Below are positions 1 to 64,000 of a stretch of DNA of 64,000 nucleotides, piece after piece. The position numbers were made by a program, and so were the translations under genes. Position 1 is the stretch's first letter, and every line of letters starts with the position of its first letter. Source of the DNA: a virus. Where the stretch lies: IMG/VR virus record IMGVR_UViG_3300021389_000012, positions 1 through 64,000 of that record; one strand, written 5' to 3'. Under the pieces are notes generated by a model. The model was not told the DNA's origin, did not search any database, and worked only from the letters and a program-made list of their open reading frames with translations.

Positions 1-1336
1 CGCCGTTTGTATTACCTAACATTGTATTATAATCTTGTGCAGTAATCATTCTGTCTTGGCTAGCATAATTCTTTGGAGCATTTTCTCTTATTTCATCAAT
101 ACTTTCGTTTGAACTTGCATTTGATATTGGTTGTTTCATTTGCAGGCTAAACGCTGCGGTATATGTATTTCCATCAAATCCAGTATAATTTATTTGTACT
201 TTTTTAGTTGATAAGTCGTCTGGTCTTAAAATGTATGTGTTATTCTTACTAGTTCTATACCATACTCTAATAGTATCTTTTGGTAAATTACCAAATGTAC
301 TGTCAGGAAATAAAATAGATATTTGATTATTTTCTCTTGTTTTAACACTGAATATATTTCGCTCACCATTTGATAAGTTATTGTAAATTACATTACTATT
401 AACATCTCTTACTTTTGTCCATTCTTTAGTAATGTTTCCTGTTGCATTAATATTTTGTACCCAACAGTCTGTGTTGTTTACGTTAGTAGCATCAATGTCT
501 AACGACATACTATCAATTGGGTTATCTATGTTAAAGTCTTGATACTGTAATGTTCCTTGTTTAATGCCAAAGAAGAATCCGGCATTGGAACTGTTTATTC
601 CCTTACCATCATCTTTATAATATATTCCAAAGCCTCCGATTGGGTCTGGTGTCTTTTCCATAAACCCTTTTGTATCATTATCATAGTCACTGCTTATAAT
701 GTCAAATGAAGATGCTTTTCCTAATACCGCACCTTGCACATCAAATTTAATTTGATTAGGCGTATTGTTAATATCATAAAATTCTGTTTTTATATTATTA
801 ATTACTACTGATTTTTTTGGACTACCGTAATTATTACTATTTTGTAATACGGAATTTAATACAGTAATAAAATCATCTAAGTTATTAACGTTGTTTGAAA
901 TTTCGTATTTAATTGGCTGACCGCCTAAACTTGTTCCATCACTTCCAATAATATCTTCGTTTGTTTTAACACTTATTACTTTCATCTCACCGTACGCTGG
1001 CACATTGCGTCTTGGTTGATAACCTAAAAATTCTGCTAATTTGTAAACTGATTCTTGTCTTTGTGATGTACTTAAAAAGTTATTCCTTGCATTCATATCT
1101 ACTCGATATGCCAAGTTGTGTCCAAACTGTGCAACTACATCTAGTAGCGATACAAATTCAGCTGATTCAACCCAGTCATTGTAGTTCTCTGGGTAATTGT
1201 TGCGTACATAGTCAACCATTGCAGTTCTAATAGTATCAAAATCAAATGCTTGAAAGTTTGCATTGATATATGATTCATAGATTACTGTAAAGTCCTCTGC
1301 CGCAAAAAGTTTGTTTTGTCGTGATTTCTGTGCCAT
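1..1336 (-). CDS. gp6: Baseplate wedge protein, T4 gp6-like (runs off the window edge; not in ORF track)
   Basis: Minus-strand ORF from CAT 1334-1336: MAQKSRQNKLFAAEDF...DFDTIRTAMVDYVRNNYPENYNDWVES...ARNNFLSTSQRQESVYKLAEFLGY, ending ...IRENAPKNYASQDRMITAQDY; gp6/Baseplate-J-like motifs; directly downstream of gp25-like gene. Confidence 0.85.
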   Translation of the reverse strand, partial: MAQKSRQNKLFAAEDFTVIYESYINANFQAFDFDTIRTAMVDYVRNNYPENYNDWVESAEFVSLLDVVAQFGHNLAYRVDMNARNNFLSTSQRQESVYKLAEFLGYQPRRNVPAYGEMKVISVKTNEDIIGSDGTSLGGQPIKYEISNNVNNLDDFITVLNSVLQNSNNYGSPKKSVVINNIKTEFYDINNTPNQIKFDVQGAVLGKASSFDIISSDYDNDTKGFMEKTPDPIGGFGIYYKDDGKGINSSNAGFFFGIKQGTLQYQDFNIDNPIDSMSLDIDATNVNNTDCWVQNINATGNITKEWTKVRDVNSNVIYNNLSNGERNIFSVKTRENNQISILFPDSTFGNLPKDTIRVWYRTSKNNTYILRPDDLSTKKVQINYTGFDGNTYTAAFSLQMKQPISNASSNESIDEIRENAPKNYASQDRMITAQDYNTMLGNTNG

Positions 1337-1338
1337 AA

Positions 1339-1722
1339 TTAAAACTCTGTGTTTTCTGAAAATTCTCTATCGAATTTAACTTGCAACTCTGTTGCAGTTG
1401 TTGTTGGTAAGTAAATTAGTTTTACACTAATTGTTACTGAATGTGCGTCCTGCACAACATTTACATTTGTATCATCAACCTTGAATCTAGGATCATAGTT
1501 TATTACGTTGTATACTTCTTGATTAATGTCGTCTTGTGTTGATTGATCTAGTGGTTCAAAGATGTATAGTTCTAAATCGCAACCAAACGTAGGATCGGAC
1601 CATTTTTCTCCTTTACGGATTTTAAAATGATTTATTAGGTCTTGTTTGGCTAATTCTAAGCCACTCAGACTTTTACTTGTATAAGATTCGTTTATTGTTG
1701 TATATCCAAATATATTGCTCAT
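1339..1722 (-). CDS. gp25: Baseplate wedge subunit, gp25-like
   Basis: DLINHFKIRKGEKWSDPTFGCDL..YIFEPLD...YDPRF is the GPW/gp25 signature. Confidence 0.9.
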   Translation of the reverse strand: MSNIFGYTTINESYTSKSLSGLELAKQDLINHFKIRKGEKWSDPTFGCDLELYIFEPLDQSTQDDINQEVYNVINYDPRFKVDDTNVNVVQDAHSVTISVKLIYLPTTTATELQVKFDREFSENTEF

Positions 1723-1746
1723 ACAACTATTTATGCAAAAGATTAA

Positions 1747-2301
1747 CTACGTAGATAAAGATTCAATAATTAGTTTATCTTCTTGCCAATGTATGTACTT
1801 TTGCCAGGCTGCATCTGGTATTGTAAGTGTGTGATGCTGATAAGCATAGTTTATTTGGTACCACGAAGGGTGTGTTGGTCGTTGCATAGGTAAAGGATAT
1901 AAGCTATCACCTTTCTTTACATTGCATGGACCACAAGCAGTAACACTGTTTTCCCATGTTAGTCTTCCGCCTTTTGATTTTGGAATAACATGATCAATTG
2001 TCAAGTCAGCATAAGCAAACCTATCGCCACAGTATTGGCAACAGTATTTGTCTCTGACATATAAATTTCTACGAGTGAATTTTGCTTTGGAGGGTTGTTT
2101 GTGATAAGTGTTAAGCATAATAATGCTTGGGTATGGAATAGTTACTGTGGGTGACCGGAGAAACTCATTATCGTAATTTTTAATCACGTGTACTCGCTGA
2201 CTCCACATGGCCTTGATTGCATTCTGCCAACTCACTGTACTAAGTGGCATTTGTGATAATGGTTGCCCATCAGCATTAAGTAATAAAACGCTTTTATTCA
2301 A
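1747..2301 (-). CDS. Free-standing HNH endonuclease (McrA/HNH_5-like)
   Basis: RRNLYVRDKYCCQYCG...TIDHVIPKSKGGRLTWENSVTACGPCNVKKG; TTG start. Confidence 0.9.
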   Translation of the reverse strand: MNKSVLLLNADGQPLSQMPLSTVSWQNAIKAMWSQRVHVIKNYDNEFLRSPTVTIPYPSIIMLNTYHKQPSKAKFTRRNLYVRDKYCCQYCGDRFAYADLTIDHVIPKSKGGRLTWENSVTACGPCNVKKGDSLYPLPMQRPTHPSWYQINYAYQHHTLTIPDAAWQKYIHWQEDKLIIESLST

Positions 2302-2348
2302 GATAAATTCCTTGTATTATAATAGTATTTAAATAGTTTTGAGGTGAG

Positions 2349-3056
2349 TTAACTGAGTTGTTTTGCTAAAAGTCTTTTTCTACTTTCAATCATATTTGGA
2401 AGAAATCGTTTTGTTTCTGCATAGTAAATATATTCTGCTTGTTTCTTTTGTTCGTCATTTAATTGATTAGTGGTATAGTCTTTTACAAGTGTTTGTATTC
2501 CTTCTTCTTTAATGTAACTTCTGTTTTTATATGTTCCATAATCAGCAAGTACTAATACCTTTGCCTCAGATTGTCTTGTAAGTCTGTTAGCACCACTAAG
2601 CGTTAATGCAGTAGCTACATAATTCCATTTTCTATCTAAAATAAAATCAAATATTTCAAATTGCCTAGTTGTATTACCTACACGTGAAAATGTACCAGTA
2701 TCTGCGTACAGGCTTAATAATGCGTCATACTGTGTTTGGGATAATGTAGTTAGTGGGAATTGTTTTTTAAAGGCTCTTTCTTTGTCTTTGAATTCTTCTA
2801 TCCATATTGTGTATGCTTCAGCTTCAGTTAGTCCGTCACTGGTTAATCCTACAGTTCCTTTGTATCCAATGACTGAGTTTTTTGAATAACCTAACCATTT
2901 AGCAGTTCTAATTTTAAGATTAATTAATTTATCACTTGCTTCTAGTTCTGATAAATTTATCATTGTACTTGTGGCAGTACTATCAATTACAGTAAAAAAA
3001 CCGTAATCTATAAGATTTTTGCTATCAATTATTGATTGTAAATTAAAACTTGGCAT
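2349..3056 (-). CDS. Baseplate-associated lysozyme-like (GH24-fold) protein, probably degenerate
   Basis: VIGYKG, LSQTQYDALLSL and RLTRQSEAKV resemble the GH24 motifs TIGYG / LTQNQFDALVSF / LVRRRxAE; follows gp5-like gene. Confidence 0.5.
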   Translation of the reverse strand: MPSFNLQSIIDSKNLIDYGFFTVIDSTATSTMINLSELEASDKLINLKIRTAKWLGYSKNSVIGYKGTVGLTSDGLTEAEAYTIWIEEFKDKERAFKKQFPLTTLSQTQYDALLSLYADTGTFSRVGNTTRQFEIFDFILDRKWNYVATALTLSGANRLTRQSEAKVLVLADYGTYKNRSYIKEEGIQTLVKDYTTNQLNDEQKKQAEYIYYAETKRFLPNMIESRKRLLAKQLS

Positions 3057-4264
3057 TATATAATATTTCCTTTACCTGTAGTAAATGTTTCTTCTACACC
3101 ACTAACTCCTTGCCATGGATGTTTTTCTGGTACTCTACTTGCTACACTAGTTTTTACATTAGTATTTGCTACTTGATTTTGTACTGCAATCTTTTGTGCT
3201 TGGGTATTAACCGGTGGTCCATTCATATCTATTCTAGAACCTACAGAAATTATGTTTCCAGTAACGTTTAAATTATAGTCTGTGTCTGCATGTGAGTTTA
3301 TATCTAATGCACTATAAATATCAATAGTACCTACTGTTGTTTCTAGTTTTATTCCATCACCACCAGAACTTTTTATATTAACTCCAATTTCAGCTTGCAT
3401 ATTAATACTGCCTTTAGCATGTACATTGTAATCACCTTCAGTATGCATACTGATACCTGCTTTACTGTAAACATCTATGTGTCCAGCTAAATCCATTTCA
3501 ATCCACGCATCGCCTGATTGATTTGTAATGAAAACAAAACCATTACTATCGTCCATTAAAATTTGTGCGCCGCTTTTAGTTCTTAATCTAATATTGTTAC
3601 TAGCGCCACTATTATCACCATCGTCCATCGACAGTACATGTCCTTGACGTGTTGTAATACCAAATACTTTACTTGGCGATTCTCTTCTAGCACTACTTTG
3701 ACTGTGTCCTCTAACATAGTCTAAACTTAAACCTTGCTGATTTAACACTGATTGAAAATACTCATCAAGTGGTTTAGTGTCTGCATCATTTGTATCTTTG
3801 GGATTTTTTTCTACTGCTGGTCCGCAAGAAGTGCCGTCATCTGTATATACTTGTCCACTTGCTCTGCCGCCCATCATTGCATTTCTGTCTTTAGCAATTA
3901 ATGATCCCATTACAATACCTTGTTCAATACTACCAGTGTATGCTACTACAACATTTGTTCCTACCTCTGGCGGTTGTGGCCACAATCCATAACTTGCTGG
4001 TGCTTGTGCTTCTTTTTTCTCATCATTACCACTATCTTGAATTTTACTATGTCCACCATAAGGTGTAGCGAGTAAGCAAATTCTGTCTGATGTCTTAGCA
4101 CCAAATTCAGATATGCGTACAGATATTCTACCTGTATATAAACTATCAGCGTTATCAATAACTTCTCCAACATATATTCCACTTAGGTTATTAATACCTG
4201 CTTCGTTGCTTTGTTTGGCTATACCTGATACTTTAACGCCTGTATGTTTTATTAAGCCTGCCAT
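3056..4264 (-). CDS. gp5: Baseplate hub/spike protein, gp5/VgrG-like (OB-fold plus beta-helix)
   Basis: GIYVGEVIDNAD..TGRISVRI, SYGLWPQPPEVGTNVVVAY, GHVLSMDDG, beta-repeat C-terminus. Confidence 0.75.
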   Translation of the reverse strand: MAGLIKHTGVKVSGIAKQSNEAGINNLSGIYVGEVIDNADSLYTGRISVRISEFGAKTSDRICLLATPYGGHSKIQDSGNDEKKEAQAPASYGLWPQPPEVGTNVVVAYTGSIEQGIVMGSLIAKDRNAMMGGRASGQVYTDDGTSCGPAVEKNPKDTNDADTKPLDEYFQSVLNQQGLSLDYVRGHSQSSARRESPSKVFGITTRQGHVLSMDDGDNSGASNNIRLRTKSGAQILMDDSNGFVFITNQSGDAWIEMDLAGHIDVYSKAGISMHTEGDYNVHAKGSINMQAEIGVNIKSSGGDGIKLETTVGTIDIYSALDINSHADTDYNLNVTGNIISVGSRIDMNGPPVNTQAQKIAVQNQVANTNVKTSVASRVPEKHPWQGVSGVEETFTTGKGNII

Positions 4265-4265
4265 A

Positions 4266-6689
4266 TTATACTCCTGATAGTTCTATTATTTTTGGTAACA
4301 ACAAAGCTGTGTTTGAATTAACATCTTTGTATCCGTTTAATGTTTGGGTGAATCTTCCACCTTGAAATCTACTTTCTATTGTAACTAATTTATATAATCC
4401 TGAACTGATTGGATCAATTTCACCTTTGATTTGTTCTTCTAATAACCTATCAGGGTTTGGATTAAATTGTAAAAAACTTATAAATGCATCTTGTTTAGCA
4501 TAATCTTTTGTCTCAAGTTTTCCTTGTACTACAGCTTGCATGTTACCTAGCCAATGCGGATCACCTTTAATTTCCATAGTAAATTGATATGCATCACGTT
4601 CACGCTTAGCCATATCTTGTACCCTACGTGCAAGAGCAGATTGTGTTTCGTCTAAGTACTCAGTTACTTGTGCTTTTTCTCCAGAGTCTGCTTTTGCTAC
4701 GCCTCCAACTACTGGATTAAAATAAGATGAATCCACTGATGCTTGTTTTAAATCTGATATGTATATAGATTCTGGTATTTCTGCAGGAGAAAATTGTGCT
4801 TGTCCATCAGCAGTTCTTCCTGCTAAGAATGTAGCAGAACCTGGTTGATCAAGTACAAAGAATAAGTTTTGTATATCTATTTCGTAATTTATTACTTCTG
4901 TGTTTAGTCCACTATACATATATGTGTAGCTCTTTTCAATAGGCAATGACGCAAATCTGTCTGCTTGGTGTTGAGAATCATTTAAATTTTTATTACCTTT
5001 TTCTATACTAGGAGGATACGTAGTATTATTATATGCAATCTTAATTGTATATGTAACCAATATAGGTTCTACGTTTCCGTAGTTTTCTTTCTTTTGCTGT
5101 TTTTTTATTCTAGGAGAATATTTTGTACGTGATTCGACAACTATATGTGGAGTTAATCCATACTCGTTTGCTTCAAGGACCCACTGTGTCCAGGCAGGAC
5201 AGTTATTTCTTATTGTCTTCTCAAGCCACATTGATATATTAGTTTCTCGTTCTGCAGTAATTGTATTTGTATCTGGATTGTCTACTGTCTGACCAGATCT
5301 ATTACTAGACGCTGTATCTGTTGTACCAGCATAAGGCTTTGATTCTAAATTAAAATATTTAAGTGCTCTGCCGTTGACTTTTATATTAGCAGATGGTCTT
5401 TGATCTGCTGAAGGATCAAATACTATTTTAATTTGTTTAGGGGCTTCTCTTCCTTGCTGTTTTGCAAATGGTCCCATTGCATCAAACTGTCCTTTGTTAA
5501 ATTCTTCTTCAAAGTTGTTAACAAAGTCTCCTATAGTTCTAACATTTTTAACAGTAATATCAGAATCCAATACAGTTTCTGTTTGAGCATGTTTAATGGC
5601 AGACCAGGCAATAATATTATATCTTGTTCCTTCTGGTCCTGTAGTACTTCTTATTTGATTAAACTTAATAGGGTATAAGAATACGCCATCGAATGGAACA
5701 CTTGCGGCAGTGACTGGGTCTCTGCCTAAGAATTCTAATTTTAGTATAAAGTTTTGTGAATATAAGTTAGCTGGCTTGCCAAGATTCTTGGCGGCTAATA
5801 ATACTTTATCCAACAACCTAAAGCCTAGGTTTTCAAATAAATCAAATTGAATTATGCCTGGTGTAACATTACCATGCCGTTGTCCTGGTGTTACTGTTGC
5901 AAGTGACAAAAAGTTATCTAAACTAAATTCAGTTGTTACGCCTTGTTTAGCAATAACAAATGCCTGTTTATTATTCAATACGCTATCGTCGTTTCCTATT
6001 AAATTAGGATTGTTCCAAAGTTCATTGTTCACAATATACAATGACCAACGATATGTTGGACTATCAACTGTACTCATCCAATTTGGTGTAACACTATCTG
6101 TTAATTTTGTTTGTTTACCTAATTTTTTAATTTGTGCGATATCCCACATAGTATTTTCATCATCAGTAAATCCTTGTTCTACATCTACTTGCTCTCCAAA
6201 CGGTTCGTCATTAAAATCTTTATCTTGGTCTGCAAATGTAACCTCTGATGCAGGTTTACCATTTGCCATAGCTACACCATTTGTAAGTACGCCATCTGTG
6301 TATTTTCCATCATTACCTACACTAGCGCCTTCCATTTCTGCTATTGATTTTATTAAGTCTCTAGTTAGTTGTGGATTATCTCGTAAACTGCCTAAGTCAT
6401 CATATGGACTGACACCCAAATCATTTGCTACTTTGCTTATGTATGCATCTGTGGGATTTTCACCAGGTGGTGCCCAACGACTAATAATGGCTGCTACTGA
6501 ATTATTTCCATGTTTTTCTTGACTTGTGTATAAATTCTTTGCAACTGCTCGTACACCATACTCAGGATTATCAAACTTAACAAAGCCAGCATTACTGCCA
6601 TTAGCGCCTTGCCAAGCATCGCTGCTTGTTCTAATGTTTCCTGGATTGTTGTTTCTATCCGCTAGTGTCGTGTCTGTTGCATTTGCCAT
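4266..6689 (-). CDS. Baseplate hub protein (gp27-like) with N-terminal NNPGNI lysozyme-like domain
   Basis: N-term RNNNPGNIR...GFVKFDNPEYGVRA...IISRWAPPGENPTDAYI; C-term MEIKGDPHWL...SGLYKLVTIESRFQGGRFTQTL typical of hub proteins. Confidence 0.6.
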   Translation of the reverse strand: MANATDTTLADRNNNPGNIRTSSDAWQGANGSNAGFVKFDNPEYGVRAVAKNLYTSQEKHGNNSVAAIISRWAPPGENPTDAYISKVANDLGVSPYDDLGSLRDNPQLTRDLIKSIAEMEGASVGNDGKYTDGVLTNGVAMANGKPASEVTFADQDKDFNDEPFGEQVDVEQGFTDDENTMWDIAQIKKLGKQTKLTDSVTPNWMSTVDSPTYRWSLYIVNNELWNNPNLIGNDDSVLNNKQAFVIAKQGVTTEFSLDNFLSLATVTPGQRHGNVTPGIIQFDLFENLGFRLLDKVLLAAKNLGKPANLYSQNFILKLEFLGRDPVTAASVPFDGVFLYPIKFNQIRSTTGPEGTRYNIIAWSAIKHAQTETVLDSDITVKNVRTIGDFVNNFEEEFNKGQFDAMGPFAKQQGREAPKQIKIVFDPSADQRPSANIKVNGRALKYFNLESKPYAGTTDTASSNRSGQTVDNPDTNTITAERETNISMWLEKTIRNNCPAWTQWVLEANEYGLTPHIVVESRTKYSPRIKKQQKKENYGNVEPILVTYTIKIAYNNTTYPPSIEKGNKNLNDSQHQADRFASLPIEKSYTYMYSGLNTEVINYEIDIQNLFFVLDQPGSATFLAGRTADGQAQFSPAEIPESIYISDLKQASVDSSYFNPVVGGVAKADSGEKAQVTEYLDETQSALARRVQDMAKRERDAYQFTMEIKGDPHWLGNMQAVVQGKLETKDYAKQDAFISFLQFNPNPDRLLEEQIKGEIDPISSGLYKLVTIESRFQGGRFTQTLNGYKDVNSNTALLLPKIIELSGV

Positions 6690-6690
6690 G

Positions 6691-6972
6691 TTATGAGAAC
6701 CTTGTAGGAACTTTAATTTTTAAACCTGCTTTAAAATCTAAAATAGGATCTACTAATTCATCTTGATTAAATAAACCAAACACCCACCATAGTTTTGCGT
6801 TACCATATAAGTCATACGCTAATAAATCTGGTTTCTCATTATATTTTTCTTCTAACGTAATATTTGTAGTTGTTGTATTGTCTACGTCAATGCTATTAAC
6901 ATCTAATATATCTAAATATTGGCCATTAATTTCTGTATCTCTATATAAACTATCTTTTCTATAAGTTGTCAT
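6691..6972 (-). CDS. gp53: Baseplate wedge protein, gp53/LysM-like
   Basis: KPDLLAYDLYGNAKLWWVFGLFN...KIKVP. Confidence 0.8.
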   Translation of the reverse strand: MTTYRKDSLYRDTEINGQYLDILDVNSIDVDNTTTTNITLEEKYNEKPDLLAYDLYGNAKLWWVFGLFNQDELVDPILDFKAGLKIKVPTRFS

Positions 6973-7619
6973 TAAATAAATCCTCCCGAATTTCCACCTC
7001 TCATTAAATTACCACTTGCAAATTTTCTAATATCAAATTGATCTTTAACTGCCTTAGGTGGTAGTTGTGGAACTAATTCAAGTGATAGTAACGATAATGT
7101 TGGCACTGCATGCTTATCGCCAGCAATATCAATTTCTACGTAATCTGTGTCTTCAGGTAATGTATATGTAAAGTTTCTAATAACACATGGAACATTTTGT
7201 GCATGTATAGAACCATAAGCTGTAAACTTTAAAATAGGAGGAGGTGTACCTGCAGTTATGCCTGCACTTGCTCCGAAGTCTGATTTTGTACAAGTTTTAA
7301 AAAAATGTAAAGCAGCAGCACTGTAACGTGCTTCTTCTTCTGTGTTAGCAGGAAATAATGCTGTAATCGACATTGGTGGATTTGGAGTATTAATATAATA
7401 ATTCTGTTGATAAATTGAGCCTGTTACATCATATGTTCCGTAGTTTGCACTGTGTGACATCTGAATAGTTGGAGTAAGTGGAAATACTACACCCAACTTG
7501 TCTCCGCCATTATATACAAGTGGACTTAATATATGACTTGTAAGTCCGCCAGTACCAGCATCAAACGGTTTACCTTTTTGTTTCATTATTAAACTTGCTT
7601 TGTTTGTTACGCCTGCCAT
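6972..7619 (-). CDS. Baseplate/tail-tube initiator protein (gp48/gp54-like)
   Basis: VFPLTPTIQMSHSANY, GTPPPILKFTAYG, NVPCVIRNFTYTLPEDTDY; position in baseplate operon. Confidence 0.6.
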   Translation of the reverse strand: MAGVTNKASLIMKQKGKPFDAGTGGLTSHILSPLVYNGGDKLGVVFPLTPTIQMSHSANYGTYDVTGSIYQQNYYINTPNPPMSITALFPANTEEEARYSAAALHFFKTCTKSDFGASAGITAGTPPPILKFTAYGSIHAQNVPCVIRNFTYTLPEDTDYVEIDIAGDKHAVPTLSLLSLELVPQLPPKAVKDQFDIRKFASGNLMRGGNSGGFI

Positions 7620-8266
7620 TATGTTAACCTCTCTTCTATAAATTTAAAAATCTGTTCGTTGTACTTGCCAAAGAACTTAGTAAATGCTTGCTTTTTAGCT
7701 TCTTCATCACCTTCGCTTGCCATGTCAACACGGAAATCGCTTGCACTCATTCCACCTTGCATAAGAGGTGCTACATATACATAGCCTCTTTCTTGTGCAG
7801 TTGGAATCAATTCATTCATATCTTTTGGTAATTCATGTAAGAACCCTTCACCACCTGTTGCAAGTCTACTTGCATCCTTTTCACCATATACAAGTATCTG
7901 TGCAGTAGTATTTTCATCTCTACCAGCAGCAGCCATGTCTGGTCTGTATGGATTTGTGTTGATAATTTTATCTCCAGGTATATTAAACATCTTATTCATA
8001 ATGCTTGCTTTTTCATCAAATGTAAATGGATTCTTACTTAATTCGCCTCGTTGAATATCAGTAAGTTTTCCACCTGCATTAGTTTTTGTGATAAGTCCTT
8101 GCACTTTTGCAGACACCATTGTGGCGATAAATACATTATCCGCACCAAACTTTTGAACCAGATGTTTATAAACATCGTGATGTCCTTGGTGCATAGGTTG
8201 GAAACGACCGCCATAAAATACAGCTATGTTCTCAACTCCCTCTTTTAAAACATGTTCAATTAACAT
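7619..8266 (-). CDS. HxGH nucleotidyltransferase (cytidylyltransferase-like)
   Basis: FYGGRFQPMHQGH, KNPFTFDEK and MSASDFR motifs. Confidence 0.8.
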   Translation of the reverse strand: MLIEHVLKEGVENIAVFYGGRFQPMHQGHHDVYKHLVQKFGADNVFIATMVSAKVQGLITKTNAGGKLTDIQRGELSKNPFTFDEKASIMNKMFNIPGDKIINTNPYRPDMAAAGRDENTTAQILVYGEKDASRLATGGEGFLHELPKDMNELIPTAQERGYVYVAPLMQGGMSASDFRVDMASEGDEEAKKQAFTKFFGKYNEQIFKFIEERLT

Positions 8267-8286
8267 AATTACTTCTCCGTTCGTAG

Positions 8287-8294
8287 TATTTATC
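8287..8294 (-). promoter_or_regulatory. T4-late-type promoter (GATAAATA) heading the leftward baseplate operon
   Basis: Plus strand tatttatc just upstream of 8266; same motif recurs before most structural genes. Confidence 0.7.
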
Positions 8295-8310
8295 TAATTG
8301 AAAAAACCGG

Positions 8311-8340
8311 TTGACACTTAGGCCATATATGCTGTATAAT
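8311..8340 (+). promoter_or_regulatory. Sigma70-like promoter for gp55-gp47-gp46 operon
   Basis: TTGACA-N18-TATAAT. Confidence 0.8.
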
Positions 8341-8366
8341 ACTAACTATATAAAGGAAATCTCAAT

Positions 8367-9284
8367 ATGAATAAACCAAAAAAGACTTTTTACTTAACAA
8401 ACAAAGACTTGTTAAGAGAAATACATAACAGTAAAATGACGTATTGTTGGACGCACGACGAAAACTATACACATTTTGATCTCATTGTAACAGGTTTTGA
8501 TGAGGTTACTCCAGAAGCTGTTGCTGAAGCAAAACAAAACAGAGCAACAAGACTACAAAAACTAGCTCATCAGGTAGAAGTTGCCCGTTGGGAAAAAGGA
8601 TTAACAGGCAAAAAGACTAAGCCAAGAGCGGCTGATTTTGCAGTAGATGTTGAAACTATTAAAGATGACGACATTGTAGTAAGGGTAATGACATTTGAAC
8701 ATGTACCAGAAGAGAACAGAAAAAATAAACCAAAGACTGAAGCAGACTTACATGCTAAATGTAACTTTCCTCCTTTTAAACACTATGCAGTAATTAAAGG
8801 TGAGTGGACAGAAGTAGCTCGTAGTCATTGGGAAGGTGGCAGAGATAATGGACATTTTAATGTTCATCACGGACAAACAAACGATATGTTAGCAAAGATG
8901 TATATTAAACTATGCGAGCGTTATAGCATGCGTGGTAACTGGAGAGGTTACACATATGTAGACGAAATGCGTGGACAAGCATTATTGCAACTAGCACAAA
9001 TTGGATTGCAATTTAATGAACTTAAATCACAAAATCCATTTGCATATTACACTGCGGCAATTAATAATAGTTTTACTAGAGTATTAAATTTAGAAAAGCG
9101 TAGTCAAAATATTAGAGATGACTTACTAGAAGAAGAAGGATTAAACCCAAGTAGCACTAGAACATTTAATGCTGAATGGGAAGCTCATATTAGAAACGAA
9201 GCTAAGAAGAAAGAAATCAATCCTACGGTTAAAGTAACAACGTATGATACATCAGATTTAGATACAGAAGAAACTGGAGAATAA
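8367..9284 (+). CDS. gp55: Late-transcription sigma factor, gp55-like
   Basis: YLTNKDLLREI, NWRGYTYVDEMRGQALLQL, SQNPFAYYTAAINNSFTRVLNLEK; precedes gp47/gp46 as in T4. Confidence 0.88.
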   Translation: MNKPKKTFYLTNKDLLREIHNSKMTYCWTHDENYTHFDLIVTGFDEVTPEAVAEAKQNRATRLQKLAHQVEVARWEKGLTGKKTKPRAADFAVDVETIKDDDIVVRVMTFEHVPEENRKNKPKTEADLHAKCNFPPFKHYAVIKGEWTEVARSHWEGGRDNGHFNVHHGQTNDMLAKMYIKLCERYSMRGNWRGYTYVDEMRGQALLQLAQIGLQFNELKSQNPFAYYTAAINNSFTRVLNLEKRSQNIRDDLLEEEGLNPSSTRTFNAEWEAHIRNEAKKKEINPTVKVTTYDTSDLDTEETGE

Positions 9285-10307
9285 ATGTTTTTTGATAAAG
9301 CAGTAATTTTTACTGACATCCACTTCGGTATGAAGAATAACAGTAGATATCACAATCAAGATTGTGAAGATTTTATTATATGGATGATAGACGAGGCACA
9401 AAAACGAGGCATAAAAAAATGTTTCTTTCTAGGTGATTGGCATCACAACCGTGCAAGTATTAATGTTAGTACACTAAACTATACCACAAGTAATTTACGC
9501 AGACTAAGTGAATCATTTGAAGAAGTTATTATGATTACAGGCAATCACGATTTATATTATCGTGAGAAGCGTGAGATACATAGCTTATCAATGATTGAAG
9601 AATTTAAAAACATCAGAATGATAAACAATGAAATGTTTATCGAAGATGGTGTTGCATTTATTCCTTGGCTATGTGATGACGAGTGGAAAAAATTAAAAGA
9701 AGTTGAATGTAAATTTATGTTTGGTCATTTTGAGCTACCACAGTTTTATATGAATGCTCTTGTACAAATGCCAGACCATGGTGGATTAAAAGCAGAAGAC
9801 TTAGCAAAACCCGAAATGGTGTTTAGTGGTCACTTTCATAAAAGACAAAAGCGTGGTAATGTAATTTATCCAGGTAACTGCTTCCCTCATAACTATGCTG
9901 ATGCATGGGATGATGACAGAGGTTGTATGTTCTTAGATTGGGACGGCACTATTGAATACCAAGCATGGCCAGATGCACCAAAGTATCGCACACTAACATT
10001 GAGTAAACTAATTGACAACCCAGACAAGTACTTGGGCTCTAAGACACATGCTCGTGTTAGTTTAGATGTAGGCATTACATACGAAGAAGCAAACTTTATT
10101 AAAGAAACATTTGCTAAACAATATGACTTGCGTGAGATTAATCTTATGCCAAGTAAAAAAGAAGAACACACACAAGACTGGAACAAAGGTGTAGACATTC
10201 AAGTAGAAAATGTAGACACTATTGTATTATCGCAGCTCGAATCAGTACAAAGCGATACTATTAAGAAACAAATACTAGTAGACATTTATACAGGACTAAC
10301 AACTTAA
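9285..10307 (+). CDS. gp47: Recombination nuclease subunit gp47 (Mre11/SbcD-like)
   Basis: FTDIHFG, FLGDWHH, ITGNHD, FSGHFH metallophosphoesterase motifs. Confidence 0.93.
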   Translation: MFFDKAVIFTDIHFGMKNNSRYHNQDCEDFIIWMIDEAQKRGIKKCFFLGDWHHNRASINVSTLNYTTSNLRRLSESFEEVIMITGNHDLYYREKREIHSLSMIEEFKNIRMINNEMFIEDGVAFIPWLCDDEWKKLKEVECKFMFGHFELPQFYMNALVQMPDHGGLKAEDLAKPEMVFSGHFHKRQKRGNVIYPGNCFPHNYADAWDDDRGCMFLDWDGTIEYQAWPDAPKYRTLTLSKLIDNPDKYLGSKTHARVSLDVGITYEEANFIKETFAKQYDLREINLMPSKKEEHTQDWNKGVDIQVENVDTIVLSQLESVQSDTIKKQILVDIYTGLTT

Positions 10308-10309
10308 AC

Positions 10310-12085
10310 ATGCTAACAATTAAAAATATCACCGTAAAGAATTTTATGAGTGTGGGCAATGTCACACAGGCAGTTCACTTTGACAACGCAGGATTAACAC
10401 TTGTATTGGGTAACAACTTAGACTTAGGTGGCGATGGCTCTCGTAATGGTACAGGTAAAACTACTATTGTTAACGCACTCAGTTATGCACTATATGGTGC
10501 CGCACTTTATAATATTAAAAAAGATAATCTAGTTAACAAAACTAATAATAAAAATATGATGGTTACTGTTGACTTTGAAGTAAATGGTACACCATATAGA
10601 ATTGAGCGTGGACGTAAACCTAATATATTTAAATATCTAATCAACGATGTAGATAACAACGAAGGTATTACAGATGAGATGCAAGGCGAAGGTAGACAAA
10701 GTCAAGCAGTAATTGAACAACTACTAGGTATGAGTCATACAATGTTTAAGCACATTGTTGCACTAAACACTTACACCGATCCATTCCTAAGTATGCGAGC
10801 AAACGATCAGCGTGAAATGATTGAACAGTTGCTAGGTATTACTAAACTTAGTGAGAAGGCAGACATATTAAAAGACCTTCTTAAAGGTACTAAAGATAGA
10901 ATTACAGAAGAAACATACAGGATTAAAGGCATCGAGGATGCTAACGAACGTATTGGTAGTAGCATTAAAGATTTAGAGCGTAGACAAAAAACTTGGGCTA
11001 CTCAATTACAAGAACGCATACAAGAAAGTACTAGCGAACTATCTGCACTAGAACACATAGACATTGATGTAGAAATAACATCGCACGAAGAATTTACAAA
11101 ATTTAACGAAAAGAAGAATCAAATAGATACATTAACTGCCGAGATTGCTAGACTAACAAGTAGTGTTGAGCGTGAGAACAAGCGTTTAACTAAAGCACAA
11201 ACTGATCTAGATTCAACATTAGAACACAAATGTTATGCGTGTGGACAAGAAATACATGACGAACAACACGATAAAATTGTAATACAAAAAACAGAACTTG
11301 TAGATGAAAGTCAAAAACACATTGACGATGATAATCAATTGATTACAGAATACAATACTGCAATTGCAGACTTAGGAGAGTTAGGTACTGCACCACGCAC
11401 AGAGTATAACACATTACAAGAAGCATACAAACATCAAAGCAAAATGGATAAGTTACAAACTGCATTAAGCAATGCTAAAGAAGAAACTAATCCATACATA
11501 GAACAAATTGACAGTCTAAAAGAAACTGGCCTACAAGAAGTAAACTGGGCAGAGGTAAATAGACTTGAGGAACTAAGAGAGCATCAAGACTTTTTATTAA
11601 AACTATTAACTAACAAAGATAGTTTTATTCGTAAAAAGATTATTGAACAAAACTTGCAGTTCTTAAACACACGATTAGAATATTATATTACACGTTTAGG
11701 TTTGCCACATGAAGTACAATTTCAAAGTGACCTAACTGTAACTATTACACAACTTGGACAAGACTTAGACTTTGATAACTTGTCAAGAGGTGAGCGTAAC
11801 AGGTTAATACTTGGACTAAGTTGGAGTTTCCGTGATGTCTTTGAAAGTATGAACCACCCTATTAACTTTGTTTGTATTGACGAACTAGTTGATAGTGGAA
11901 TGGATACAATTGGTGTAGAAAGTGCATTGGGTGTATTAAAGAAGATGGAACGTGATAGACAAAAAAATATTCTACTTATCTCACATAGAGATGAGCTAGT
12001 TGGTCGTGTACAAAGTGTATTGCAAGTTACAAAAGAAAATGGCTTCACTACATTTAATACAGAGATAGAAGTAATTGATGCATAA
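10310..12085 (+). CDS. gp46: Recombination ATPase gp46 (Rad50/SbcC-like)
   Basis: KNFMSVGN, Walker A NGTGKTT, zinc hook CYAC, LSRGE signature, CIDE Walker B. Confidence 0.93.
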   Translation: MLTIKNITVKNFMSVGNVTQAVHFDNAGLTLVLGNNLDLGGDGSRNGTGKTTIVNALSYALYGAALYNIKKDNLVNKTNNKNMMVTVDFEVNGTPYRIERGRKPNIFKYLINDVDNNEGITDEMQGEGRQSQAVIEQLLGMSHTMFKHIVALNTYTDPFLSMRANDQREMIEQLLGITKLSEKADILKDLLKGTKDRITEETYRIKGIEDANERIGSSIKDLERRQKTWATQLQERIQESTSELSALEHIDIDVEITSHEEFTKFNEKKNQIDTLTAEIARLTSSVERENKRLTKAQTDLDSTLEHKCYACGQEIHDEQHDKIVIQKTELVDESQKHIDDDNQLITEYNTAIADLGELGTAPRTEYNTLQEAYKHQSKMDKLQTALSNAKEETNPYIEQIDSLKETGLQEVNWAEVNRLEELREHQDFLLKLLTNKDSFIRKKIIEQNLQFLNTRLEYYITRLGLPHEVQFQSDLTVTITQLGQDLDFDNLSRGERNRLILGLSWSFRDVFESMNHPINFVCIDELVDSGMDTIGVESALGVLKKMERDRQKNILLISHRDELVGRVQSVLQVTKENGFTTFNTEIEVIDA

Positions 12086-12245
12086 TCATTATGGTGAAGA
12101 AATACAAACTGAATTAGAGATAAATGATCCTACGTATGTATTATTACACGCACCAAACACAATAAATGAATCAACTTTGGGTGTAGACACATTAGAGATG
12201 ATTAGGAAAACAATCAATGAGTGGGTTGAAGAAGAACAACGGTAA
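12078..12245 (+). CDS. Small acidic hypothetical protein, 55 aa (not in ORF track)
   Basis: MHNHYGEEIQTELEINDPTYVLLHAPNTINESTLGVDTLEMIRKTINEWVEEEQR; start overlaps the gp46 3' end and fills the gap to the next gene. Confidence 0.5.
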   Translation: MHNHYGEEIQTELEINDPTYVLLHAPNTINESTLGVDTLEMIRKTINEWVEEEQR

Positions 12246-12669
12246 ATGTCCGTGGACTTACAACAATGAAGTTGTAGATGAACTTCCTGCTGACTGCGAA
12301 GGATTTGTTTATCTAATCACAAATACTACTAACAATAAGAAATACGTTGGTAAAAAACTAGCAAGATTTAAAACAACAAAGCCGCCTCTTAAAGGTAAAA
12401 AGAATAAAAGACGTGGAACAAAAGAAAGTGACTGGCAAACCTATTGGGGTTCATCAGATCATTTAAATGCAGACGTATTAACAATTGGCGAAGAAAACTT
12501 TACTAGAGAAATATTACATTATTGTCCTAGTAGAGGCGTACTAAGTTATATGGAAGCAAAAGAACAATTTGACCGTAGAGTATTAGAAACCGATGAATAC
12601 TACAACGGAATAATTAATGTAAGAGTAGGTAGTTCAAAGATTCTTACAGAACACTTAAAAAAAGGTTGA
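12217..12669 (+). CDS. Stand-alone GIY-YIG family nuclease
   Basis: GFVYLITN...KYVGKK, YWGSS, FTREIL...EAKEQF, YYNGII. Confidence 0.85.
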   Translation: MSGLKKNNGKCPWTYNNEVVDELPADCEGFVYLITNTTNNKKYVGKKLARFKTTKPPLKGKKNKRRGTKESDWQTYWGSSDHLNADVLTIGEENFTREILHYCPSRGVLSYMEAKEQFDRRVLETDEYYNGIINVRVGSSKILTEHLKKG

Positions 12670-12694
12670 CAACGCATAACTTTCTTGTTATTAT
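12666..12694 (+). promoter_or_regulatory. Sigma70-like promoter overlapping the GIY-YIG stop codon
   Basis: AAAGG-TTGACA-N17-TATTAT with TGn extended -10. Confidence 0.7.
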
Positions 12695-12840
12695 AACAAA
12701 AGTAGCGTTTTAACTTTGTTTGAAGCAAATAATTAAAGCATCAGATAATTAATAGTGTAAAACCAAAACTCACACAGACATAAAGTCAAGCAATTACTGG
12801 CACAGTTCAAACCACAATCAGGCTAATAAAAACTAACACA

Positions 12841-13165
12841 GGCTTCAAAGCTCCGATTGGTCGGCATAGGTCGACTCACCTTGAGGTTACGTAATCACGT
12901 GACTAGATACTGGTGTGCTTAATAATGTCAATACACTGATTTGACAAATCAAAAAGATCAAGCTCTACGAACGCTCGTAACTTGAGGATAGTCCAAAAGT
13001 CGATACCATGGCTTCGGATGTTTCTGCGTTAGAAAAGCAGTATGTAATAAGGGTACAGCGTAACCGCCCTTCCTAGGTGTTAAACTAGGTTTACTATGGT
13101 AATGTGGGTGCTGTTCTATGCCAAGAACTCATTTTACACTTGGCCCGTAGTAGGCTAAGTGTGAA
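12841..13165 (+). ncRNA. Large structured non-coding RNA candidate (family not recognised)
   Basis: 675-bp gap without a credible ORF; GC-richer core with nested helices 12863-69/13116-22, 12871-76/12998-13003, 13004-11/13094-101 and a 13-bp hairpin 13133-45/13153-65. Confidence 0.65.
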
Positions 13166-13344
13166 TAAAATATCTTGCCAAGTAACCATCTTATAATCAC
13201 ATAAATAATAGTAAGACATAATATTTACAATAATCACTATTAAACAAATATTAAAAGCGTAAGCAACATACAGTGAACAAAGCGTTAGCTTTGTGAAACT
13301 GATGATATCGTAGATATCAATTACATGAGAGAACAATAACACAT

Positions 13345-13788
13345 ATGACGTTGGACGAATTTCAGAGTAAATTTTTAGAGTTTACTGAAAAGCAAGTTGA
13401 ACCCCTTAAAGATGACGGATATCCAGTATGTCCGTATGCAAAAAGTGCCAGAATTAAACGGGCGTTGCAGTTCATTGATGGTCGTGATGATTTAACAGTA
13501 ATGGATACTTTTGATCCTGAAACATATCAAATGGGTATTGTTTGGTTAGGTGATATTGATGATATTACTCCTGTAGAAAAAATTTGCGAGGAGTACAGAA
13601 AAAAGAATCCACATCTCTTATACTTTACTAGTACAAGACAAAGTGGACATTTTGTTAAAAACTTTACTGATTGTGTGTTTATTCAACGTGCTAACGACTT
13701 GTTAGAAAAACGCAAACACTTACATGATAATACAAACTATTACGATAGTTGGCCCGAAGATTATTATAAACTAATAATGGGTCACTGA
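13345..13788 (+). CDS. Hypothetical protein (CPYA motif, possibly DUF1415-like)
   Basis: ORF with YPVCPYAK motif and phage-like composition. Confidence 0.6.
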   Translation: MTLDEFQSKFLEFTEKQVEPLKDDGYPVCPYAKSARIKRALQFIDGRDDLTVMDTFDPETYQMGIVWLGDIDDITPVEKICEEYRKKNPHLLYFTSTRQSGHFVKNFTDCVFIQRANDLLEKRKHLHDNTNYYDSWPEDYYKLIMGH

Positions 13789-14021
13789 GTAGGACCCTTC
13801 CTCATATTATTAATTTCTTCAACACGTTTATTCATACGTTCAATTAACAGTCTTATACTGTCAACTGGCATTGTCATAATATCTTGATAATTGATAGAAC
13901 CTTCGCTACGAATCACTATATCTAAATAGCTAGCTTCTGTATCTTTTAGAATTTTATTATAACGTTCAATTAGCTCTACGATTTGCTCGGGCTGACGAGA
14001 AGCTATCAGCCCCCGAAAAAA
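13782..14021 (-). CDS. C-terminal extension of the gp26-like protein (gp51/gpT-like), probably reached by -1 frameshift
   Basis: Helical ~77-aa frame overlapping the gp26-like stop, without a convincing own start; slippery T TTT TTC at the junction. Confidence 0.65.
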   Translation of the reverse strand, partial: FFRGLIASRQPEQIVELIERYNKILKDTEASYLDIVIRSEGSINYQDIMTMPVDSIRLLIERMNKRVEEINNMRKGPTQ

Positions 14022-14836
14022 TTTGCAATATCTAAATCTACACCAGTTTTCCAACTATGTCCACAATCTTGACAGTTAGCATTAAATTCAGTTTCTAATC
14101 CACTTTCACTTAATTCTTCTATCTTAGATTTGATTAGTTCATAATCTTTTTTAGTAATAGTTTGTAGCCATTCACGAATTGTTTCTTTGTCAGTAATCAA
14201 GTCAGTATCTTTGCCCTGAACACTTACAGTACTATTAGTAATTAAATCAACTGTAAGTTCTGCTATCTCAATAAATGTTTTTCCAAAAAGTTCCTGTTGC
14301 ATGGCCTCGTCAAGTTTTTGACTTGCTAATCCTTGTATCATTTTACTTTGTTTAATTTGCTGAATTTGAAGTATAGTTCTATCTTTTAACGTGTAAGGAT
14401 TACAAACAATTTTAAATTCACTTGGCAATGTTATACTTTTTTCGACAGGCTCTTTTTTAGCCTTTGATAACATTATGTTTGCATCTAACTGTAATTGATT
14501 TTCATATTCACATTTGGGACATTTAACATCCATTTCAATATGTTTACCATAGCTTGCTTGTCTAATCCCTACTAAGATTACAAGTAAATCACTTACTGGC
14601 ATTGATTCTGGATTTTCAATGTCAGGGCAACAACTTTTAATCAAACTTATTGTAGCTTCTCCGTTAAACAAAGCATCTGGTGTCTTAGTTATAAGTTCAT
14701 CCCTTGCTGTCATGGCATACACAGCTAGCTCGTTATCTATACTAAGTTTTGGCTTTGTTTCATAATATTCACCGTTACTTGGTAATGGAACATATAAAGC
14801 AGGCTTTCTGTATGCTTGAATTAATGGGTTTGTCAT
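14006..14836 (-). CDS. gp26: Baseplate hub assembly / tail assembly chaperone, gp26-like
   Basis: YVPLPSNGEYY, VYAMTARDELITKTPDALFNG, IRQASYG, CPKC and CQDCGH, ends NFF. Confidence 0.8.
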   Translation of the reverse strand: MTNPLIQAYRKPALYVPLPSNGEYYETKPKLSIDNELAVYAMTARDELITKTPDALFNGEATISLIKSCCPDIENPESMPVSDLLVILVGIRQASYGKHIEMDVKCPKCEYENQLQLDANIMLSKAKKEPVEKSITLPSEFKIVCNPYTLKDRTILQIQQIKQSKMIQGLASQKLDEAMQQELFGKTFIEIAELTVDLITNSTVSVQGKDTDLITDKETIREWLQTITKKDYELIKSKIEELSESGLETEFNANCQDCGHSWKTGVDLDIANFFGG

Positions 14837-14938
14837 AATTTGTATTTCTCCAATTATCTACATAGTTTATGATTTCCATAAATAGTAGTATATACAATAG
14901 TATTTATCTGAATTAAAATACCACTTAATAGGAATAAC

Positions 14939-16891
14939 ATGAACCAAGAAGATATCAATAACATATTAGCTAGTTTGCCACCCTGGGTAACTGAAACTAC
15001 ACTACAATCAGTGAGCTCCAGTATGTTCAAGCAAAATGTTAATATGTCTTCTGTAGCGGCAGTATTAAGCAAAAAAGATGCTGCTACAATCAGAGAGATG
15101 GTTGATGACGCTAAAAAAAGTGAGCAACAATCAGATAAACTAGGTGACGCATCAGTTAAAGCTGCACAAATAGCCAGTGGCGCAATGGGTAAAATTATGA
15201 GTAGCAGTCAGCCAGCTAATGCAGTTGCAGAACTTTCACATGAAGCAGCCAAACTATTAGCAAATGCAGGTATCGGGTTATCCAATATGGGAACAGGTCT
15301 TGGAAAATGGTCTAATATATTAAAAGGAATATCCAGGCATGCAGGTACTCCACTTGTAGTTGGTACAGGGTTAGGTGTATTATTTGCAGGAATGTTAACA
15401 GAGCAAACAAAACAAGCACAAAAATTAATTAGCTTTGGTGCCGTAGTTGCTGATACAGAACACTGGAACTACCTTAGACATGCTACTAGAGATTTAGGTA
15501 TGGGGTTAAAAGATTTTGAAGGTGTTATGCAAGAAGCTAAACCATTTATAGTACAAGCCGAAGGTAATGCATTTAATGGTGCATTAAAGTTAGCCGAATT
15601 TGCAAAAGCCGTTGATGCTGATAAAACATTTCGAGACTATGGTATGGGTTTACAAGACCAAACTAGAGTTATTGCACAAGAAATTGAAACATTATTTGAG
15701 TTAGGAGAAATTACTGAATTTAATAATAAAACTAAAGAACGTGTAATTAGATCATATGCTTCAGCAAATAAACTTGCAATGTTTACAGGTGATATCTTTG
15801 GTATGCAACGAGACGAAGCACTAAGACTTAGAGAAGAAGCAAGAAATAGTGTTGATCTAAGAGTGTCAGTAAAACAAAATGCACAGCATATCAATGACAC
15901 ATTTGGTGAACATGCATCAGAGTACATTGAACAAGCAGCTGGTATGGTTCATCCTATACTTACACAATTATTAGGAACAGACTTTGCAAATAAAATAAAA
16001 ACCATGCATGAGAGTTTTGTTGGTGATATTGAGTTTGATCAAACAGCAGCAAATGATATAACAGGAGAAATGGTAAAAACATTAGCACGTTCGCCAGATG
16101 CAACTCCGGCACTGATTAAACTTGTTGAACAAATGGGTACAGGACAATTAAAAAATGAAAAAGAAGTACTAGAGGCCATTAAACCTCTTATATCAGCAAT
16201 TTCGGATACTGCAATGTCAATAACTACTTCAGATCCAAATCTAGAAGAATTAAATCAGATAATAGCTAACTTAACAACTGCCGCAGGCTCTGAGGCTTTT
16301 TTACAATCAGATACAGATGTAATGTTGTCAAATTATTATGCTAATTTTGCCGATGCATCTGACACTAGCGTTGAAGTAATAAATAATTTAACAGTTGCAT
16401 TTCAAAACATGCAAGAATTATTAACACCAGGGTTTGATACATTATCTGGAGGATTTACTTTACTATCAGACGGTATGATGACATTTGGTAAAGCAATAAG
16501 TAAAGCGTTCAATGATGGTGATGATTCACATTTTAAATTAAATTTAAAAGAGTTTGAAGATAAAAGAATAGAAAAGCGTTTATCAATGGTAAACGAACAC
16601 AATATAGACTCTAACATAGAAATAGTTGACATGCAATTAAAAACGTTAAATGAACAGCTTAAACTAAATGAAGAGTTACAAAAGTCTGGAGTGACTCCAG
16701 AGGTTGTAGATGAAGAAACTGGCGAAGTAACTGGCGGCGTGGCTTTTGAAGAAGAAGATAAATTTATACTTAAACAACAAGCGTTGCAATTAAAAGAGTC
16801 TATTCTAGATACAACTGACTACCTGCAATTATTAAGAGATAAAGATGCAAAATTGGATGCTAAAAAGGAGGCGACAGTAGTAGATGGCTGA
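14939..16891 (+). CDS. Tape-measure-like helical protein 1
   Basis: Long Ala/Gln/Leu-rich helical protein beside hub chaperone and upstream of portal. Confidence 0.55.
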   Translation: MNQEDINNILASLPPWVTETTLQSVSSSMFKQNVNMSSVAAVLSKKDAATIREMVDDAKKSEQQSDKLGDASVKAAQIASGAMGKIMSSSQPANAVAELSHEAAKLLANAGIGLSNMGTGLGKWSNILKGISRHAGTPLVVGTGLGVLFAGMLTEQTKQAQKLISFGAVVADTEHWNYLRHATRDLGMGLKDFEGVMQEAKPFIVQAEGNAFNGALKLAEFAKAVDADKTFRDYGMGLQDQTRVIAQEIETLFELGEITEFNNKTKERVIRSYASANKLAMFTGDIFGMQRDEALRLREEARNSVDLRVSVKQNAQHINDTFGEHASEYIEQAAGMVHPILTQLLGTDFANKIKTMHESFVGDIEFDQTAANDITGEMVKTLARSPDATPALIKLVEQMGTGQLKNEKEVLEAIKPLISAISDTAMSITTSDPNLEELNQIIANLTTAAGSEAFLQSDTDVMLSNYYANFADASDTSVEVINNLTVAFQNMQELLTPGFDTLSGGFTLLSDGMMTFGKAISKAFNDGDDSHFKLNLKEFEDKRIEKRLSMVNEHNIDSNIEIVDMQLKTLNEQLKLNEELQKSGVTPEVVDEETGEVTGGVAFEEEDKFILKQQALQLKESILDTTDYLQLLRDKDAKLDAKKEATVVDG

Positions 16892-18863
16892 TAAAACATA
16901 TAATCTCCCAATAGGAGACGGAGCTATTGAAGTTCCTGCATGGGCAACCGAATCAACATTAGAAGCATTAGCTAATCAATCTTCTTCTTCAGTACGTCTC
17001 ACTTCTAAACTTCTAAACACGGTTACAAAGAATGGTAAACTAGATGATGATATTATTGAAGCAGTTAAAACAAATACACAAATTGGAGTAACCAATGCTA
17101 AAGCAAACAGCGAAGAAGCAAGTCATAGATCAAGTCTGCTATTAAAAGGAGCTCAAACAGTTAGAGATACTGCTGGTTTCTTTGGTGATTCAGAAAAACC
17201 ATTATCAAGTATGGTATCGGCTGCAGAAAAAGTAGTAGGCAGTTTAAAAGGAACAGACGGTAAACTTAGCAAAGCATCTAAAAATCTAATAGCAGGCGAC
17301 AGTGCAACAAGCGAAGTTTGGAAAAAAATTGGTGGTGTTGCAGTAGATATTGGTTTTGCATGGGCAGGTTGGAACGCAGCTAAGTTTGAACAATTTGCTG
17401 AAGTTCAAAAAAGTATGATAAACAGTGGTGCTATTGTGTTTGAAACAGCTGACGCATTTGATGAATTATATACTGATGCATTTAAGTCAGGAATAACATA
17501 TAAAACATTTGCAGATGTAGTTGCTAACTTTGGTGGAACAATGGTTGGGCTAGGTGGAAACGTGTCAGTGGGTTCTCAAAACATGATGAAGTTATTTAAA
17601 AGATTGGAAGTTAATGCTGATGAATTTGGAGACTTTGGACTAACAAATAAAGAATTATTAAACACATACGCTCAGTATATTGAAACACAACGTTTGACAG
17701 GTTCCCTAGATAGAAAACTAGCTGATGGCGGAGAATTACTTGAAGCAGGATATAAGGAATTAATGGTTGAATCAACTGCACTAGCTAGCCTATCAGCTTT
17801 AGATAGAAGCGATATCTTTCAGAAACAAATGTCTGCGTTGAGTGATGTATCTTTAGCAGCAGGTACATCTAAATTAGAAGATCAAGGATTACAAGATACA
17901 TCTAAGGTTGCTAAGGAACTAGTTAAACAATTAGCAGTTCTTGATGGTATTGGACCCTCTGATTTTGTAGGCCAGCTTACCCAAGGAATTAGCAGAGGTA
18001 TTGCTCAGTATAGTGAGAATCCGGAAAATTTTGATATTAGACAAATTATATCTGGAATGGATGGTAAATTAGTAGGGCAATTAGAATACATTATGCCGGG
18101 CTTGTTTGACACAATTAATAGTTCAATAATAAATGCAGAAGAAACTAATGGAGAAATATCAGAAACCTTAATATTAGATGCGGTACGAGACTTTAATCAA
18201 AAAAGGTTAGTAGCAGTTCAGGCAGCAGGTACTGATATGGGTAATATACAAGATATACAAGATACTTCTTTTCTAATATTAGAAATGTTTGGTAGTGTAA
18301 CAAGTGAAGCCTATTTACAAGCCAAAAAAGATGGTAAAAAGCACCTTGATGCAAGTGGAGAAGGAGTAGAGGCAATAAACGATTTGTCAAAAATGTTCTT
18401 AACAGCACAAGAATTCATTACATTGCCAATGCAAGATTTTGGAGAAAAAATGGATTTTGTATCAGGATTATTAGGCGATGGCGCAGGTTTTTTAAGTAAC
18501 TTATTTAATGATTATACAGGCGAAAACGATGCTAAAGCAGTTGGTGAAAGAGTCGTAGAACAGGTTACAGAACCCTTTAAAAACAATTATACTGGTGTTT
18601 CAGACGAAAGACAGGCAGAAATAACTAACGCAACAATGCCACAATTAGTACAATGGTTGACAGATAACGAAAAGAATGCTAAAATAATAGAAAATGAATC
18701 ACATCCTCATAGTAAAATAGCCCGTAAAGAAATTGGGATATTAAACAGAGAAAATGATTTGATAGAAGCACAAGTGAAAACATTAGAAGAACAAGTAAGG
18801 ATAAAACAAAATATTCAGAATGCCGAAGAAGCAAAAATACTAGATGATTTAGTAAATGGTTAA
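16884..18863 (+). CDS. Tape-measure-like helical protein 2 (paralogue)
   Basis: Similar size and composition; shares PxWxTExTL N-terminal motif with preceding gene. Confidence 0.55.
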   Translation: MADKTYNLPIGDGAIEVPAWATESTLEALANQSSSSVRLTSKLLNTVTKNGKLDDDIIEAVKTNTQIGVTNAKANSEEASHRSSLLLKGAQTVRDTAGFFGDSEKPLSSMVSAAEKVVGSLKGTDGKLSKASKNLIAGDSATSEVWKKIGGVAVDIGFAWAGWNAAKFEQFAEVQKSMINSGAIVFETADAFDELYTDAFKSGITYKTFADVVANFGGTMVGLGGNVSVGSQNMMKLFKRLEVNADEFGDFGLTNKELLNTYAQYIETQRLTGSLDRKLADGGELLEAGYKELMVESTALASLSALDRSDIFQKQMSALSDVSLAAGTSKLEDQGLQDTSKVAKELVKQLAVLDGIGPSDFVGQLTQGISRGIAQYSENPENFDIRQIISGMDGKLVGQLEYIMPGLFDTINSSIINAEETNGEISETLILDAVRDFNQKRLVAVQAAGTDMGNIQDIQDTSFLILEMFGSVTSEAYLQAKKDGKKHLDASGEGVEAINDLSKMFLTAQEFITLPMQDFGEKMDFVSGLLGDGAGFLSNLFNDYTGENDAKAVGERVVEQVTEPFKNNYTGVSDERQAEITNATMPQLVQWLTDNEKNAKIIENESHPHSKIARKEIGILNRENDLIEAQVKTLEEQVRIKQNIQNAEEAKILDDLVNG

Positions 18864-18902
18864 TAATATGGATAAATACAAATACAATAAAAGGCACACA
18901 TT

Positions 18903-20573
18903 ATGAGTTGGAAAAAACACTTTACAAAATACGACCCATCGGGTACAAGTAGCGGAAACGCTAAAACAAACCGTTGGCAAAGTTGGTTACCGGAAGTATA
19001 TTCGGGACAACCAAACCGTATTGAAAGATATACACAGTATGATCAGATGGATCAGGACAGTGAGATAAACGCGGCATTAGATACTATTGCAGAATTTAGT
19101 ACACAATTAAATCCAGAATCAAATTTGCCGTTTGAAGTTAATTATAAAACAACTCCAACTGACTCAGAAGTAACTGCATTAGAAACAACACTAAAGCAAT
19201 GGGTTAATATTAACAACTTTGAACGTAGAATATTTACTATGTTTAGATCAGCTATTAAGTATGGTGATCAGTTCTTTATTAGAGATCCGGAAACATACAA
19301 ACTTATATTTGTACAACCTGGCGATGTTGCTAAAGCTATTGTTAACGAAAGCGAAGGCAGAGAAATTGATCAATATGTTATTAAAAATATTGCACTTAAT
19401 CTACAAGACTTAGTTGCAACTGATACTAAAAAACATTCTGATGCAACTGCGGTAAATCCAACAACAGGTTATACAGTTGGTAAAGGAAACGCAGGAATTG
19501 TAACACCAAACTCATCAGGCGGACAAAATTCAGAATTTGCAGTAGACTCACAGCATGTTGTTCACGTAAGTTTAAGTGATGGCATGAACAGTAACTGGCC
19601 ATTTGGTGACAGTATACTAGAACCAGTATTTAAAGTATACAAACAAAAAGAATTATTAGAAGATAGTATTATTATCTATCGTGTACAACGTGCACCAGAA
19701 CGTAGAGTATTTTACATTGACGTTGGTAACATGCCAGCACACAAGGCAATGGGCTTTGTAGAAAGAGTTAAAAACGAAGTACACCAAACACGTATTCCAA
19801 ATATGAGTGGTGGCGGTACAAAAGTTGTTGACGCTTCATATAACCCATTATCAATTATGGAAGATTACTTCTTTGCCCAAACGGCAGAAGGACGTGGATC
19901 TAAAGTTGAAGTATTACCAGGTGGTGAAAACCTTGGTGAGATTGATGATTTAAAGTACTTTAATAACAAGTTAATGCGTGGACTTCGTGTACCAACATCG
20001 TACCTTCCTACTGGAAGTGAAGACGGTATTGCGGCGTTTAATGACGGACGTATAGGTACTGCAATGATCCAAGAATTCCGTTTTGCAAAGTATTGCGAAA
20101 GATTACAACTAACACTACAACAAACATTAGACCACGAGTTTAAATTATTTTGTAAACACAGAGGTCTAGATGTTAGTGCCAGCTTATTTAATTTATCATT
20201 TAGTGAGCCACAAAGTTTCTCACAATATAGAACAATTGAAATTGATGCTCAAAAGGCAAACCTATTCAGTTCTATCGAAGGTGTTCCATACTTATCTAAG
20301 AGATTTATACTTCAAAGATATTTGGGTCTTAACGAAGAAGAAATGGTTGAGAACGAAAGAATGTGGAAAGAAGAAAATCAAGCTGGTAACAAGCCAGCCG
20401 GATCAGCAACAGGTGACTTGGGCGGAATGGGTCTTAGAGGCTCAGATGTAGACAGCTTTGAACCTACAGATGTAGGAGCAGAAAATGCCGATGACGAAGG
20501 ATTAGATGATCTACCAGACGGCGGCGATGCCGATCTAGGTGGAGACACAGGAGTACCAGACGATGCGATTTAA
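18903..20573 (+). CDS. gp20: Portal protein gp20
   Basis: LLEDSIIIYRVQRAPERRVFYIDVGNMP, EDYFF, GRGSKVEVLPGGENLGEIDDLKYF. Confidence 0.95.
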   Translation: MSWKKHFTKYDPSGTSSGNAKTNRWQSWLPEVYSGQPNRIERYTQYDQMDQDSEINAALDTIAEFSTQLNPESNLPFEVNYKTTPTDSEVTALETTLKQWVNINNFERRIFTMFRSAIKYGDQFFIRDPETYKLIFVQPGDVAKAIVNESEGREIDQYVIKNIALNLQDLVATDTKKHSDATAVNPTTGYTVGKGNAGIVTPNSSGGQNSEFAVDSQHVVHVSLSDGMNSNWPFGDSILEPVFKVYKQKELLEDSIIIYRVQRAPERRVFYIDVGNMPAHKAMGFVERVKNEVHQTRIPNMSGGGTKVVDASYNPLSIMEDYFFAQTAEGRGSKVEVLPGGENLGEIDDLKYFNNKLMRGLRVPTSYLPTGSEDGIAAFNDGRIGTAMIQEFRFAKYCERLQLTLQQTLDHEFKLFCKHRGLDVSASLFNLSFSEPQSFSQYRTIEIDAQKANLFSSIEGVPYLSKRFILQRYLGLNEEEMVENERMWKEENQAGNKPAGSATGDLGGMGLRGSDVDSFEPTDVGAENADDEGLDDLPDGGDADLGGDTGVPDDAI

Positions 20574-20757
20574 TGAATTAGCACAAAACGAAAAAGATGA
20601 TAACTTCAATAAATGGGACGAGGATGATACTCGTAGACCTAAATTGACACTAAAACATCTAAATAAAATGCGTAATAGACGCGAAATGACTCGTAGTGAG
20701 CATGCAGATAAGATAGAAGATGTGCAACTACAGTACGGCGCTAGCCCCGAAGCATAG
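20563..20757 (+). CDS. Small head-associated protein (probable start MRFNEL)
   Basis: SD-like ggag before ATG 20563; DTRRPKLTLKHLNKMR; between portal and core genes. Confidence 0.6.
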   Translation: MRFNELAQNEKDDNFNKWDEDDTRRPKLTLKHLNKMRNRREMTRSEHADKIEDVQLQYGASPEA

Positions 20758-20790
20758 TAAGTAATATACACTTATAATGCACAAAAACCT

Positions 20791-20820
20791 AGCCGTGGCA
20801 TCAAAACCACGGTTTTTTTT
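20791..20820 (+). terminator. Rho-independent terminator
   Basis: agccgtgg-N8-ccacggtt plus T run. Confidence 0.8.
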
Positions 20821-20889
20821 GTATTTAAGACATCTTGCCATCGGCCAAGACTAAATACATACGTTATAACCTTTAAAGGAGAATGTCAA

Positions 20890-21750
20890 ATGAGTACTCG
20901 CGAACGTTATATTAAAGTAATAGAAAGCCTAGTGAATGGTGAAGAAGCAAAAGCCTCTGATCTCCTACACGAAGCATTCGTAGAAAAAGCACGTGAAATC
21001 TGGAATGACCTAGTCGAAGCTGATGAAGTTGTTGAAGATGAAGTAGCGGAAGAAGAAATAGATGAAGCGATCGGTGACGAAAAAGCTGACGACTTCATTG
21101 ACGACATCGAAGAAGATGATGACGAAATCAAAGCAGAAGAAATGTACGGCGAAGACGAAGAGGGCGAAGACGCTCCTGAATCAGATCTAAGCGACCCTGA
21201 AGCTGAAATGGAATTATCAGATGAAGATGGCGACATGGACTTTGATGGTGATGGTGAAGAATCAGCACACGAAGAAGAGCATGAAGAAATTGAAGATAAG
21301 TTAGTAAACGTCGAAGACGCACTAGCAGATCTTAAAGCAGAATTTGCCAAAGTAATGGGTGATTCAGAAGAAGAAGCTATGCCAGAAATGGAACCAGAAA
21401 TGGAACCAGAAATGGACATGGAACCAGAAATGGAAGAAGCAGTATCTCCAGTAATTGAAGAAACTGATGCTGAAACTGATGAAGACTCAGAAGAAATCGA
21501 AGAAGGTGCAGAACTAAAAGCAGCTCCAGTAAGTATGCCAGCAGGCGATGACGGTAAATCGTCACCAGTTGCAGGTAAGAACGACATGGGCGGCAAAACA
21601 GTAGACATGTCTAAGAAATCTTCAGAAGGTGCAAAAAAAGGTCTTACAGGCGATGCTAAAGATATGAACGTTGATGGTCCACAAGACATAGACGATCTTA
21701 AAGCAGAACCAAAAGGACATGGCGCTGAGAAAAAAGGCAAAAGTAACTAA
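20890..21750 (+). CDS. Highly acidic prohead core protein (gp67/gp68-region analogue)
   Basis: Glu/Asp-rich, located between portal and protease; late motif CTAAATA at 20851. Confidence 0.65.
   Translation: MSTRERYIKVIESLVNGEEAKASDLLHEAFVEKAREIWNDLVEADEVVEDEVAEEEIDEAIGDEKADDFIDDIEEDDDEIKAEEMYGEDEEGEDAPESDLSDPEAEMELSDEDGDMDFDGDGEESAHEEEHEEIEDKLVNVEDALADLKAEFAKVMGDSEEEAMPEMEPEMEPEMDMEPEMEEAVSPVIEETDAETDEDSEEIEEGAELKAAPVSMPAGDDGKSSPVAGKNDMGGKTVDMSKKSSEGAKKGLTGDAKDMNVDGPQDIDDLKAEPKGHGAEKKGKSN
21382..21435 (+). repeat. In-frame 12-nt tandem repeat (ccagaaatggaa; PEME)
   Basis: About four copies encoding PEMEPEMEPEMDMEPEME. Confidence 0.8.
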
Positions 21751-21752
21751 TT

Positions 21753-22382
21753 ATGCTTACACTTAAAGAGAACCTAACTTACGATCAAGCGAAAATCATC
21801 ACTGAGTCAGATCATGATGGTAAGAACTTGTTTATGCAAGGTATCTTTGTACAAGGTGACAAGCGTAATCAGAATAGTAGAGTTTATCCAGTTAATGAAA
21901 TTTCAAAAGCCGTTAAGGCAATACAAGAAAAAATTGAAACTGGTTATTCAGTATTAGGCGAAGCAGATCATCCAGATGATTTGCAAGTCAATTTGGACCG
22001 TGTATCTCACATGATTGAAAAAATGTGGATGGATGGTCAAGACGGTTATGGTCGTTTAAAACTATTACCTACTCCGATGGGAAATATTTGTAAAACCCTA
22101 TTAGAGAATGGAGTGAAACTTGGCGTTTCGTCAAGAGGTAGTGGTAATGTAGCAGAAAGCGGTAATGTTAGTGAGTTTGAAATTCAAACTGTTGATATTG
22201 TTGCTAACCCAAGTGCACCAGATGCCTACCCAGATCCTTTATATGAACAAATTATGAATGGTCATCGTGGTAACATCTTACTTGACGTTGCTGCAGCGGC
22301 AAAAGACGATAATGTAGCCGAAACATACCTCCAGAAGGAAGTATTAAAGTTCATTGAAAAACTAAACATTAGGAGAAGCTAG
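21753..22382 (+). CDS. gp21: Prohead protease gp21
   Basis: GIFVQGDKRNQNSRVYP, LGEADHP, LGVSSRGSG, DIVANPSAPDAY. Confidence 0.93.
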   Translation: MLTLKENLTYDQAKIITESDHDGKNLFMQGIFVQGDKRNQNSRVYPVNEISKAVKAIQEKIETGYSVLGEADHPDDLQVNLDRVSHMIEKMWMDGQDGYGRLKLLPTPMGNICKTLLENGVKLGVSSRGSGNVAESGNVSEFEIQTVDIVANPSAPDAYPDPLYEQIMNGHRGNILLDVAAAAKDDNVAETYLQKEVLKFIEKLNIRRS

Positions 22383-23480
22383 ATGGCTAATAATGCAATA
22401 GAACAACTCCTAAGTTCCGAAGTCCTTTCTGAGGAAGTGCGTTCAACACTTTCAGAAGCATGGGAAGAACGTTTAACAGAAGCTCGAGAAGAGATCACTG
22501 CTGAATTACGTGAAGAATTCGCTAACAGGTACGAAACTGATAAGACATCAATGGTGGAAGCACTAGATGCCATGGTATCAGATACGATTAATACCGAATT
22601 GAAAGAATTTGCAGCGGACAAAAAAGCGGCAGTAGAAGCTCAAGTTGAGTATAAACGTCAAATTTCGCAACATGCAGAAATACTTGATAAGTTTGTTATG
22701 GAAACGCTTAACAAGGAAATTACAGAACTACGCAAAGACAGAAAACTTCAAGAAGGTAACTTTGAGAAGTTAGAAGACTTTGTGATGGAACAACTTACTT
22801 CAGAACTTAATGAATTCCATAATGACAAGAAAGACCTTATTGAACAGAAGGTAAAACTTGTCGCGGAAGGTAAAGAAATGATCACTAAAGCTAAAGAAGA
22901 CTTTATAAACAAAGCTTCAGGTAAACTAGCTAGTATTGTTGACACAACATTGTCAACAGAATTAGGTACGTTGAAAGAAGATATTAAGCAAGCAAAAGAA
23001 AATATGTTTGGACGTAAACTGTTCGAAACTTTTGCAGCTGAGTTTATGAGTTCACATATAGCTGAAGGAACACATATTTCTAAACTTTCAAAAGAACTTT
23101 CAGATGCGAAGATTCAAATTGAAGAATCGCAAAAAGAAATTGCAGATAGAGAGGCAAAAATTATTATAGAAACTAATAAAGTTACTAAAATTAATGAAAG
23201 CCGTGAGCGTGAGTCAGTTATGACTGAACTTATGTCTCCACTATCTAAAGATAAGCGTGAGTTAATGAACAACTTACTTGAAAGCGTAAGCACAAGTAAA
23301 CTTAAAGCTCAATTCAACAAATACTTACCAACAGTATTAAACGAATCAAGCACAGTTAAATCACAAAAACTAACAGAATCACAGAAGACTGTGATTACCG
23401 GTAACAAGGCAAGCACTACTCAGGAAACTGAAAGCGAAGCCGAAATTATTAACCTTAAAAAGTTAGCAGGAATCAACTAA
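22383..23480 (+). CDS. gp22: Prohead scaffold protein gp22-like
   Basis: Coiled-coil acidic protein between protease and MCP; ends IINLKKLAGIN. Confidence 0.85.
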   Translation: MANNAIEQLLSSEVLSEEVRSTLSEAWEERLTEAREEITAELREEFANRYETDKTSMVEALDAMVSDTINTELKEFAADKKAAVEAQVEYKRQISQHAEILDKFVMETLNKEITELRKDRKLQEGNFEKLEDFVMEQLTSELNEFHNDKKDLIEQKVKLVAEGKEMITKAKEDFINKASGKLASIVDTTLSTELGTLKEDIKQAKENMFGRKLFETFAAEFMSSHIAEGTHISKLSKELSDAKIQIEESQKEIADREAKIIIETNKVTKINESRERESVMTELMSPLSKDKRELMNNLLESVSTSKLKAQFNKYLPTVLNESSTVKSQKLTESQKTVITGNKASTTQETESEAEIINLKKLAGIN

Positions 23481-23492
23481 GGAGAATTCCAA

Positions 23493-24665
23493 ATGACACA
23501 GAATCTATTTGAAAATTGGGACGTAACAAAAGACGCCCTTACAGATGGCTTAGAAGGTAACAAAAAAGTTGTAATGGAGAGCGTTCTTGAGAATACTAAG
23601 AGCTATCTTTCAGAATCAGCTGCAGCTGGCTCAACTATGGCAGGTAACGTTGCATCACTTAACAAAGTGATTCTTCCAGTTATTCGTCGTGTTATGCCAA
23701 CAGTTATCGCAAACGAACTAGTAGGCGTACAGCCTATGACTGGTCCAGTAGGACAAATTCACACACTACGTGTAAGATATGGCCAAACAGCAGCTGGTGT
23801 TACAGCTGGTGACGAAGCACTATCACCTTTCGCAATTGCAAAAGGTTACTCAGGTGACGCATCAAACGGTACGGCAACTTCAACTTCTTCAATGGAAGCA
23901 GAAGCTGGTAAGAAACTTTCAATCCAAGTATTGAAACAAACTGTTGAAGCGAAAACACGTAAACTATCAGCACGTTGGACTTTTGAAGCGGCACAAGATG
24001 CTAATTCAATGCACGGTCTAGATGTTGAAGCAGAAATCATGCAAGCACTTGCACAAGAGATTACTGCTGAAATCGATCAAGAAGTGATCGGTTCACTACG
24101 TACACTTGCTGGAACGGCAACTGATACGTTTGATCAGGCAGCAATTGCAACAGCTCACCCAGGACATACTTTTGTCGGTGATACGCATGCGGCGTTGGCA
24201 GTTCTTATTAACAGATCAGCTAACTTAATTGCAGCACGTACACGTCGTGGCGCAGGTAACTACGTGGTGATTTCACCAACTATGTTAACTGTACTACAAA
24301 GTGCAACAACTTCAGCGTTCGCAAGAACAACTGAAGGTCCATTTGAAGCTCCAACTAACACTAAATTTGTTGGTACTTTAAACGGCACTATGCGTGTTTT
24401 TGTTGACCAGTACGCGGCGGATAACGCTCCTGTACTAGTTGGCTACAAAGGCGACGGTGAAATTGATGCGGCAGCTTTCTATTGCCCATACATCCCACTA
24501 ATGTCTTCAGGCACAGTACTTGATCCATCAACTTTCGAGCCAACAGTATCATTTATGACACGTTATGGCTATGTAGAGCTAAACAACCAGGCTTCATCTC
24601 TTGGTAACGCAGCTGACTACCTAAGCAAAATTGATGTAACAGCAGCTAACCTTTCTTTTGCATAA
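23493..24665 (+). CDS. gp23: Major capsid protein gp23
   Basis: LVGVQPMTGPVGQI, VEAKTRKLSARWTFEAAQD, AFYCPYIPL, FMTRYG. Confidence 0.96.
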   Translation: MTQNLFENWDVTKDALTDGLEGNKKVVMESVLENTKSYLSESAAAGSTMAGNVASLNKVILPVIRRVMPTVIANELVGVQPMTGPVGQIHTLRVRYGQTAAGVTAGDEALSPFAIAKGYSGDASNGTATSTSSMEAEAGKKLSIQVLKQTVEAKTRKLSARWTFEAAQDANSMHGLDVEAEIMQALAQEITAEIDQEVIGSLRTLAGTATDTFDQAAIATAHPGHTFVGDTHAALAVLINRSANLIAARTRRGAGNYVVISPTMLTVLQSATTSAFARTTEGPFEAPTNTKFVGTLNGTMRVFVDQYAADNAPVLVGYKGDGEIDAAAFYCPYIPLMSSGTVLDPSTFEPTVSFMTRYGYVELNNQASSLGNAADYLSKIDVTAANLSFA

Positions 24666-24689
24666 TATTTGCAAATAAAAAGTTACACT

Positions 24690-24720
24690 AAAATAGGGCC
24701 TTTAGGGGCCCTATTTTTTT
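24690..24720 (+). terminator. Rho-independent terminator after MCP
   Basis: aaaatagggcc...ggccctatttt plus T run. Confidence 0.85.
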
Positions 24721-24726
24721 CACTCA

Positions 24727-24772
24727 CGTTCATCCTATTATAGGACGGAAGTAGCAATAGCGAAGGAACGCA
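24727..24772 (+). promoter_or_regulatory. Glutamine riboswitch (glnA RNA motif / glutamine-I class)
   Basis: CGTTC-A-TCCTA tta TAGGA-C-GGAAGTA-GC aata GC-GAA-G-GAACG-CA: P1, P2, E-loop and P3 arrangement of the glnA motif, 24 nt upstream of an ATG with SD. Confidence 0.8.
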
Positions 24773-24796
24773 CTTAACTGTAAAAAGGAGAGTGTT

Positions 24797-24949
24797 ATGA
24801 ATCACAGAGACTTCGAACTAGCTCGTAAAAAAGAGCGTACAAAACGATCACACAAAGCAATTCACAAGAAACAACTGCAAAGACCTTTGTCTAGACCACG
24901 TGCTGACAAGAATATACTAAGTTCAGACCCTAGATTACAGAAAATTTAA
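24797..24949 (+). CDS. 50-aa basic peptide downstream of the riboswitch (not in ORF track)
   Basis: AAGGAG SD; MNHRDFELARKKERTKRSHKAIHKKQLQRPLSRPRADKNILSSDPRLQKI. Confidence 0.75.
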   Translation: MNHRDFELARKKERTKRSHKAIHKKQLQRPLSRPRADKNILSSDPRLQKI

Positions 24950-24968
24950 TTTTTTTTAAAAAAAAAGG

Positions 24969-24997
24969 TTGACCTTTATGCAAAAACGTTGTATATT
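24969..24997 (+). promoter_or_regulatory. Sigma70-like promoter for the ncRNA
   Basis: AAAGG-TTGACC-N17-TATATT. Confidence 0.75.
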
Positions 24998-25003
24998 AAG
25001 TAT

Positions 25004-25220
25004 ATAAGCAACAAAGAGTTTAGCGGCTCAATGTTTATAGTGCAAGGAAGAGGCGTTACCTAGGCGTCGAACTTGACTGCTCAGGGGTTATACCCAGGCT
25101 TTACATGGAAAACATGGGGAGTCACATTGCGGATACGCAGGAGTAGGTGGTAGTGTAAATAGAAAAGGTATCTAGATGTGCTACTTGGAGGTGTACCCCA
25201 GTCCTCCCTATTTTGCTTAT
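25004..25220 (+). ncRNA. ~217-nt structured ncRNA candidate
   Basis: Starts at the expected TSS; ends pair (ATAAGCAA/TTGCTTAT); several internal hairpins; followed by a terminator; no plus-strand ORF in the track. Confidence 0.75.
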
Positions 25221-25223
25221 TCT

Positions 25224-25250
25224 AAAAAGACGCTTCGGCGTCTTTTTCTT
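25224..25250 (+). terminator. Rho-independent terminator (UUCG loop)
   Basis: aaaaagacgc-ttcg-gcgtcttttt. Confidence 0.88.
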
Positions 25251-25330
25251 TGAGCAGCCAAAAAAGGTTTGTCTTTGATAAATACATATATAATAAATAA
25301 CATATAAGGAAGTAGTAGGAAGAAAGCATT

Positions 25331-25933
25331 ATGTCATCACACATTAACCCAGACTCTGGAACATTAGTTGTAGAAAGCACTAACGCATTAGACGTTACAG
25401 CATCACCTGTAGATCCTGTTGGCGCAGCTCTACATGTTAAAGGCGGAACATACACAGAACATAATTTGTATGTTGGTGGAACATTACTTGTAAACGGAGA
25501 TGTTATCTCGTTAGGTAATGGAAACGCATCTATTACAATTAATGCAAATGTTAGCAGTGATGTACTACCAAACGTAGCATCAGGTATACAATATAATTTA
25601 GGTAGTAACGGTAATCCGTGGAATAAAGCATACTTACAGAAAATAGTAATAACAACTACATCAGTAACTAATTCATCAACCCTCAATACAACAGGTTTAG
25701 TATATATAAACTCAAGTACAAGTCTTGCATTGGCTTTGGCAAATGGGACAGAAGGTGAGAAAAAATCATTAGTTGTTACTACATCACTACCTAGCACAGT
25801 AGTTATAACTCCAGATACTTTTGTAAACGGTACAAGCGTGTCATTTACAACAATAGGACAAAGTATTGAGTTAATATATACAAGTGCTGGATGGGCTATT
25901 ACTTCTAGTTTTGGAAATCCTAGCGTAAGCTAG
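25331..25933 (+). CDS. Virion structural protein (beta-rich, fibre/decoration-like)
   Basis: Thr/Ser/Gly-rich; late promoter ATAAATA at 25278. Confidence 0.55.
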   Translation: MSSHINPDSGTLVVESTNALDVTASPVDPVGAALHVKGGTYTEHNLYVGGTLLVNGDVISLGNGNASITINANVSSDVLPNVASGIQYNLGSNGNPWNKAYLQKIVITTTSVTNSSTLNTTGLVYINSSTSLALALANGTEGEKKSLVVTTSLPSTVVITPDTFVNGTSVSFTTIGQSIELIYTSAGWAITSSFGNPSVS

Positions 25934-25992
25934 TATTCTAAGACATTAAATACAAAAACGCAAGAGCGAAGCGAAATTGTGAGGAATAGAAG

Positions 25993-28900
25993 TTGGCTAT
26001 AAATATAAACCATCAGGCAGATAAAATTAAATCTGAATCTGACCTAATACTAGATGCAGGATCAACCAGCAACATTGATGTTTCAACGAAAATTGTTAAA
26101 AATGCATCAGACCCAGTAGATCAACAAGACCTTGTAACAAAAGCATACTTTGAAGCAAACAGTGGTAGCAATGCTATTGACTTAACATTAGGTGTAAGTT
26201 CGGATAGTAGTTGGACAGATGGTGCAATTGAAGGATGGCTAAGCAGTACAACAGTTGGTGATGCTATTGATGACATTAATGAAGCACTACTAAATGTACA
26301 AAATAATACTTTTGTTAAAGGTATTGATTTTACAGCTGACGTTGTTACAGGTGGCGCAGGACTAACTTCTACTCTTACTATTACCGCTGACGGAAATCCA
26401 AACAGATATACTATTAATTGGGGTGATGGCAACTCAACAACTGCAACAACAGATTCAACTCCAACTCATACTTACGCAACTAATACAGGAAGCCCGTTTG
26501 ATGTAACAGTAACAGCATTTAATAATACTGGTGCAGGAACAGGTTCAACTTCTACTAAATTAAGAGAAGATTACATAACAATTTTTACAGGCGATCCAGC
26601 AGTTTCATTTGTAGTATACGATGCGCCAACTGGCGGCAACGCAATTACATATTGGGATGATGGCGATACTGTCTATTTTGAAAATACAACAACTAACACA
26701 TCAGGAGCAGTAATTCAATACACATGGGATTGGAGCGATGGTTCCGCAGATGATGTTATTAATAGCGATAGTGTAGCAGGCGGTGTAGGCGGAGGACGAT
26801 TGTCTCATACGTTTGCTCTTAGTACAGAAGCAGAAGTACAAAGAACCGTTACACTAACATTAGACAGTCATAGCACAGCTACGCCATCAATACTCCCATT
26901 AGACGATGATGCTTCATATAAAATTTACGATGATCATACACCTGATACTACTTCAAATATTACAACAGGTATTAATGAAGAATCAAATGCAGGACTAACA
27001 GTAACATTTACTAACAACACTGAAAATACTATAGGAAGTTACAGTACATACGGAACAACTTATAGATGGGACTTTGGTGATGGAACAATTACAACAGTAA
27101 ATGCAGGCAGTAATCAAAGTGGTGATACTGGACAAACAATAACGCACAAATACACACTTTCAAATAATAGCACGCCAGCAGATTATACAGGTAACTTACA
27201 AGTTTTAAGTAATCACACAAGCAGTCCATTTACAAGTTCAGATTTTACAATTCATGTAGAACCAGATGTTAGAGCAAACATCTCAGGTAGTGCAGATACA
27301 GTTTCAGATCGCAATAGCGATGACATATATGATGTATATGACGGCGTAGATTATAACGGCGTAAACAGAGCATTAGTTACTGTAAGTAACACAAGTGAAA
27401 ATGGTGACAATCATGAATACGATTGGAACGATGGCAGTGCTAATGATAATGAAGCAGGACTAAACAGTGTACAACATGACTTTACAGGAGTAACACCAGG
27501 CAACTATCAATTAGATTTTACTGCAACAGGTACTCCAGATATAACTGCTCAAACAGATTCGGCCAACTTAACTTTTCAAGTTAATGCAGTGCCAAACGCA
27601 CCGGGTGGATTAAGTACAAAAACAATTACACTTACTGATTCCACACAGGGTATTGATCCTAAACTAGCTAATAACTTTACTGACAATAGTGCAACGTCAC
27701 CAGTGATTGCTGGAGCAAGTTTAAACACAAATACCGAAAGACGATATACTAGCGGTAACCTTGACACCAGCATTGCACAAAATGTGTATAATGGTTTAAG
27801 TGGTACTGCAACAGCAATTGTTAACGGTTCGGCAGATGGATCAAAGACGTTTACTACTTCCTTAAATGAAAACGGTACCTTTGATAGTTTAGTAATTAGC
27901 GATCAACGTGATGCAAATGATAGTATAAGTTCTACAACTTACCCCACTGGATTTTATCAAACATTTGACGCAAAAATTACTAAACCATTTGCTGAATACT
28001 CAACAGGTGTTAATGATCAAAGAATAGAGCACAATGCAACAGGAAATACTAACTACGTAACAGTTATTTGTGATGACTTAACTAGCGTTCCTACTATTGA
28101 CTTAGCAAGTGCTACTTTGACAGAAAGCACCGCAGGTAGTTACAGATATATTTCTGGAATTCCTTACTACAACACAGGAAACCCACAACTTACACTAAGT
28201 GGTGCATCGCTTTCTAACTGGATTGGTCAAGCATATAGAGATACAAGCAATGTATTTGAAATTGCTAATGGTACCAATTCAGAAAGCACAAGTGGTGCTA
28301 CTATTAGTACACAGTATAAAGGGTATTCAGACCTAGAAGCAGTTTCTTATTTAACAGCAGGTATACCAAATGCTAATACTGGATTTGGTTCATCATATGC
28401 ATTAGCAGACCAAACAATTAACGTTACTACAAGTAGTGTTAAAGCAGTCGAAACGCTTAAATTTAAAGCGAATAATGTAAATGGTAGCTCAAACTATACA
28501 GAACTAACAAACACCGCTGTACAGGTGCATACTGCTAATCCTACGGGTGTTTTAGAGGATGATATACCAGTAGCAAGTGGATTAGGTAACGGTGTAATTA
28601 CTGATGACGGAATTCGTATTGCTGACTTTATATCTTCTACTACAGATAATCCAGCAATATCAAGTTCTACTAATTATACTTCTACACCATTCACTGGTGC
28701 AATTAGTGTAAGTGGAACACAAGAAGCAACTGTACGTTGGGGTATATTAAAACATGATACTACTGATTATTCTACTGGATTTTTACCAGTAGGTCCTGAT
28801 AGAAGCTCAGATACCGGAACACAGTATTTTACTTTTGCTTTCCGTAGACAAGTTGTTGCTAACTTTAATATCAGTATAAACAGTACGGGTATTGCAGGAC

Positions 28901-29208
28901 TATGGATTGCAGCACCAGGTACTGGTGTAGATACTGCAAGTGGATTAAATGGCTGGCTAGATTGTACAGGTCAATATGCTGGTGCAGGTGTTCCTGGTAG
29001 TGATACTGGAAACGGAGGTAACGGCAGTGACGGTTGTGCCTTGACAGGTTCAGATACAGTACCAACAGGTTCAAGTATTAATTCAAGTTATACAATGACG
29101 CTAGGTAGTGAAAATATGAGTAATGCAACAAATAATGTTGTGTTAGTTAGAGTAGCATTAGCAAGCGGTAAGCAACTTACAAGTATATCTATCGGGGAGA
29201 CTAGTTAA
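25993..29208 (+). CDS. Large virion structural protein with PKD/Ig-like repeats
   Basis: Repeated YTINWGDG / YTWDWSDG / YRWDFGDG / YDWNDG PKD motifs; TTG start with GAGGA SD. Confidence 0.7.
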   Translation: MAININHQADKIKSESDLILDAGSTSNIDVSTKIVKNASDPVDQQDLVTKAYFEANSGSNAIDLTLGVSSDSSWTDGAIEGWLSSTTVGDAIDDINEALLNVQNNTFVKGIDFTADVVTGGAGLTSTLTITADGNPNRYTINWGDGNSTTATTDSTPTHTYATNTGSPFDVTVTAFNNTGAGTGSTSTKLREDYITIFTGDPAVSFVVYDAPTGGNAITYWDDGDTVYFENTTTNTSGAVIQYTWDWSDGSADDVINSDSVAGGVGGGRLSHTFALSTEAEVQRTVTLTLDSHSTATPSILPLDDDASYKIYDDHTPDTTSNITTGINEESNAGLTVTFTNNTENTIGSYSTYGTTYRWDFGDGTITTVNAGSNQSGDTGQTITHKYTLSNNSTPADYTGNLQVLSNHTSSPFTSSDFTIHVEPDVRANISGSADTVSDRNSDDIYDVYDGVDYNGVNRALVTVSNTSENGDNHEYDWNDGSANDNEAGLNSVQHDFTGVTPGNYQLDFTATGTPDITAQTDSANLTFQVNAVPNAPGGLSTKTITLTDSTQGIDPKLANNFTDNSATSPVIAGASLNTNTERRYTSGNLDTSIAQNVYNGLSGTATAIVNGSADGSKTFTTSLNENGTFDSLVISDQRDANDSISSTTYPTGFYQTFDAKITKPFAEYSTGVNDQRIEHNATGNTNYVTVICDDLTSVPTIDLASATLTESTAGSYRYISGIPYYNTGNPQLTLSGASLSNWIGQAYRDTSNVFEIANGTNSESTSGATISTQYKGYSDLEAVSYLTAGIPNANTGFGSSYALADQTINVTTSSVKAVETLKFKANNVNGSSNYTELTNTAVQVHTANPTGVLEDDIPVASGLGNGVITDDGIRIADFISSTTDNPAISSSTNYTSTPFTGAISVSGTQEATVRWGILKHDTTDYSTGFLPVGPDRSSDTGTQYFTFAFRRQVVANFNISINSTGIAGLWIAAPGTGVDTASGLNGWLDCTGQYAGAGVPGSDTGNGGNGSDGCALTGSDTVPTGSSINSSYTMTLGSENMSNATNNVVLVRVALASGKQLTSISIGETS

Positions 29209-30791
29209 TGGCAATTTCCGATAATCAAAAGTTAGACTATCTATTTAAGAAAGTTGGTTTTGGTGCAACCAAAACTGATATTAATTCTAACAAACTTGCT
29301 GCCAACGAAAGCATTGCAAGTCCGTTATTAATACGTGGTGATACAATTTGGGCAGAATCTGGTAGTATTCCTTCAGTTAAGCCCAGTACTACAACAAGCC
29401 CAGTAACAATACAAACAGCCGTTGAAGCAACTGCTGATATTACTGCAAGTACTAATAGAACTTGGAAAACAGGAGTAACAGATTGGATTCCAACTGAATT
29501 TGGTGCAACATATCTTGTAAATGTTTATATTCATACCAGCGGTGATGCCGCAGGTGCTGAATCATTATCTAATAAAGTATTTACAACTGGTAGTGGTAAC
29601 AATGACGAATGGTTCTTTGATTATCAATCAGGTGTATTAAACTTTATTGGCACAAACTTACCCAATGGTGTAAACTTCTCAGGTAAGAGTGTTTACATAT
29701 CTGGTGCAACATATTCTGGAACTAAAGGTACTGCATCATCTAGTCAAGCTGCCGACATCAGTACACTACAGACACAAGTAGCTAGTATATTAACAAACAC
29801 AGATCCAGCCGCATTAGACTCACTTACAGAGATTGTAAATGCGTTTCAAACAGCTGATGGAACGTTTGCAACATCAACAGAGCTTGCTAACGTAAACACC
29901 GCTATACGAAGCGATTTGGCACTTACAGTTGAAGAAATAAACGATCCAGTATCAAACGTAAGTGTATCAGATGTAACAGGACTAAAATTTGACGTCGACG
30001 GTGGTTTTGCACTAACAGACAACAGTGATGGTACAGTTACAATTACACTTGAGTCAACCTTTAAAACGTGGCACGTTTACGATACGGCTAGTGACACAAC
30101 ACCAACTGATATTGTTGCAAGTGCAGTTGACGAAATTGATATACGTGCTGGTAATAATATTACACTTACTCCAGTTACTACTACTGGTTCTAAAGGGATA
30201 ACAATTGCTAGTGATATTAGTGATTTATTAGACCTTGGTATAAGTGATGGTACAGTTGGTCAAGTATTACAAACAGATGGTAACGGTAACTTCTCGTTTA
30301 CAAATAATAGTATTACATCTAATTCAATTCCTACTTCTCAAGCATTTACAGGAGACGGATCAACAGTTGATTATACATTAACAGATTCTCCAGCAGATGA
30401 AGAATCTATAGACGTTTATGTAAATGATGTTTTGCAACGTCCTAGCATATACTCGTTAAGTGGAACAACATTATCATTTAATGAGACTCCTGCTAATAAT
30501 GATGAGATTTATGTTAAGTATAGATATCCAAATGCAACAAATGTAAGTTTAGTGAATAACTCTGTAGAAAACCAACACTTAGATTTGATATATACTAGTA
30601 ACCAGTATACAGGAGACAACACTACAACGCAATATACTATTCCAACTGGACACACAGTTGATAGCGTATTAGCCATAGTAGATGGATTAATTTTGCAACC
30701 AACTGAATATAGTGTTAGTGGAGCAACTTTAACTTTTACAACTGCACCGTCAACTAGTTCAACAGTTGACTTTAGATATTTTCCAATTTAA
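29208..30791 (+). CDS. Virion structural / fibre protein
   Basis: DPAALDSLTEI module, DGTVGQVLQTDGNGNFSF, two FTGDG...VYVN..LQ.P..YS repeats. Confidence 0.65.
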   Translation: MAISDNQKLDYLFKKVGFGATKTDINSNKLAANESIASPLLIRGDTIWAESGSIPSVKPSTTTSPVTIQTAVEATADITASTNRTWKTGVTDWIPTEFGATYLVNVYIHTSGDAAGAESLSNKVFTTGSGNNDEWFFDYQSGVLNFIGTNLPNGVNFSGKSVYISGATYSGTKGTASSSQAADISTLQTQVASILTNTDPAALDSLTEIVNAFQTADGTFATSTELANVNTAIRSDLALTVEEINDPVSNVSVSDVTGLKFDVDGGFALTDNSDGTVTITLESTFKTWHVYDTASDTTPTDIVASAVDEIDIRAGNNITLTPVTTTGSKGITIASDISDLLDLGISDGTVGQVLQTDGNGNFSFTNNSITSNSIPTSQAFTGDGSTVDYTLTDSPADEESIDVYVNDVLQRPSIYSLSGTTLSFNETPANNDEIYVKYRYPNATNVSLVNNSVENQHLDLIYTSNQYTGDNTTTQYTIPTGHTVDSVLAIVDGLILQPTEYSVSGATLTFTTAPSTSSTVDFRYFPI

Positions 30792-30963
30792 GGAAATATT
30801 TTTTTAAAATCCTAGTTCACAAATAACTTAATTCCACCCAAATATAGGTAAATACATTGCACGGGTTCTTACCTGTGTGTTAATTGCGGAGTTCATATAC
30901 CGCAGTTGACCTTTCCTTATAAAGATTATAAGGAATCAAATATATTTGATTGGAGAAATCTAT

Positions 30964-33585
30964 ATGGCTTTTAGACAAATTAAAACTCCTGCTCTAGCAG
31001 ATCAGGCAGTTATCACAGCCAAGCTCGACGTTACAGCAGTTTCAGGCCACTCTGCGGTTACTTCGCTTATCGGTGCAGACGAGTTTTTAGTACATGATTC
31101 AGCAAACGGTGCCTTGAAAAAGATCACCTCAGCTAATTTAATTGCTAACTACGACACTGACGATATTACAGAAGGTTCAAGTAACTTATACTATACTGAT
31201 GCTCGTGTTGAATCAGCAATAGACGGTTATGTAACTGGCGGGACTGGTGTTACAGTTTCAAGTGGTGCTATTTCGATTGGACAGGACGTTTCTACTACAG
31301 CAAACGTAACGTTTAACAACATAGCAGTAGACGGTACACTAACAACAGACGACATTACAGCAGCTACAGTAACAGCTTCTGGTAACATGATTGTTGGTGG
31401 TGACTTAACAGTTCAAGGTACAACAACATCAGTTAACTCAACAACAGTTGAAATTTCTGATAACATTCTTGTATTAAACAAAGACGCAACAAGCGGTACA
31501 ATAGACGCAGGTATCGTAGTTGAACGTGGATCAGATGGCGACAAGCAGTTCATCTGGGACGAAACAAACGATCGTTGGTCAACAGACGGCGAATCACTTG
31601 CAGCATCAATAATTGGTAACGTAGTAGGTAATGTAACTGGTACAGTTTCATCTATTGCTAACCATGACACTGATTCTTTAAGTGAAGGTTCAAGCAACCT
31701 ATATTATACATCAGCTCGTTTTGATGCAGCCTTGGCAGCATCAGATACAGATGATTTAAGTGAAGGTTCAAGTAACTTATACTTTACATCAGCTCGTTCA
31801 GAAGCATCATTTGACACAAAATTAGCAGCAGCTGATTCAGATGATTTGAGCGAAGGTTCAACTAACTTATATTTCACAAACGCTCGTGCAGACGCAGTAA
31901 TTGCCGCAGCATCAGTTGGTGATTTATCAGACGTTGATATTTCATCTATTGCAGGCGGTAACACTATCGTTTGGGATGGAGTAAATAGCACATTTACAAC
32001 TGCAGATCATTTTGATTCGGCAGACTTTGCTACAGCAGTTGCGTTGTTAGACACAAACGATATTGCTGAAGGTACAAACTTGTACTTTACAGACGCAAGA
32101 GCACGTGGTGCCATTAGTGCTGGTGGTGATTTAGCATATAACTCATCTACGGGTGTTATGTCATTCACACAACGTACAAACTCAGAAGTTGAAGGCTTAG
32201 CAAAAGCGGCTTTATCAGCAACTGGCGATTTAACATACAACTCATCTACGGGTGCATTTGGTGTTACAACTTATAAGACAGCAGATTTTACTACAGATCT
32301 TGCAACAAAAACAACTGACAACTTAACTGAAGGTTCAAGCAACTTATACTTTACAGATGCTCGTGTAGCCTCTTACCTTTCTTCTAACTCATATGCAACA
32401 GAAACATATGTAGATACAGCAGTACAGGCAGTTATTGACTCAGCTCCAGCAGCTTTAGACACATTGAACGAATTAGCGGCAGCACTAGGTGATGACGCCA
32501 ACTTCGCAGGTACAATGACAACATCTTTAGCAGGCAAACTAGCACTAGCTGGTGGAACAATGACTGGCGACATCGCAATGGGTTCAAACTCAATTACAGG
32601 TCTTGCAGCTCCGGCAGCAGGTGGCGATGCAGCTAACAAAACTTACGTTGATGGTGAAGTTACAACAATCAACAGCACAATCTCAGCGTTAGACACTGAT
32701 GATGTTGCTGAAGGTTCAACTAACTTATATTACACATCAGCACGTGGTGAAGCAATGTTTGATACAAAGATTGCAGCAGCTTCAATCAATGCTCTTTTAG
32801 ACGTTGATACAACAGGCGCAGCAGCTGATAAGGTTCTGAAATATGATGCCGTAAACAGCAAATGGGTAGTTGGCGATGCAGCAGCAACAGTTCTAACATT
32901 AACAGACGTTACAGATAACGACTATACAAACAAAGCTGATTATGTTTTACAAGTAAATACCGGTGCAACCGCTATGGAACTTGTAGATCCAGCAACAGTT
33001 GTATGGGGTTCACAAGATCGTGTAGTATTAAACGGTTCAGGAGTAGCAACTTACTCACTAGGCTTTACTGGCTCACAGAGTCACGCTTATGTGTTTGTAG
33101 GTGGTGTTATTCAAGATCCAACAACTCACTACACTATCACTGGTTCATCAATTACATTTACTTCTAACATTCCATCTGGAACGCAAGCAGTTGTAATTAA
33201 CCCAGCAGTAGCTTCAGTACCATACTTACAACCAGCGTCAGTTACAGCTGATAAACTAGGTGCAAGCGTTAAAGCGTATGTACAAGGTTCAGATGTATCG
33301 GCAACTGGTTCAACTACTATTGATACTTTTGCAGGCGGAACATACCGTTCAGCAAAATACATCATGCAAGTTGATGATGGTTCTGGTAACTATGAAACAA
33401 GAGAAGCATTGGTTGTACACGATGGTACAACTGCATACATTACAGAATATGCTATGGTTTATACCGGCGCAGATTTATTGGGTGATGCAAGTGTTACTAT
33501 GTCGGGCAGCGATGTTTTACTTCAGTATACACCAACTTCAGGTACAGTCACAGTGAAAGTTATTGCAACTTACATTGATGTCTAA
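30964..33585 (+). CDS. Long tail-fibre-like protein
   Basis: Many TDDLSEGSSNLYFTxAR repeats and an APAALDTLNELAAALGDD module; ATG 30964 with GGAG SD. Confidence 0.7.
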   Translation: MAFRQIKTPALADQAVITAKLDVTAVSGHSAVTSLIGADEFLVHDSANGALKKITSANLIANYDTDDITEGSSNLYYTDARVESAIDGYVTGGTGVTVSSGAISIGQDVSTTANVTFNNIAVDGTLTTDDITAATVTASGNMIVGGDLTVQGTTTSVNSTTVEISDNILVLNKDATSGTIDAGIVVERGSDGDKQFIWDETNDRWSTDGESLAASIIGNVVGNVTGTVSSIANHDTDSLSEGSSNLYYTSARFDAALAASDTDDLSEGSSNLYFTSARSEASFDTKLAAADSDDLSEGSTNLYFTNARADAVIAAASVGDLSDVDISSIAGGNTIVWDGVNSTFTTADHFDSADFATAVALLDTNDIAEGTNLYFTDARARGAISAGGDLAYNSSTGVMSFTQRTNSEVEGLAKAALSATGDLTYNSSTGAFGVTTYKTADFTTDLATKTTDNLTEGSSNLYFTDARVASYLSSNSYATETYVDTAVQAVIDSAPAALDTLNELAAALGDDANFAGTMTTSLAGKLALAGGTMTGDIAMGSNSITGLAAPAAGGDAANKTYVDGEVTTINSTISALDTDDVAEGSTNLYYTSARGEAMFDTKIAAASINALLDVDTTGAAADKVLKYDAVNSKWVVGDAAATVLTLTDVTDNDYTNKADYVLQVNTGATAMELVDPATVVWGSQDRVVLNGSGVATYSLGFTGSQSHAYVFVGGVIQDPTTHYTITGSSITFTSNIPSGTQAVVINPAVASVPYLQPASVTADKLGASVKAYVQGSDVSATGSTTIDTFAGGTYRSAKYIMQVDDGSGNYETREALVVHDGTTAYITEYAMVYTGADLLGDASVTMSGSDVLLQYTPTSGTVTVKVIATYIDV

Positions 33586-33731
33586 GTACTAGATTAACAT
33601 AGGGGCGTTGCGTAAGCGGCGTCCCATTAATTGTAAAATTTTTAATAATAGTATTTTACAGTTAAGAAAAAGAGATAAACAAATTCGATACTCTATGTAT
33701 TGAAAACTTTTTGATCAAAAGGAGTCATAAA

Positions 33732-34871
33732 ATGGCACAAAGAAAATTTAAAATCGATGGTGGTTTTTCTACTGATGATGCTTCCGAGTTACTAGCTAAT
33801 TTGACTATGGGTGGTACAATTGATATGGATTCTAATAAAATCCTTAACGTTGCTACTCCATCAGCAGACACAGATGCAGCTAACAAGGCATATGTTGACG
33901 GCGTTGTTGACGCGGCACCCGGTGCGTTAGATACATTAAATGAACTAGCAGCAGCACTAGGTGATGATGCAAACTTCAGTACAACAATCACAAACTCAAT
34001 TGCTACTAAGGCAGCGACAACATATGTTGACGCCGAAATAGCAACTGTACAAGGCGAATTTGCAACAGCAGATACAAACTTAACAACAAGTTTGCAATCA
34101 TATGCAGATACAGCCGAAGCAGATGCAATAGCAACTGCGGCAGCAGATGCAACATCTAAAGCAGATGCGGCACAGGCGGCAGCAGAAGCAACGGCGGCAG
34201 GTGCAAACACATCACTACAAACTGCTATGGAAACATATGCAGATACAGCCGAAGCAGACGCAATTTCTACAGCGGCAGCAGATGCAACATCTAAAGCAAA
34301 TGCGGCAGTTGTAACAGCAAATGGTTACACTGATACGCAAGTAGCGGCACTAGTTGACTCAGCTCCAGGTACATTAGATACATTAAATGAACTTGCAGCA
34401 GCACTAGGTGATGACGCCAACTATGCGGCATCAGTAACATCGGCTATTTCAGCGGCACAAACTGCAGCTCAAAACTATGCAGATGCAAACGATGCCAACA
34501 CTACATACACAGCAGGTAACGGTATGACGTTAAGTGGTACTGAATTCTTAATGAGTGGTTCATATACTGGTAGCTTTACAGCAACTGGTGACATTACTGC
34601 TTATTCAGATGATAGTTTGAAAACTAACGTTCAAGTTATTGACGGTGCATTAGGCAAAGTTGAAGCAATTCGCGGTGTTACGTTTGAAAGAATTGAAGAC
34701 GGTTCAGTATCAACAGGTGTTATCGCCCAGGAACTTAAAGCAGTACTTCCTGAAGCAGTACACACAGATGCAGAAGGTGTTCATTCAGTAGCATACGGAA
34801 ACATTACAGGTCTACTAATTGAAGCGGTTAAGGAATTATCAGCTCAAGTAGAAGAACTTAAAGCTAAGTAA
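33732..34871 (+). CDS. Tail fibre with C-terminal intramolecular chaperone (peptidase S74)
   Basis: DITAYSDDSLKTNV...RGVTF...GVIAQE...SVAYGN...LLIEAVKEL. Confidence 0.8.
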   Translation: MAQRKFKIDGGFSTDDASELLANLTMGGTIDMDSNKILNVATPSADTDAANKAYVDGVVDAAPGALDTLNELAAALGDDANFSTTITNSIATKAATTYVDAEIATVQGEFATADTNLTTSLQSYADTAEADAIATAAADATSKADAAQAAAEATAAGANTSLQTAMETYADTAEADAISTAAADATSKANAAVVTANGYTDTQVAALVDSAPGTLDTLNELAAALGDDANYAASVTSAISAAQTAAQNYADANDANTTYTAGNGMTLSGTEFLMSGSYTGSFTATGDITAYSDDSLKTNVQVIDGALGKVEAIRGVTFERIEDGSVSTGVIAQELKAVLPEAVHTDAEGVHSVAYGNITGLLIEAVKELSAQVEELKAK

Positions 34872-34892
34872 TTAGAATTTAATTACAAAACT

Positions 34893-34920
34893 AAAGCAGG
34901 GTGAAAGCCCTGCTTTTTTT
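34893..34920 (+). terminator. Rho-independent terminator
   Basis: aaagcagggt-gaaa-gccctgcttt plus T run. Confidence 0.85.
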
Positions 34921-34945
34921 ATGGCCGTATAAAAGTTTGTTTGTG

Positions 34946-34983
34946 ATAAATACTACTATAATTAATAAATACTACTATAATTA
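34946..34983 (+). repeat. Perfect 19-nt tandem duplication containing the late promoter
   Basis: ataaatactactataatta x2. Confidence 0.9.
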
Positions 34984-34998
34984 AAGGAAATTACTATC

Positions 34999-36207
34999 AT
35001 GGCGTTTAGAGGAATACAATCAACTAATATAATCAGTACAGAAGTCGGATTCACAGATCCAGTTCTTATACTGAACAAAGATGGATCAACTGCTGTTGAT
35101 GTTGGATTTTTAGGTAAAATAGGATCTACATCATATGCAGGACTTGTTAAAGACAGTACTACAGAAGATTTTCTTTTAATAAAATCAATCAGTATAAATT
35201 CAAGTTCAATTAATGATATTGATGCTACAGATTTAAGTTTAGTAAAAGGTGATCTTGTAGTAGAAACAGTTACAGGTGATCTTGTAGGCGATGTTACCGG
35301 ACAAGTAAGTGATATCAGCAATTTTAACACAGATAGTTTAAGTGAAGGTTCGACTAATCTTTATTATACAACAACACGAGCAGATGCAGATTTTGATACT
35401 AGAATTGCAACTAAAAATACAGACAATTTAAGCGAAGGATCAACTAATTTATATTTTACTAATGCTAGAGCAGACGCAAGAGCACAATTAAAATTTGATG
35501 AACTAGTAGGCGCTGCTCCTTCGGCACTAAACACACTAGATGAACTTGCTGCAGCCTTAGGCGATGATGCTAATTTTAGTACAACTGTTACAAACAGTAT
35601 TGCCGCAAAGTTACCACTTGCTGGTGGTACACTAACAGGTAATTTAGTATTTGGTGATAATGTTAAAGCTACTTTTGGAGATAGCAGTGATTTACAAATA
35701 TATCACGATGGTTCTAATAGTTTTATTACAGAAGCCTCTGGTACAGGTGAGCTTTACATTAGAGGAACAAACATAATATTTAAATCTGGTGCAGACAATG
35801 ACGATTATATTAAATGTCACGAAAATGGAGATGTAATACTGTATTATTCAAATGCACAAAAATTAGCAACAACTAGTGCAGGTATATCGGTAACAGGTGC
35901 TATTACAGCCTCAGGAGATATTACTGCTTACTCAGATGATAGTTTAAAAACCAATGTACAAGTCATTGACAACGCAGTAGGTAAAGTAGAGCAATTACGA
36001 GGAGTAACATTTGATCGTATAGAAGATGGATCTACTTCTACTGGTGTTATTGCACAAGAACTCAAAGAAGTACTTCCAGAAGCAGTACACACAGATGAAC
36101 AAGGAGTACACTCTGTTGCATATGGTAATGTTGTTGGCTTATTAATTGAAGCAATCAAAGAACAACAGAAACAAATTGATGAACTTATAAAAGCTAATAA
36201 GTCATAA
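34999..36207 (+). CDS. Tail fibre with C-terminal S74 chaperone
   Basis: EGSTNLY repeats, DLQIYHDGSNS module, SDDSLK...GVIAQE...LLIEAIKE. Confidence 0.8.
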   Translation: MAFRGIQSTNIISTEVGFTDPVLILNKDGSTAVDVGFLGKIGSTSYAGLVKDSTTEDFLLIKSISINSSSINDIDATDLSLVKGDLVVETVTGDLVGDVTGQVSDISNFNTDSLSEGSTNLYYTTTRADADFDTRIATKNTDNLSEGSTNLYFTNARADARAQLKFDELVGAAPSALNTLDELAAALGDDANFSTTVTNSIAAKLPLAGGTLTGNLVFGDNVKATFGDSSDLQIYHDGSNSFITEASGTGELYIRGTNIIFKSGADNDDYIKCHENGDVILYYSNAQKLATTSAGISVTGAITASGDITAYSDDSLKTNVQVIDNAVGKVEQLRGVTFDRIEDGSTSTGVIAQELKEVLPEAVHTDEQGVHSVAYGNVVGLLIEAIKEQQKQIDELIKANKS

Positions 36208-36235
36208 ATACATTAAATAGAACGGAGAAAGAGCA

Positions 36236-37819
36236 ATGGCTTTTTATATAGGAACAGACAAAGTAATTGAAGATACAGATGCAACGGCAGGTATTTCCAC
36301 TAGTAGTAATTTAGATAAATTACAAATTAATGGAACTGATGTACTAACGCATGATGGTAGTACAGTTACATTAAAAAATGTAGATATTAATGATGCAATT
36401 GAAGGCTCAATAAATACCGATAATCTTACAGAAGGTTCTACAAACCTGTTCTATGCAACAAGTTTATTTAATACAGATTTAGCATCTAAATCAACAAGTG
36501 ATTTAGCAGAAGGCACAAACTTATATTACACAGACGCAAGAGCAGATGCTAGAGTTGACGCAGGATTTAGTGCAAAGTCAACAACAAATTTATCAGAAGG
36601 TACTAACTTATATTATACAGACGCAAGAGTTAGTGCATTATTAGGCGGCGGTGGCGGTACTACTTATGCAACACAAACATACGTTGACACAGCCGAAACA
36701 GACGCAAATACATACACAGATACTGCAATATCAAATTTAGTAGATACTGCACCAGCAACATTAGACACATTAAACGAGTTGGCTGCAGCACTTGGCGATG
36801 ATCCTGCTTTTGCAACAACAGTAACAAATAACATTGCAACAAAAATTGGCAATGTTGTAGAAGATACAACACCACAACTTGGTGGAGATTTAGATGTAAA
36901 TGACCATCGAATAGTTTCAACTGGATCAAATGATATTGAAATATTAACAGGTACAGGCGCAGACCAATTGAGTATAGGACTTGGGTCAATAGCAGGTACA
37001 GGATACACAGGACAAGGAATGGGAATTGCATCATCTACTAATGCAGGGTCAGATCTTATACTATTAGGAGATCTTGATTTTACAGGTAGTGGATATGTAG
37101 GTGAATTTATAGGAACAGTAGCACTAGATGGAGCAACTAGTAATTTAGGTTATTTTGGATTAACATCATCAACATTTAATGGATCTTCTGTAGCATTTAA
37201 TACAATGTTTGCGCCATCAATACCTTGCGAGATAGCAGGTATGACTGGAACAGCAAATGAAGTTGGATTAGTAATAGGCTCATCAACTGAAGCAAGAATT
37301 CATCAAATTGATAGTTCCGGTAATACAATATTTAAATTACCAGCAACAGATGGAACAGCAAACCAAGTTTTAAAAACGGATGGTGCTGGAGATCTATCAT
37401 GGGTTGCACAAACAAGTAATACCAACACTACATACACAGCAGGTAATGGATTAACATTAAACACTACAGAATTTGAAATGAGTGGTTCATATACTGGTAG
37501 CTTTACAGCAACTGGTGACATTACTGCATATTCAGATGCAAGATTAAAAAGAAACGTAGAAACTATTAGTAACCCAGTAGATTTAGTTAACTGTTTAAGA
37601 GGTGTAAACTTTGAAAAAGACGGTAGACACAGCACTGGTGTTATTGCACAAGAAGTAGAAGAGTTTTTACCTGAGGTAGTTCATACAGATGCTGAAGGAA
37701 TGAAGTCTGTAGCATATGGAAATATATCAGGATTGTTAATCGAAGCAATCAAAGAACAACAAAAGACTATAGAACATCTACAAAAACAAATCACAGATTT
37801 GCAAAATAAAAATTCTTAA
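36236..37819 (+). CDS. Tail fibre with C-terminal S74 chaperone
   Basis: EGTNLYYTDAR repeats, DTTPQLGGDLD, SDARLK...GVIAQE...LLIEAIKE. Confidence 0.8.
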   Translation: MAFYIGTDKVIEDTDATAGISTSSNLDKLQINGTDVLTHDGSTVTLKNVDINDAIEGSINTDNLTEGSTNLFYATSLFNTDLASKSTSDLAEGTNLYYTDARADARVDAGFSAKSTTNLSEGTNLYYTDARVSALLGGGGGTTYATQTYVDTAETDANTYTDTAISNLVDTAPATLDTLNELAAALGDDPAFATTVTNNIATKIGNVVEDTTPQLGGDLDVNDHRIVSTGSNDIEILTGTGADQLSIGLGSIAGTGYTGQGMGIASSTNAGSDLILLGDLDFTGSGYVGEFIGTVALDGATSNLGYFGLTSSTFNGSSVAFNTMFAPSIPCEIAGMTGTANEVGLVIGSSTEARIHQIDSSGNTIFKLPATDGTANQVLKTDGAGDLSWVAQTSNTNTTYTAGNGLTLNTTEFEMSGSYTGSFTATGDITAYSDARLKRNVETISNPVDLVNCLRGVNFEKDGRHSTGVIAQEVEEFLPEVVHTDAEGMKSVAYGNISGLLIEAIKEQQKTIEHLQKQITDLQNKNS

Positions 37820-37924
37820 TAATACAGAATAATATACTACTATATGCTATGAAGCGTTTAGGATAAATATAAATGCAAGCAATAAGCATGCAATTATCGA
37901 TAATTACAAGCAAGGAGTCAACAC

Positions 37925-38110
37925 ATGGCATTACCAGCAACAGGCGCCGCAATAACAATGGGTCAAGTACGAACTTACTTTGGACTTAGTGGAACAATTT
38001 CAATGAGTACACTTGGTAACTTCATTTCACCATCAGTAACAACAAACATTCAGCTTTCAGCTACGTTTGGCGGATGGCAGAATCCAAACTCAACAGGTGC
38101 GGACGGTTAA
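37925..38110 (+). CDS. Small fibre-associated protein
   Basis: MALPATGAAITMGQVRTYFG resembles the MALPxSGxISx N-termini that follow S74 fibres; late promoter at 37863 and AGGAG SD. Confidence 0.6.
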   Translation: MALPATGAAITMGQVRTYFGLSGTISMSTLGNFISPSVTTNIQLSATFGGWQNPNSTGADG

Positions 38111-38134
38111 TTTAATTAACTAAATAAAACTAGT

Positions 38135-38182
38135 AATAACGCTGTTATTTTACTTGACAGCGTTATTCTTTTATAGTAAAAT
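38135..38182 (+). promoter_or_regulatory. Terminator hairpin overlapping a sigma70-like promoter
   Basis: Stem aataacgctgtt/gacagcgttatt then ctttt; TTGACA (38154)-N17-TAAAAT (38177). Confidence 0.6.
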
Positions 38183-38222
38183 ATAATAAATTACAAAAGT
38201 AAACTCAACACAGGAGAAAACA

Positions 38223-38645
38223 ATGAGTATTAGAACACGCTTCGAAATCGAAACGTTTGTGCTTGGTGCACACCCAACAGCGGCACGTAAGGCACACGCA
38301 TTAACACAAGAGCTTATGCAAGCTCGAGAACAACAACACCCAGACCTTCCAGTATTAGAAGAAATATATGCAAACTTTAGTGCAGAACATGATGTAGATG
38401 CATTATTGTCTAGCATTAATGATTCAGAGGAAGAATATTGGGTACATCGACTAGCCAAGCTAGCGGCAATTGATATTTTAACAATTGGTAAAGTACAACC
38501 AGAACATATGAATTATATGGTAGCATTAGAAGATGAAGCCTTTGCAGCATGTGTTAAAGAAACAACTTCAATTGCTAAACAATTGAATTACGAAGTACAG
38601 CAAATTGAAGCTGAACTTCAGTCAGAACTAGCTTCTGAAAAGTAA
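38223..38645 (+). CDS. Hypothetical helical protein
   Basis: Clean ORF with AGGAG SD; first gene of the glycosyltransferase cluster. Confidence 0.7.
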   Translation: MSIRTRFEIETFVLGAHPTAARKAHALTQELMQAREQQHPDLPVLEEIYANFSAEHDVDALLSSINDSEEEYWVHRLAKLAAIDILTIGKVQPEHMNYMVALEDEAFAACVKETTSIAKQLNYEVQQIEAELQSELASEK

Positions 38646-38648
38646 TTA

Positions 38649-39299
38649 ATGGTCAGTACAACTAACCATTATTACAAAAAAGACAATTCCGCAAATGTAG
38701 CCATTTGTGTTCCTGTGCAGAATCAAACTACGGCGGTCTTTGCTTATAGTTTAGCCATGCTTCAAAAAAAGTGTGGCGAGACTGGACTTGCAACTTCATT
38801 ACATTTTAATATGGGTAGTGAAGTAGCAATGCAAAGACAACAGTTAGTAGATCAAGCACTAGAAACAGATTGCACCCACATTATGTGGATTGATGCAGAT
38901 ATGCAATTTCCAGTAGATACGCTAAATATATTATTAGCATCTGATAAAGATATTATAGCTGGAAATTATTCAACAAGAGTTCCGCCCCACAGGCCGGTTG
39001 CCTTTAAAAGCAAAACTAATTTAGACAGTAGAGTTTTTACAGGAAAAGGAATTGAAAAAGTATGGGCAGTAGGAAGTGGAATGATGTTAGTAAAAAGAGA
39101 AGTATACGAGAATATTTCTCGCCCTCATTATAAAATTGAGTATAACGAAGGTTATACTAGTTTAGTAGGAGAAGATATTTACTTTTGTAATCTAGCAAAT
39201 GAAAATGGATACGAAGTAAATATTAGTCACGATTTAAGTGATAGAATTGCACATATAGGAACTCGTGCATACACAATTAAAGGCGATTGCAATGATTAA
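38649..39299 (+). CDS. GT-A fold glycosyltransferase (GT2-like)
   Basis: VAICVP, THIMWIDADM (DxD), GSGMMLVKREVY, GEDIYFC. Confidence 0.8.
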   Translation: MVSTTNHYYKKDNSANVAICVPVQNQTTAVFAYSLAMLQKKCGETGLATSLHFNMGSEVAMQRQQLVDQALETDCTHIMWIDADMQFPVDTLNILLASDKDIIAGNYSTRVPPHRPVAFKSKTNLDSRVFTGKGIEKVWAVGSGMMLVKREVYENISRPHYKIEYNEGYTSLVGEDIYFCNLANENGYEVNISHDLSDRIAHIGTRAYTIKGDCND

Positions 39300-40374
39300 T
39301 TTAGTTAACACAAAAAAAGGATTTCAAGGACAAAGTGTAGTAACACCTTGGGATAGATTAAAAAGGTTTATGTTTGATTCATACCCAGTTATTAAGACAC
39401 CCATTAAAGTAACAGACGAAGGTGCATTACTTGATCTAGCATCTAAGTACAAAGATACACACGATATGGTTTGGGTAGTTTTTGATGAAATTGAAGTAAA
39501 CCCAAATTTTACATGGCAATATAGACCTGACGGAGAAATTGGTAAGAGCTTTATTCACACATTTCCTAGAGTAGTCAAAAGAACTAGTAGACCAGTTAGT
39601 TGGGGCGATATTCATTTAGTTCCTACACACGGAGTATCACATGGAGTACTGCAAAACAAACTTGTATCAAGTTATCACGTAGCAGAATTTGATATATTCA
39701 TGATTAGTTTCCATGAAGCAGAAGCAGACGAAAACTTTCAAAAACTAAGAGAAAGGTTTAAAGATGCACAACATGTTAAAAATGTTGAAGGTATTGGTAA
39801 TGCACATAGACGTGTAGGAGAATTAGCAAAAACAGAAATGGTTTATATTGTTGATGCTGATGCAGACATAACAGGACATTTTAGTTTTGATTATATTCCA
39901 CCAATGAGTAGTAGAAAAAATACAACATTTGTATGGAGTGCAAGAAATCCAATTAATGATTTAGAATACGGTTATGGTGGTGTTAAATTATTCCCACGCG
40001 AACAGTTACTATCATTAGGACATGAGTTACCAGACTATACAACAGGTGTAGCATTTTATCAGCCAATCTCTGATATATCAAATATTACACGATTCAATAA
40101 AGACCCATATAGAACATGGCGTAGTGCATTCCGTGAATGTGTTAAGTTAGCAAGTTCTGTAAATCCAAATCAAAAACAAGAAGAAACAGATGCAAGACTT
40201 GAAACTTGGTGTACTGTAGACAACGGTGGACGTTTTGGACGCTACTGTCTTAAAGGCGCAAACGAAGGTAAAGCATATGGACTTGAAAACAAAGACAATA
40301 CAGAAGCATTAAATAAAATTAATGATTTTGAATGGTTACGTGAACAGTTTGTTGCTAGTATGAAAAAACGATAA
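39292..40374 (+). CDS. Phage glycosyltransferase-like protein
   Basis: DIFMISFHE, VYIVDADA (DxD), NDLEYGYGGVKLFP, TWRSAFRECVKL. Confidence 0.65.
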   Translation: MINLVNTKKGFQGQSVVTPWDRLKRFMFDSYPVIKTPIKVTDEGALLDLASKYKDTHDMVWVVFDEIEVNPNFTWQYRPDGEIGKSFIHTFPRVVKRTSRPVSWGDIHLVPTHGVSHGVLQNKLVSSYHVAEFDIFMISFHEAEADENFQKLRERFKDAQHVKNVEGIGNAHRRVGELAKTEMVYIVDADADITGHFSFDYIPPMSSRKNTTFVWSARNPINDLEYGYGGVKLFPREQLLSLGHELPDYTTGVAFYQPISDISNITRFNKDPYRTWRSAFRECVKLASSVNPNQKQEETDARLETWCTVDNGGRFGRYCLKGANEGKAYGLENKDNTEALNKINDFEWLREQFVASMKKR

Positions 40375-40375
40375 G

Positions 40376-40807
40376 TTATTTTTGTTTTGTTTGATGTGTG
40401 TATACAGTTTTAAGTTTCTTAATAAACTGTTTTGAATTAAATTGTATCTTTGCTCCAGGATGAACAGGTCTAGGCCAATTCCCAATTTTAACCCAACAAT
40501 ATCCATCACTTTCGTTGTTTAGTACAGGAATGAATTCATCTTCTACTGTAACAACAAAACTGTGATATATAAATTTCTTATTAGGGCTTGTAAATTTGTT
40601 TAAAGGAATAACCTTTTCAATAGATGGAACTATTCCTACTTCTTCTTCTATTTCTCTATATAAAGTTTCAATAGGTCTCTCATTACCTTCAGATTTGCCA
40701 CCAAAAAAGCCCCATGTTCTAGGATGATTAACTTCGCCACTTCTTTGTTGTAGCATTACTCTGCCAGTATCTTTACTTAAAAATATACATCCGCTTGCAG
40801 TTATCAT
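40376..40807 (-). CDS. NUDIX hydrolase
   Basis: WGFFGGKSEGNERPIETLYREIEEEVG Nudix box. Confidence 0.9.
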   Translation of the reverse strand: MITASGCIFLSKDTGRVMLQQRSGEVNHPRTWGFFGGKSEGNERPIETLYREIEEEVGIVPSIEKVIPLNKFTSPNKKFIYHSFVVTVEDEFIPVLNNESDGYCWVKIGNWPRPVHPGAKIQFNSKQFIKKLKTVYTHQTKQK

Positions 40808-40852
40808 ATATGTCCTATCCAGTGTGTAACATCATCGCAAGGATCGTCTGTG

Positions 40853-42211
40853 CTATAAATAGATTCGCCAGTATCCAGCATTATAAATTCCTTCATAACT
40901 GTTGATCCATTCAGTTCCATTCCATTCTAACTGATCGTTGCTTGAAGTATTTGTTACGTATTGTGTTGAGTTGTTTGTAGAACTATCAAAACTAATAGTC
41001 CATGCAGTACCATTGTACTCTATAATATCATTTTTGTGTGCAACTACATTAGTCCATACTGCATTTATAGGAGTATCATTTAATATAATGTAACGTTGTC
41101 CGGTAACTGCTGAAGGAACACTTCCATCTCCAGGATAATTTTTAGTAGGATCTACTATAGCATTTACGGCTGTCAGTGTATTAGTTGGCAATGTTGAATT
41201 ATCTATAGTAACACTTAAAAGATTTGGATCACTTGGGTGGTCTTCTAATCTTCCAATAATATCATTATCATCATCAGTTATATCCGAGCCTTTTTTAAGT
41301 CGTAATTGACTTATACCGGATCTTAATGTGCCAAATGGTAATAATTCTTTGTCCCATTCCATTACTAATCCATCGTCACCTAAATTTGTACCCTTGTCGT
41401 TTAAAATTTGTAAATTACCATTTTCGTATTTGACTTTTTTATCTTTGTATGTAACGATAGTATATTTTAATGTGTCTTTATCAAACACTTTTTGTTCTTT
41501 AAAATTATCTAAATCATCATCGTCTAAACTATATAGTTGACTGATGATAGTATGAATTAGTTTTTGTTGTTTTAATTTTGCAGGTGGAGTAATATAAACT
41601 GGAATATTAAAAGTTAGTGTAGCAACGTCAATAATATCGTCAATACTCGATCCTACACTTCTAGTACTCCATGTAGTATTAGTTAGTTCTACATGACTTA
41701 ATGAAGTCCAGTCAACTGGGCTATCATTAGTTCTTATATCAAGAGTAGGATTAAACAATACTAGTATCTGTTCCATAAGTTGTAATTTTTGATCTGTATT
41801 TGATGTCCATACATCGCAGTTCATTACTAACATATAAGGAACGGGTGCATGTCTTTCAACTGTATATTGGTTACCTAATTCGTTTACATATTCTCCAGTT
41901 GTTTGATCGTATTTCTTTTCGTTTACTTGAACTTTATCTACGTGATCTTGATATGTACGTCTTTCAGCAAACATATCTAATGATGTTACATAACAACTAA
42001 TAAATGGAACAGTGTTAACAATGTTTTCACTGTTTTCTCTTGTTATGTGTGCTGCCATACGATTAATATCACCGTAGCGTACAGGTACTTGTTGATAGAT
42101 AGGTAAGTCGTTATCGTTCTTGCCCATTTGTACACTGAATCCACTAAACAGTCTTATAAACTGTTGAATGTATCTTCTAATTTGTTTATCGTAAAAGTAT
42201 TGTTGTGCCAT
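40853..42211 (-). CDS. gp15: Tail terminator / sheath stabiliser, gp15-like, with C-terminal extension
   Basis: YFYDKQIRRYIQQFIRLFS, VPVRYG, PVPY, QKLQLMEQILVLFNP. Confidence 0.78.
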   Translation of the reverse strand: MAQQYFYDKQIRRYIQQFIRLFSGFSVQMGKNDNDLPIYQQVPVRYGDINRMAAHITRENSENIVNTVPFISCYVTSLDMFAERRTYQDHVDKVQVNEKKYDQTTGEYVNELGNQYTVERHAPVPYMLVMNCDVWTSNTDQKLQLMEQILVLFNPTLDIRTNDSPVDWTSLSHVELTNTTWSTRSVGSSIDDIIDVATLTFNIPVYITPPAKLKQQKLIHTIISQLYSLDDDDLDNFKEQKVFDKDTLKYTIVTYKDKKVKYENGNLQILNDKGTNLGDDGLVMEWDKELLPFGTLRSGISQLRLKKGSDITDDDNDIIGRLEDHPSDPNLLSVTIDNSTLPTNTLTAVNAIVDPTKNYPGDGSVPSAVTGQRYIILNDTPINAVWTNVVAHKNDIIEYNGTAWTISFDSSTNNSTQYVTNTSSNDQLEWNGTEWINSYEGIYNAGYWRIYL

Positions 42212-43278
42212 TATTCAAAATCACTCTTTGGTTTAATTACTTGAGACAGAGGTTGCTTCTCTGGTGTCTCGATATTATCAACTATTGTTGTAGCATCATT
42301 GTTAATAAATTGGCTAGCGTTATAAGTCTTATCACTCCAAGTTTGGGCAGTAATATTATCATATAATCTATGCCATTTACTTCCTCGTCTAACAAAAAGT
42401 CTGTTAGGAGTAAAATCTGTTCTTACAAAATACTCACCTTCGTTTGGTTGAGCAGGAAATTGATCACCTTGTTGTAATACTTCACCATGATCGTATGTTG
42501 TATTAGTATCTTCTTGACCAAATAAATGATCAGCTAATGGTAAATTATTTGGATTTGCTGCTTCGGCACTCTTAACAATAGCATTACTAATATTAAGTTC
42601 TGTTTTGTAAGAACTGATATCATTTTTAAGGCTATTTGGATCATTTGCAGTACCAAGTATATCTGCGTATTCTTGTGTATCTGTTAATGGTGCTACTTTA
42701 ACACGCCAAATATGTGGATACCAAGTTTGTGAAAATCCTTCACTTCCTCTTGCGGCATCTTGTACAACATAAAACTTATTAATAGCATCTCTATCGTTAG
42801 TAAGTAATAATTCATCACGTAAATGTGGTAACTCAATTACATCACCAGGCATAAGTCTACGCCCCATACGTTCTACCATATCATTGATATGAAAACTAAT
42901 AAACAACGTATCATTTGTTAAAAACAAACCAAATTGTGTTAAATCAAAGTCATTATCACTAACATTGTATACACCTCGTAGTTCAAAAATATCAGGATCG
43001 TATTTACGATCTCTGTTTTCCATAAACAGCAAGTCTTGTATGTTAGTTTCGTCAATTAGACCTTCTGGATTAATTTCTTCACCAGTAATGTTGTCAATTT
43101 CTAATCCACTGCCATAGTTAGGCTCACTTGGGTCATTGCTTTTATTCTGTACATCTGGTCCTAGGTATTTGTGTACATGTATACCTGTTCCACCTATATC
43201 AAATTGTTCACGGATACTGTGATCCATAAAAGTGTAATCATTTCCCTTAAAAGGTTTGTATAAACTGAGTCTTGGCAT
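42211..43278 (-). CDS. gp14: Neck / head-closure protein, gp14-like
   Basis: FDLTQFGLFL, MGRRLMPGDVIELPHL; adjacent to gp15-like gene. Confidence 0.7.
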   Translation of the reverse strand: MPRLSLYKPFKGNDYTFMDHSIREQFDIGGTGIHVHKYLGPDVQNKSNDPSEPNYGSGLEIDNITGEEINPEGLIDETNIQDLLFMENRDRKYDPDIFELRGVYNVSDNDFDLTQFGLFLTNDTLFISFHINDMVERMGRRLMPGDVIELPHLRDELLLTNDRDAINKFYVVQDAARGSEGFSQTWYPHIWRVKVAPLTDTQEYADILGTANDPNSLKNDISSYKTELNISNAIVKSAEAANPNNLPLADHLFGQEDTNTTYDHGEVLQQGDQFPAQPNEGEYFVRTDFTPNRLFVRRGSKWHRLYDNITAQTWSDKTYNASQFINNDATTIVDNIETPEKQPLSQVIKPKSDFE

Positions 43279-43389
43279 GTGGTTTTCCTTGTTATAATGT
43301 ATTTATCCATTTTTATAATAACATATTGCAGAAAGGCTAAATAGTTATGTATGCAGTTAATAATCTGCATTTTATATAAGGAAAAGACT

Positions 43390-44361
43390 ATGTTTAGATT
43401 TTTCACAGAAAAGAAATGGGCATTGTGGTCCTGGTTAGGATCTGCAATAATTTTATCATCACTTTGGGTTCAGGTCGAAATTGATGTTAAAATTAACGAA
43501 TGGTTTGGTCAGTTTTATGATATGATCCAGAAAGCCCTAGCAACACCCAATGCAATCACCATAGGTGAGTATTGGAGTAGTTTAGCAAGTTTCTTATACT
43601 TAGCCGCCATATACGTAGGTATTGCAGTTGTAGTAAGTTATTTTACAGCTCACTTTCTATTTAGATGGCGTACGGCAATGGTAGAATGGTATCATTCAGT
43701 ATATGACAAAGCTAGAACTATAGAAGGTGCCGCACAAAGGGTACAAGAAGATACGATTAAGTTTAGTCGTATTATGGAAGGTCTAGGTACAAGTTTTATT
43801 GAATCAATTATGGTTCTAGTACAGTTTGTTCCTATTCTATTAGGATTATCAGTTGGTATTCCAATCTTCTTCTTTGGTGATTGGCAATATGGACTTGTAA
43901 CAGGTGCCATTATATGGTCAGTAGGTGGAACATTATTCTTAATCGCGTTAGGTTGGATATTACGCTTAGTTGGTGTAGAATATGACTTGCAAAAGAAAGA
44001 AGCCGCATACAGAAAAATACTTGTTATTGCAGAAGATGATGAAACTGTAAGACCAAAGACTATTAACGAACTTTTCCAAGATGTTCGTAGTATTCACTTT
44101 AAGTCTTATTTGCGTTATTTGTACTTTAATGTAGGACGTATTACATACTTACAAGCAAACGTGTTATCAGCTTATGTGTTCTTAGCACCAGCTATTGTAG
44201 CCGGCGTTGTAACACTGGGTGTAATGCAACAGATTATTCGTGCATTTGGAAGAGTAGAAGGCAGTATGCAATATCTCTTTAGAGCATGGCCAACACTTAT
44301 TGAGTTAATGAGTGTGTTTAAACGTTTAAGAGAATTTGAGCGTCAAATTAACGAAAAATAG
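43390..44361 (+). CDS. sbmA: SbmA/BacA-like peptide transporter
   Basis: MFRFF..., INEWFGQFYDMIQKAL, FRWRTAM, IEGAAQRVQEDTIKF, EAAYRKILV, WPTLIELMSVFKRLREFE; several TM helices; start placed at ATG 43390 (AAGGA SD). Confidence 0.88.
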   Translation: MFRFFTEKKWALWSWLGSAIILSSLWVQVEIDVKINEWFGQFYDMIQKALATPNAITIGEYWSSLASFLYLAAIYVGIAVVVSYFTAHFLFRWRTAMVEWYHSVYDKARTIEGAAQRVQEDTIKFSRIMEGLGTSFIESIMVLVQFVPILLGLSVGIPIFFFGDWQYGLVTGAIIWSVGGTLFLIALGWILRLVGVEYDLQKKEAAYRKILVIAEDDETVRPKTINELFQDVRSIHFKSYLRYLYFNVGRITYLQANVLSAYVFLAPAIVAGVVTLGVMQQIIRAFGRVEGSMQYLFRAWPTLIELMSVFKRLREFERQINEK

Positions 44362-44394
44362 CAAAAATAACAAAATAAAAGCCAAAAAAAAAAT

Positions 44395-44432
44395 AAAAAC
44401 CCTGTAAGTTATTGAAATTGCAGGGTTTTTTT
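44395..44432 (+). terminator. Rho-independent terminator (possibly bidirectional)
   Basis: aaaaaccctgtaa...ttgcagggttttt. Confidence 0.8.
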
Positions 44433-44445
44433 ATGACTGAAAAGG

Positions 44446-44474
44446 TTGACAAGTAAGACATCTTACCGTATACT
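44446..44474 (+). promoter_or_regulatory. Sigma70-like early promoter with palindromic spacer
   Basis: AAAGG-TTGACA-N17-TATACT; GTAAGA-CA-TCTTAC in the spacer. Confidence 0.8.
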
Positions 44475-44506
44475 ATATGTATAGTTAATAAAAAAGGAGC
44501 TAAAAT

Positions 44507-44809
44507 ATGTTTAAAAAAGAGATGTTTGATTATTACGGTGGATACTTAACTTACGAAGGTAACTTTGTTGCTCGTTTTAAATATGTAACTTACCAGGGTT
44601 CTTTCAAGAACTTTCTAATTAAGAACTTTACTCCTGAAGAGTATTTTACTCGTTACAAAGAAGGTGAATCACCTTTAGCAATTTTAGAGTCAAAAGGATT
44701 TATGACTCCTCAGGCAAAGAAATTGTGTAAACAAAACTTTATGAAACCTACACAAGAAAATTATAAAATTTGTATTCATGCTATAGCAGAAGCAAGGATG
44801 TCAGCATAA
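44507..44809 (+). CDS. Hypothetical early protein
   Basis: AAGGAG SD; FVARFKY...FKNFLIKNFTPEEYF. Confidence 0.75.
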   Translation: MFKKEMFDYYGGYLTYEGNFVARFKYVTYQGSFKNFLIKNFTPEEYFTRYKEGESPLAILESKGFMTPQAKKLCKQNFMKPTQENYKICIHAIAEARMSA

Positions 44810-45309
44810 TGAAAGAACTACTTACAGAAATTAAATCACGTAACATTAAAGCTAAGGCTTGGATGGAAGAAAATCCAGGTAGTTGGTCAGGTATGTATTC
44901 TGAAGATGAAGCTTATTGGATTGAACGTGGTATTACTAATCTTGTAGAGCTTGAACGTGATGAGTTAGCAACTTATATTTACGAAGGTCATAAAGATGCT
45001 TATGGTACAAAAGGTCGTCATTATGATTTTGAAGCAATGACTACACAAGAGCTTAAAAGTGAAGCTGATAGAATTTCTGTAGCAGTTAATGAACAAATGG
45101 AATTAGAAGCCAAATGGGAAGCTGAAGCAGTTTCTAAGTTTGAAACTTCAATTAAAAAATACATGGATATGGGTCAAACTCGTAAAGATTCTATTCGTTG
45201 GATATTGCAAGCAGAAGAACTTGACAATGAAAGAGATGCAGACTATATTTGTTATAGTCTTGGATTACCGTACAGTATGAAAACTGAATTTAACAACATA
45301 GGAGTGTAA
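44809..45309 (+). CDS. Hypothetical early protein
   Basis: TAATG coupling gives start MKELL; HKDAYGTKGRHYDF motif. Confidence 0.7.
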   Translation: MKELLTEIKSRNIKAKAWMEENPGSWSGMYSEDEAYWIERGITNLVELERDELATYIYEGHKDAYGTKGRHYDFEAMTTQELKSEADRISVAVNEQMELEAKWEAEAVSKFETSIKKYMDMGQTRKDSIRWILQAEELDNERDADYICYSLGLPYSMKTEFNNIGV

Positions 45310-45311
45310 TA

Positions 45312-45680
45312 ATGGAAAAATTTAAAGTATATCAAATTAGACTAACAGACGCTGAAATTGATCTTATTAATGAAGAAGGACATGATGCAGTTCATAAAAA
45401 TTCTTTGAGATTAGATATGAATCTTGGTAGAGAAGATACAGGCAGACTTGCCGCAGATGCATTCAACAGAGGATATTACACACATGTTAGTAACATTACT
45501 GCACTAGATCTTGAAGGTGTGTTTCATGTAGGAAACATGGGTCCAGAAGAATTAATTGAAAGATTAGCACCTATGCACAGTCTTAGTGTTGGTGATATTG
45601 TTGAAAATGCAGATGGTGAAAAACAGGTAGTTGCTGACTTTGGATTTAAAAAGGTTGACGAAATTAAAGTTTTAGCGTAA
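45312..45680 (+). CDS. YodL-like domain protein
   Basis: FKVYQI...LEGVFHVGN...MHSLSVGDIVE...FGF. Confidence 0.6.
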   Translation: MEKFKVYQIRLTDAEIDLINEEGHDAVHKNSLRLDMNLGREDTGRLAADAFNRGYYTHVSNITALDLEGVFHVGNMGPEELIERLAPMHSLSVGDIVENADGEKQVVADFGFKKVDEIKVLA

Positions 45681-45717
45681 ACTTGTTTTAATTTACATCA
45701 ACTAGGAGTGACAACTA

Positions 45718-45894
45718 ATGATAGAAATTTTATCTTTCATAGACGAATTAAATGATTTATATTCTAAAACCACTGATTTAACCTCTAAACGACAGATTTC
45801 TTCTGTTATTGATAAGTATCAAAAAATAGCCGACGACATGGAACGTAGGCTATTTGACGAATATAACGGAGACGATAACAATGGCAATGCCTAG
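45718..45894 (+). CDS. Small hypothetical protein, 58 aa (not in ORF track)
   Basis: AGGAG SD; promoter TTGACG(45655)-N17-TAAACT; MIEILSFIDELNDLYSKTTDLTSKRQISSVIDKYQKIADDMERRLFDEYNGDDNNGNA. Confidence 0.65.
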   Translation: MIEILSFIDELNDLYSKTTDLTSKRQISSVIDKYQKIADDMERRLFDEYNGDDNNGNA

Positions 45895-47167
45895 AACAAA
45901 GCGTAAGCAACCTAGAAGACCATCTGAAAGAATTAGAGCTAATCAACTAAAAGATCCTAGTTGGGAAGGCGCAGACGGATGGTCTGGCAAAGAGTATCAT
46001 CATGCTCGACAAGCCGCAACTGATTATTATTACAGAAATTATAAAACTTCTGTTCTTATTGATTATGCTTGGGATTGGATGCTTGCTAATGGTTATAATA
46101 AAAAAGATATAAAATGCGTCAAAGCAGCCAAAGCCGGAGCCATTAATGCAACTACAGGATATTACTGTCGTATGCTTACAATGGGTTGCCCAGATCAGCA
46201 TTTGGCCTGGAATGCATATTGGGAAAGTCTACCCGGCACAATGGGTACTCCAACTTCAATCAGTGAATTTATTAATAAAACAGTTAAACAAGCAATTGAA
46301 GATGGCAAAGAACATGTAGAAGAAGCAGAGCGTTTAGCAGAAGCAGAAGCAAAAAGAAATGCTAGACCAAAGCCAACTATACAACAACTACTACATGCAG
46401 CCGCATTGCAAATGACTAATGAAATAGAAGACTTTCTAGAACAATGGGTAGTTAGCGGATATGATCCAAAACTTGTAAAAGATTTTAAGCCAGATGCATT
46501 ATTGCGTAGAGCATCGGCTAAACAGGCACATGTAAGAATTATTCGTAATATATACAAAGACAATGTTGTAGAGTTTACTGAGCTTGCTAAAAAAGTTAAA
46601 AAAGAAAACAAAGACGATATGCGTTTGCAGTTGGAAGAAGGATATGAACACATGTCCACTGCACAACAAAAAGGTGCATTAGAATTATATCGTAAAATTA
46701 CAGATGCATGTGATATTGTAGAGGCAGAAAGCAAAGCAGGTCGTAAGCCACGCAAAACACGTATAAAGAGCCCAGAAGACATTGTTAAGAAGCTCAAATT
46801 TAAGCAAACAGACGCCGAATACGGTTTAGGTAGCATAACACCAGCAGAAATCGTTTACGCCCGTATACTGGTGGTTTTTAACACTAAAAACCGTAAGGTT
46901 GGATTGTATTATGCTAAGAATGTAGACCCTATGGGATTAAAACGAGAAGGTAGTGGGCTAAGTGTTAAAGGAACTACCATAACAGGATATGATGAAGAAA
47001 AGAGTTTACAACGCACAATTCGTAAGCCACAAGAATTTCTACCAGAACTTAAAAAAGCCACAAGAGCCAAAACAGAAAAGTTGTTTGAAACACTAAAAAC
47101 AACTGAAACTAAGTTAAATGGACGTATTAATGGAGAGACTATCTTATTAGCCGCCTTTAATAAGTGA
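45881..47167 (+). CDS. Hypothetical protein of a type common in large T4-like phages
   Basis: C-term VFNTKNRKVG...GLSVKGTTI...RTIRKP...NGRIN..TILL; start placed at ATG 45881 (GGAGA SD). Confidence 0.7.
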   Translation: MAMPRTKRKQPRRPSERIRANQLKDPSWEGADGWSGKEYHHARQAATDYYYRNYKTSVLIDYAWDWMLANGYNKKDIKCVKAAKAGAINATTGYYCRMLTMGCPDQHLAWNAYWESLPGTMGTPTSISEFINKTVKQAIEDGKEHVEEAERLAEAEAKRNARPKPTIQQLLHAAALQMTNEIEDFLEQWVVSGYDPKLVKDFKPDALLRRASAKQAHVRIIRNIYKDNVVEFTELAKKVKKENKDDMRLQLEEGYEHMSTAQQKGALELYRKITDACDIVEAESKAGRKPRKTRIKSPEDIVKKLKFKQTDAEYGLGSITPAEIVYARILVVFNTKNRKVGLYYAKNVDPMGLKREGSGLSVKGTTITGYDEEKSLQRTIRKPQEFLPELKKATRAKTEKLFETLKTTETKLNGRINGETILLAAFNK

Positions 47168-47199
47168 TACTATGATAAATACATAGTAGGAGAATTTAA

Positions 47200-47937
47200 A
47201 TGGCAGCTATAAACAAACTTCAAAAAGAAATAGAACTACGCTTAGGCGGTGGAATGGTCGATGTTGAACTCGATCCAGAACACTATGAACTTGCCGCCGA
47301 AAAAGCATTAGCAAAATACAGACAACGTGCCGAAAATGCCGTAGAAGAAAGTTTTATCATTCTTGAAATAATAAAAGATCAAAGTGAATATACACTTCCA
47401 TCAGAAGTAATGGAAGTACGTGATATTTACAGACGTACAACTGGTGTGAGCAGTGGAACAGGAAATGATATAGAACCATTCCAAGCGGCTTACCTTAACA
47501 CATACTTGTTAGGTAGTAGCAGAAACGGTGGACTATCAAGTTTTGATTTCCTACAACAAAACAGAGAAACAATGGGTAGACTGTTTGGTGCAGAGCTATT
47601 GTTTACTTGGCGCCCACAAGATAAAAAATTAATTCTACAAAGAAAAATTAAAGCAGATGACAATGCAGTATTACATTGTTATAACTACAGACCTACAGAA
47701 AGTTTACTAGAAGATACATATGCTGGTCCTTGGATAAAGGATTACGCATTTGCACACGCAAGATTAATGCTTGCAGAAGCACGTGGTAAATTTACACAGA
47801 TAGCAGGACCACAGGGTGGTACTACAATGAACGCAGACCAATTACGTACAGATTCTTTAACAGAAATTGATAAGCTAGAGACAGAACTTACATTGTTTAA
47901 TGATGGAAGTACTGGTCTCGGATTTGTTATAGGTTAA
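47200..47937 (+). CDS. gp13: Neck protein gp13-like (head-tail adaptor)
   Basis: LRLGGGMVDVELD, WIKDYAFA, RGKF..IAGPQGGTTMNA; late promoter at 47175. Confidence 0.82.
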   Translation: MAAINKLQKEIELRLGGGMVDVELDPEHYELAAEKALAKYRQRAENAVEESFIILEIIKDQSEYTLPSEVMEVRDIYRRTTGVSSGTGNDIEPFQAAYLNTYLLGSSRNGGLSSFDFLQQNRETMGRLFGAELLFTWRPQDKKLILQRKIKADDNAVLHCYNYRPTESLLEDTYAGPWIKDYAFAHARLMLAEARGKFTQIAGPQGGTTMNADQLRTDSLTEIDKLETELTLFNDGSTGLGFVIG

Positions 47938-48198
47938 ATGCATCTCAACACAATCCATGATCACAATGGCGGCTCATGTCAGAATTGTGGTTGGGGATCA
48001 CATTGTGGAACAGCCAGATATGCAGAAGCACAAGACTATGCAATAGACGGCGGAGAATATAGACAAATTAAAATTTGTGATCATTGCAGATGTAATCAAT
48101 GCATACCTACTATTCCTAAAACATATCTCATACCCAAAAAACCAATAGTTACTTGGAAGCAATTATTAAAACACATGCGTGATTTAAGTAAAAGATAA
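47938..48198 (+). CDS. Small Cys-rich putative Zn-binding protein
   Basis: CQNCGWGSHCG...CDHCRCNQC. Confidence 0.6.
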   Translation: MHLNTIHDHNGGSCQNCGWGSHCGTARYAEAQDYAIDGGEYRQIKICDHCRCNQCIPTIPKTYLIPKKPIVTWKQLLKHMRDLSKR

Positions 48199-48234
48199 CT
48201 TGACATTTTTATAGAAAGTTAGTATAATATACAC

Positions 48235-48876
48235 ATGAAGAAAAAAATAATTGGTATATGTGGACTTATTGGACACGGCAAAGACACTGCAGCCGGATTC
48301 TTAATTGAACAAGGATTTGAGCGAGTCAGTTTTGCTGGTGTGCTAAAAGATGCATGTGCTAATATTTTTGGATGGGATAGAATACTACTAGAAGGTAACA
48401 CACCAGAAAGCAGAGTTTGGAGAGAAACTGTTGATGAATGGTGGGCTACACGTTTAAACATTCCAAATTTCACACCTCGCCTTGCATTACAACATGTAGG
48501 CACTGATGCACTAAGAACACACTTTCATCCAGATATATGGGTTGCGGCGTGCGAAAGACAAATTATCAATTCAGAAAAAAATGTAGTTATAAGTGATTGT
48601 AGATTTTTTAATGAACTACAAGCAATCAAAAACTTAGGTGGAGATACTGTAGTTGTATGGAGAGGTGATAAACCAGATTGGTGGAACATCGCTTCTACAA
48701 CAAACATAGCACATGCATCAGGTAAACGAACACACCTCGTAGATGGTATGGCTGGTAAATATTCAGATGTACATAAAAGTGAATGGAGTTGGGCAGGTTG
48801 GGAGTTTGATGTAGAACTTCTAAATTCATCTACTCTTGAAGAACTTAAACAGCATACTATAGAAAAGCTAGCATAA
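48235..48876 (+). CDS. gp1: Deoxynucleoside monophosphate kinase gp1-like
   Basis: IIGICGLIGHGKDT, SFAGVLKD, TPRLALQHVGT, VISDCRFFNE, HKSE; own TTGACA-N17-TATAAT promoter 48200-48228. Confidence 0.9.
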   Translation: MKKKIIGICGLIGHGKDTAAGFLIEQGFERVSFAGVLKDACANIFGWDRILLEGNTPESRVWRETVDEWWATRLNIPNFTPRLALQHVGTDALRTHFHPDIWVAACERQIINSEKNVVISDCRFFNELQAIKNLGGDTVVVWRGDKPDWWNIASTTNIAHASGKRTHLVDGMAGKYSDVHKSEWSWAGWEFDVELLNSSTLEELKQHTIEKLA

Positions 48877-48931
48877 AACATCACAATTGTTTAACATAAA
48901 TATATTAAATAATTGATATAAGGAATAACGT

Positions 48932-50377
48932 ATGTTTAATGAAACATGGTGGAATAAAAAAAATAAATCAAAAGAATTAACAATAGGTTGGTTATATAAT
49001 AACAACATTAAAGATGACTTTGCAAAAGGTTATACAAAAAATTTAACTGACTATTGGACAGTTGAAATGGGGTTGTTTGTGCCAAATCAGTTCGCAGGTG
49101 AAACAATAGACGACTTATTAAAACAAGCATACGATAGCGGGTTTGCACAAATGATTGTTTTTAAACAAGGTTCTATTCTCAAAGGTGATAACTTTTATAA
49201 TGAATTTAGAAAATTCTATACAGAAAATAAAGATACTAAATTTATTGGACACATATTAGATAATAATGAAAGTTATTATAGGGTTCATCCACAAGCATTT
49301 TTTATAGATCTTAATTGGTGGGCTGACGCTGGATTTCCTGAATGGGGCGAGCAAAAACAAAATTCACCATTTGAAACTATAGAACCAATACGTAGTGAAG
49401 AAAACCATCATGATCAATATACTCCACATTGGATAGCACCAAGTAACCAATTAAAAACATATTCAGGAAAACGTGAAGGTTGGAATATAGTAAAATCATT
49501 AATAGAATCAGGTGAAAAGATATTATCATGGTCACATAAGTGTAGAGTATCAAAACACTATACGTACGAAGAAGTAAAAGAAGATGGACCTAGACATAGA
49601 GCTGACACATTGCTAGAGGCTACTGGACACGAAGTATTTTTTATTGCTAATACAGAAAGTTTACCATCTGACCGCCATTTAAAAGAACTATTTACTCATA
49701 GAAAAATGGTCACAGATAAAAATTGGAATGAAAAATTTCAGCACGTAATTACTCCAGCCGCTGGACTTAGTACACTTTTTTTTGCATTTAAACTTGGGTT
49801 AAAAGCAGGAGACCGTATTACTATATACGACTGCTCTGCAACAGCTCTTAGGCTTACACGTAGAATACTGCTTCAGTGGGATGGTACAGAATATACTAAA
49901 TTTGCTAAAAAGTTGATAAAACAAAATATAAATACAGAATTCAGAGGCCATGCTCAACTCAAGGATATTGAACAAGCTATAGAAAAATTAAATTGGATAG
50001 GATTTAGTGATTGGATTAAAAATGAATTTAGCCGTATTGAGATTGACGATTATAAAGTTGATATCCTAAATGAGCATAAACAACAGGAGTTAGTAAATCT
50101 GATAACAAGCGATGAGATTACTTACTTGCATTTAACTAATATATTTCATTACACTCCTACAGCCTTCTATTACAGTCTACAACAAAGATGGCAGTTGTTT
50201 AATGATTTATTAATTAAACTAAAGAAACGATCTAATAATAATAATATATTGTTATATGCCGCAAGAGGACCTGGCACTGATAATCCAATTATAAATTGGA
50301 TAGATGATTGGGATCCATATGATTTTTATGATATTCCAAAAGACAGTATAATGAGGTTATTAAAATGGAACAAATAA
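48932..50377 (+). CDS. Hypothetical enzyme-like protein
   Basis: Long ORF overlapping the hydroxylase start; late motif at 48896; VITPAAGL...IYD suggests a Rossmann-like C-terminal half. Confidence 0.55.
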   Translation: MFNETWWNKKNKSKELTIGWLYNNNIKDDFAKGYTKNLTDYWTVEMGLFVPNQFAGETIDDLLKQAYDSGFAQMIVFKQGSILKGDNFYNEFRKFYTENKDTKFIGHILDNNESYYRVHPQAFFIDLNWWADAGFPEWGEQKQNSPFETIEPIRSEENHHDQYTPHWIAPSNQLKTYSGKREGWNIVKSLIESGEKILSWSHKCRVSKHYTYEEVKEDGPRHRADTLLEATGHEVFFIANTESLPSDRHLKELFTHRKMVTDKNWNEKFQHVITPAAGLSTLFFAFKLGLKAGDRITIYDCSATALRLTRRILLQWDGTEYTKFAKKLIKQNINTEFRGHAQLKDIEQAIEKLNWIGFSDWIKNEFSRIEIDDYKVDILNEHKQQELVNLITSDEITYLHLTNIFHYTPTAFYYSLQQRWQLFNDLLIKLKKRSNNNNILLYAARGPGTDNPIINWIDDWDPYDFYDIPKDSIMRLLKWNK

Positions 50378-51159
50378 AAAAAGATAAAGAATACTTTAGT
50401 AACTTAACACAGGTAAAAAGATTTATTACTGAATGTGAACAAAAAGAACACTATCAGGATTTAAAAATACCTGGCAATGAATATGACAATTGGAAAACTG
50501 ATAAACGTATTGAAAATGAATATGCAAAATGGATTATAAGACATAGCAATTGTCCTAGTTTACTTTTAAATATACCAGTACCTTATAAAGAAATGACTGC
50601 TGAAGCTGAACAGTTTCTTGATAGGTTTGTTAAACATAGAGGCGGTTGGAATCCAGGATGGAGCAGTATTGCAGTACATGGCCAATCAGCTGAAAGAACA
50701 CAACCTGCAAATTATTATGTAGAAGAAGGCATTGATACTGAAGATAATATAGCACCCTATGATTGGACAGAAATTGCAAAAGATTGTCCAGTAACAGTAG
50801 AATGGCTAACGAATTCTTTTCCAATAAAAGAATTTCAAAGAGTTAGATTTATGTTATTAGAACCTGGCGGTTTTATTCAACCACATAGTGATTTTGATGA
50901 AAGAAGAATGGCAGCATTTAATATATCTTTAAGTAATCCAGACGGAGTGCATTTTGCACAGGAAGAAGCAGGACTAATACCATGGCAACCAGGCGAAGCT
51001 CGTGCTATTGATATTGGAAGACAGCATAGTGTATTGCATACAGGAACAGAAAATAGAATCCATATGATTGTTCATGGAAAATGGGCAGATAACTTTGAAA
51101 GGTGCATTTGCGAAAGTTTTGAGGCCCTTTTGATAAATATAGCCTTAAATAACAACTAA
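50365..51159 (+). CDS. Asp/Asn beta-hydroxylase-like 2OG-Fe(II) oxygenase
   Basis: RVRFMLLEPGGFIQPHSD ... HSVLHTGTENRIHMIVH (HxD...H, R). Confidence 0.8.
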   Translation: MEQIKKDKEYFSNLTQVKRFITECEQKEHYQDLKIPGNEYDNWKTDKRIENEYAKWIIRHSNCPSLLLNIPVPYKEMTAEAEQFLDRFVKHRGGWNPGWSSIAVHGQSAERTQPANYYVEEGIDTEDNIAPYDWTEIAKDCPVTVEWLTNSFPIKEFQRVRFMLLEPGGFIQPHSDFDERRMAAFNISLSNPDGVHFAQEEAGLIPWQPGEARAIDIGRQHSVLHTGTENRIHMIVHGKWADNFERCICESFEALLINIALNNN

Positions 51160-51251
51160 GTTAACTCTGTAAACCCCCGATTTAAGCAAAATCAAATAAA
51201 TACATGTATAGTAAATTTAGGCATTTAGCCTATTAGAAAAAGGAGCTTAAC

Positions 51252-53654
51252 ATGGCAAATCTTACTTCACCTGGCGTACAGGTTTCAGTAACAGACGAAT
51301 CAGTATACGGCCCAGCAGGAGCCGGAACTGTTCCTATGTTATTTATTGCTACTGGTGAGGATAAGGCAGACCCTACCTCAACTGAAACAGATGGCATTGC
51401 AAAATACACAAAGTCTGCACAATCAAAAAAACCTATTCTAGTTACTTCACAAAGAGAACTTACACAGTACTTTGGAAACATTGATTTCCGTAAAGTAAGT
51501 GGTACAGTTCAACAAGGTGACGAAACTAACGAATACGGACTTTTGGCAGCATATTCATTTTTAGGACAAGCTTCGGCGGCGTATGTAGTACGTGCTGATG
51601 TTAACCTAACAGAACTTAGACCAAGTTCATCAGCACCAGGCGGTGCAGCAGCAAATAACACTTATTGGGTCAGTCCAACAGGTGCAAGCTGGGGTATTTT
51701 TGAAAGCGATGGTACATCGTGGACTGAACAAACTCCAACAGTAGAAATTGTTAATTCAGGTGCACCTACAACTGTAACAACAACTGCAGGTGAATACTTA
51801 GTATTAATTACGAATGATACATCAAGTACAACTATTAGTTACTTTAAAAGTAACGGTACGGCATGGGTGGCATTAGTAGATGGCGACACTACATTTGCTC
51901 CACATTATTCAGCACCATCTAGCCCATCGGCAGCTGATGTATGGATTAAAACAACTCAAGCAGGTGGTATAAAATTTGTACCAAGTTTGTACACAACAGC
52001 ATCAGGTTCGTTTGTTGGACAAGCAATTGAATACGCTGGAGACACAGCACCAACTAATACTGCTGGTATATTTGCAGATGGATCTACATACTCAGCTAGA
52101 ACGTTATTAGATGGCGATCTTTGGCTTGATTTCACTGACGCAAGTTCAAGTATTGAACTTAAACGTTATGATGGATCATCATGGGCCAGTATTGGTTCAA
52201 CAGGATCATATCCAGTATCAGTATCAACTACAGAACCAACTGGTAATCCAGTAAATGGTCAACTTTGGTTTGATCCAGATGTAAACGAATTAGCAGTTTA
52301 TGAAGTTAAATCAGACTCAGGAACACAAAAATGGGAACGTGCAGCAGACGTACAATACACTACAACTGCACCAACAACAGACACAGGCGGTAACGCACTA
52401 GTTGACGGTGACTATTGGGTTGATACAGACGCAAGCGGTTATCCTGTAATTTACAGACATAACGGTACAGCATGGGCAGTAAAAGATGCTACAGATCAAA
52501 GCACAAGTGCAGGTGTTGTATTTGGCGATATTACAGCGTTAGACACAACTGCAGGTGGTTTTGAAGCAACTCTATTAGCAGGCGCTCCAGATCCATTAGT
52601 ACACCCAGTTGGAATGACTGGTATTAATATGTGTCGTTCAGCTAACACAGTTAGAGAATATGATACTTCATTAAACACACCTTGGAAATGGCGTAACAAA
52701 GCAAGCAATCAAGCAAGCGGCAAAGGTTCGTTTGGTAGATTAGCTCAGCGTAAAGTTGTTACAACAGCTATGCAGGCAGCAGCAGGCGGATCAGAACTAC
52801 GTGAAGATACAGTAGCGTTCCGTTTAATTGCAGCTCCAGGTTATACAGAGTTATATGATGAAATGGTAACATTAAACGCAGACAGAGACGAAACAGCATT
52901 TATTATTGTTGACGCTCCATTCCGTTTAAATGCAACCGAGGCAGTAGCTTGGAAACAAGGTACAACTGCTACAGAAAATGGCGAAGATGGATTAGTAACA
53001 TCAAACACTTATAGTGCGGTTTATTATCCACACGCATTAACAACTAACCCTTCTACAGGTGATAACGTTGTTGCTCCAGCATCACACATTGCATTATACA
53101 CATATGCATACAGTGATAACGTGAGCTTTCAATGGTTTGCACCAGCAGGTTTAACACGTGGTGTTGTACAAAATGCAACTAACGTTGGTTACTTAAATTC
53201 AGAAGATGAGTTTGTTAAATTATCATTAACTCAAGGTTCTAGAGATGCAATGTATGAGCAGAAGATGAATCCAATTGCAAAATTCCCTACAGAGGGTGTT
53301 GTAGTATTTGGACAGAAATCAATGCATGCAAGTGCTTCTGCATTAGATAGAGTTAACGTAGCAAGACTTACAGCTTATTTAAGAGAACGTTTTGCCGTAA
53401 TAGCAAGACCTTTCTTGTTTGAGCCAAATGATGCAAGTACTCGTTCAAATGCTAAAGCAACATTTGATGGGTTCTTATCAAACATTATGCAACAACGTGG
53501 TGTTTATGACTTTGCGGTAGTTTGTGATACAACAAACAATACGCCTGCAAGAATTGATGCAAATGAATTTTATGTTGATGTAGCAATTGAGCCTACAAAA
53601 TCAGCAGAATTTATTTATATTCCAATTAGAATCGTAAATACTGGCGAAATTTAA
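51252..53654 (+). CDS. gp18: Tail sheath protein gp18
   Basis: SPGVQVSVTDES, WFAPAGLTRG, VFGQKS...SALDRVNVARL, FLFEPND, IEPTKSAEFIYIPI. Confidence 0.95.
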   Translation: MANLTSPGVQVSVTDESVYGPAGAGTVPMLFIATGEDKADPTSTETDGIAKYTKSAQSKKPILVTSQRELTQYFGNIDFRKVSGTVQQGDETNEYGLLAAYSFLGQASAAYVVRADVNLTELRPSSSAPGGAAANNTYWVSPTGASWGIFESDGTSWTEQTPTVEIVNSGAPTTVTTTAGEYLVLITNDTSSTTISYFKSNGTAWVALVDGDTTFAPHYSAPSSPSAADVWIKTTQAGGIKFVPSLYTTASGSFVGQAIEYAGDTAPTNTAGIFADGSTYSARTLLDGDLWLDFTDASSSIELKRYDGSSWASIGSTGSYPVSVSTTEPTGNPVNGQLWFDPDVNELAVYEVKSDSGTQKWERAADVQYTTTAPTTDTGGNALVDGDYWVDTDASGYPVIYRHNGTAWAVKDATDQSTSAGVVFGDITALDTTAGGFEATLLAGAPDPLVHPVGMTGINMCRSANTVREYDTSLNTPWKWRNKASNQASGKGSFGRLAQRKVVTTAMQAAAGGSELREDTVAFRLIAAPGYTELYDEMVTLNADRDETAFIIVDAPFRLNATEAVAWKQGTTATENGEDGLVTSNTYSAVYYPHALTTNPSTGDNVVAPASHIALYTYAYSDNVSFQWFAPAGLTRGVVQNATNVGYLNSEDEFVKLSLTQGSRDAMYEQKMNPIAKFPTEGVVVFGQKSMHASASALDRVNVARLTAYLRERFAVIARPFLFEPNDASTRSNAKATFDGFLSNIMQQRGVYDFAVVCDTTNNTPARIDANEFYVDVAIEPTKSAEFIYIPIRIVNTGEI

Positions 53655-53680
53655 GTTAAAAGTTTAATTTAATTAAAAAT

Positions 53681-53710
53681 AAGGGCTACTATAGAAATAT
53701 AGTAGCCTTT
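53681..53710 (+). terminator. Hairpin/terminator between sheath and tube
   Basis: aagggctactat...atagtagccttt. Confidence 0.65.
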
Positions 53711-53806
53711 AATATGACAAATTTTAAATATTGTAATTTTTCAGCAATGATTTGATAAATACAATATAACAGAAATACTACAGTATTAGTATATAGGAGA
53801 AAACAA

Positions 53807-54406
53807 ATGGCTGTAATTACAAATTTTGGTGTACCAACTGATGCAACACCTGGTACAACATTGATGCCTAAACTACAATATAGATTTAGAGTATCATTTA
53901 ACAATTTAGGTGTATCTGCAACTAGCGATACAACAACACAAAACGTTATTAGTGCTTCAAGACCTAATTTAACACATGAAGAAGTTGTCGTTGATTCATA
54001 CAACTCAAAAATGTATCTAGCAGGTAAGCATACTTGGGAACCAGTAACAGTAGTGTTACGTGATGATATGAATTCACATGTTATTAAAGAGCTAGGTGCA
54101 CAATTAAACAAACAAGTTGATCATGCAGATCAGCAAAGTGCTAAAGCAGGAAGTTCGTATAAATTTGAAACTATTATTGAAACATTAGATGGTGCTAACG
54201 GAACAACTAAACCAGAAACTTTTGATAAATGGCAACTACAAGGTTGCTTTATTAGTAATATACAATATGGTGATTTAAATTATGCAGATTCAAGTATGGT
54301 TCAAGTTACACTAACAATACGTTATGATCATGCAGAGCATACAGTAAATAGTGTTGATCTATTATCTGGAGCTGACATGAAAGACGGCTCAGGCGCTACA
54401 CAATAG
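53807..54406 (+). CDS. gp19: Tail tube protein gp19-like
   Basis: PKLQYRFRV, YLAGKHTWEPVTVVLRDD, WQLQGCF, LTIRYD; follows sheath. Confidence 0.88.
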   Translation: MAVITNFGVPTDATPGTTLMPKLQYRFRVSFNNLGVSATSDTTTQNVISASRPNLTHEEVVVDSYNSKMYLAGKHTWEPVTVVLRDDMNSHVIKELGAQLNKQVDHADQQSAKAGSSYKFETIIETLDGANGTTKPETFDKWQLQGCFISNIQYGDLNYADSSMVQVTLTIRYDHAEHTVNSVDLLSGADMKDGSGATQ

Positions 54407-54426
54407 TAAATTAAGGACTAGTAACA

Positions 54427-55299
54427 ATGGCAATAGGCAATGACGCACATCTATTGTATGGTCAAACGCTACCGCATAGACCAGACCTTAAGATGACAGC
54501 GATACCAAGGAACAAGTATCTCTTCGCAGTTAGATTAACTATGCATGACGGTAGTAACCTTAATCTTACACGTATAGCTAATGTGTCAATGCCATCGTTT
54601 GTATATAGAACACAAACACTTAATAATTATAATAATAAAAGCATAGTACAAACAGGAATAGATTATACTCCTATAACACTGACAGCATACGATACCAAAG
54701 ATGCTGTATTTGAAAATTTCCTTAAGAAGTACGCTAATCATTATTTTACAGGACCAATGAACGATGATAGTTACGTAGAGTGGCTAAACAGTCCAAAAGG
54801 ATTTGATTTAAAAACAACAAATCATTACATTAAAATGATGACTATTACTAGACTTGATACTAGTGAACAAGAAAATGTAATTGAAATATTTCATCCATTT
54901 ATACAAAATGCAGATGCTGATACGCTAGATTATTCAGATAGTAGCCCTACTACTTTTAGAGTAACACTTGCATACGAAGGTTATAGAATTAAAACTCCTA
55001 CAAACGATACTTCATCGGAAACGCTAAAAGCAGTTGCTGATAGACATCCAGACATTTCAAATGCTGTTATAGAAGGAAGCAATACAGTAGACCCAGGTTT
55101 ATTGAAAGCTCTAGAAGATGCACCAAATGAAGTTGATCCAGCATTATTAAGAGCTCTCGACGAAGTAAACACTGAATCAGCTCAAACCCAGGCTAAACAA
55201 CTAGAAAAATTTAAAGAAGCTGAAATTGATCACGAAGCATTTGCTAGAGCGTTAGCTGATAACCCTGCTCTTGTTGCCGATATGAAAAACAGATTTTAA
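54427..55299 (+). CDS. Tube-fold baseplate/tail protein (gp19/gp54-like)
   Basis: MPSFVYRTQTLNNYN...QTGIDYTPITLTAYD...DTLDYSDS...VTLAYE. Confidence 0.6.
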   Translation: MAIGNDAHLLYGQTLPHRPDLKMTAIPRNKYLFAVRLTMHDGSNLNLTRIANVSMPSFVYRTQTLNNYNNKSIVQTGIDYTPITLTAYDTKDAVFENFLKKYANHYFTGPMNDDSYVEWLNSPKGFDLKTTNHYIKMMTITRLDTSEQENVIEIFHPFIQNADADTLDYSDSSPTTFRVTLAYEGYRIKTPTNDTSSETLKAVADRHPDISNAVIEGSNTVDPGLLKALEDAPNEVDPALLRALDEVNTESAQTQAKQLEKFKEAEIDHEAFARALADNPALVADMKNRF

Positions 55300-55317
55300 A
55301 TATATGGAGTAACACTA

Positions 55318-55764
55318 ATGCCGAAATTCCAAAATGGAAAATTCGTACCTTCTAACCCAGATAAATACTTAGGTAAAAGAACACCACATTACAGAAGTGG
55401 ATGGGAATTAGCAGTATTTCGTATGTGTGATAATCACCCAGCAATACTAGGTTGGGGCAGCGAAACACACAGAATCCCATATAAAAACCCACTTACTGGA
55501 AAAATGAGTACTTATGTACCTGACTTGTTATTAGTATACAAAGACAAGAAAGGACAAAATCATGCTGAGATGGTTGAGATTAAACCAGCTAGTCAGACAT
55601 TGAGCGAAGCAAGAACACAAGCTCAAAAGGCAGCAGCAGTGGTTAATCACTCAAAATGGGCAGCCGCACATGCCTGGTGTAAACAACAAGGAATGGCGTT
55701 TAGGGTTATTACCGAACATCAAATTTTTAATAAACCTCAAAACTCTAAAAAGAAAAGAAAATGA
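55318..55764 (+). CDS. gp4: Head completion nuclease gp4-like (TnsA-like)
   Basis: GKFVPSNPDKYLG, YRSGWE, WGSE, YVPD, EIKP, KWAAA. Confidence 0.88.
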   Translation: MPKFQNGKFVPSNPDKYLGKRTPHYRSGWELAVFRMCDNHPAILGWGSETHRIPYKNPLTGKMSTYVPDLLLVYKDKKGQNHAEMVEIKPASQTLSEARTQAQKAAAVVNHSKWAAAHAWCKQQGMAFRVITEHQIFNKPQNSKKKRK

Positions 55765-56297
55765 CAAAAAAATTAGAAGAAGAATTAAATTTACCAGATT
55801 TAGATGAATTACTTCCTGATGAAACAGAACAGGAAGCGCCTACTACTGAAGAACTTAAAACAGAAATAGCAAACATTGAAGGCGAAATGAGTATGGTAGA
55901 ACGTGCCAACATTGCATTGCCTACAGTTGAAGGTTTAGAACAGTTAGATAGAGAAATGGACGAATATGCAAAGAAGGCCATGGAAACATTTGAAGATTTA
56001 GTAGATCTTGGTAAAAATGTAGAAGATAGACATGCTGCTCCTATATTTGATAGTGCAAGCAAAATGATATCAGCAGCTCTACAGGCAAAACAAGCCAAAA
56101 TGGACAAGAAAATGAAAATGATTGAGTTACAAATGCGTCAAGCTAGACTTGAAAAAGACAGTGAGAAGATAGATGCGTATGTAGCCGGTAAAAAACACGA
56201 ATTGGGCGAAGAAGAAGAGACAGAAGGGCGTATAGTTGGTGATAGAACTGCTATGCTTGCCGAAATAATGAAAAACTTGCCTGAAAAAGATAAATAG
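55761..56297 (+). CDS. Probable terminase small subunit
   Basis: Helical protein (FEDLVDLG, AKQAKMDKKMKMIELQ, DRTAML) upstream of large terminase. Confidence 0.55.
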   Translation: MTKKLEEELNLPDLDELLPDETEQEAPTTEELKTEIANIEGEMSMVERANIALPTVEGLEQLDREMDEYAKKAMETFEDLVDLGKNVEDRHAAPIFDSASKMISAALQAKQAKMDKKMKMIELQMRQARLEKDSEKIDAYVAGKKHELGEEEETEGRIVGDRTAMLAEIMKNLPEKDK

Positions 56298-56318
56298 TAT
56301 TAATAGGAGATAACCGCA

Positions 56319-56813
56319 ATGAAAAAACTATTTTCACAATACTTAAACGAATCAAAAAAATCGTGGAAGTTTAGTATTAAAACAATACACGATTTAACTG
56401 ATGATCAATGTGATCGCATAGAGAAGCACCTCGGAAAATACGACTCTAAAGGACTCGGTGCTGCAAAGAAAACAATACTACAAAGTGCACCACGTGATTT
56501 TCCAAATCATAAAGGATACGAAGTTTTTATACATGAATTTGAATGTGATAGAATTGCTAGCGGTTGGCAAGTACAAAATGACATTCGTAATATGCTTGGT
56601 TTAGCAGACGGCGTACTTAAAGTAATAGGCGAACATGAACCAGATGATTTAATTCCACCTATGAGCGAACGTGTTGAAAGCGTTCTAGCTGATAAAGATT
56701 ACAAAGATGCAGAAAAAGTAAATGCATCAGATCATTACGGTGACGAGTATAACTCCAGTTTCATTAAAGAATTAATGAAAGTAAAAAAAGAAAAGGAAAA
56801 AGGCAATGAGTGA
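56319..56813 (+). CDS. Putative head structural/internal protein
   Basis: FSQYLNES N-terminus (LxE site); late promoter at 56290. Confidence 0.55.
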   Translation: MKKLFSQYLNESKKSWKFSIKTIHDLTDDQCDRIEKHLGKYDSKGLGAAKKTILQSAPRDFPNHKGYEVFIHEFECDRIASGWQVQNDIRNMLGLADGVLKVIGEHEPDDLIPPMSERVESVLADKDYKDAEKVNASDHYGDEYNSSFIKELMKVKKEKEKGNE

Positions 56814-58374
56814 TTTAGACAGAATATTAAAACTTGCTAGCCACGGCACAGCAGATGCTCAAAGCCAGGCTCCAGCAGAAAGAGAATTAAAAGAAGCACC
56901 AGGTAGAGAATTAAAACCACATGCCAAATTGGCATTAGAAGATTGGTGTAAAAGATGGTCCAAGTACAAAGGAATGAATGGTGATCCATTACCAATGGGA
57001 ATGGTACTAGCTAAAGTAGATGCAGGTATTACAACAGACGGAATTGAAGCAGGCGAAGCCGATAAAGCAATGGAAATTATATATCCAGGCAAAGGCGCTG
57101 AAATGAAAAGCGACATGAACGACGGTGATTCTCATGCACATGATGTTGATTGGGGTGATTATGAAATTCAAAAGCACTTGCCAATTACAAATAAAATGCA
57201 AGATGAATTTATAGCTATTATGGGCAACGATGACGAATCAACAATGCAAGGTGTTTATGATATTGTTAAAAATGCATGTATGGAAACAACACAAGAAGCA
57301 GTTGGTGAATTTGCAGATCCAATTTTAGATTTATGTGATGAATTAGAATGTGATTCAGATCATCCAGTACTTGGCGAATTAATTCGTTATTTAGATGGCG
57401 ATACAATTAAAGATTTTGTAGCAGACTTCCGTAGACACAACGATATGAATGGTGACATGGATGAAGCACAGCAATTAAACGCATCAGACTATCATTGTAG
57501 TGACTGTGGTGACACAATGCATAAACCAACTACAGATTGTTCAAATGATCCACATGATGAAACAGGTAGTTGGTGGGTTGACAAAGACGGCAATGGTGTT
57601 CCAGATTCATTAGAAGAAGCTCCAAATGAAGGCAATGAATTCTCAGGCGAATTAGCAAAAGCTAAAGCATCTGGTAAAAAAGAATTTGAAGTTGACGGCA
57701 AAAAATACAAAGTAGAATCTGAAGAAGCAGTAACTGAAGGCGATGTTCCTGAATATGCATGTATTAACACTGAAACAGGTGCTTTTGGATATTGTGACAA
57801 AGACGAACTTCACAACTTTACACACATGATGCCATCAAGTGAATTTACATATTTTGAACCACAAGATAATAACTTCCAAGGCATGGATGACGAAATGGCT
57901 GACCAAGAAGGTTGGACAAAAATTGCATCAATGGAATCTGATACGAACAGATTAAAAGAACTATCTGGAATTAGAGAAGCACAAAGTCAAGCACAAAAAG
58001 ACGCATTTGCAAAAATGTTAGCTTCTAAAAAAGGTGCTAAAAAAGATGACAAAGCTGATGAAGTTGAAGAAACTAACAAAGAAGAATTAGAGGAGTCTCC
58101 AACTATGGATACAACACAATTAATTAACTTAATGAAAAATTCAGGTTTAAGCGAAGAGAAAATTAAAACAAAATTAGACGAATGGGCAAACACACCAGCC
58201 GGTGCAGCAGAAGAAGAAGCTACATCACATGGTGAACCATACGAAAACTTTGCACAAAGCGTTAACCTAAGTTTAAAAAGATATTTAGATGCAGAAGATA
58301 TGAAAGTAGGCTTAAAAGAACATAAAGTTGAAGATATCAAAGAAGCATATAAGAAATCTAAAGGGGAAAAGTAA
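56806..58374 (+). CDS. Modular acidic putative internal head protein
   Basis: Modules separated by LKEA/LEEA/VTEG/IREA/LEES; contains RLKELSGIRE. Confidence 0.55.
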   Translation: MSDLDRILKLASHGTADAQSQAPAERELKEAPGRELKPHAKLALEDWCKRWSKYKGMNGDPLPMGMVLAKVDAGITTDGIEAGEADKAMEIIYPGKGAEMKSDMNDGDSHAHDVDWGDYEIQKHLPITNKMQDEFIAIMGNDDESTMQGVYDIVKNACMETTQEAVGEFADPILDLCDELECDSDHPVLGELIRYLDGDTIKDFVADFRRHNDMNGDMDEAQQLNASDYHCSDCGDTMHKPTTDCSNDPHDETGSWWVDKDGNGVPDSLEEAPNEGNEFSGELAKAKASGKKEFEVDGKKYKVESEEAVTEGDVPEYACINTETGAFGYCDKDELHNFTHMMPSSEFTYFEPQDNNFQGMDDEMADQEGWTKIASMESDTNRLKELSGIREAQSQAQKDAFAKMLASKKGAKKDDKADEVEETNKEELEESPTMDTTQLINLMKNSGLSEEKIKTKLDEWANTPAGAAEEEATSHGEPYENFAQSVNLSLKRYLDAEDMKVGLKEHKVEDIKEAYKKSKGEK

Positions 58375-59054
58375 TGCATAACGAAGAAATACGCAGATTA
58401 AAAGAACTTTCAGGTATTAAAGAAGAAGCTAAAAGTTCAGAAGTCTTCCAAATAATGAAAAAATCATTATTAAGACACAAGTGGTATCTTGAGAATGAAG
58501 AAATGGATCCAAACATGGTTTCATCAGAATTACGTGATGTTAACAATATGATTGACGCTGTTGATCAGGGCGAACATGAACCTTATTTTGATACAGCAGT
58601 AAACGATGATTACAGATATTTAATGAAAAACGTTGTTGACAAGTTAAAAGGCGAAAAGACTTCTATATATGGAGTAGACAATGACGTTCTGTCACCAAAT
58701 GCAAAACCTAATCCAAATTCAGCATATAATTCAGGTGAAGTAGAAAAAGCTGATGCTGAGGAAGACGCTTTAAATCCTACTGAATCAGAATTACGCAGAT
58801 TAAAAGAACTATCTGGAATTAAAGAAGCTCCAATCAAAGAGAATTTTGTAGACGATATGCCTTATGGATTACTTGATGGTATGACATTCACAGATGGCGA
58901 TGCAGACTATGATTATAGAGGTGCTCCAATGAATAATGGTGAAGTTGATTGGCCAGAAATTAACGAGTGGCATTTAGATGCAGATGGCAATGTAAAGCCA
59001 GAAGCAACAATAAAACCAGAAGATTTTGAAGTAAGCGATCTTGTTCCATTTTAA
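58374..59054 (+). CDS. Acidic putative internal head protein with two RRLKELSGIKE motifs
   Basis: Motif at N-terminus and internally. Confidence 0.55.
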   Translation: MHNEEIRRLKELSGIKEEAKSSEVFQIMKKSLLRHKWYLENEEMDPNMVSSELRDVNNMIDAVDQGEHEPYFDTAVNDDYRYLMKNVVDKLKGEKTSIYGVDNDVLSPNAKPNPNSAYNSGEVEKADAEEDALNPTESELRRLKELSGIKEAPIKENFVDDMPYGLLDGMTFTDGDADYDYRGAPMNNGEVDWPEINEWHLDADGNVKPEATIKPEDFEVSDLVPF

Positions 59055-59093
59055 AAAATTTAAAAAGTTCACGTTTCCTCCCAGGTGAAAATT

Positions 59094-59128
59094 AAAGCGG
59101 TGTAGTTAATTAACTACGCCGTTTTTTC
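59094..59128 (+). terminator. Rho-independent terminator
   Basis: aaagcggtgtagtt...aactacgccgtttttt. Confidence 0.8.
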
Positions 59129-59143
59129 TTTATAAATAGTAAT

Positions 59144-59836
59144 ATGAAAAGACCTATTGAAACATATACAGATAGTTTTGGTCAAACTATACATTTTACT
59201 GTACCAGAACCACATAAACAGATTTGCATTAACATCTCAGGTGGAGCCGATAGTGCTATACTGTTATGGATGTTAATACAATACTGTGAAAAACATATAC
59301 CAGATGCTGAACTACATGTTATAACATCAGCTAATCCTATTAAGGGCTGGTACAATGCTAAATGGAGTACTAGTGTACTCGATAAAGTACTCCATCTCAC
59401 AGGAACTAAATTAATTAAAAGCCATTATACATTTTATAGTACAGATCAAATTAGATCAGAACTAGATGAGGTAGAAAAAATGCAACAAGATTTACATGGA
59501 ATAACATTTACTTTACATGGAACTACACAAAATCCTCCAATGGAAATAGTTGAATTATTAGAAGGTCGTTATGAACCACGTGATGCAGGACATGGTAGAA
59601 TGATAATTAGAGAATATGTACCAGGAATAACACGTTGGACACCATTAATGGAAGTAGATAAACGTATGGTAGCATATTTGTATAAACATTTTGATATGAT
59701 GGAAATTTTATTTCCATATACTAGAAGTTGTGAACAAGAGGCACGACACAACAAAGATGAACCAGACTGGATGATAACACACTGTGGCGAATGCTGGTGG
59801 TGTAAAGAACGTCACTGGGCATTTGGGAGACACTAA
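59144..59836 (+). CDS. QueC-like PP-loop ATPase
   Basis: NISGGADSAILL PP-loop; TRSC...HCGECWWCKER zinc site. Confidence 0.7.
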   Translation: MKRPIETYTDSFGQTIHFTVPEPHKQICINISGGADSAILLWMLIQYCEKHIPDAELHVITSANPIKGWYNAKWSTSVLDKVLHLTGTKLIKSHYTFYSTDQIRSELDEVEKMQQDLHGITFTLHGTTQNPPMEIVELLEGRYEPRDAGHGRMIIREYVPGITRWTPLMEVDKRMVAYLYKHFDMMEILFPYTRSCEQEARHNKDEPDWMITHCGECWWCKERHWAFGRH

Positions 59837-61392
59837 TGGCAGTAGATACAAAATTAACTAAAACCCCATATAGAAAAGAAAAATATACAGAAGAGCAGTT
59901 ATTAGAACTTGCTTTATGTACACAAGACCCTAAACACTTTATGAAGGAACACTGTTTTATTCAGCATCCTACACAAGGTCGTATGAAATTTGCATTATAT
60001 GATTTCCAAGAAGAACTAGTAGATGTATATCACAATAATAGATACAGTATTAGTATGCTTGCACGACAAACAGGTAAAAGTACTTGTGCGGCAGGATACT
60101 TGTTATGGTATGCAATGTTTAATCCAGACCAAACTATTCTTATAGCGGCACACAAGTATAGTGGTGCTAGTGAAATTATGCAACGTATACGTTTTGCGTA
60201 CGAAACATTACCGGATTATATAAGAGCTGGTGTTACTGCATATAACAAAGGATCGTTGGAATTTGATAACGGTTCACGTATTGTAGCACAGTCAACAACA
60301 GAAAATACTGGACGTGGTTTGAGTATATCATTAGCATACTTAGACGAGTTTGCATTTGTGCGTCCAAACATAGCTAAAGAATTTTGGACTTCACTGTCCC
60401 CTACACTAGCAACAGGTGGTAAGTGTATTATTACATCAACACCAAATATGGACGATGACCAATTTGCACAAATTTGGAGAGATGCACAAAAGAATCAAGA
60501 CGAATTTGGTAATGCAACAAACGAGGGTATTAATGGATTTGCACATTATCTTGCTACATGGGAAGTACACCCAGACAGAGATCAAGAATGGGCAGATATA
60601 GAACAAGGTAAAATTGGTGAAGAACGATTTAGACGTGAACACAAATGTGAGTTTATTGCATTTGATGAAACACTAATTGATAGTATTAAACTTAGTAATA
60701 TGGAAGCACGTGATCCATACGCTATATCAGGACAAGTACGCTGGTATGCACCAGTTGCCAAGGGCAAATTATATATGATAGCATTAGATCCTAGTTTAGG
60801 TACAGGAGGAGACAATAGTGCTATACAAGTGTATAGTATGCCAGGAATGAAACAAGTAGCAGAATGGATGCACAATAGAACAACAGTTCAAGGGCAGATA
60901 AAAATTTTGCGAGAAATAGCACAGTTTATAGAAAGCGAAACAAATGGTGATTGTGAAATATATTACAGTATGGAAAACAATACATTAGGTGAAGCAGCAC
61001 TAGTTGTTGTAGAAGAAACAGGCGAAGAAAACTTTCCAGGTACATTTTTAAGTGAAACAAGACAACATGGTAATGCTAAACGTTATAGACGAGGCTTTAC
61101 AACTACACACAAAAGTAAAATTAGTGCATGTAGTAAACTAAAATACTGGGTAGAAACAGAGAAACTAGAAATAGCAAGTAAGCCATTGCTAAGAGAATTA
61201 AAAACATTTATTGCACGTGGTAATAGTTATGCAGCCAAAGACGGCGAACACGATGACCTTGTAATGGCAGTCAATTTAATAGTGCGTATGAGTTTAGAAG
61301 TATCTAAGTATGAAGAAGACGCTTTTGACTATTTAAACGATGATTTTGAAGATGGTGATGGCATGGAGCCAATGCCGTTTAGTCTAATATAA
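59836..61392 (+). CDS. gp17: Terminase large subunit gp17
   Basis: LARQTGKST, YLDEFAFV, ITSTPN, FRREHKCEF, ALDPSLG, HDDLVMA. Confidence 0.95.
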   Translation: MAVDTKLTKTPYRKEKYTEEQLLELALCTQDPKHFMKEHCFIQHPTQGRMKFALYDFQEELVDVYHNNRYSISMLARQTGKSTCAAGYLLWYAMFNPDQTILIAAHKYSGASEIMQRIRFAYETLPDYIRAGVTAYNKGSLEFDNGSRIVAQSTTENTGRGLSISLAYLDEFAFVRPNIAKEFWTSLSPTLATGGKCIITSTPNMDDDQFAQIWRDAQKNQDEFGNATNEGINGFAHYLATWEVHPDRDQEWADIEQGKIGEERFRREHKCEFIAFDETLIDSIKLSNMEARDPYAISGQVRWYAPVAKGKLYMIALDPSLGTGGDNSAIQVYSMPGMKQVAEWMHNRTTVQGQIKILREIAQFIESETNGDCEIYYSMENNTLGEAALVVVEETGEENFPGTFLSETRQHGNAKRYRRGFTTTHKSKISACSKLKYWVETEKLEIASKPLLRELKTFIARGNSYAAKDGEHDDLVMAVNLIVRMSLEVSKYEEDAFDYLNDDFEDGDGMEPMPFSLI

Positions 61393-61404
61393 GAGAAAAA
61401 TAAA

Positions 61405-62439
61405 ATGAACAATAAATATAAATCTTGGTGTAAATGGGATCCATTAAAAACAGTTATGATTGGAAGATCATATTATCCAGAATATTATAGAGATATAAAA
61501 AATGCTAAAGTAAAAGACTGCTTAGTTAGAATAGCAGAAGAAACTGAAGAAGATTTTAAAAATTATGAAAAAGTTTTAAAACAATTTGGTTGCGAAGTTA
61601 TTAGACCAGAACTAGATATAGATGAAAATTTAGCAGAATATATTGAACAACATGAAAGACAGCATAAAAAGTTTACGAGACCACCAGCTCAACCAAGAGA
61701 TGGACAACAGGTTATGGGCGAAGAAATGCTTTACTCAATGAGAGATCATCCTAGCATAAAGGCAGCTTTAGATAATTATAATTCAGTTGATTCGTTTGAT
61801 TTAACAGAAGCAATTACAAAACCTGGCGAAATGAGAAGCCACTTTTTTGATGCACCTGGAGTAACATGTGTTGGAAATAGAGTTTACGTTGATAAAAAAG
61901 AAGTACCAACAGACGTCATTGATATATTAACAGAAAGATATCCAGAAAGAGAATTTATATTTGTAAAAATAGGTGGACACAATGATGGGTGCTTTCATAC
62001 ATTAAAACCTGGAGCAATATTATCTTTAGAAAGATATACACAATATGAAGAAACATTTCCTGGGTGGGATGTATGTTATCTTCCTAATCAGTCTTGGTCG
62101 CTAGTACGTGACTTTACAGATCTAAAGAAGAAAAATAGTGGAAAATGGTGGCTAGCAGGAGAAGAAAAAAATAATAATTTTACTGACTTTGTAGAAACAT
62201 GGTTAACAGATTGGGTAGGATATTGTGAAGAAAGTGTATTTGACGTTAATGTACTGATGCTAGATGATAAGCATGTATGTGTAAATGGCTATAATAAGAC
62301 TGTATTTGATTTTTTAAAGAAACATGATATAGAACCAATTATTGTTCCGTTTAGGCATAGATTTTTTTGGGACGGTGGATTGCATTGTGTTTCTTTGGAC
62401 TTATATCGAGAAGGCGACATGCAAAACTACTTTAAATAA
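61405..62439 (+). CDS. Amidinotransferase family (glycine amidinotransferase/StrB1-like)
   Basis: WDPLKTVMIG, QPRD, GHNDG, FDVNVL, PFRHRFFWDGGLHC (catalytic Asp/His/Cys). Confidence 0.82.
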   Translation: MNNKYKSWCKWDPLKTVMIGRSYYPEYYRDIKNAKVKDCLVRIAEETEEDFKNYEKVLKQFGCEVIRPELDIDENLAEYIEQHERQHKKFTRPPAQPRDGQQVMGEEMLYSMRDHPSIKAALDNYNSVDSFDLTEAITKPGEMRSHFFDAPGVTCVGNRVYVDKKEVPTDVIDILTERYPEREFIFVKIGGHNDGCFHTLKPGAILSLERYTQYEETFPGWDVCYLPNQSWSLVRDFTDLKKKNSGKWWLAGEEKNNNFTDFVETWLTDWVGYCEESVFDVNVLMLDDKHVCVNGYNKTVFDFLKKHDIEPIIVPFRHRFFWDGGLHCVSLDLYREGDMQNYFK

Positions 62440-62487
62440 TAACATTTTGAATGTTTATTGATAAATACATTAAAGGAATACTATACA

Positions 62488-64000
62488 ATGCAACTATCAC
62501 AAGAGATTTTTAACATCCTAAAGGGTGCAAACATTAAATTAAAATTGTTTGATCCAATGGGAAATAAAACATTAGATCCTGAAATATCAGCGAGATTTTA
62601 CGCATATGATAATGATTTTCTTGTCACTATTAGAGAAGAAGAAGATGGAGTTGAACTAGTTGTACAAGCAGGAGCTAGTTTCAATTTTAATGAACACAAA
62701 GATTTATTGAATAGTATTAAAAAAGCAGGACACAACGCTATGGCAGAATATAACATTAGAAAATTTGATAAGAATATTGAATTAAAAGACTTCGCTCACG
62801 ATGTAGTAAAAGAAGATGAGCGTACTGAAAAGGCAATGAAAGACATGCAACCAAGCGCCGTTACAGGCTATTACGAGATCACAGACTTCTGGAAAGAACA
62901 CACGCAGATGTGGGACAAAAGTGTCGACGAAGTGATGCAAATGATTTATGAGTGGACTTGGATTGAAATGACAACAGCCACTCGAGACAGAGATGAATTA
63001 GCAAAACGTACATTAGCAATAGTAGTTGACGCATTGAGGAACAAAAAAGACGATATGACATTTGATGATATGATTGCTCAGTTGGAATCAAAAAATGAAG
63101 AAATACGCAGATTAAAAGAACTATCTGGAATTAAAGAAGCAGATAGAAGTGATGTTACACATGCTCAACTTTTACCTCACATTAAAAACGTTAAAGCAGC
63201 AATGATAAGACACGCTCAAGAAGATCCTAGCGAAGCAAATGAATTTATTGAACATCTTGATGATATGATGCAGGTTGGCGATGTAGAGGTTGTAGACATG
63301 ATGCAACCAGACTATATGGATACTGAAGCAAGAGATAGCCTAATAGGGTATTTTAAAGTTTCAATATCACAAGATCCTACATTATATAACATGTTATTCC
63401 CAGGTGAAGATATTAAGTGGGACCAAAGCGAATACAAAGACATGTTTGAATCAATGAACGAAGGCGGAAATTCAGTAGAGGCATTTATGGCACATGTAGT
63501 TGATCATGCTAAAGAAATTCAAGCAGATAACTATAGAATGACTGATAGTTCATATTACGAATTCACAGATGAAATAGATACAGATGATGAAGAATTTATG
63601 AGTATGCCACAAGTGCAAGCTATATTAAAAGCAATACCACATGTGGATATGGAAAACACAGATATTAAACATGCAATTGATGTTTTAGCATCAGGCGAAT
63701 TACTTGAAGCAGAAACTGAATCATATTCACCAGGTGATGAGTATGCTGATTCAGAAGGCATGGTAAGTAATTGCTGTGGTGCTCCTATGTATGATTATGA
63801 TGATGGACATGGTAGATGTAGCGATTGTCACGATATGGCAGCCGGTGAAACTGATGAAGAATTTTATGAAAATACATACGATACTAAAGATTTTGAAGTA
63901 AATCCTAGAGCAGGTCACAGAGACCAAATGGCACACCCAGAAAATCAAATGGGCACAGGTCCAGGAATTAAAACTAAGCCAAAGTTGCGTCCAAAAAACT
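62488..64000 (+). CDS. Large modular putative head/internal protein (runs off window; not in ORF track)
   Basis: Late promoter at 62461, AAGGA SD; MQLSQEIFNILKGANIKLKLFDPMGNKTLDPEISARF... apparently open to the window end; contains EEIRRLKELSGIKEA. Confidence 0.75.
   Translation, partial: MQLSQEIFNILKGANIKLKLFDPMGNKTLDPEISARFYAYDNDFLVTIREEEDGVELVVQAGASFNFNEHKDLLNSIKKAGHNAMAEYNIRKFDKNIELKDFAHDVVKEDERTEKAMKDMQPSAVTGYYEITDFWKEHTQMWDKSVDEVMQMIYEWTWIEMTTATRDRDELAKRTLAIVVDALRNKKDDMTFDDMIAQLESKNEEIRRLKELSGIKEADRSDVTHAQLLPHIKNVKAAMIRHAQEDPSEANEFIEHLDDMMQVGDVEVVDMMQPDYMDTEARDSLIGYFKVSISQDPTLYNMLFPGEDIKWDQSEYKDMFESMNEGGNSVEAFMAHVVDHAKEIQADNYRMTDSSYYEFTDEIDTDDEEFMSMPQVQAILKAIPHVDMENTDIKHAIDVLASGELLEAETESYSPGDEYADSEGMVSNCCGAPMYDYDDGHGRCSDCHDMAAGETDEEFYENTYDTKDFEVNPRAGHRDQMAHPENQMGTGPGIKTKPKLRPKN

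What the first reader, a model, noticed from the sequence alone, without database searches (positions are those of the whole stretch)
12217..13344. Large nested ncRNA with its own promoter immediately behind a minimal GIY-YIG nuclease
Seen: a 675-bp gene-free gap in an otherwise densely packed genome. A TTGACA-N17-TATTAT promoter overlaps the nuclease stop codon. The core forms a compatible nested set of helices: outer GGCATAG 12863-69/CTATGCC 13116-22; domain 1 closed by TCGACT 12871-76/AGTCGA 12998-13003 (inside it AGGTTACG/CGTAACTT and TGATTT/AAATCA); domain 2 closed by TACCATGG 13004-11/CTATGGTA 13094-101 (inside it CTGC/GCAG, AAGGGT/GCCCTT, CCTAG/CTAGG). There is a possible pseudoknot ACAGC 13055-59/GCTGT 13110-14 and a 13-bp 3' hairpin 13133-65. 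The nuclease is only the catalytic domain, with a Lys/Arg-rich insert (KTTKPPLKGKKNKRR) and no NUMOD/HTH targeting domain. Inference: an undescribed phage RNA class, possibly a partner or guide scaffold for the nuclease (compare IscB with omega RNA). Alternatives are an independent large RNA or an R-loop primer at a replication origin. This nuclease type is common in T4-like phages, so adjacency alone does not prove partnership.
Basis: partly seen in the sequence, partly recalled or inferred. Interest (0 to 1): 0.85.

Follow-up and report, generated by a model that had tools for sequence, protein, structure and literature searches.

The report
Knotted twin-box RNA of marine phages
The gene-free gap behind a small nuclease gene of this uncultured marine giant phage encodes a real, multiply knotted non-coding RNA of about 330-350 bases; it belongs to a widespread, barely catalogued family of mobile-element RNAs, its job is unknown, and the nuclease is a replaceable neighbour rather than a shown partner.

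Summary
The gap is real and holds a genuine structured RNA on the + strand, about 12833-13186. Across 40 distinct relatives, my 16-helix model is 96.9% paired, against 33-38% in slid controls, and 40 of 78 pairs show compensatory changes. It includes one long-range pseudoknot and a loop-loop contact.

Its four long-range ones score no better than shuffles.

The window matches no Rfam family. The conserved 3' core, however, recurs in relatives whose 5' domain is Rfam RF01718 (Polynucleobacter-1, function unknown). It also recurs in a bacterial chromosome between integrase genes.

An unusual feature is one 7-nt word, TGCCAAG, on both sides of the near-invariant terminal hairpin. The word differs between clades, but both copies change together.

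Nuclease and RNA occur apart:
- 19 phage contexts carry a PDDEXK nuclease instead of GIY-YIG.
- The two bacterial copies examined show no nuclease gene beside them.
- An 82%-identical GIY-YIG sits in phage Melnitz-3 with no such RNA.

Earlier follow-ups in this scan reached similar readings on other DNA ("twin-box RNA"). The function remains unknown. My best inference is a stand-alone scaffold RNA that presents two recognition words.

The parts
12217..12669 (+). Small stand-alone GIY-YIG nuclease gene (150 aa, catalytic domain only). It occupies a swappable nuclease slot after gp46.
   Evidence: PF19835 E 1e-34; phrog_447 E 3e-37. Replaced by PDDEXK_15 in 19 contexts.
12666..12694 (+). Sigma-70-like promoter TTGACA-N17-(TG)TTATTAT overlapping the nuclease stop codon.
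   Evidence: 11 of 12 consensus matches with an extended -10 TG. The hexamers are kept while the spacer varies in most of the loci with gp46 >= 80% identity; the promoter is absent in clades where the RNA starts right after the upstream stop.
12695..12832 (+). Poorly conserved leader between the promoter and the RNA core.
   Evidence: Identity 0.30-0.48 and about 50% gaps in 46 relatives.
12833..12843 (+). Conserved 5' motif CTAAYAYAGGC at the start of the conserved block.
   Evidence: Alignment A1. Its role was not tested.
12859..12951 (+). 5' domain. It comprises H1 12859-65/12870-76; H2a CACC 12877-80/GGTG 12912-15, which encloses H2 12885-90/12899-904; and H3a GTCA 12927-30/TGAC 12942-45 interleaved with H3b TGAT 12937-40/ATCA 12948-51.
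   Evidence: 89-97% of cells paired per helix, with double changes. This domain differs between clades.
12933..12936 (+). ACAC in the H3 loop. It pairs with GTGT 13077-80 in the H9 loop (loop-loop contact).
   Evidence: 100% paired; ACAC/GTGT changes to GCAC/GTGC and to GCGC/GCGT. Both partners are deleted together in L050, L062, L070 and L074.
12952..13105 (+). Conserved 3' core (model R1). It comprises H4 12958-62/12981-85 with the invariant AAGCUCU...AACU internal loop; H5 12986-88/13022-24; H6 12991-94/13016-19; H7; junction helix 13044-47/13091-94; H8 13050-54/13066-70 with the near-invariant loop containing AACCGC; and H9 13073-76/13085-88.
   Evidence: R1 scores 166.7 bits here. There are 69 further hits in other viral contigs, from 36 to 174 bits.
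13004..13010 (+). 5' strand of the long-range pseudoknot (TACCATG, inside the H6 loop). It pairs with TATGGTA 13095-13101.
   Evidence: 100% paired; 5 of 7 pairs have changes on both sides.
13113..13128 (+). Hairpin GTTCT/AGAAC. Its loop and 3' stem carry box 1, TGCCAAG 13119-13125.
   Evidence: Folds of 30-odd family members and twin-word statistics.
13133..13165 (+). Terminal hairpin H10 (13 bp) with the near-invariant 3' strand GGCUAAGUGUGA.
   Evidence: 97.5% paired; CG changes to UA at its top pair; several conserved G-U pairs.
13176..13182 (+). Box 2, TGCCAAG: the same word as box 1, 57 nt downstream, in an unpaired tail.
   Evidence: The longest shared word is >= 7 nt in 48 of 66 distinct family members, against 9 of 66 after shuffling, with 38 distinct words. 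It is also present as AACAAAAG in the bacterial copy.
13201..13207 (+). ATAAATA late-promoter-type motif ahead of ORF147.
   Evidence: ATAAATA is found upstream of 15 of 54 genes, against 0.99 expected.
13257..13318 (+). Conserved downstream hairpins: GCGTAAGC 13257-64, CAAAGC-GTTA-GCTTTG 13278-93 and GATATC-GTA-GATATC 13304-18.
   Evidence: Identity 0.72-0.74. Similar GCGTAAGC and GCGTTAGC hairpins follow the partial relative in Atu_ph07.
13345..13788 (+). ORF147, of unknown function. It is the downstream neighbour only in the closer clades.
   Evidence: No Pfam hit. No ORF147 match downstream of the RNA in most distant RNA-bearing loci, where the baseplate hub gene follows instead.

Best explanation
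The gap encodes a stand-alone, self-folding non-coding RNA on the + strand, with its core at about 12833-13186.

Transcription. In this clade the RNA has a sigma-70-like early promoter over the nuclease stop codon. It is also reached by read-through from the nuclease gene.

Anatomy (shown). A variable 5' domain is followed by a highly conserved 3' core that is tied up by one long-range pseudoknot and one loop-loop contact. Then come a small hairpin, a near-invariant 13-bp hairpin and a tail. The small hairpin loop and the tail carry the same 7-nt word.

Family (shown). The RNA belongs to a family spread through uncultured aquatic giant phages. Distant copies lie in a bacterial chromosome, and there is a partial relative in Agrobacterium phage Atu_ph07. 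In some members the 5' domain is the Rfam motif Polynucleobacter-1.

Mechanism (inferred). The knotted core is a rigid scaffold. Its job is to present the invariant hairpin flanked by two identical, clade-specific single-stranded words. An unidentified co-evolving partner, most simply a nucleic acid that pairs with both copies or a two-site binding protein, would read these words.

The adjacent nuclease fills the slot that in cultured relatives holds EndoVII or RusA-type resolvases. It is a neighbour by synteny, not a demonstrated partner.
For: Structure:
- 56 RNAalifold pairs, 29 of them compensatory.
- Full model: 96.9% of cells paired against 33-38% when slid; 40 of 78 pairs with double changes; 0 of 500 shuffles reach it.
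- G-U is the commonest pair at ten positions. These would be A-C on the other strand, which fixes the strand.
- No codon periodicity: 72, 75 and 74 variable sites by codon position, p = 0.97.
- GC bump over the core.

Family:
- 70 R1 hits in the gp46-anchored loci and 69 in loci from the pattern scan. The phage copies whose flanks were read lie between gp46 and the baseplate hub.
- RF01718 lies directly upstream of the R1 core in L136, L112, L092, L086 and L154.
- A bacterial copy has RF01718 at 96 bits, R1 at 35 bits, the hairpin and a twin word.

Twin word.

RNA presence: metatranscriptome contigs from four RNA runs of four studies cover the region. In two of them (X17, X19) one contig runs unbroken from the nuclease gene's 3' end into the core. 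These are contigs only, and DNA carry-over was not excluded.

Nuclease independence.

Resolvase slot in cultured relatives.
Against: - No function was tested.
- The ends of the RNA are inferred from conservation only.
- The promoter is missing in clades where the RNA abuts the upstream gene, so 'stand-alone' may mean processed from a longer transcript.
- No partner for the boxes was found. There is no consistent complementary segment within the RNA or its flanks, and the word is not enriched elsewhere in the window (11 copies against 7.3 +/- 2.9 expected).
- Most phage copies examined sit beside a small nuclease gene (97 of 113 contexts). This includes a clade where the GIY-YIG gene is inverted yet still adjacent. 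A functional link to 'a nuclease' is therefore not excluded.
Confidence: 0.6

Rival explanations
1. Replication-origin RNA. The transcript runs into the AT-rich tract and DNA hairpins downstream and forms a persistent R-loop that primes phage DNA synthesis. This would resemble T4 oriF/oriG or ColE1 RNA II. The twin words would act as iteron-like or hybrid-anchoring sites.
For: - The promoter is followed by the structured RNA, with no U-tract terminator after H10.
- A 24-26% GC tract lies at 13150-13250.
- Conserved mini-hairpins lie downstream, and they also follow the Atu_ph07 relative.
- The locus lies in the recombination and replication module: gp55, gp47, gp46 and the resolvase slot.
- Concerted change of direct repeats is what iterons do (general knowledge).
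Against: - Nothing here tests replication.
- The locus is a point of convergent, not divergent, transcription.
- The AT-rich tract also carries an ordinary late-promoter motif for ORF147.
- Distant members and the bacterial copy have different downstream sequence.
- An elaborate pseudoknotted fold with a loop-loop contact is more than known R-loop primers need.
Confidence: 0.17
2. The RNA is a partner or guide scaffold for the domain-less GIY-YIG nuclease (or for whichever small nuclease fills the slot), with the variable twin words acting as guide-like segments.
For: - Adjacency persists from gp46 98% down to 47% identity, even where the GIY-YIG gene is inverted.
- The nuclease lacks any targeting domain.
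- The words are hypervariable between clades.
- Weinberg et al. 2010 saw the same adjacency for RF01718.
Against: - The RNA occurs with a PDDEXK_15 nuclease instead in 19 contexts.
- It occurs in two bacterial loci beside DUF6641, one of them between two integrase genes, with no nuclease gene among the ORFs read around either copy.
- An 82%-identical GIY-YIG sits in Melnitz-3 in another context with no RNA.
- 786 phage records carry relatives of the nuclease, yet blastn finds no phage record with the RNA.
- Cultured relatives have resolvases in the same slot.
- The words are only 7-10 nt long and no target was found.
Confidence: 0.07
3. Self-processing RNA. The knotted core is a ribozyme, or the substrate of a host RNase, and cutting at the two identical words releases the invariant hairpin as a small RNA.
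For: - Two identical words bracket a near-invariant hairpin.
- Where no promoter is present, the RNA must be cut out of a longer transcript.
- The size and knotting are typical of ribozymes (general knowledge).
Against: - No match to any ribozyme family in Rfam at E <= 10.
- No internal segment complementary to the words.
- The contig data cannot show RNA ends.
Confidence: 0.07
4. Cis-acting element: either a long 5' leader or riboswitch for ORF147, or a protective 3' UTR for the nuclease operon.
For: - The RNA lies between the nuclease gene and ORF147 on the same strand.
- Transcript contigs are continuous from the nuclease gene.
Against: - ORF147 has its own late-promoter motif downstream of the RNA.
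- Most distant members show no ORF147 match downstream of the RNA; where the flank is long enough, the oppositely oriented baseplate hub gene follows.
- One clade has the nuclease on the opposite strand.
- The bacterial copies have other neighbours.
Confidence: 0.06

Closest known systems
Polynucleobacter-1 RNA motif (Rfam RF01718; Weinberg et al. 2010, Genome Biol 11:R31, PMC2864571)
   Same: Relatives of this RNA carry a full RF01718 match (84-91 bits) immediately 5' of the same conserved core. So does a bacterial chromosome. Both are orphan RNAs of aquatic metagenomes. The 2010 paper already noted the position downstream of a phage-like gene family.
   Different: RF01718 is a 141-nt motif that covers only the 5' third. 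The 3' core, the pseudoknot, the terminal hairpin and the twin words are not in it. The window's own 5' domain gives no RF01718 match even at E <= 10. The paper found no copy in any sequenced phage.
Large 'ornate' RNAs of unknown function linked to phages and prophages (GOLLD RF01998, ROOL RF03087, OLE, raiA)
   Same: These are also large, heavily structured, covariation-supported RNAs. They are enriched in phages or mobile DNA and have no known function.
   Different: There is no sequence or model match. This RNA is smaller, about 340 nt, and the twin-word feature is not described for them (my knowledge).
HEARO / omega RNAs of IscB and TnpB
   Same: A structured RNA encoded next to a small nuclease gene, with a variable segment.
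   Different: - No Rfam HEARO match.
- No IscB or TnpB gene nearby.
- The nuclease family is interchangeable, and no nuclease gene lies beside the two bacterial copies.
- The variable word is 7-10 nt, occurs twice and is internal rather than a terminal guide.
T4 oriF/oriG and ColE1 RNA II (promoter-driven R-loop primers)
   Same: A promoter, then a transcript without a terminator, then an AT-rich tract, all in a replication and recombination gene neighbourhood.
   Different: Those origins do not need a 300-nt pseudoknotted fold. No replication data exist here.

Membership tests
Rfam RF01718 Polynucleobacter-1 | Covariance-model score at or above the gathering score of 37 bits. | tested here: not met
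   No match in window 12400-13600 even at E <= 10, and none at gathering score in the whole window.
Rfam RF01718 Polynucleobacter-1 | Homology to RNAs that contain the motif. | tested here: met
   The R1 core built from this RNA hits L136, L112, L092, L086 and L154 at 71-77 bits, directly 3' of their RF01718 matches. It also hits the bacterial locus L329 at 35 bits.
Rfam RF01718 Polynucleobacter-1 | Position downstream of GOS11034 / PSSM2_218-like genes (Weinberg 2010, Additional file 1). | tested here: inconclusive
   The RNA lies downstream of a phrog_447 GIY-YIG gene with many cyanophage relatives. I did not verify that this is the same gene family.
'Twin-box' RNA family (informal name from earlier notes of this scan) | A conserved knotted core, plus a near-invariant hairpin flanked by one word present twice that changes in concert. 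| tested here: met
   R1 scores 166.7 bits. The pseudoknot is 100% paired. TGCCAAG lies at 13119-25 and 13176-82.
OMEGA guide RNAs (HEARO / omega RNA) | Encoded with IscB or TnpB; Rfam HEARO-type fold; obligate co-occurrence with its nuclease. | tested here: not met
   No Rfam match. The neighbour is GIY-YIG or PDDEXK. Nuclease and RNA are distributed independently.
Group I intron with a homing endonuclease | Rfam RF00028 match, P3/P7 pseudoknot with P4-P6 between the strands, and flanking exons of one gene. | tested here: not met
   No Rfam match. The pseudoknot has only about 9 nt between its first two strands. gp46 and ORF147 are complete separate genes.
tmRNA / tRNA-like / RNase P RNA | Detection by ARAGORN or by Rfam models. 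| tested here: not met
   ARAGORN finds 0 genes in the window. No Rfam match.
R-loop replication origin (T4 oriF/oriG type) | Transcript-dependent initiation of DNA synthesis at a DNA-unwinding element. | not testable with these tools
   Only the promoter, the missing terminator and the AT-rich tract can be seen.

The most novel reading that the evidence does not exclude
The RNA and the interchangeable small nuclease next to it (GIY-YIG, PDDEXK, and perhaps EndoVII or RusA in cultured relatives) form one functional module. In it, the two identical clade-specific words beside the invariant hairpin specify, by base pairing, where a domain-less structure-specific nuclease or the replication machinery acts on DNA. 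This would be a new kind of RNA-specified DNA transaction in giant phages and integrative elements.
Probability: 0.12. Interest if true: 0.9.

Novelty: new variant of a known kind. Interest (0 to 1): 0.66.

Why it matters
Large RNAs with several tertiary contacts and this much covariation are rare. Those whose function is known have mostly proved to be ribozymes, riboswitches or parts of RNA-protein machines.

This one is common in uncultured marine and other aquatic giant phages, and it reaches bacterial integrative elements. Yet only a third of it, in a minority of members, is catalogued, and that part has no known function.

The concerted change of two identical words around an invariant hairpin is a concrete, testable handle on specificity. 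It points to an unidentified co-evolving partner.

Two leads to laboratory systems exist. One is the partial relative I found in Agrobacterium phage Atu_ph07.

Tried and rejected
- **Rfam.** Searched at gathering score and at E <= 10. Only the glutamine riboswitch elsewhere in the window matched.
- **blastn.** The gap against 50,697 phage records gave no match.
- **R1 and RF01718 on cultured relatives.** PA5oct, Phosso, E. coli phage A4 and Vibrio phage 2.275.O gave nothing significant. I therefore could not reproduce earlier notes of look-alikes in E. coli and Pseudomonas giant phages with these models. A crude hairpin-plus-repeat scan of their syntenic gaps gave only chance-level words.
- **Weak R1 hit in Melnitz-3.** It scores 18.6 bits and lies inside a CDS, so I treat it as chance.
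- **Intramolecular partner for the twin word.** No consistent position was found. Column-wise analysis failed because the variable region aligns badly.
- **The word elsewhere in the window.** Not enriched.
- **Rolling-circle templating of an ORF between the boxes.** Spacing varies from about 52 to 68 nt and is not a multiple of 3.
- **ORF147 against DUF6641.** Unrelated, and there is no DUF6641 in the contig.
- **RNA-run contigs.** Two studies have a contig ending at 13101 and nothing over 13102-13121. This is the most strain-variable stretch, no DNA run was laid beside it, and contigs cannot show RNA ends. I draw nothing from it.
- **Single-sequence fold z-scores.** They were -2.35 on the + strand and -2.08 on the - strand, which does not tell the strands apart.
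Full report
**Setting.**
- The window is part of a 76.5-kb IMG/VR viral contig that CheckV rates at 21% complete. That suggests a genome of several hundred kb.
- Its gp46 (10310-12085) is 50% identical to those of the giant phages PA5oct and Phosso. It is 73-98% identical to those of 80 uncultured viral contigs of up to 221 kb.
- The gene order is late sigma factor, gp47, gp46, a 56-aa ORF, the GIY-YIG gene (12217-12669), the 675-bp gap, and ORF147 (13345-13788). After that come oppositely oriented baseplate genes.

- The gap, the promoter-like site at 12666-12694 (11 of 12 consensus matches with an extended -10) and the catalytic-domain-only nuclease (PF19835) are all as described.
- GC rises to 43-46% over 12800-13150, against about 30% around it.
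- The gap is conserved at 66-93% nucleotide identity in most gp46-anchored relatives. The conserved block is about 12830-13200, with a second block at 13260-13330.
- Variable sites show no codon periodicity (72, 75 and 74 by codon position; p = 0.97). No frame is conserved.

**Structure.**
- I aligned 40 distinct cores (A1). RNAalifold predicts 56 pairs, 29 of them with compensatory changes.
- I added helices seen by eye and by a stacked-pair scan. The resulting 16-helix model was counted on A1:

| Measure | Result |
|---|---|
| Cells paired | 96.9% |
| Cells paired with the 3' partner slid | 33-38% |
| Pairs with changes on both sides | 40 of 78 |
| Shuffles reaching the observed values | 0 of 500 |

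- The pseudoknot TACCATG 13004-10 / TATGGTA 13095-101 is 100% paired, and 5 of its 7 pairs change on both sides. Its 5' strand lies in the loop of helix GTCC/GGAT (12991-94/13016-19), so the fold is knotted, not nested.
- ACAC 12933-36 in one hairpin loop pairs with GTGT 13077-80 in another. This contact is 100% paired and passes through ACAC/GTGT, GCAC/GTGC and GCGC/GCGT. Both partners are deleted together in four relatives.
- G-U is the commonest pair at ten positions. These would be A-C mismatches on the other strand, so the RNA is on the + strand.
They pair in 60.5% of cells, against 60.0 +/- 0.7 in shuffles. Its six local helices hold.

**Family.**
- I built a covariance model of the 3' core (R1, window 12952-13105). 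It finds a single copy in the contig.
- It finds 70 hits in the gp46-anchored loci.
- A pattern scan of viral contigs yielded 69 more hits, from 174 down to 36 bits.
- Where the flanks of the distant copies were read, gp46 lies upstream (47-62% identical) and/or the baseplate hub gene downstream.
- The 5' domain is not constant. In L136, L112, L092, L086 and L154 it is a full match to Rfam RF01718, Polynucleobacter-1, at 84-91 bits, ending about 14 nt before the R1 hit.
- The window and L076 give no RF01718 match at E <= 10.
- In a sample of 151 genomes of one bacterial family, one genome has RF01718 at 96 bits. It is followed by an R1 match (35 bits, E 3e-7), a hairpin resembling H10 and a twin word. 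This copy lies between two Phage_integrase genes and next to a divergent DUF6641 gene.
- A second, weaker bacterial copy also lies beside a divergent ORF that resembles that DUF6641 protein by eye; I did not run it against Pfam.
- Agrobacterium phage Atu_ph07 has a partial relative (30.7 bits, plus a visible GGGUACAG..AACCGCC motif) in an 840-bp gap far from its gp46.
- The only literature on RF01718 is Weinberg et al. 2010. It lists 16 examples, gives no function, notes that most lie downstream of a gene family resembling cyanophage PSSM2_218, and found none in sequenced phages.

**The twin word.**
- In the window, TGCCAAG lies at 13119-25, in the loop and 3' stem of hairpin 13113-28. It lies again at 13176-82, in the tail after hairpin H10 (13133-65). 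The two copies are 57 nt apart.
- Across 66 distinct family sequences, I compared the stretch before H10 with the stretch after it. The longest shared word is >= 7 nt in 48 sequences, against 9 after shuffling. There are 38 different words, for example TGTCAAG, GGTGAAG, GGAAAAGT, TGGTAAAG, AGGATAAT and ACCACAT. H10 itself, between the copies, is nearly invariant.
- The bacterial copy has AACAAAAG twice.
- I found no consistent complementary segment, no enrichment of the word elsewhere in the window and no constant or triplet spacing.
- I noticed this feature before reading the earlier notes, which describe the same thing on other DNA.

**Nuclease: partner or neighbour?** I examined 113 distinct contexts with 1 kb of upstream sequence:

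| Gene within 1 kb upstream of the RNA | Contexts |
|---|---|
| GIY-YIG, same strand | 65 |
| GIY-YIG, opposite strand, abutting the RNA's 5' end | 13 |
| PDDEXK_15 nuclease (PF24608; phrog_244, annotated 'RusA-like Holliday junction resolvase'), same place | 19 |
| Neither (includes chance pattern matches) | 16 |

- The GIY-YIG belongs to phrog_447, a family of about 148 aa with relatives in 786 phage records.
- Its closest cultured relative (82% identical) is in Methylophilales phage Melnitz-3. There it follows ribonucleotide reductase and hypothetical genes, is followed by small ORFs with no large gap, and that genome has no credible R1 match.
- In cultured phages with the same gp55-gp47-gp46 order, the slot holds EndoVII (E. 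coli phage A4), and a RusA-like resolvase (PA5oct) or a 'Holliday junction resolvase' (Phosso) lies close downstream. Long unannotated gaps lie nearby.
- The simplest reading is non-orthologous replacement of a structure-specific nuclease in a conserved slot, with the RNA as the next element along.
- The persistent adjacency still leaves a small probability for a looser nuclease-RNA module.

**Expression.**
- The promoter hexamers are conserved with a varying spacer in the close clade (gp46 >= 80%). The promoter is absent where the RNA starts within about 100-150 nt of the upstream stop.
- Six RNA-library runs hold parts of the stretch, and I laid four of them. In two, from different studies, one contig runs from inside the nuclease gene (12538 or 12563) to 13101.
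- This is compatible with read-through transcription. Being contigs, it shows neither ends nor strand, and DNA carry-over was not excluded.
- ORF147 has an ATAAATA motif at 13201-07. That motif marks 15 of 54 gene upstreams in the window, against 0.99 expected. ORF147 therefore does not need the RNA's transcript.

**What it most likely does.**
- Shown: a conserved, knotted RNA with a modular 5' domain, an invariant core, an invariant hairpin and two co-varying words. It is carried by giant phages and by bacterial integrative DNA.
- Inferred: the core is a scaffold that presents the hairpin and the two words to a co-evolving partner.
- I rank the rival readings below this general one because none has direct support: R-loop origin (0.17), nuclease guide (0.07), self-processing (0.07) and cis-regulator (0.06).
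- The origin idea draws on the promoter, the missing terminator, the AT-rich tract and the mini-hairpins. Against it, the locus is a convergent transcription junction, and distant members have different downstream sequence.

**Novelty.**
- The RNA is not in Rfam as such.
- A third of it, in a minority of members, is the orphan motif RF01718.
- The core, the pseudoknots and the twin words are, as far as the held literature shows, undescribed.
- Earlier follow-ups of this scan reached similar conclusions on other contigs.

Noticed in passing
window 24725-24774: A glutamine riboswitch aptamer (RF01739, 55.1 bits) is the only Rfam hit in the window. From memory, the OM43 phage Melnitz is reported to use one ahead of a two-piece tmRNA. 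ARAGORN finds no tmRNA here.
   Followed up: no
L041:5971-6519 and 18 other contexts: A 181-183-aa PDDEXK_15 nuclease (PF24608; phrog_244, 'RusA-like Holliday junction resolvase') replaces the GIY-YIG gene at exactly the same position. Cultured relatives have EndoVII there, or a RusA-type resolvase nearby. This suggests a resolvase slot with non-orthologous replacement.
   Followed up: partly
MZ577098.1 30449-30889 (L200 4998-5438): Methylophilales phage Melnitz-3 (Kyanoviridae) carries a GIY-YIG gene 82% identical to the window's, in an unrelated neighbourhood. This suggests recent horizontal transfer of the nuclease gene.
   Followed up: partly
L329 873-1310 (-) and L330 1806-2240 (+): In both bacterial copies of the RNA, the ORF divergently transcribed from the RNA's 5' end is a ~145-aa protein. 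The L329 one matches DUF6641 (PF20346); the L330 one resembles it by eye and was not scanned. Its function is unknown.
   Followed up: partly
window 13257-13318; L208 about 1160-1250 (- strand): Conserved small hairpins (GCGTAAGC, CAAAGC-GTTA-GCTTTG, GATATC-GTA-GATATC) follow the RNA. Atu_ph07 has GCGTAAGC and GCGTTAGC hairpins after its partial relative.
   Followed up: no
NC_042013.1 about 489900-490330 (- strand): This is a partial, rearranged relative of the RNA in cultured Agrobacterium phage Atu_ph07: H4 and H7 modules at 30.7 bits, plus a GGGUACAGGACAACCGCC motif. It lies in an 840-bp gene-free stretch with no annotated nuclease gene beside it.
   Followed up: partly
whole window, gene upstream regions: ATAAATA(C) is the dominant upstream motif (15 of 54 genes against 0.99 expected). 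It is a T4-like late-promoter word.
   Followed up: partly
window 12075-12245: A 56-aa ORF overlaps the end of gp46 and the start of the nuclease gene. It is poorly conserved (43-86% identity) and absent in many relatives.
   Followed up: no
L204 8661-9568; L083 8411-9424; L082 8868-9530: Cultured giant phages A4, Phosso and PA5oct have 660-1015-bp unannotated gaps between gp46 and the baseplate hub, in or near the syntenic region. My models find no homology there.
   Followed up: partly

What the first reader, a model, noticed from the sequence alone, without database searches (positions are those of the whole stretch)
24969..25250. Self-contained ~217-nt ncRNA gene inside the structural operon
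Seen: a complete transcription unit. Promoter TTGACC-N17-TATATT puts the TSS at about 25004, exactly where ATAAGCAA begins, and this pairs perfectly with TTGCTTAT (25213-20) just before a UUCG terminator. Internal stems include GGGT/ACCC, CATG/CATG, TGCG-gata-CGCA, TGACT/AGTCA, GGTAGTGTA/TGTGCTACT and GGAGG/CCTCC, and loop ACCCC could pair with upstream GGGGT. No coding frame is apparent. Inference: a trans-acting phage RNA made by host RNAP. The size and 3' TTGGAGGT...TCCTCCC hairpin loosely recall the manA motif of marine phages, but I cannot confirm this; a 6S-like or Y-RNA-like decoy is also possible.
Basis: partly seen in the sequence, partly recalled or inferred. Interest (0 to 1): 0.7.

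Follow-up and report, generated by a model that had tools for sequence, protein, structure and literature searches.

The report
Free-standing manA-family phage RNA gene
The flagged stretch is a real gene for a folded RNA of about 217 bases in an uncultured marine giant phage; it is a divergent copy of the catalogued "manA" RNA, and here it is laid out as a separate RNA product, not as a switch for the next gene.

Summary
Window 24969-25250 contains a sigma-70-type promoter, a ~217-nt structured RNA (25004-25220) and an intrinsic terminator.

It is not a new class. Searched alone, the RNA matches Rfam manA (RF01745) over the whole model at 38.6 bits (E 7e-9). That is below the 55.2-bit cut-off, so whole-window scans missed it. 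Alignable homologues, including the copy in Pelagibacter phage Mosig (64 bits), pass the cut-off.

At least 120 IMG/VR contigs carry the same subfamily. On 38 representatives, 97.3% of cells pair and 35 of 56 pairs show compensatory changes.

The layout argues for a free RNA here:
- All 82 distinct upstream sequences carry the promoter at a fixed distance.
- 69 of 102 loci have a terminator 2-8 nt after the fold, in 33 different sequences with no anti-terminator signal.
- The next gene has its own late-type promoter motif.
- In two relatives the next gene is convergent.

A Mosig-like subgroup lacks the terminator and sits just upstream of gp32, rubrerythrin or peroxiredoxin genes.

Loops L5 and L7 covary. 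A 2026 cryo-EM preprint reports these as the contacts that build manA cages in vitro.

The function in infection is unknown. The scan has reached the same reading several times on other DNA.

The parts
24969..24997 (+). Sigma-70-type promoter: -35 TTGACC (24969-24974), 17-nt spacer, -10 TATATT (24992-24997). The inferred start is near 25004.
   Evidence: 10 of 12 positions. All 82 distinct upstream sequences of homologues have TTGNNN-N16-18-TANNNT ending 37-41 nt before the TAGTGC motif.
25004..25220 (+). manA-family RNA (Rfam RF01745, sub-threshold). The outer helix 25004-25011/25213-25220 encloses the whole fold.
   Evidence: 38.6 bits, E 7.4e-9, model positions 1-192 on 25012-25217; 70.9% identity to the Mosig copy, which scores 64 bits. 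Covariation.
25010..25035 (+). First hairpin (Rfam P1)
   Evidence: Helix 2: 6 of 7 pairs have compensatory changes.
25037..25040 (+). 5' strand of the closing stem ATAG. It pairs with CTAT at 25208-25211 and closes the four-way junction.
   Evidence: helix 3: 100% paired; column 40/220 shows AU, GC, CG, UA and GU.
25043..25075 (+). P3: CAAG/CTTG with an internal loop, GGCG/CGTC, and loop L3 (TTACCTAG)
   Evidence: helices 4 and 5.
25077..25146 (+). P4 domain. P4 is 25077-25082/25141-25146. It encloses P5 (GGG/CCC, loop L5 GTTATA at 25087-25092), P6 (25097-25123, GAAAA loop) and P7 (TGCG 25128-31 / CGCA 25136-39, loop L7 GATA at 25132-35).
   Evidence: helices 6-9. L5-L7 covariation.
25149..25185 (+). 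P8: GGTAGTGTA/TGTGCTACT, inner TAGA/TCTA, loop L8 AAAGGTA (25164-25170)
   Evidence: helix 10: 4 of 4 pairs compensatory. The inner stem was read from the alignment.
25187..25207 (+). P9: GGAGG/CCTCC with the 11-nt loop L9 TGTACCCCAGT
   Evidence: helix 11.
25224..25251 (+). Intrinsic terminator: AAAAAGACGC-TTCG-GCGTCTTTTT, then CTTT
   Evidence: 69 of 102 homologous loci have a hairpin plus T run at the same place. There are 33 distinct sequences, and the mean stem probability is 0.95.
25277..25284 (+). GATAAATA, a T4-type late-promoter-like motif for the next gene (25331-25933). It lies outside the RNA unit.
   Evidence: 14 sites against 5.4 expected, mostly just upstream of ORF starts.

Best explanation
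This is a divergent member of the manA RNA family (RF01745). It lies in a marine giant T4-like myophage, between the major capsid gene and the fibre genes.

Inferred mechanism:
- Host RNA polymerase starts at the conserved sigma-70-type promoter, at about 25004.
- It transcribes the ~217-nt fold: an outer helix, one hairpin, and a closing stem around a four-way junction of P3, P4 (carrying P5, P6 and P7), P8 and P9.
- It stops at the intrinsic terminator, releasing a free RNA of about 245 nt.

So in this phage the RNA is most likely the product itself, not a leader that controls the next gene. The most likely mode of action is self-association through loop-loop pairing, L5 with L7 of a neighbouring copy, as reported for manA RNAs in vitro. 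What such a particle would do during infection is unknown.

Shown: family membership, the fold, the conserved promoter, the terminators and the L5-L7 covariation.
Inferred: the transcript ends, action in trans, and assembly in cells.
For: Family:
- Full-length manA match at 38.6 bits, E 7.4e-9.
- Homologues score 56-64 bits, above the cut-off. Other contigs of the clade score 44.7-49.8 bits, one copy each.

Fold:
- 97.3% of cells pair, against 79.3% in shuffles and 34-52% when partners are slid.
- 35 of 56 pairs have compensatory changes; 0 of 500 shuffles reach any measure.

Stand-alone layout:
- The promoter is present in 82 of 82 distinct upstream sequences at a fixed distance.
- A terminator follows the fold within 2-8 nt in 69 of 102 loci.
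- There are 33 different terminator sequences. Predicted stem probability is about 0.95 in the full transcript. The 5' arms are not complementary to the fold (mean z -0.57).
- The next gene has its own late-type motif, GATAAATA, which is enriched before ORFs.
- In L095 and L096 the next gene is real and convergent (phrog_29758 at 3.5e-131; a tail-fibre-like gene).
- Downstream genes are very diverse.

Assembly contacts:
- L7 position 4 pairs with L5 position 3 as A-U in 16 sequences and C-G in 34, 100% paired. Two further positions also switch.
- This matches the L5-L7' kissing loop of the cryo-EM preprint 10.64898/2026.07.01.735769.
Against: - The window copy is below Rfam's cut-off.
- A Mosig-like subgroup of about 30 loci has no terminator. 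It lies 13-87 nt upstream of a co-oriented gene (gp32, rubrerythrin or peroxiredoxin), which is what a leader looks like.
- 79 of 98 nearest called downstream ORFs are co-oriented. This crude ORF call includes spurious small ORFs.
- Weinberg 2010 rates manA as cis-regulatory.
- One metatranscriptome contig runs through promoter, RNA and terminator (24766-25478), so a discrete transcript is not shown.
- In the window itself L5-L7 would form only 3 pairs.
- Assembly is known only in vitro, at high RNA and Mg2+ concentrations, and for other family members.
- The match between my helix numbers and the preprint's is inferred, because its figures are not held.
Confidence: 0.6

Rival explanations
1. 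It is a cis-regulatory riboswitch or attenuator, as manA is catalogued. The fold would sense a ligand or protein and set how much transcription from the early promoter reads through the terminator into the downstream structural genes.
For: - Weinberg 2010 rated manA cis-regulatory 'Y' and riboswitch 'y'.
- A co-oriented gene lies 110 nt downstream.
- An aptamer followed by a terminator is the usual riboswitch layout.
- The subgroup without a terminator sits directly before genes.
Against: - The terminator does not overlap the fold.
- No alternative pairing is conserved across 33 terminator sequences.
- The next gene has its own late-type promoter motif.
- Convergent genes follow the RNA in L095 and L096.
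- The associated genes share no common pathway.
Confidence: 0.22
2. It is a protein-binding decoy or scaffold RNA (6S-like, Y-RNA-like or tRNA-like). It would titrate a host or phage protein early in infection.
For: Early-type promoter, free-standing layout, and very strongly conserved junction nucleotides.
Against: - No Rfam match to 6S or Y-RNA families at E up to 10.
- The fold is a branched junction, not a rod with a central bubble.
- No protein gene is consistently linked to it.
Confidence: 0.12
3. It is a chance fold, or an unannotated small protein gene.
For: The single-sequence z-score is only -2.45.
Against: - At least 120 homologous contigs.
- Compensatory changes in 35 of 56 pairs.
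- No conserved frame.
Confidence: 0.01

Closest known systems
manA RNA motif (Rfam RF01745; Weinberg et al. 2010, PMC2864571)
   Same: - The helix plan is identical: a hairpin, a closing stem, and a four-way junction with a three-hairpin sub-domain.
- The alignment to the model is full-length.
- The source is a marine T4-like phage.
- Some relatives sit before mannose-isomerase/cytidylyltransferase genes (L003).
   Different: - It scores below the family cut-off (38.6 against 55.2 bits).
- It is an AT-rich variant.
- An extra outer helix encloses the first hairpin.
- It is bounded by its own promoter and terminator, not placed in a 5' UTR.
- The host is a phage of about 360 kb, not a cyanophage.
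manA assemblies by cryo-EM (Ren et al., bioRxiv 10.64898/2026.07.01.735769)
   Same: - The same set of hairpin loops is present (L3, L5-L9).
- L6 is GNRA-like.
- L5 and L7 are complementary and covary.
- L8 (GGUA) can pair with L9 (UACC) or with L3 (UACCU).
   Different: - The preprint studied other family members, in vitro only.
- In the window L5-L7 is only 3 pairs.
- No assembly data exist for this subfamily.
ROOL and GOLLD large phage-associated RNAs
   Same: From my own knowledge, not tested here: these are free-standing, ornate phage or prophage RNAs of unknown function that are reported to form RNA-only multimers.
   Different: They are unrelated in sequence and several times longer. 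No Rfam match to them was found here.

Membership tests
manA RNA (RF01745) | Covariance-model score at or above the gathering cut-off (55.2 bits) | tested here: not met
   The window copy scores 38.6 bits, E 7.4e-9, over model positions 1-192. Whole-window and own-genome searches gave no hit.
manA RNA (RF01745) | Homology to sequences that pass the cut-off | tested here: met
   The window copy is 70.9% identical to the Mosig copy, which scores 64 bits. L111, L036 and L010 score 56-57 bits. All align in one 238-column alignment.
manA RNA (RF01745) | Helix plan of the family consensus, kept by covariation | tested here: met
   The helices of the model alignment match the independently derived RNAalifold structure. 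97.3% of cells pair and 35 of 56 pairs are compensatory.
manA RNA (RF01745) | Position in the 5' UTR of a gene (cis-regulatory class) | tested here: inconclusive
   In the window, a terminator and a separate late-type motif lie between the RNA and the next gene. L095 and L096 have convergent genes. The Mosig-like subgroup is leader-like.
manA RNA (RF01745) | Self-assembly through L5-L7' and other loop contacts | not testable with these tools
   Only sequence support is available: L5-L7 covariation. L8-L9 and L3-L8 are complementary, but their covariation is ambiguous.
6S RNA | Rod-like helix with a large central bubble; match to the 6S models | tested here: not met
   No 6S match at E up to 10. 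The fold is a branched junction.
Y RNA / YrlA | Match to the Y-RNA models; a Ro/Rsr gene in the genome | tested here: not met
   No Rfam match. The presence of an Rsr gene was not tested.

The most novel reading that the evidence does not exclude
manA RNAs of marine T4-like and giant phages are not riboswitches. They are free, early-made RNAs that assemble in the infected cell into RNA-only oligomers or cages. Natural covariation between L5 and L7 would then show that selection acts on the inter-subunit contact.
Probability: 0.3. Interest if true: 0.75.

Novelty: new member of a known kind. Interest (0 to 1): 0.3.

Why it matters
manA has been an orphan 'riboswitch candidate' since 2010. A clade of at least 120 marine phage contigs carries it as a promoter-RNA-terminator cassette that the Rfam cut-off largely misses. 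That layout, together with covariation in the loops used for cage building in vitro, shifts the odds toward a free, self-associating RNA. It also gives simple tests: end mapping, native gels, and compensatory loop mutants. For this window alone the result is an annotation. The scan has already reached the same reading on other DNA.

Tried and rejected
- **Rfam searches that missed the RNA.** Rfam at the gathering threshold on the whole window found only the glutamine riboswitch. Rfam at E up to 10 on 801 nt gave no manA hit, probably because of the filters. The genome search with RF01745 on the window's own record also found nothing.
- **Pseudoknots.** A blind scan for extra helices was too noisy once G-U pairs were allowed. 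Only the closing stem ATAG/CTAT came out of it.
- **L3-L8 and L8-L9 contacts.** Both are complementary, but covariation is mixed. The U-to-C change in L8 of L010, L086 and L091 is uncompensated. One compensatory event is seen for L8-L9 in L025 and L038.
- **RNA-seq.** Only assembled contigs were available.
  - In X10, contigs lie only inside 25023-25207.
  - An X12 contig stops at 25204.
  - An X1 contig spans 24766-25478.
  - This gives no evidence either way on the transcript ends.
- **Cellular genomes.** 16 of 18 exact matches to the 17-mer were chance hits without the rest of the fold.
- **Literature.** A search for cyanophage start-site maps mentioning this RNA found nothing useful. The pelagimyophage and Melnitz papers do not mention it.
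- **Antiterminator test for the window.** My script picked an over-long hairpin for the window row, so that row is void.

Full report
**1. What is in the sequence**

- Window 24969-24997 holds TTGACC-N17-TATATT. It matches 10 of 12 positions and is the best sigma-70-like site in 22000-28000.
- Seven bases after the -10 hexamer, ATAAGCAA (25004-25011) begins. It pairs with TTGCTTAT (25213-25220).
- Four bases later comes AAAAAGACGC-TTCG-GCGTCTTTTT (25224-25247), followed by CTTT.
- The 247-nt transcript folds at -78.3 kcal/mol (z -2.45), with the terminator and the main fold both intact.
- No credible reading frame exists. No tRNA or tmRNA is called.

**2. Relatives**

- BLAST against phage records found one homologue of the RNA itself. 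It lies in an unannotated gap of Pelagibacter phage Mosig, with 70.9% identity over window 24990-25216.
- I aligned thirty-eight representatives that are under 93% identical to each other. RNAalifold predicted 52 pairs, 34 of them with compensatory changes.
- After adding the closing stem ATAG/CTAT (25037-40/25208-11), the formal count was as follows:
  - 97.3% of cells pair, against 79.3% in shuffles and 34-52% when partners are slid.
  - 35 of 56 pairs show double changes.
  - 0 of 500 shuffles reach any measure.
- The fold is:
  - an outer helix;
  - one hairpin;
  - a closing stem around a four-way junction of P3, P4, P8 and P9;
  - P4 itself carries P5, P6 and P7.

**3. Identity**

- Rfam at the gathering threshold on the whole window found only a glutamine riboswitch next door.
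- Scanning twelve homologous loci gave manA (RF01745) above the 55.2-bit cut-off in four of them: Mosig 64, L111 57.4, L036 57 and L010 56.4 bits, each over the full model.
- Searched alone, the window copy scores 38.6 bits (E 7.4e-9) over model positions 1-192 on 25012-25217. The helices are the same as those I had derived independently.
- Large contigs of the clade score 44.7-49.8 bits and carry one copy each. Melnitz has none.
- So this is a divergent manA clade that the Rfam cut-off mostly misses. It is not a new class.

**4. What is known about manA**

- Weinberg et al. 2010 describe manA as marine or cyanophage, usually in potential 5' UTRs of varied genes. They rate it cis-regulatory and a probable riboswitch.
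- A July 2026 preprint reports cryo-EM structures in which manA RNAs form RNA-only octamers, decamers and a 60-subunit icosahedral cage.
- These are built from pentamers held together by different contact sets:
  - L5-L7' and L8-L9' kissing loops in manA_A0F1;
  - L6-P6', L5-L7' and L3-L8' in manA_pho34_A767.
- The loops named there are exactly the hairpin loops of the Rfam plan, and L6 is GNRA-like here too. I therefore take the helix numbering to be the same. This is an inference, because the preprint's figures are not held.

**5. Leader or free RNA?**

Evidence for a free RNA:
- All 82 distinct upstream sequences carry TTGNNN-N16-18-TANNNT:
  - the -35 is TTGAC in 72;
  - the -10 is TATATT, TATAAT or TATAGT in 75;
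  - the spacer is 17 nt in 62;
  - the -10 ends 37-41 nt before the core motif in 78 of 82, so transcription should start at the outer helix.
- 69 of 102 loci with enough flank have a hairpin plus T run 2-8 nt after the fold.
- Among 46 distinct transcripts there are 33 different terminator sequences. Their stems are predicted to form with probability about 0.95. Their 5' arms are not complementary to the fold (mean z -0.57). I therefore see no anti-terminator.
- In the window, the next gene (25331-25933) is preceded by GATAAATA at 25277. This motif occurs 14 times against 5.4 expected, and mostly lies just upstream of ORF starts, like a T4-type late promoter.
- In L095 and L096 the gene after the RNA is convergent and real (phrog_29758 at 3.5e-131; a tail-fibre-like gene).
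- Neighbouring genes are very diverse:
  - upstream: the capsid gene or a 50-aa peptide;
  - downstream: gp32, rubrerythrin, peroxiredoxin, cytidylyltransferase plus mannose-6-phosphate-isomerase C-terminal domain, a TonB-dependent receptor, a radical-SAM protein, and unknowns.

Evidence for a leader:
- A Mosig-like subgroup of about 30 loci has no terminator. It lies 13-87 nt upstream of a co-oriented gene.

RNA data:
- Metatranscriptome data were available only as contigs and do not settle the transcript ends.

**6. Assembly contacts**

- Among the 50 distinct sequences with a tetraloop L7, L7 position 4 pairs with L5 position 3 as A-U in 16 and C-G in 34, so 100% are paired.
- Position 3/4 switches between C-G and U-A. 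Position 2/5 switches between A-U and G-C.
- The observed combinations are GGUA/UACC, UAU/AUA (the window), UGC/GCA and UGU(C)/(G)ACA.
- L5 does not covary with L3, even though the two are complementary in the main group.
- L8 (GGUA) can pair with L9 (UACC) or with L3 (UACCU) in the window. Covariation for these contacts is ambiguous.

**7. Genome context**

- The record is 76.5 kb and is estimated to be 21% complete, which implies a genome of about 360 kb. Related contigs imply similar sizes.
- The capsid protein is closest (67%) to those of Vibrio phage 2.275.O, Sinorhizobium phage Phosso and Pseudomonas phage PA5oct-like giant phages.
- The gene order is prohead protease, a phrog_10922 protein, major capsid protein, glutamine riboswitch plus 50-aa ORF, the manA RNA, and then fibre-like genes.

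**8. Verdict**

- The RNA gene is real and ordinary in kind: a new, sub-threshold member of a known family.
- The layout favours a free RNA product over a switch for the next gene.
- Earlier follow-ups of this scan reached the same reading on other DNA. I saw those notes only after reaching it myself.

Noticed in passing
window 24725-24949: A glutamine riboswitch (RF01739, 55.1 bits) lies directly before a 50-aa Lys/Arg-rich ORF (24797-24949) with no Pfam or PHROG match. The same small ORF family lies just upstream of manA in about 20 related loci. The riboswitch part shows very high depth in marine RNA contigs, probably from many organisms.
   Followed up: partly
window, 14 sites, e.g. 18871, 25277, 34945, 47174, 53754, 56289: GATAAATA occurs 14 times against 5.4 expected. 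It mostly lies 20-55 nt upstream of ORF starts on the coding strand, so it is a likely late-promoter motif of this phage.
   Followed up: partly
whole window / G000: The record is estimated to be 21% complete at 76.5 kb, so the genome is about 360 kb. The capsid protein is closest (67%) to giant phages of Vibrio, Sinorhizobium and Pseudomonas (PA5oct), not to Kyanoviridae.
   Followed up: partly
L143 and L144 (PBPT01000082.1, 153 kb; PBPT01000016.1, 335 kb): Two contigs binned in a Tara Red Sea 'Candidatus Neomarinimicrobiota' MAG carry the same protease, capsid and manA order (capsid 74% identical). They share a 3.3-kb stretch at 99.97% identity in opposite orientation. They are probably giant-phage contigs binned with the MAG, which gives at most a weak host hint.
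   Followed up: partly
L111 3960-4507; L049 6823-6909: RNA elements cluster here. In L111 a glutamine riboswitch, manA and a freshwater-2 RNA (RF02980) lie within 550 nt. L049 also has a freshwater-2 RNA downstream of manA.
   Followed up: no
L001, L013, L025, L036, L101, L115: Permuted (alpha- or beta-type) tmRNA genes lie within a few kb of manA in the Mosig-like contigs.
   Followed up: no
L095 about 5560-5640; L101 about 11990-12070 (rough, read off the printout): A long hairpin with the shared inner sequence CCATATTTTTACTCACTTTCAT and a T run follows manA in both loci. It is a conserved element of unknown kind.
   Followed up: no
L002 (Melnitz MZ577097.1) 3586-4074: The annotated 'SsrA' tmRNA feature (45984-46436) overlaps the 5' half of the stretch (46399-46472) that matches the window's glutamine riboswitch region. 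The annotation may merge two RNAs.
   Followed up: no
window 12666-13189: Earlier first-reader notes flag another promoter-led structured RNA behind a GIY-YIG-like gene. I did not examine it.
   Followed up: no
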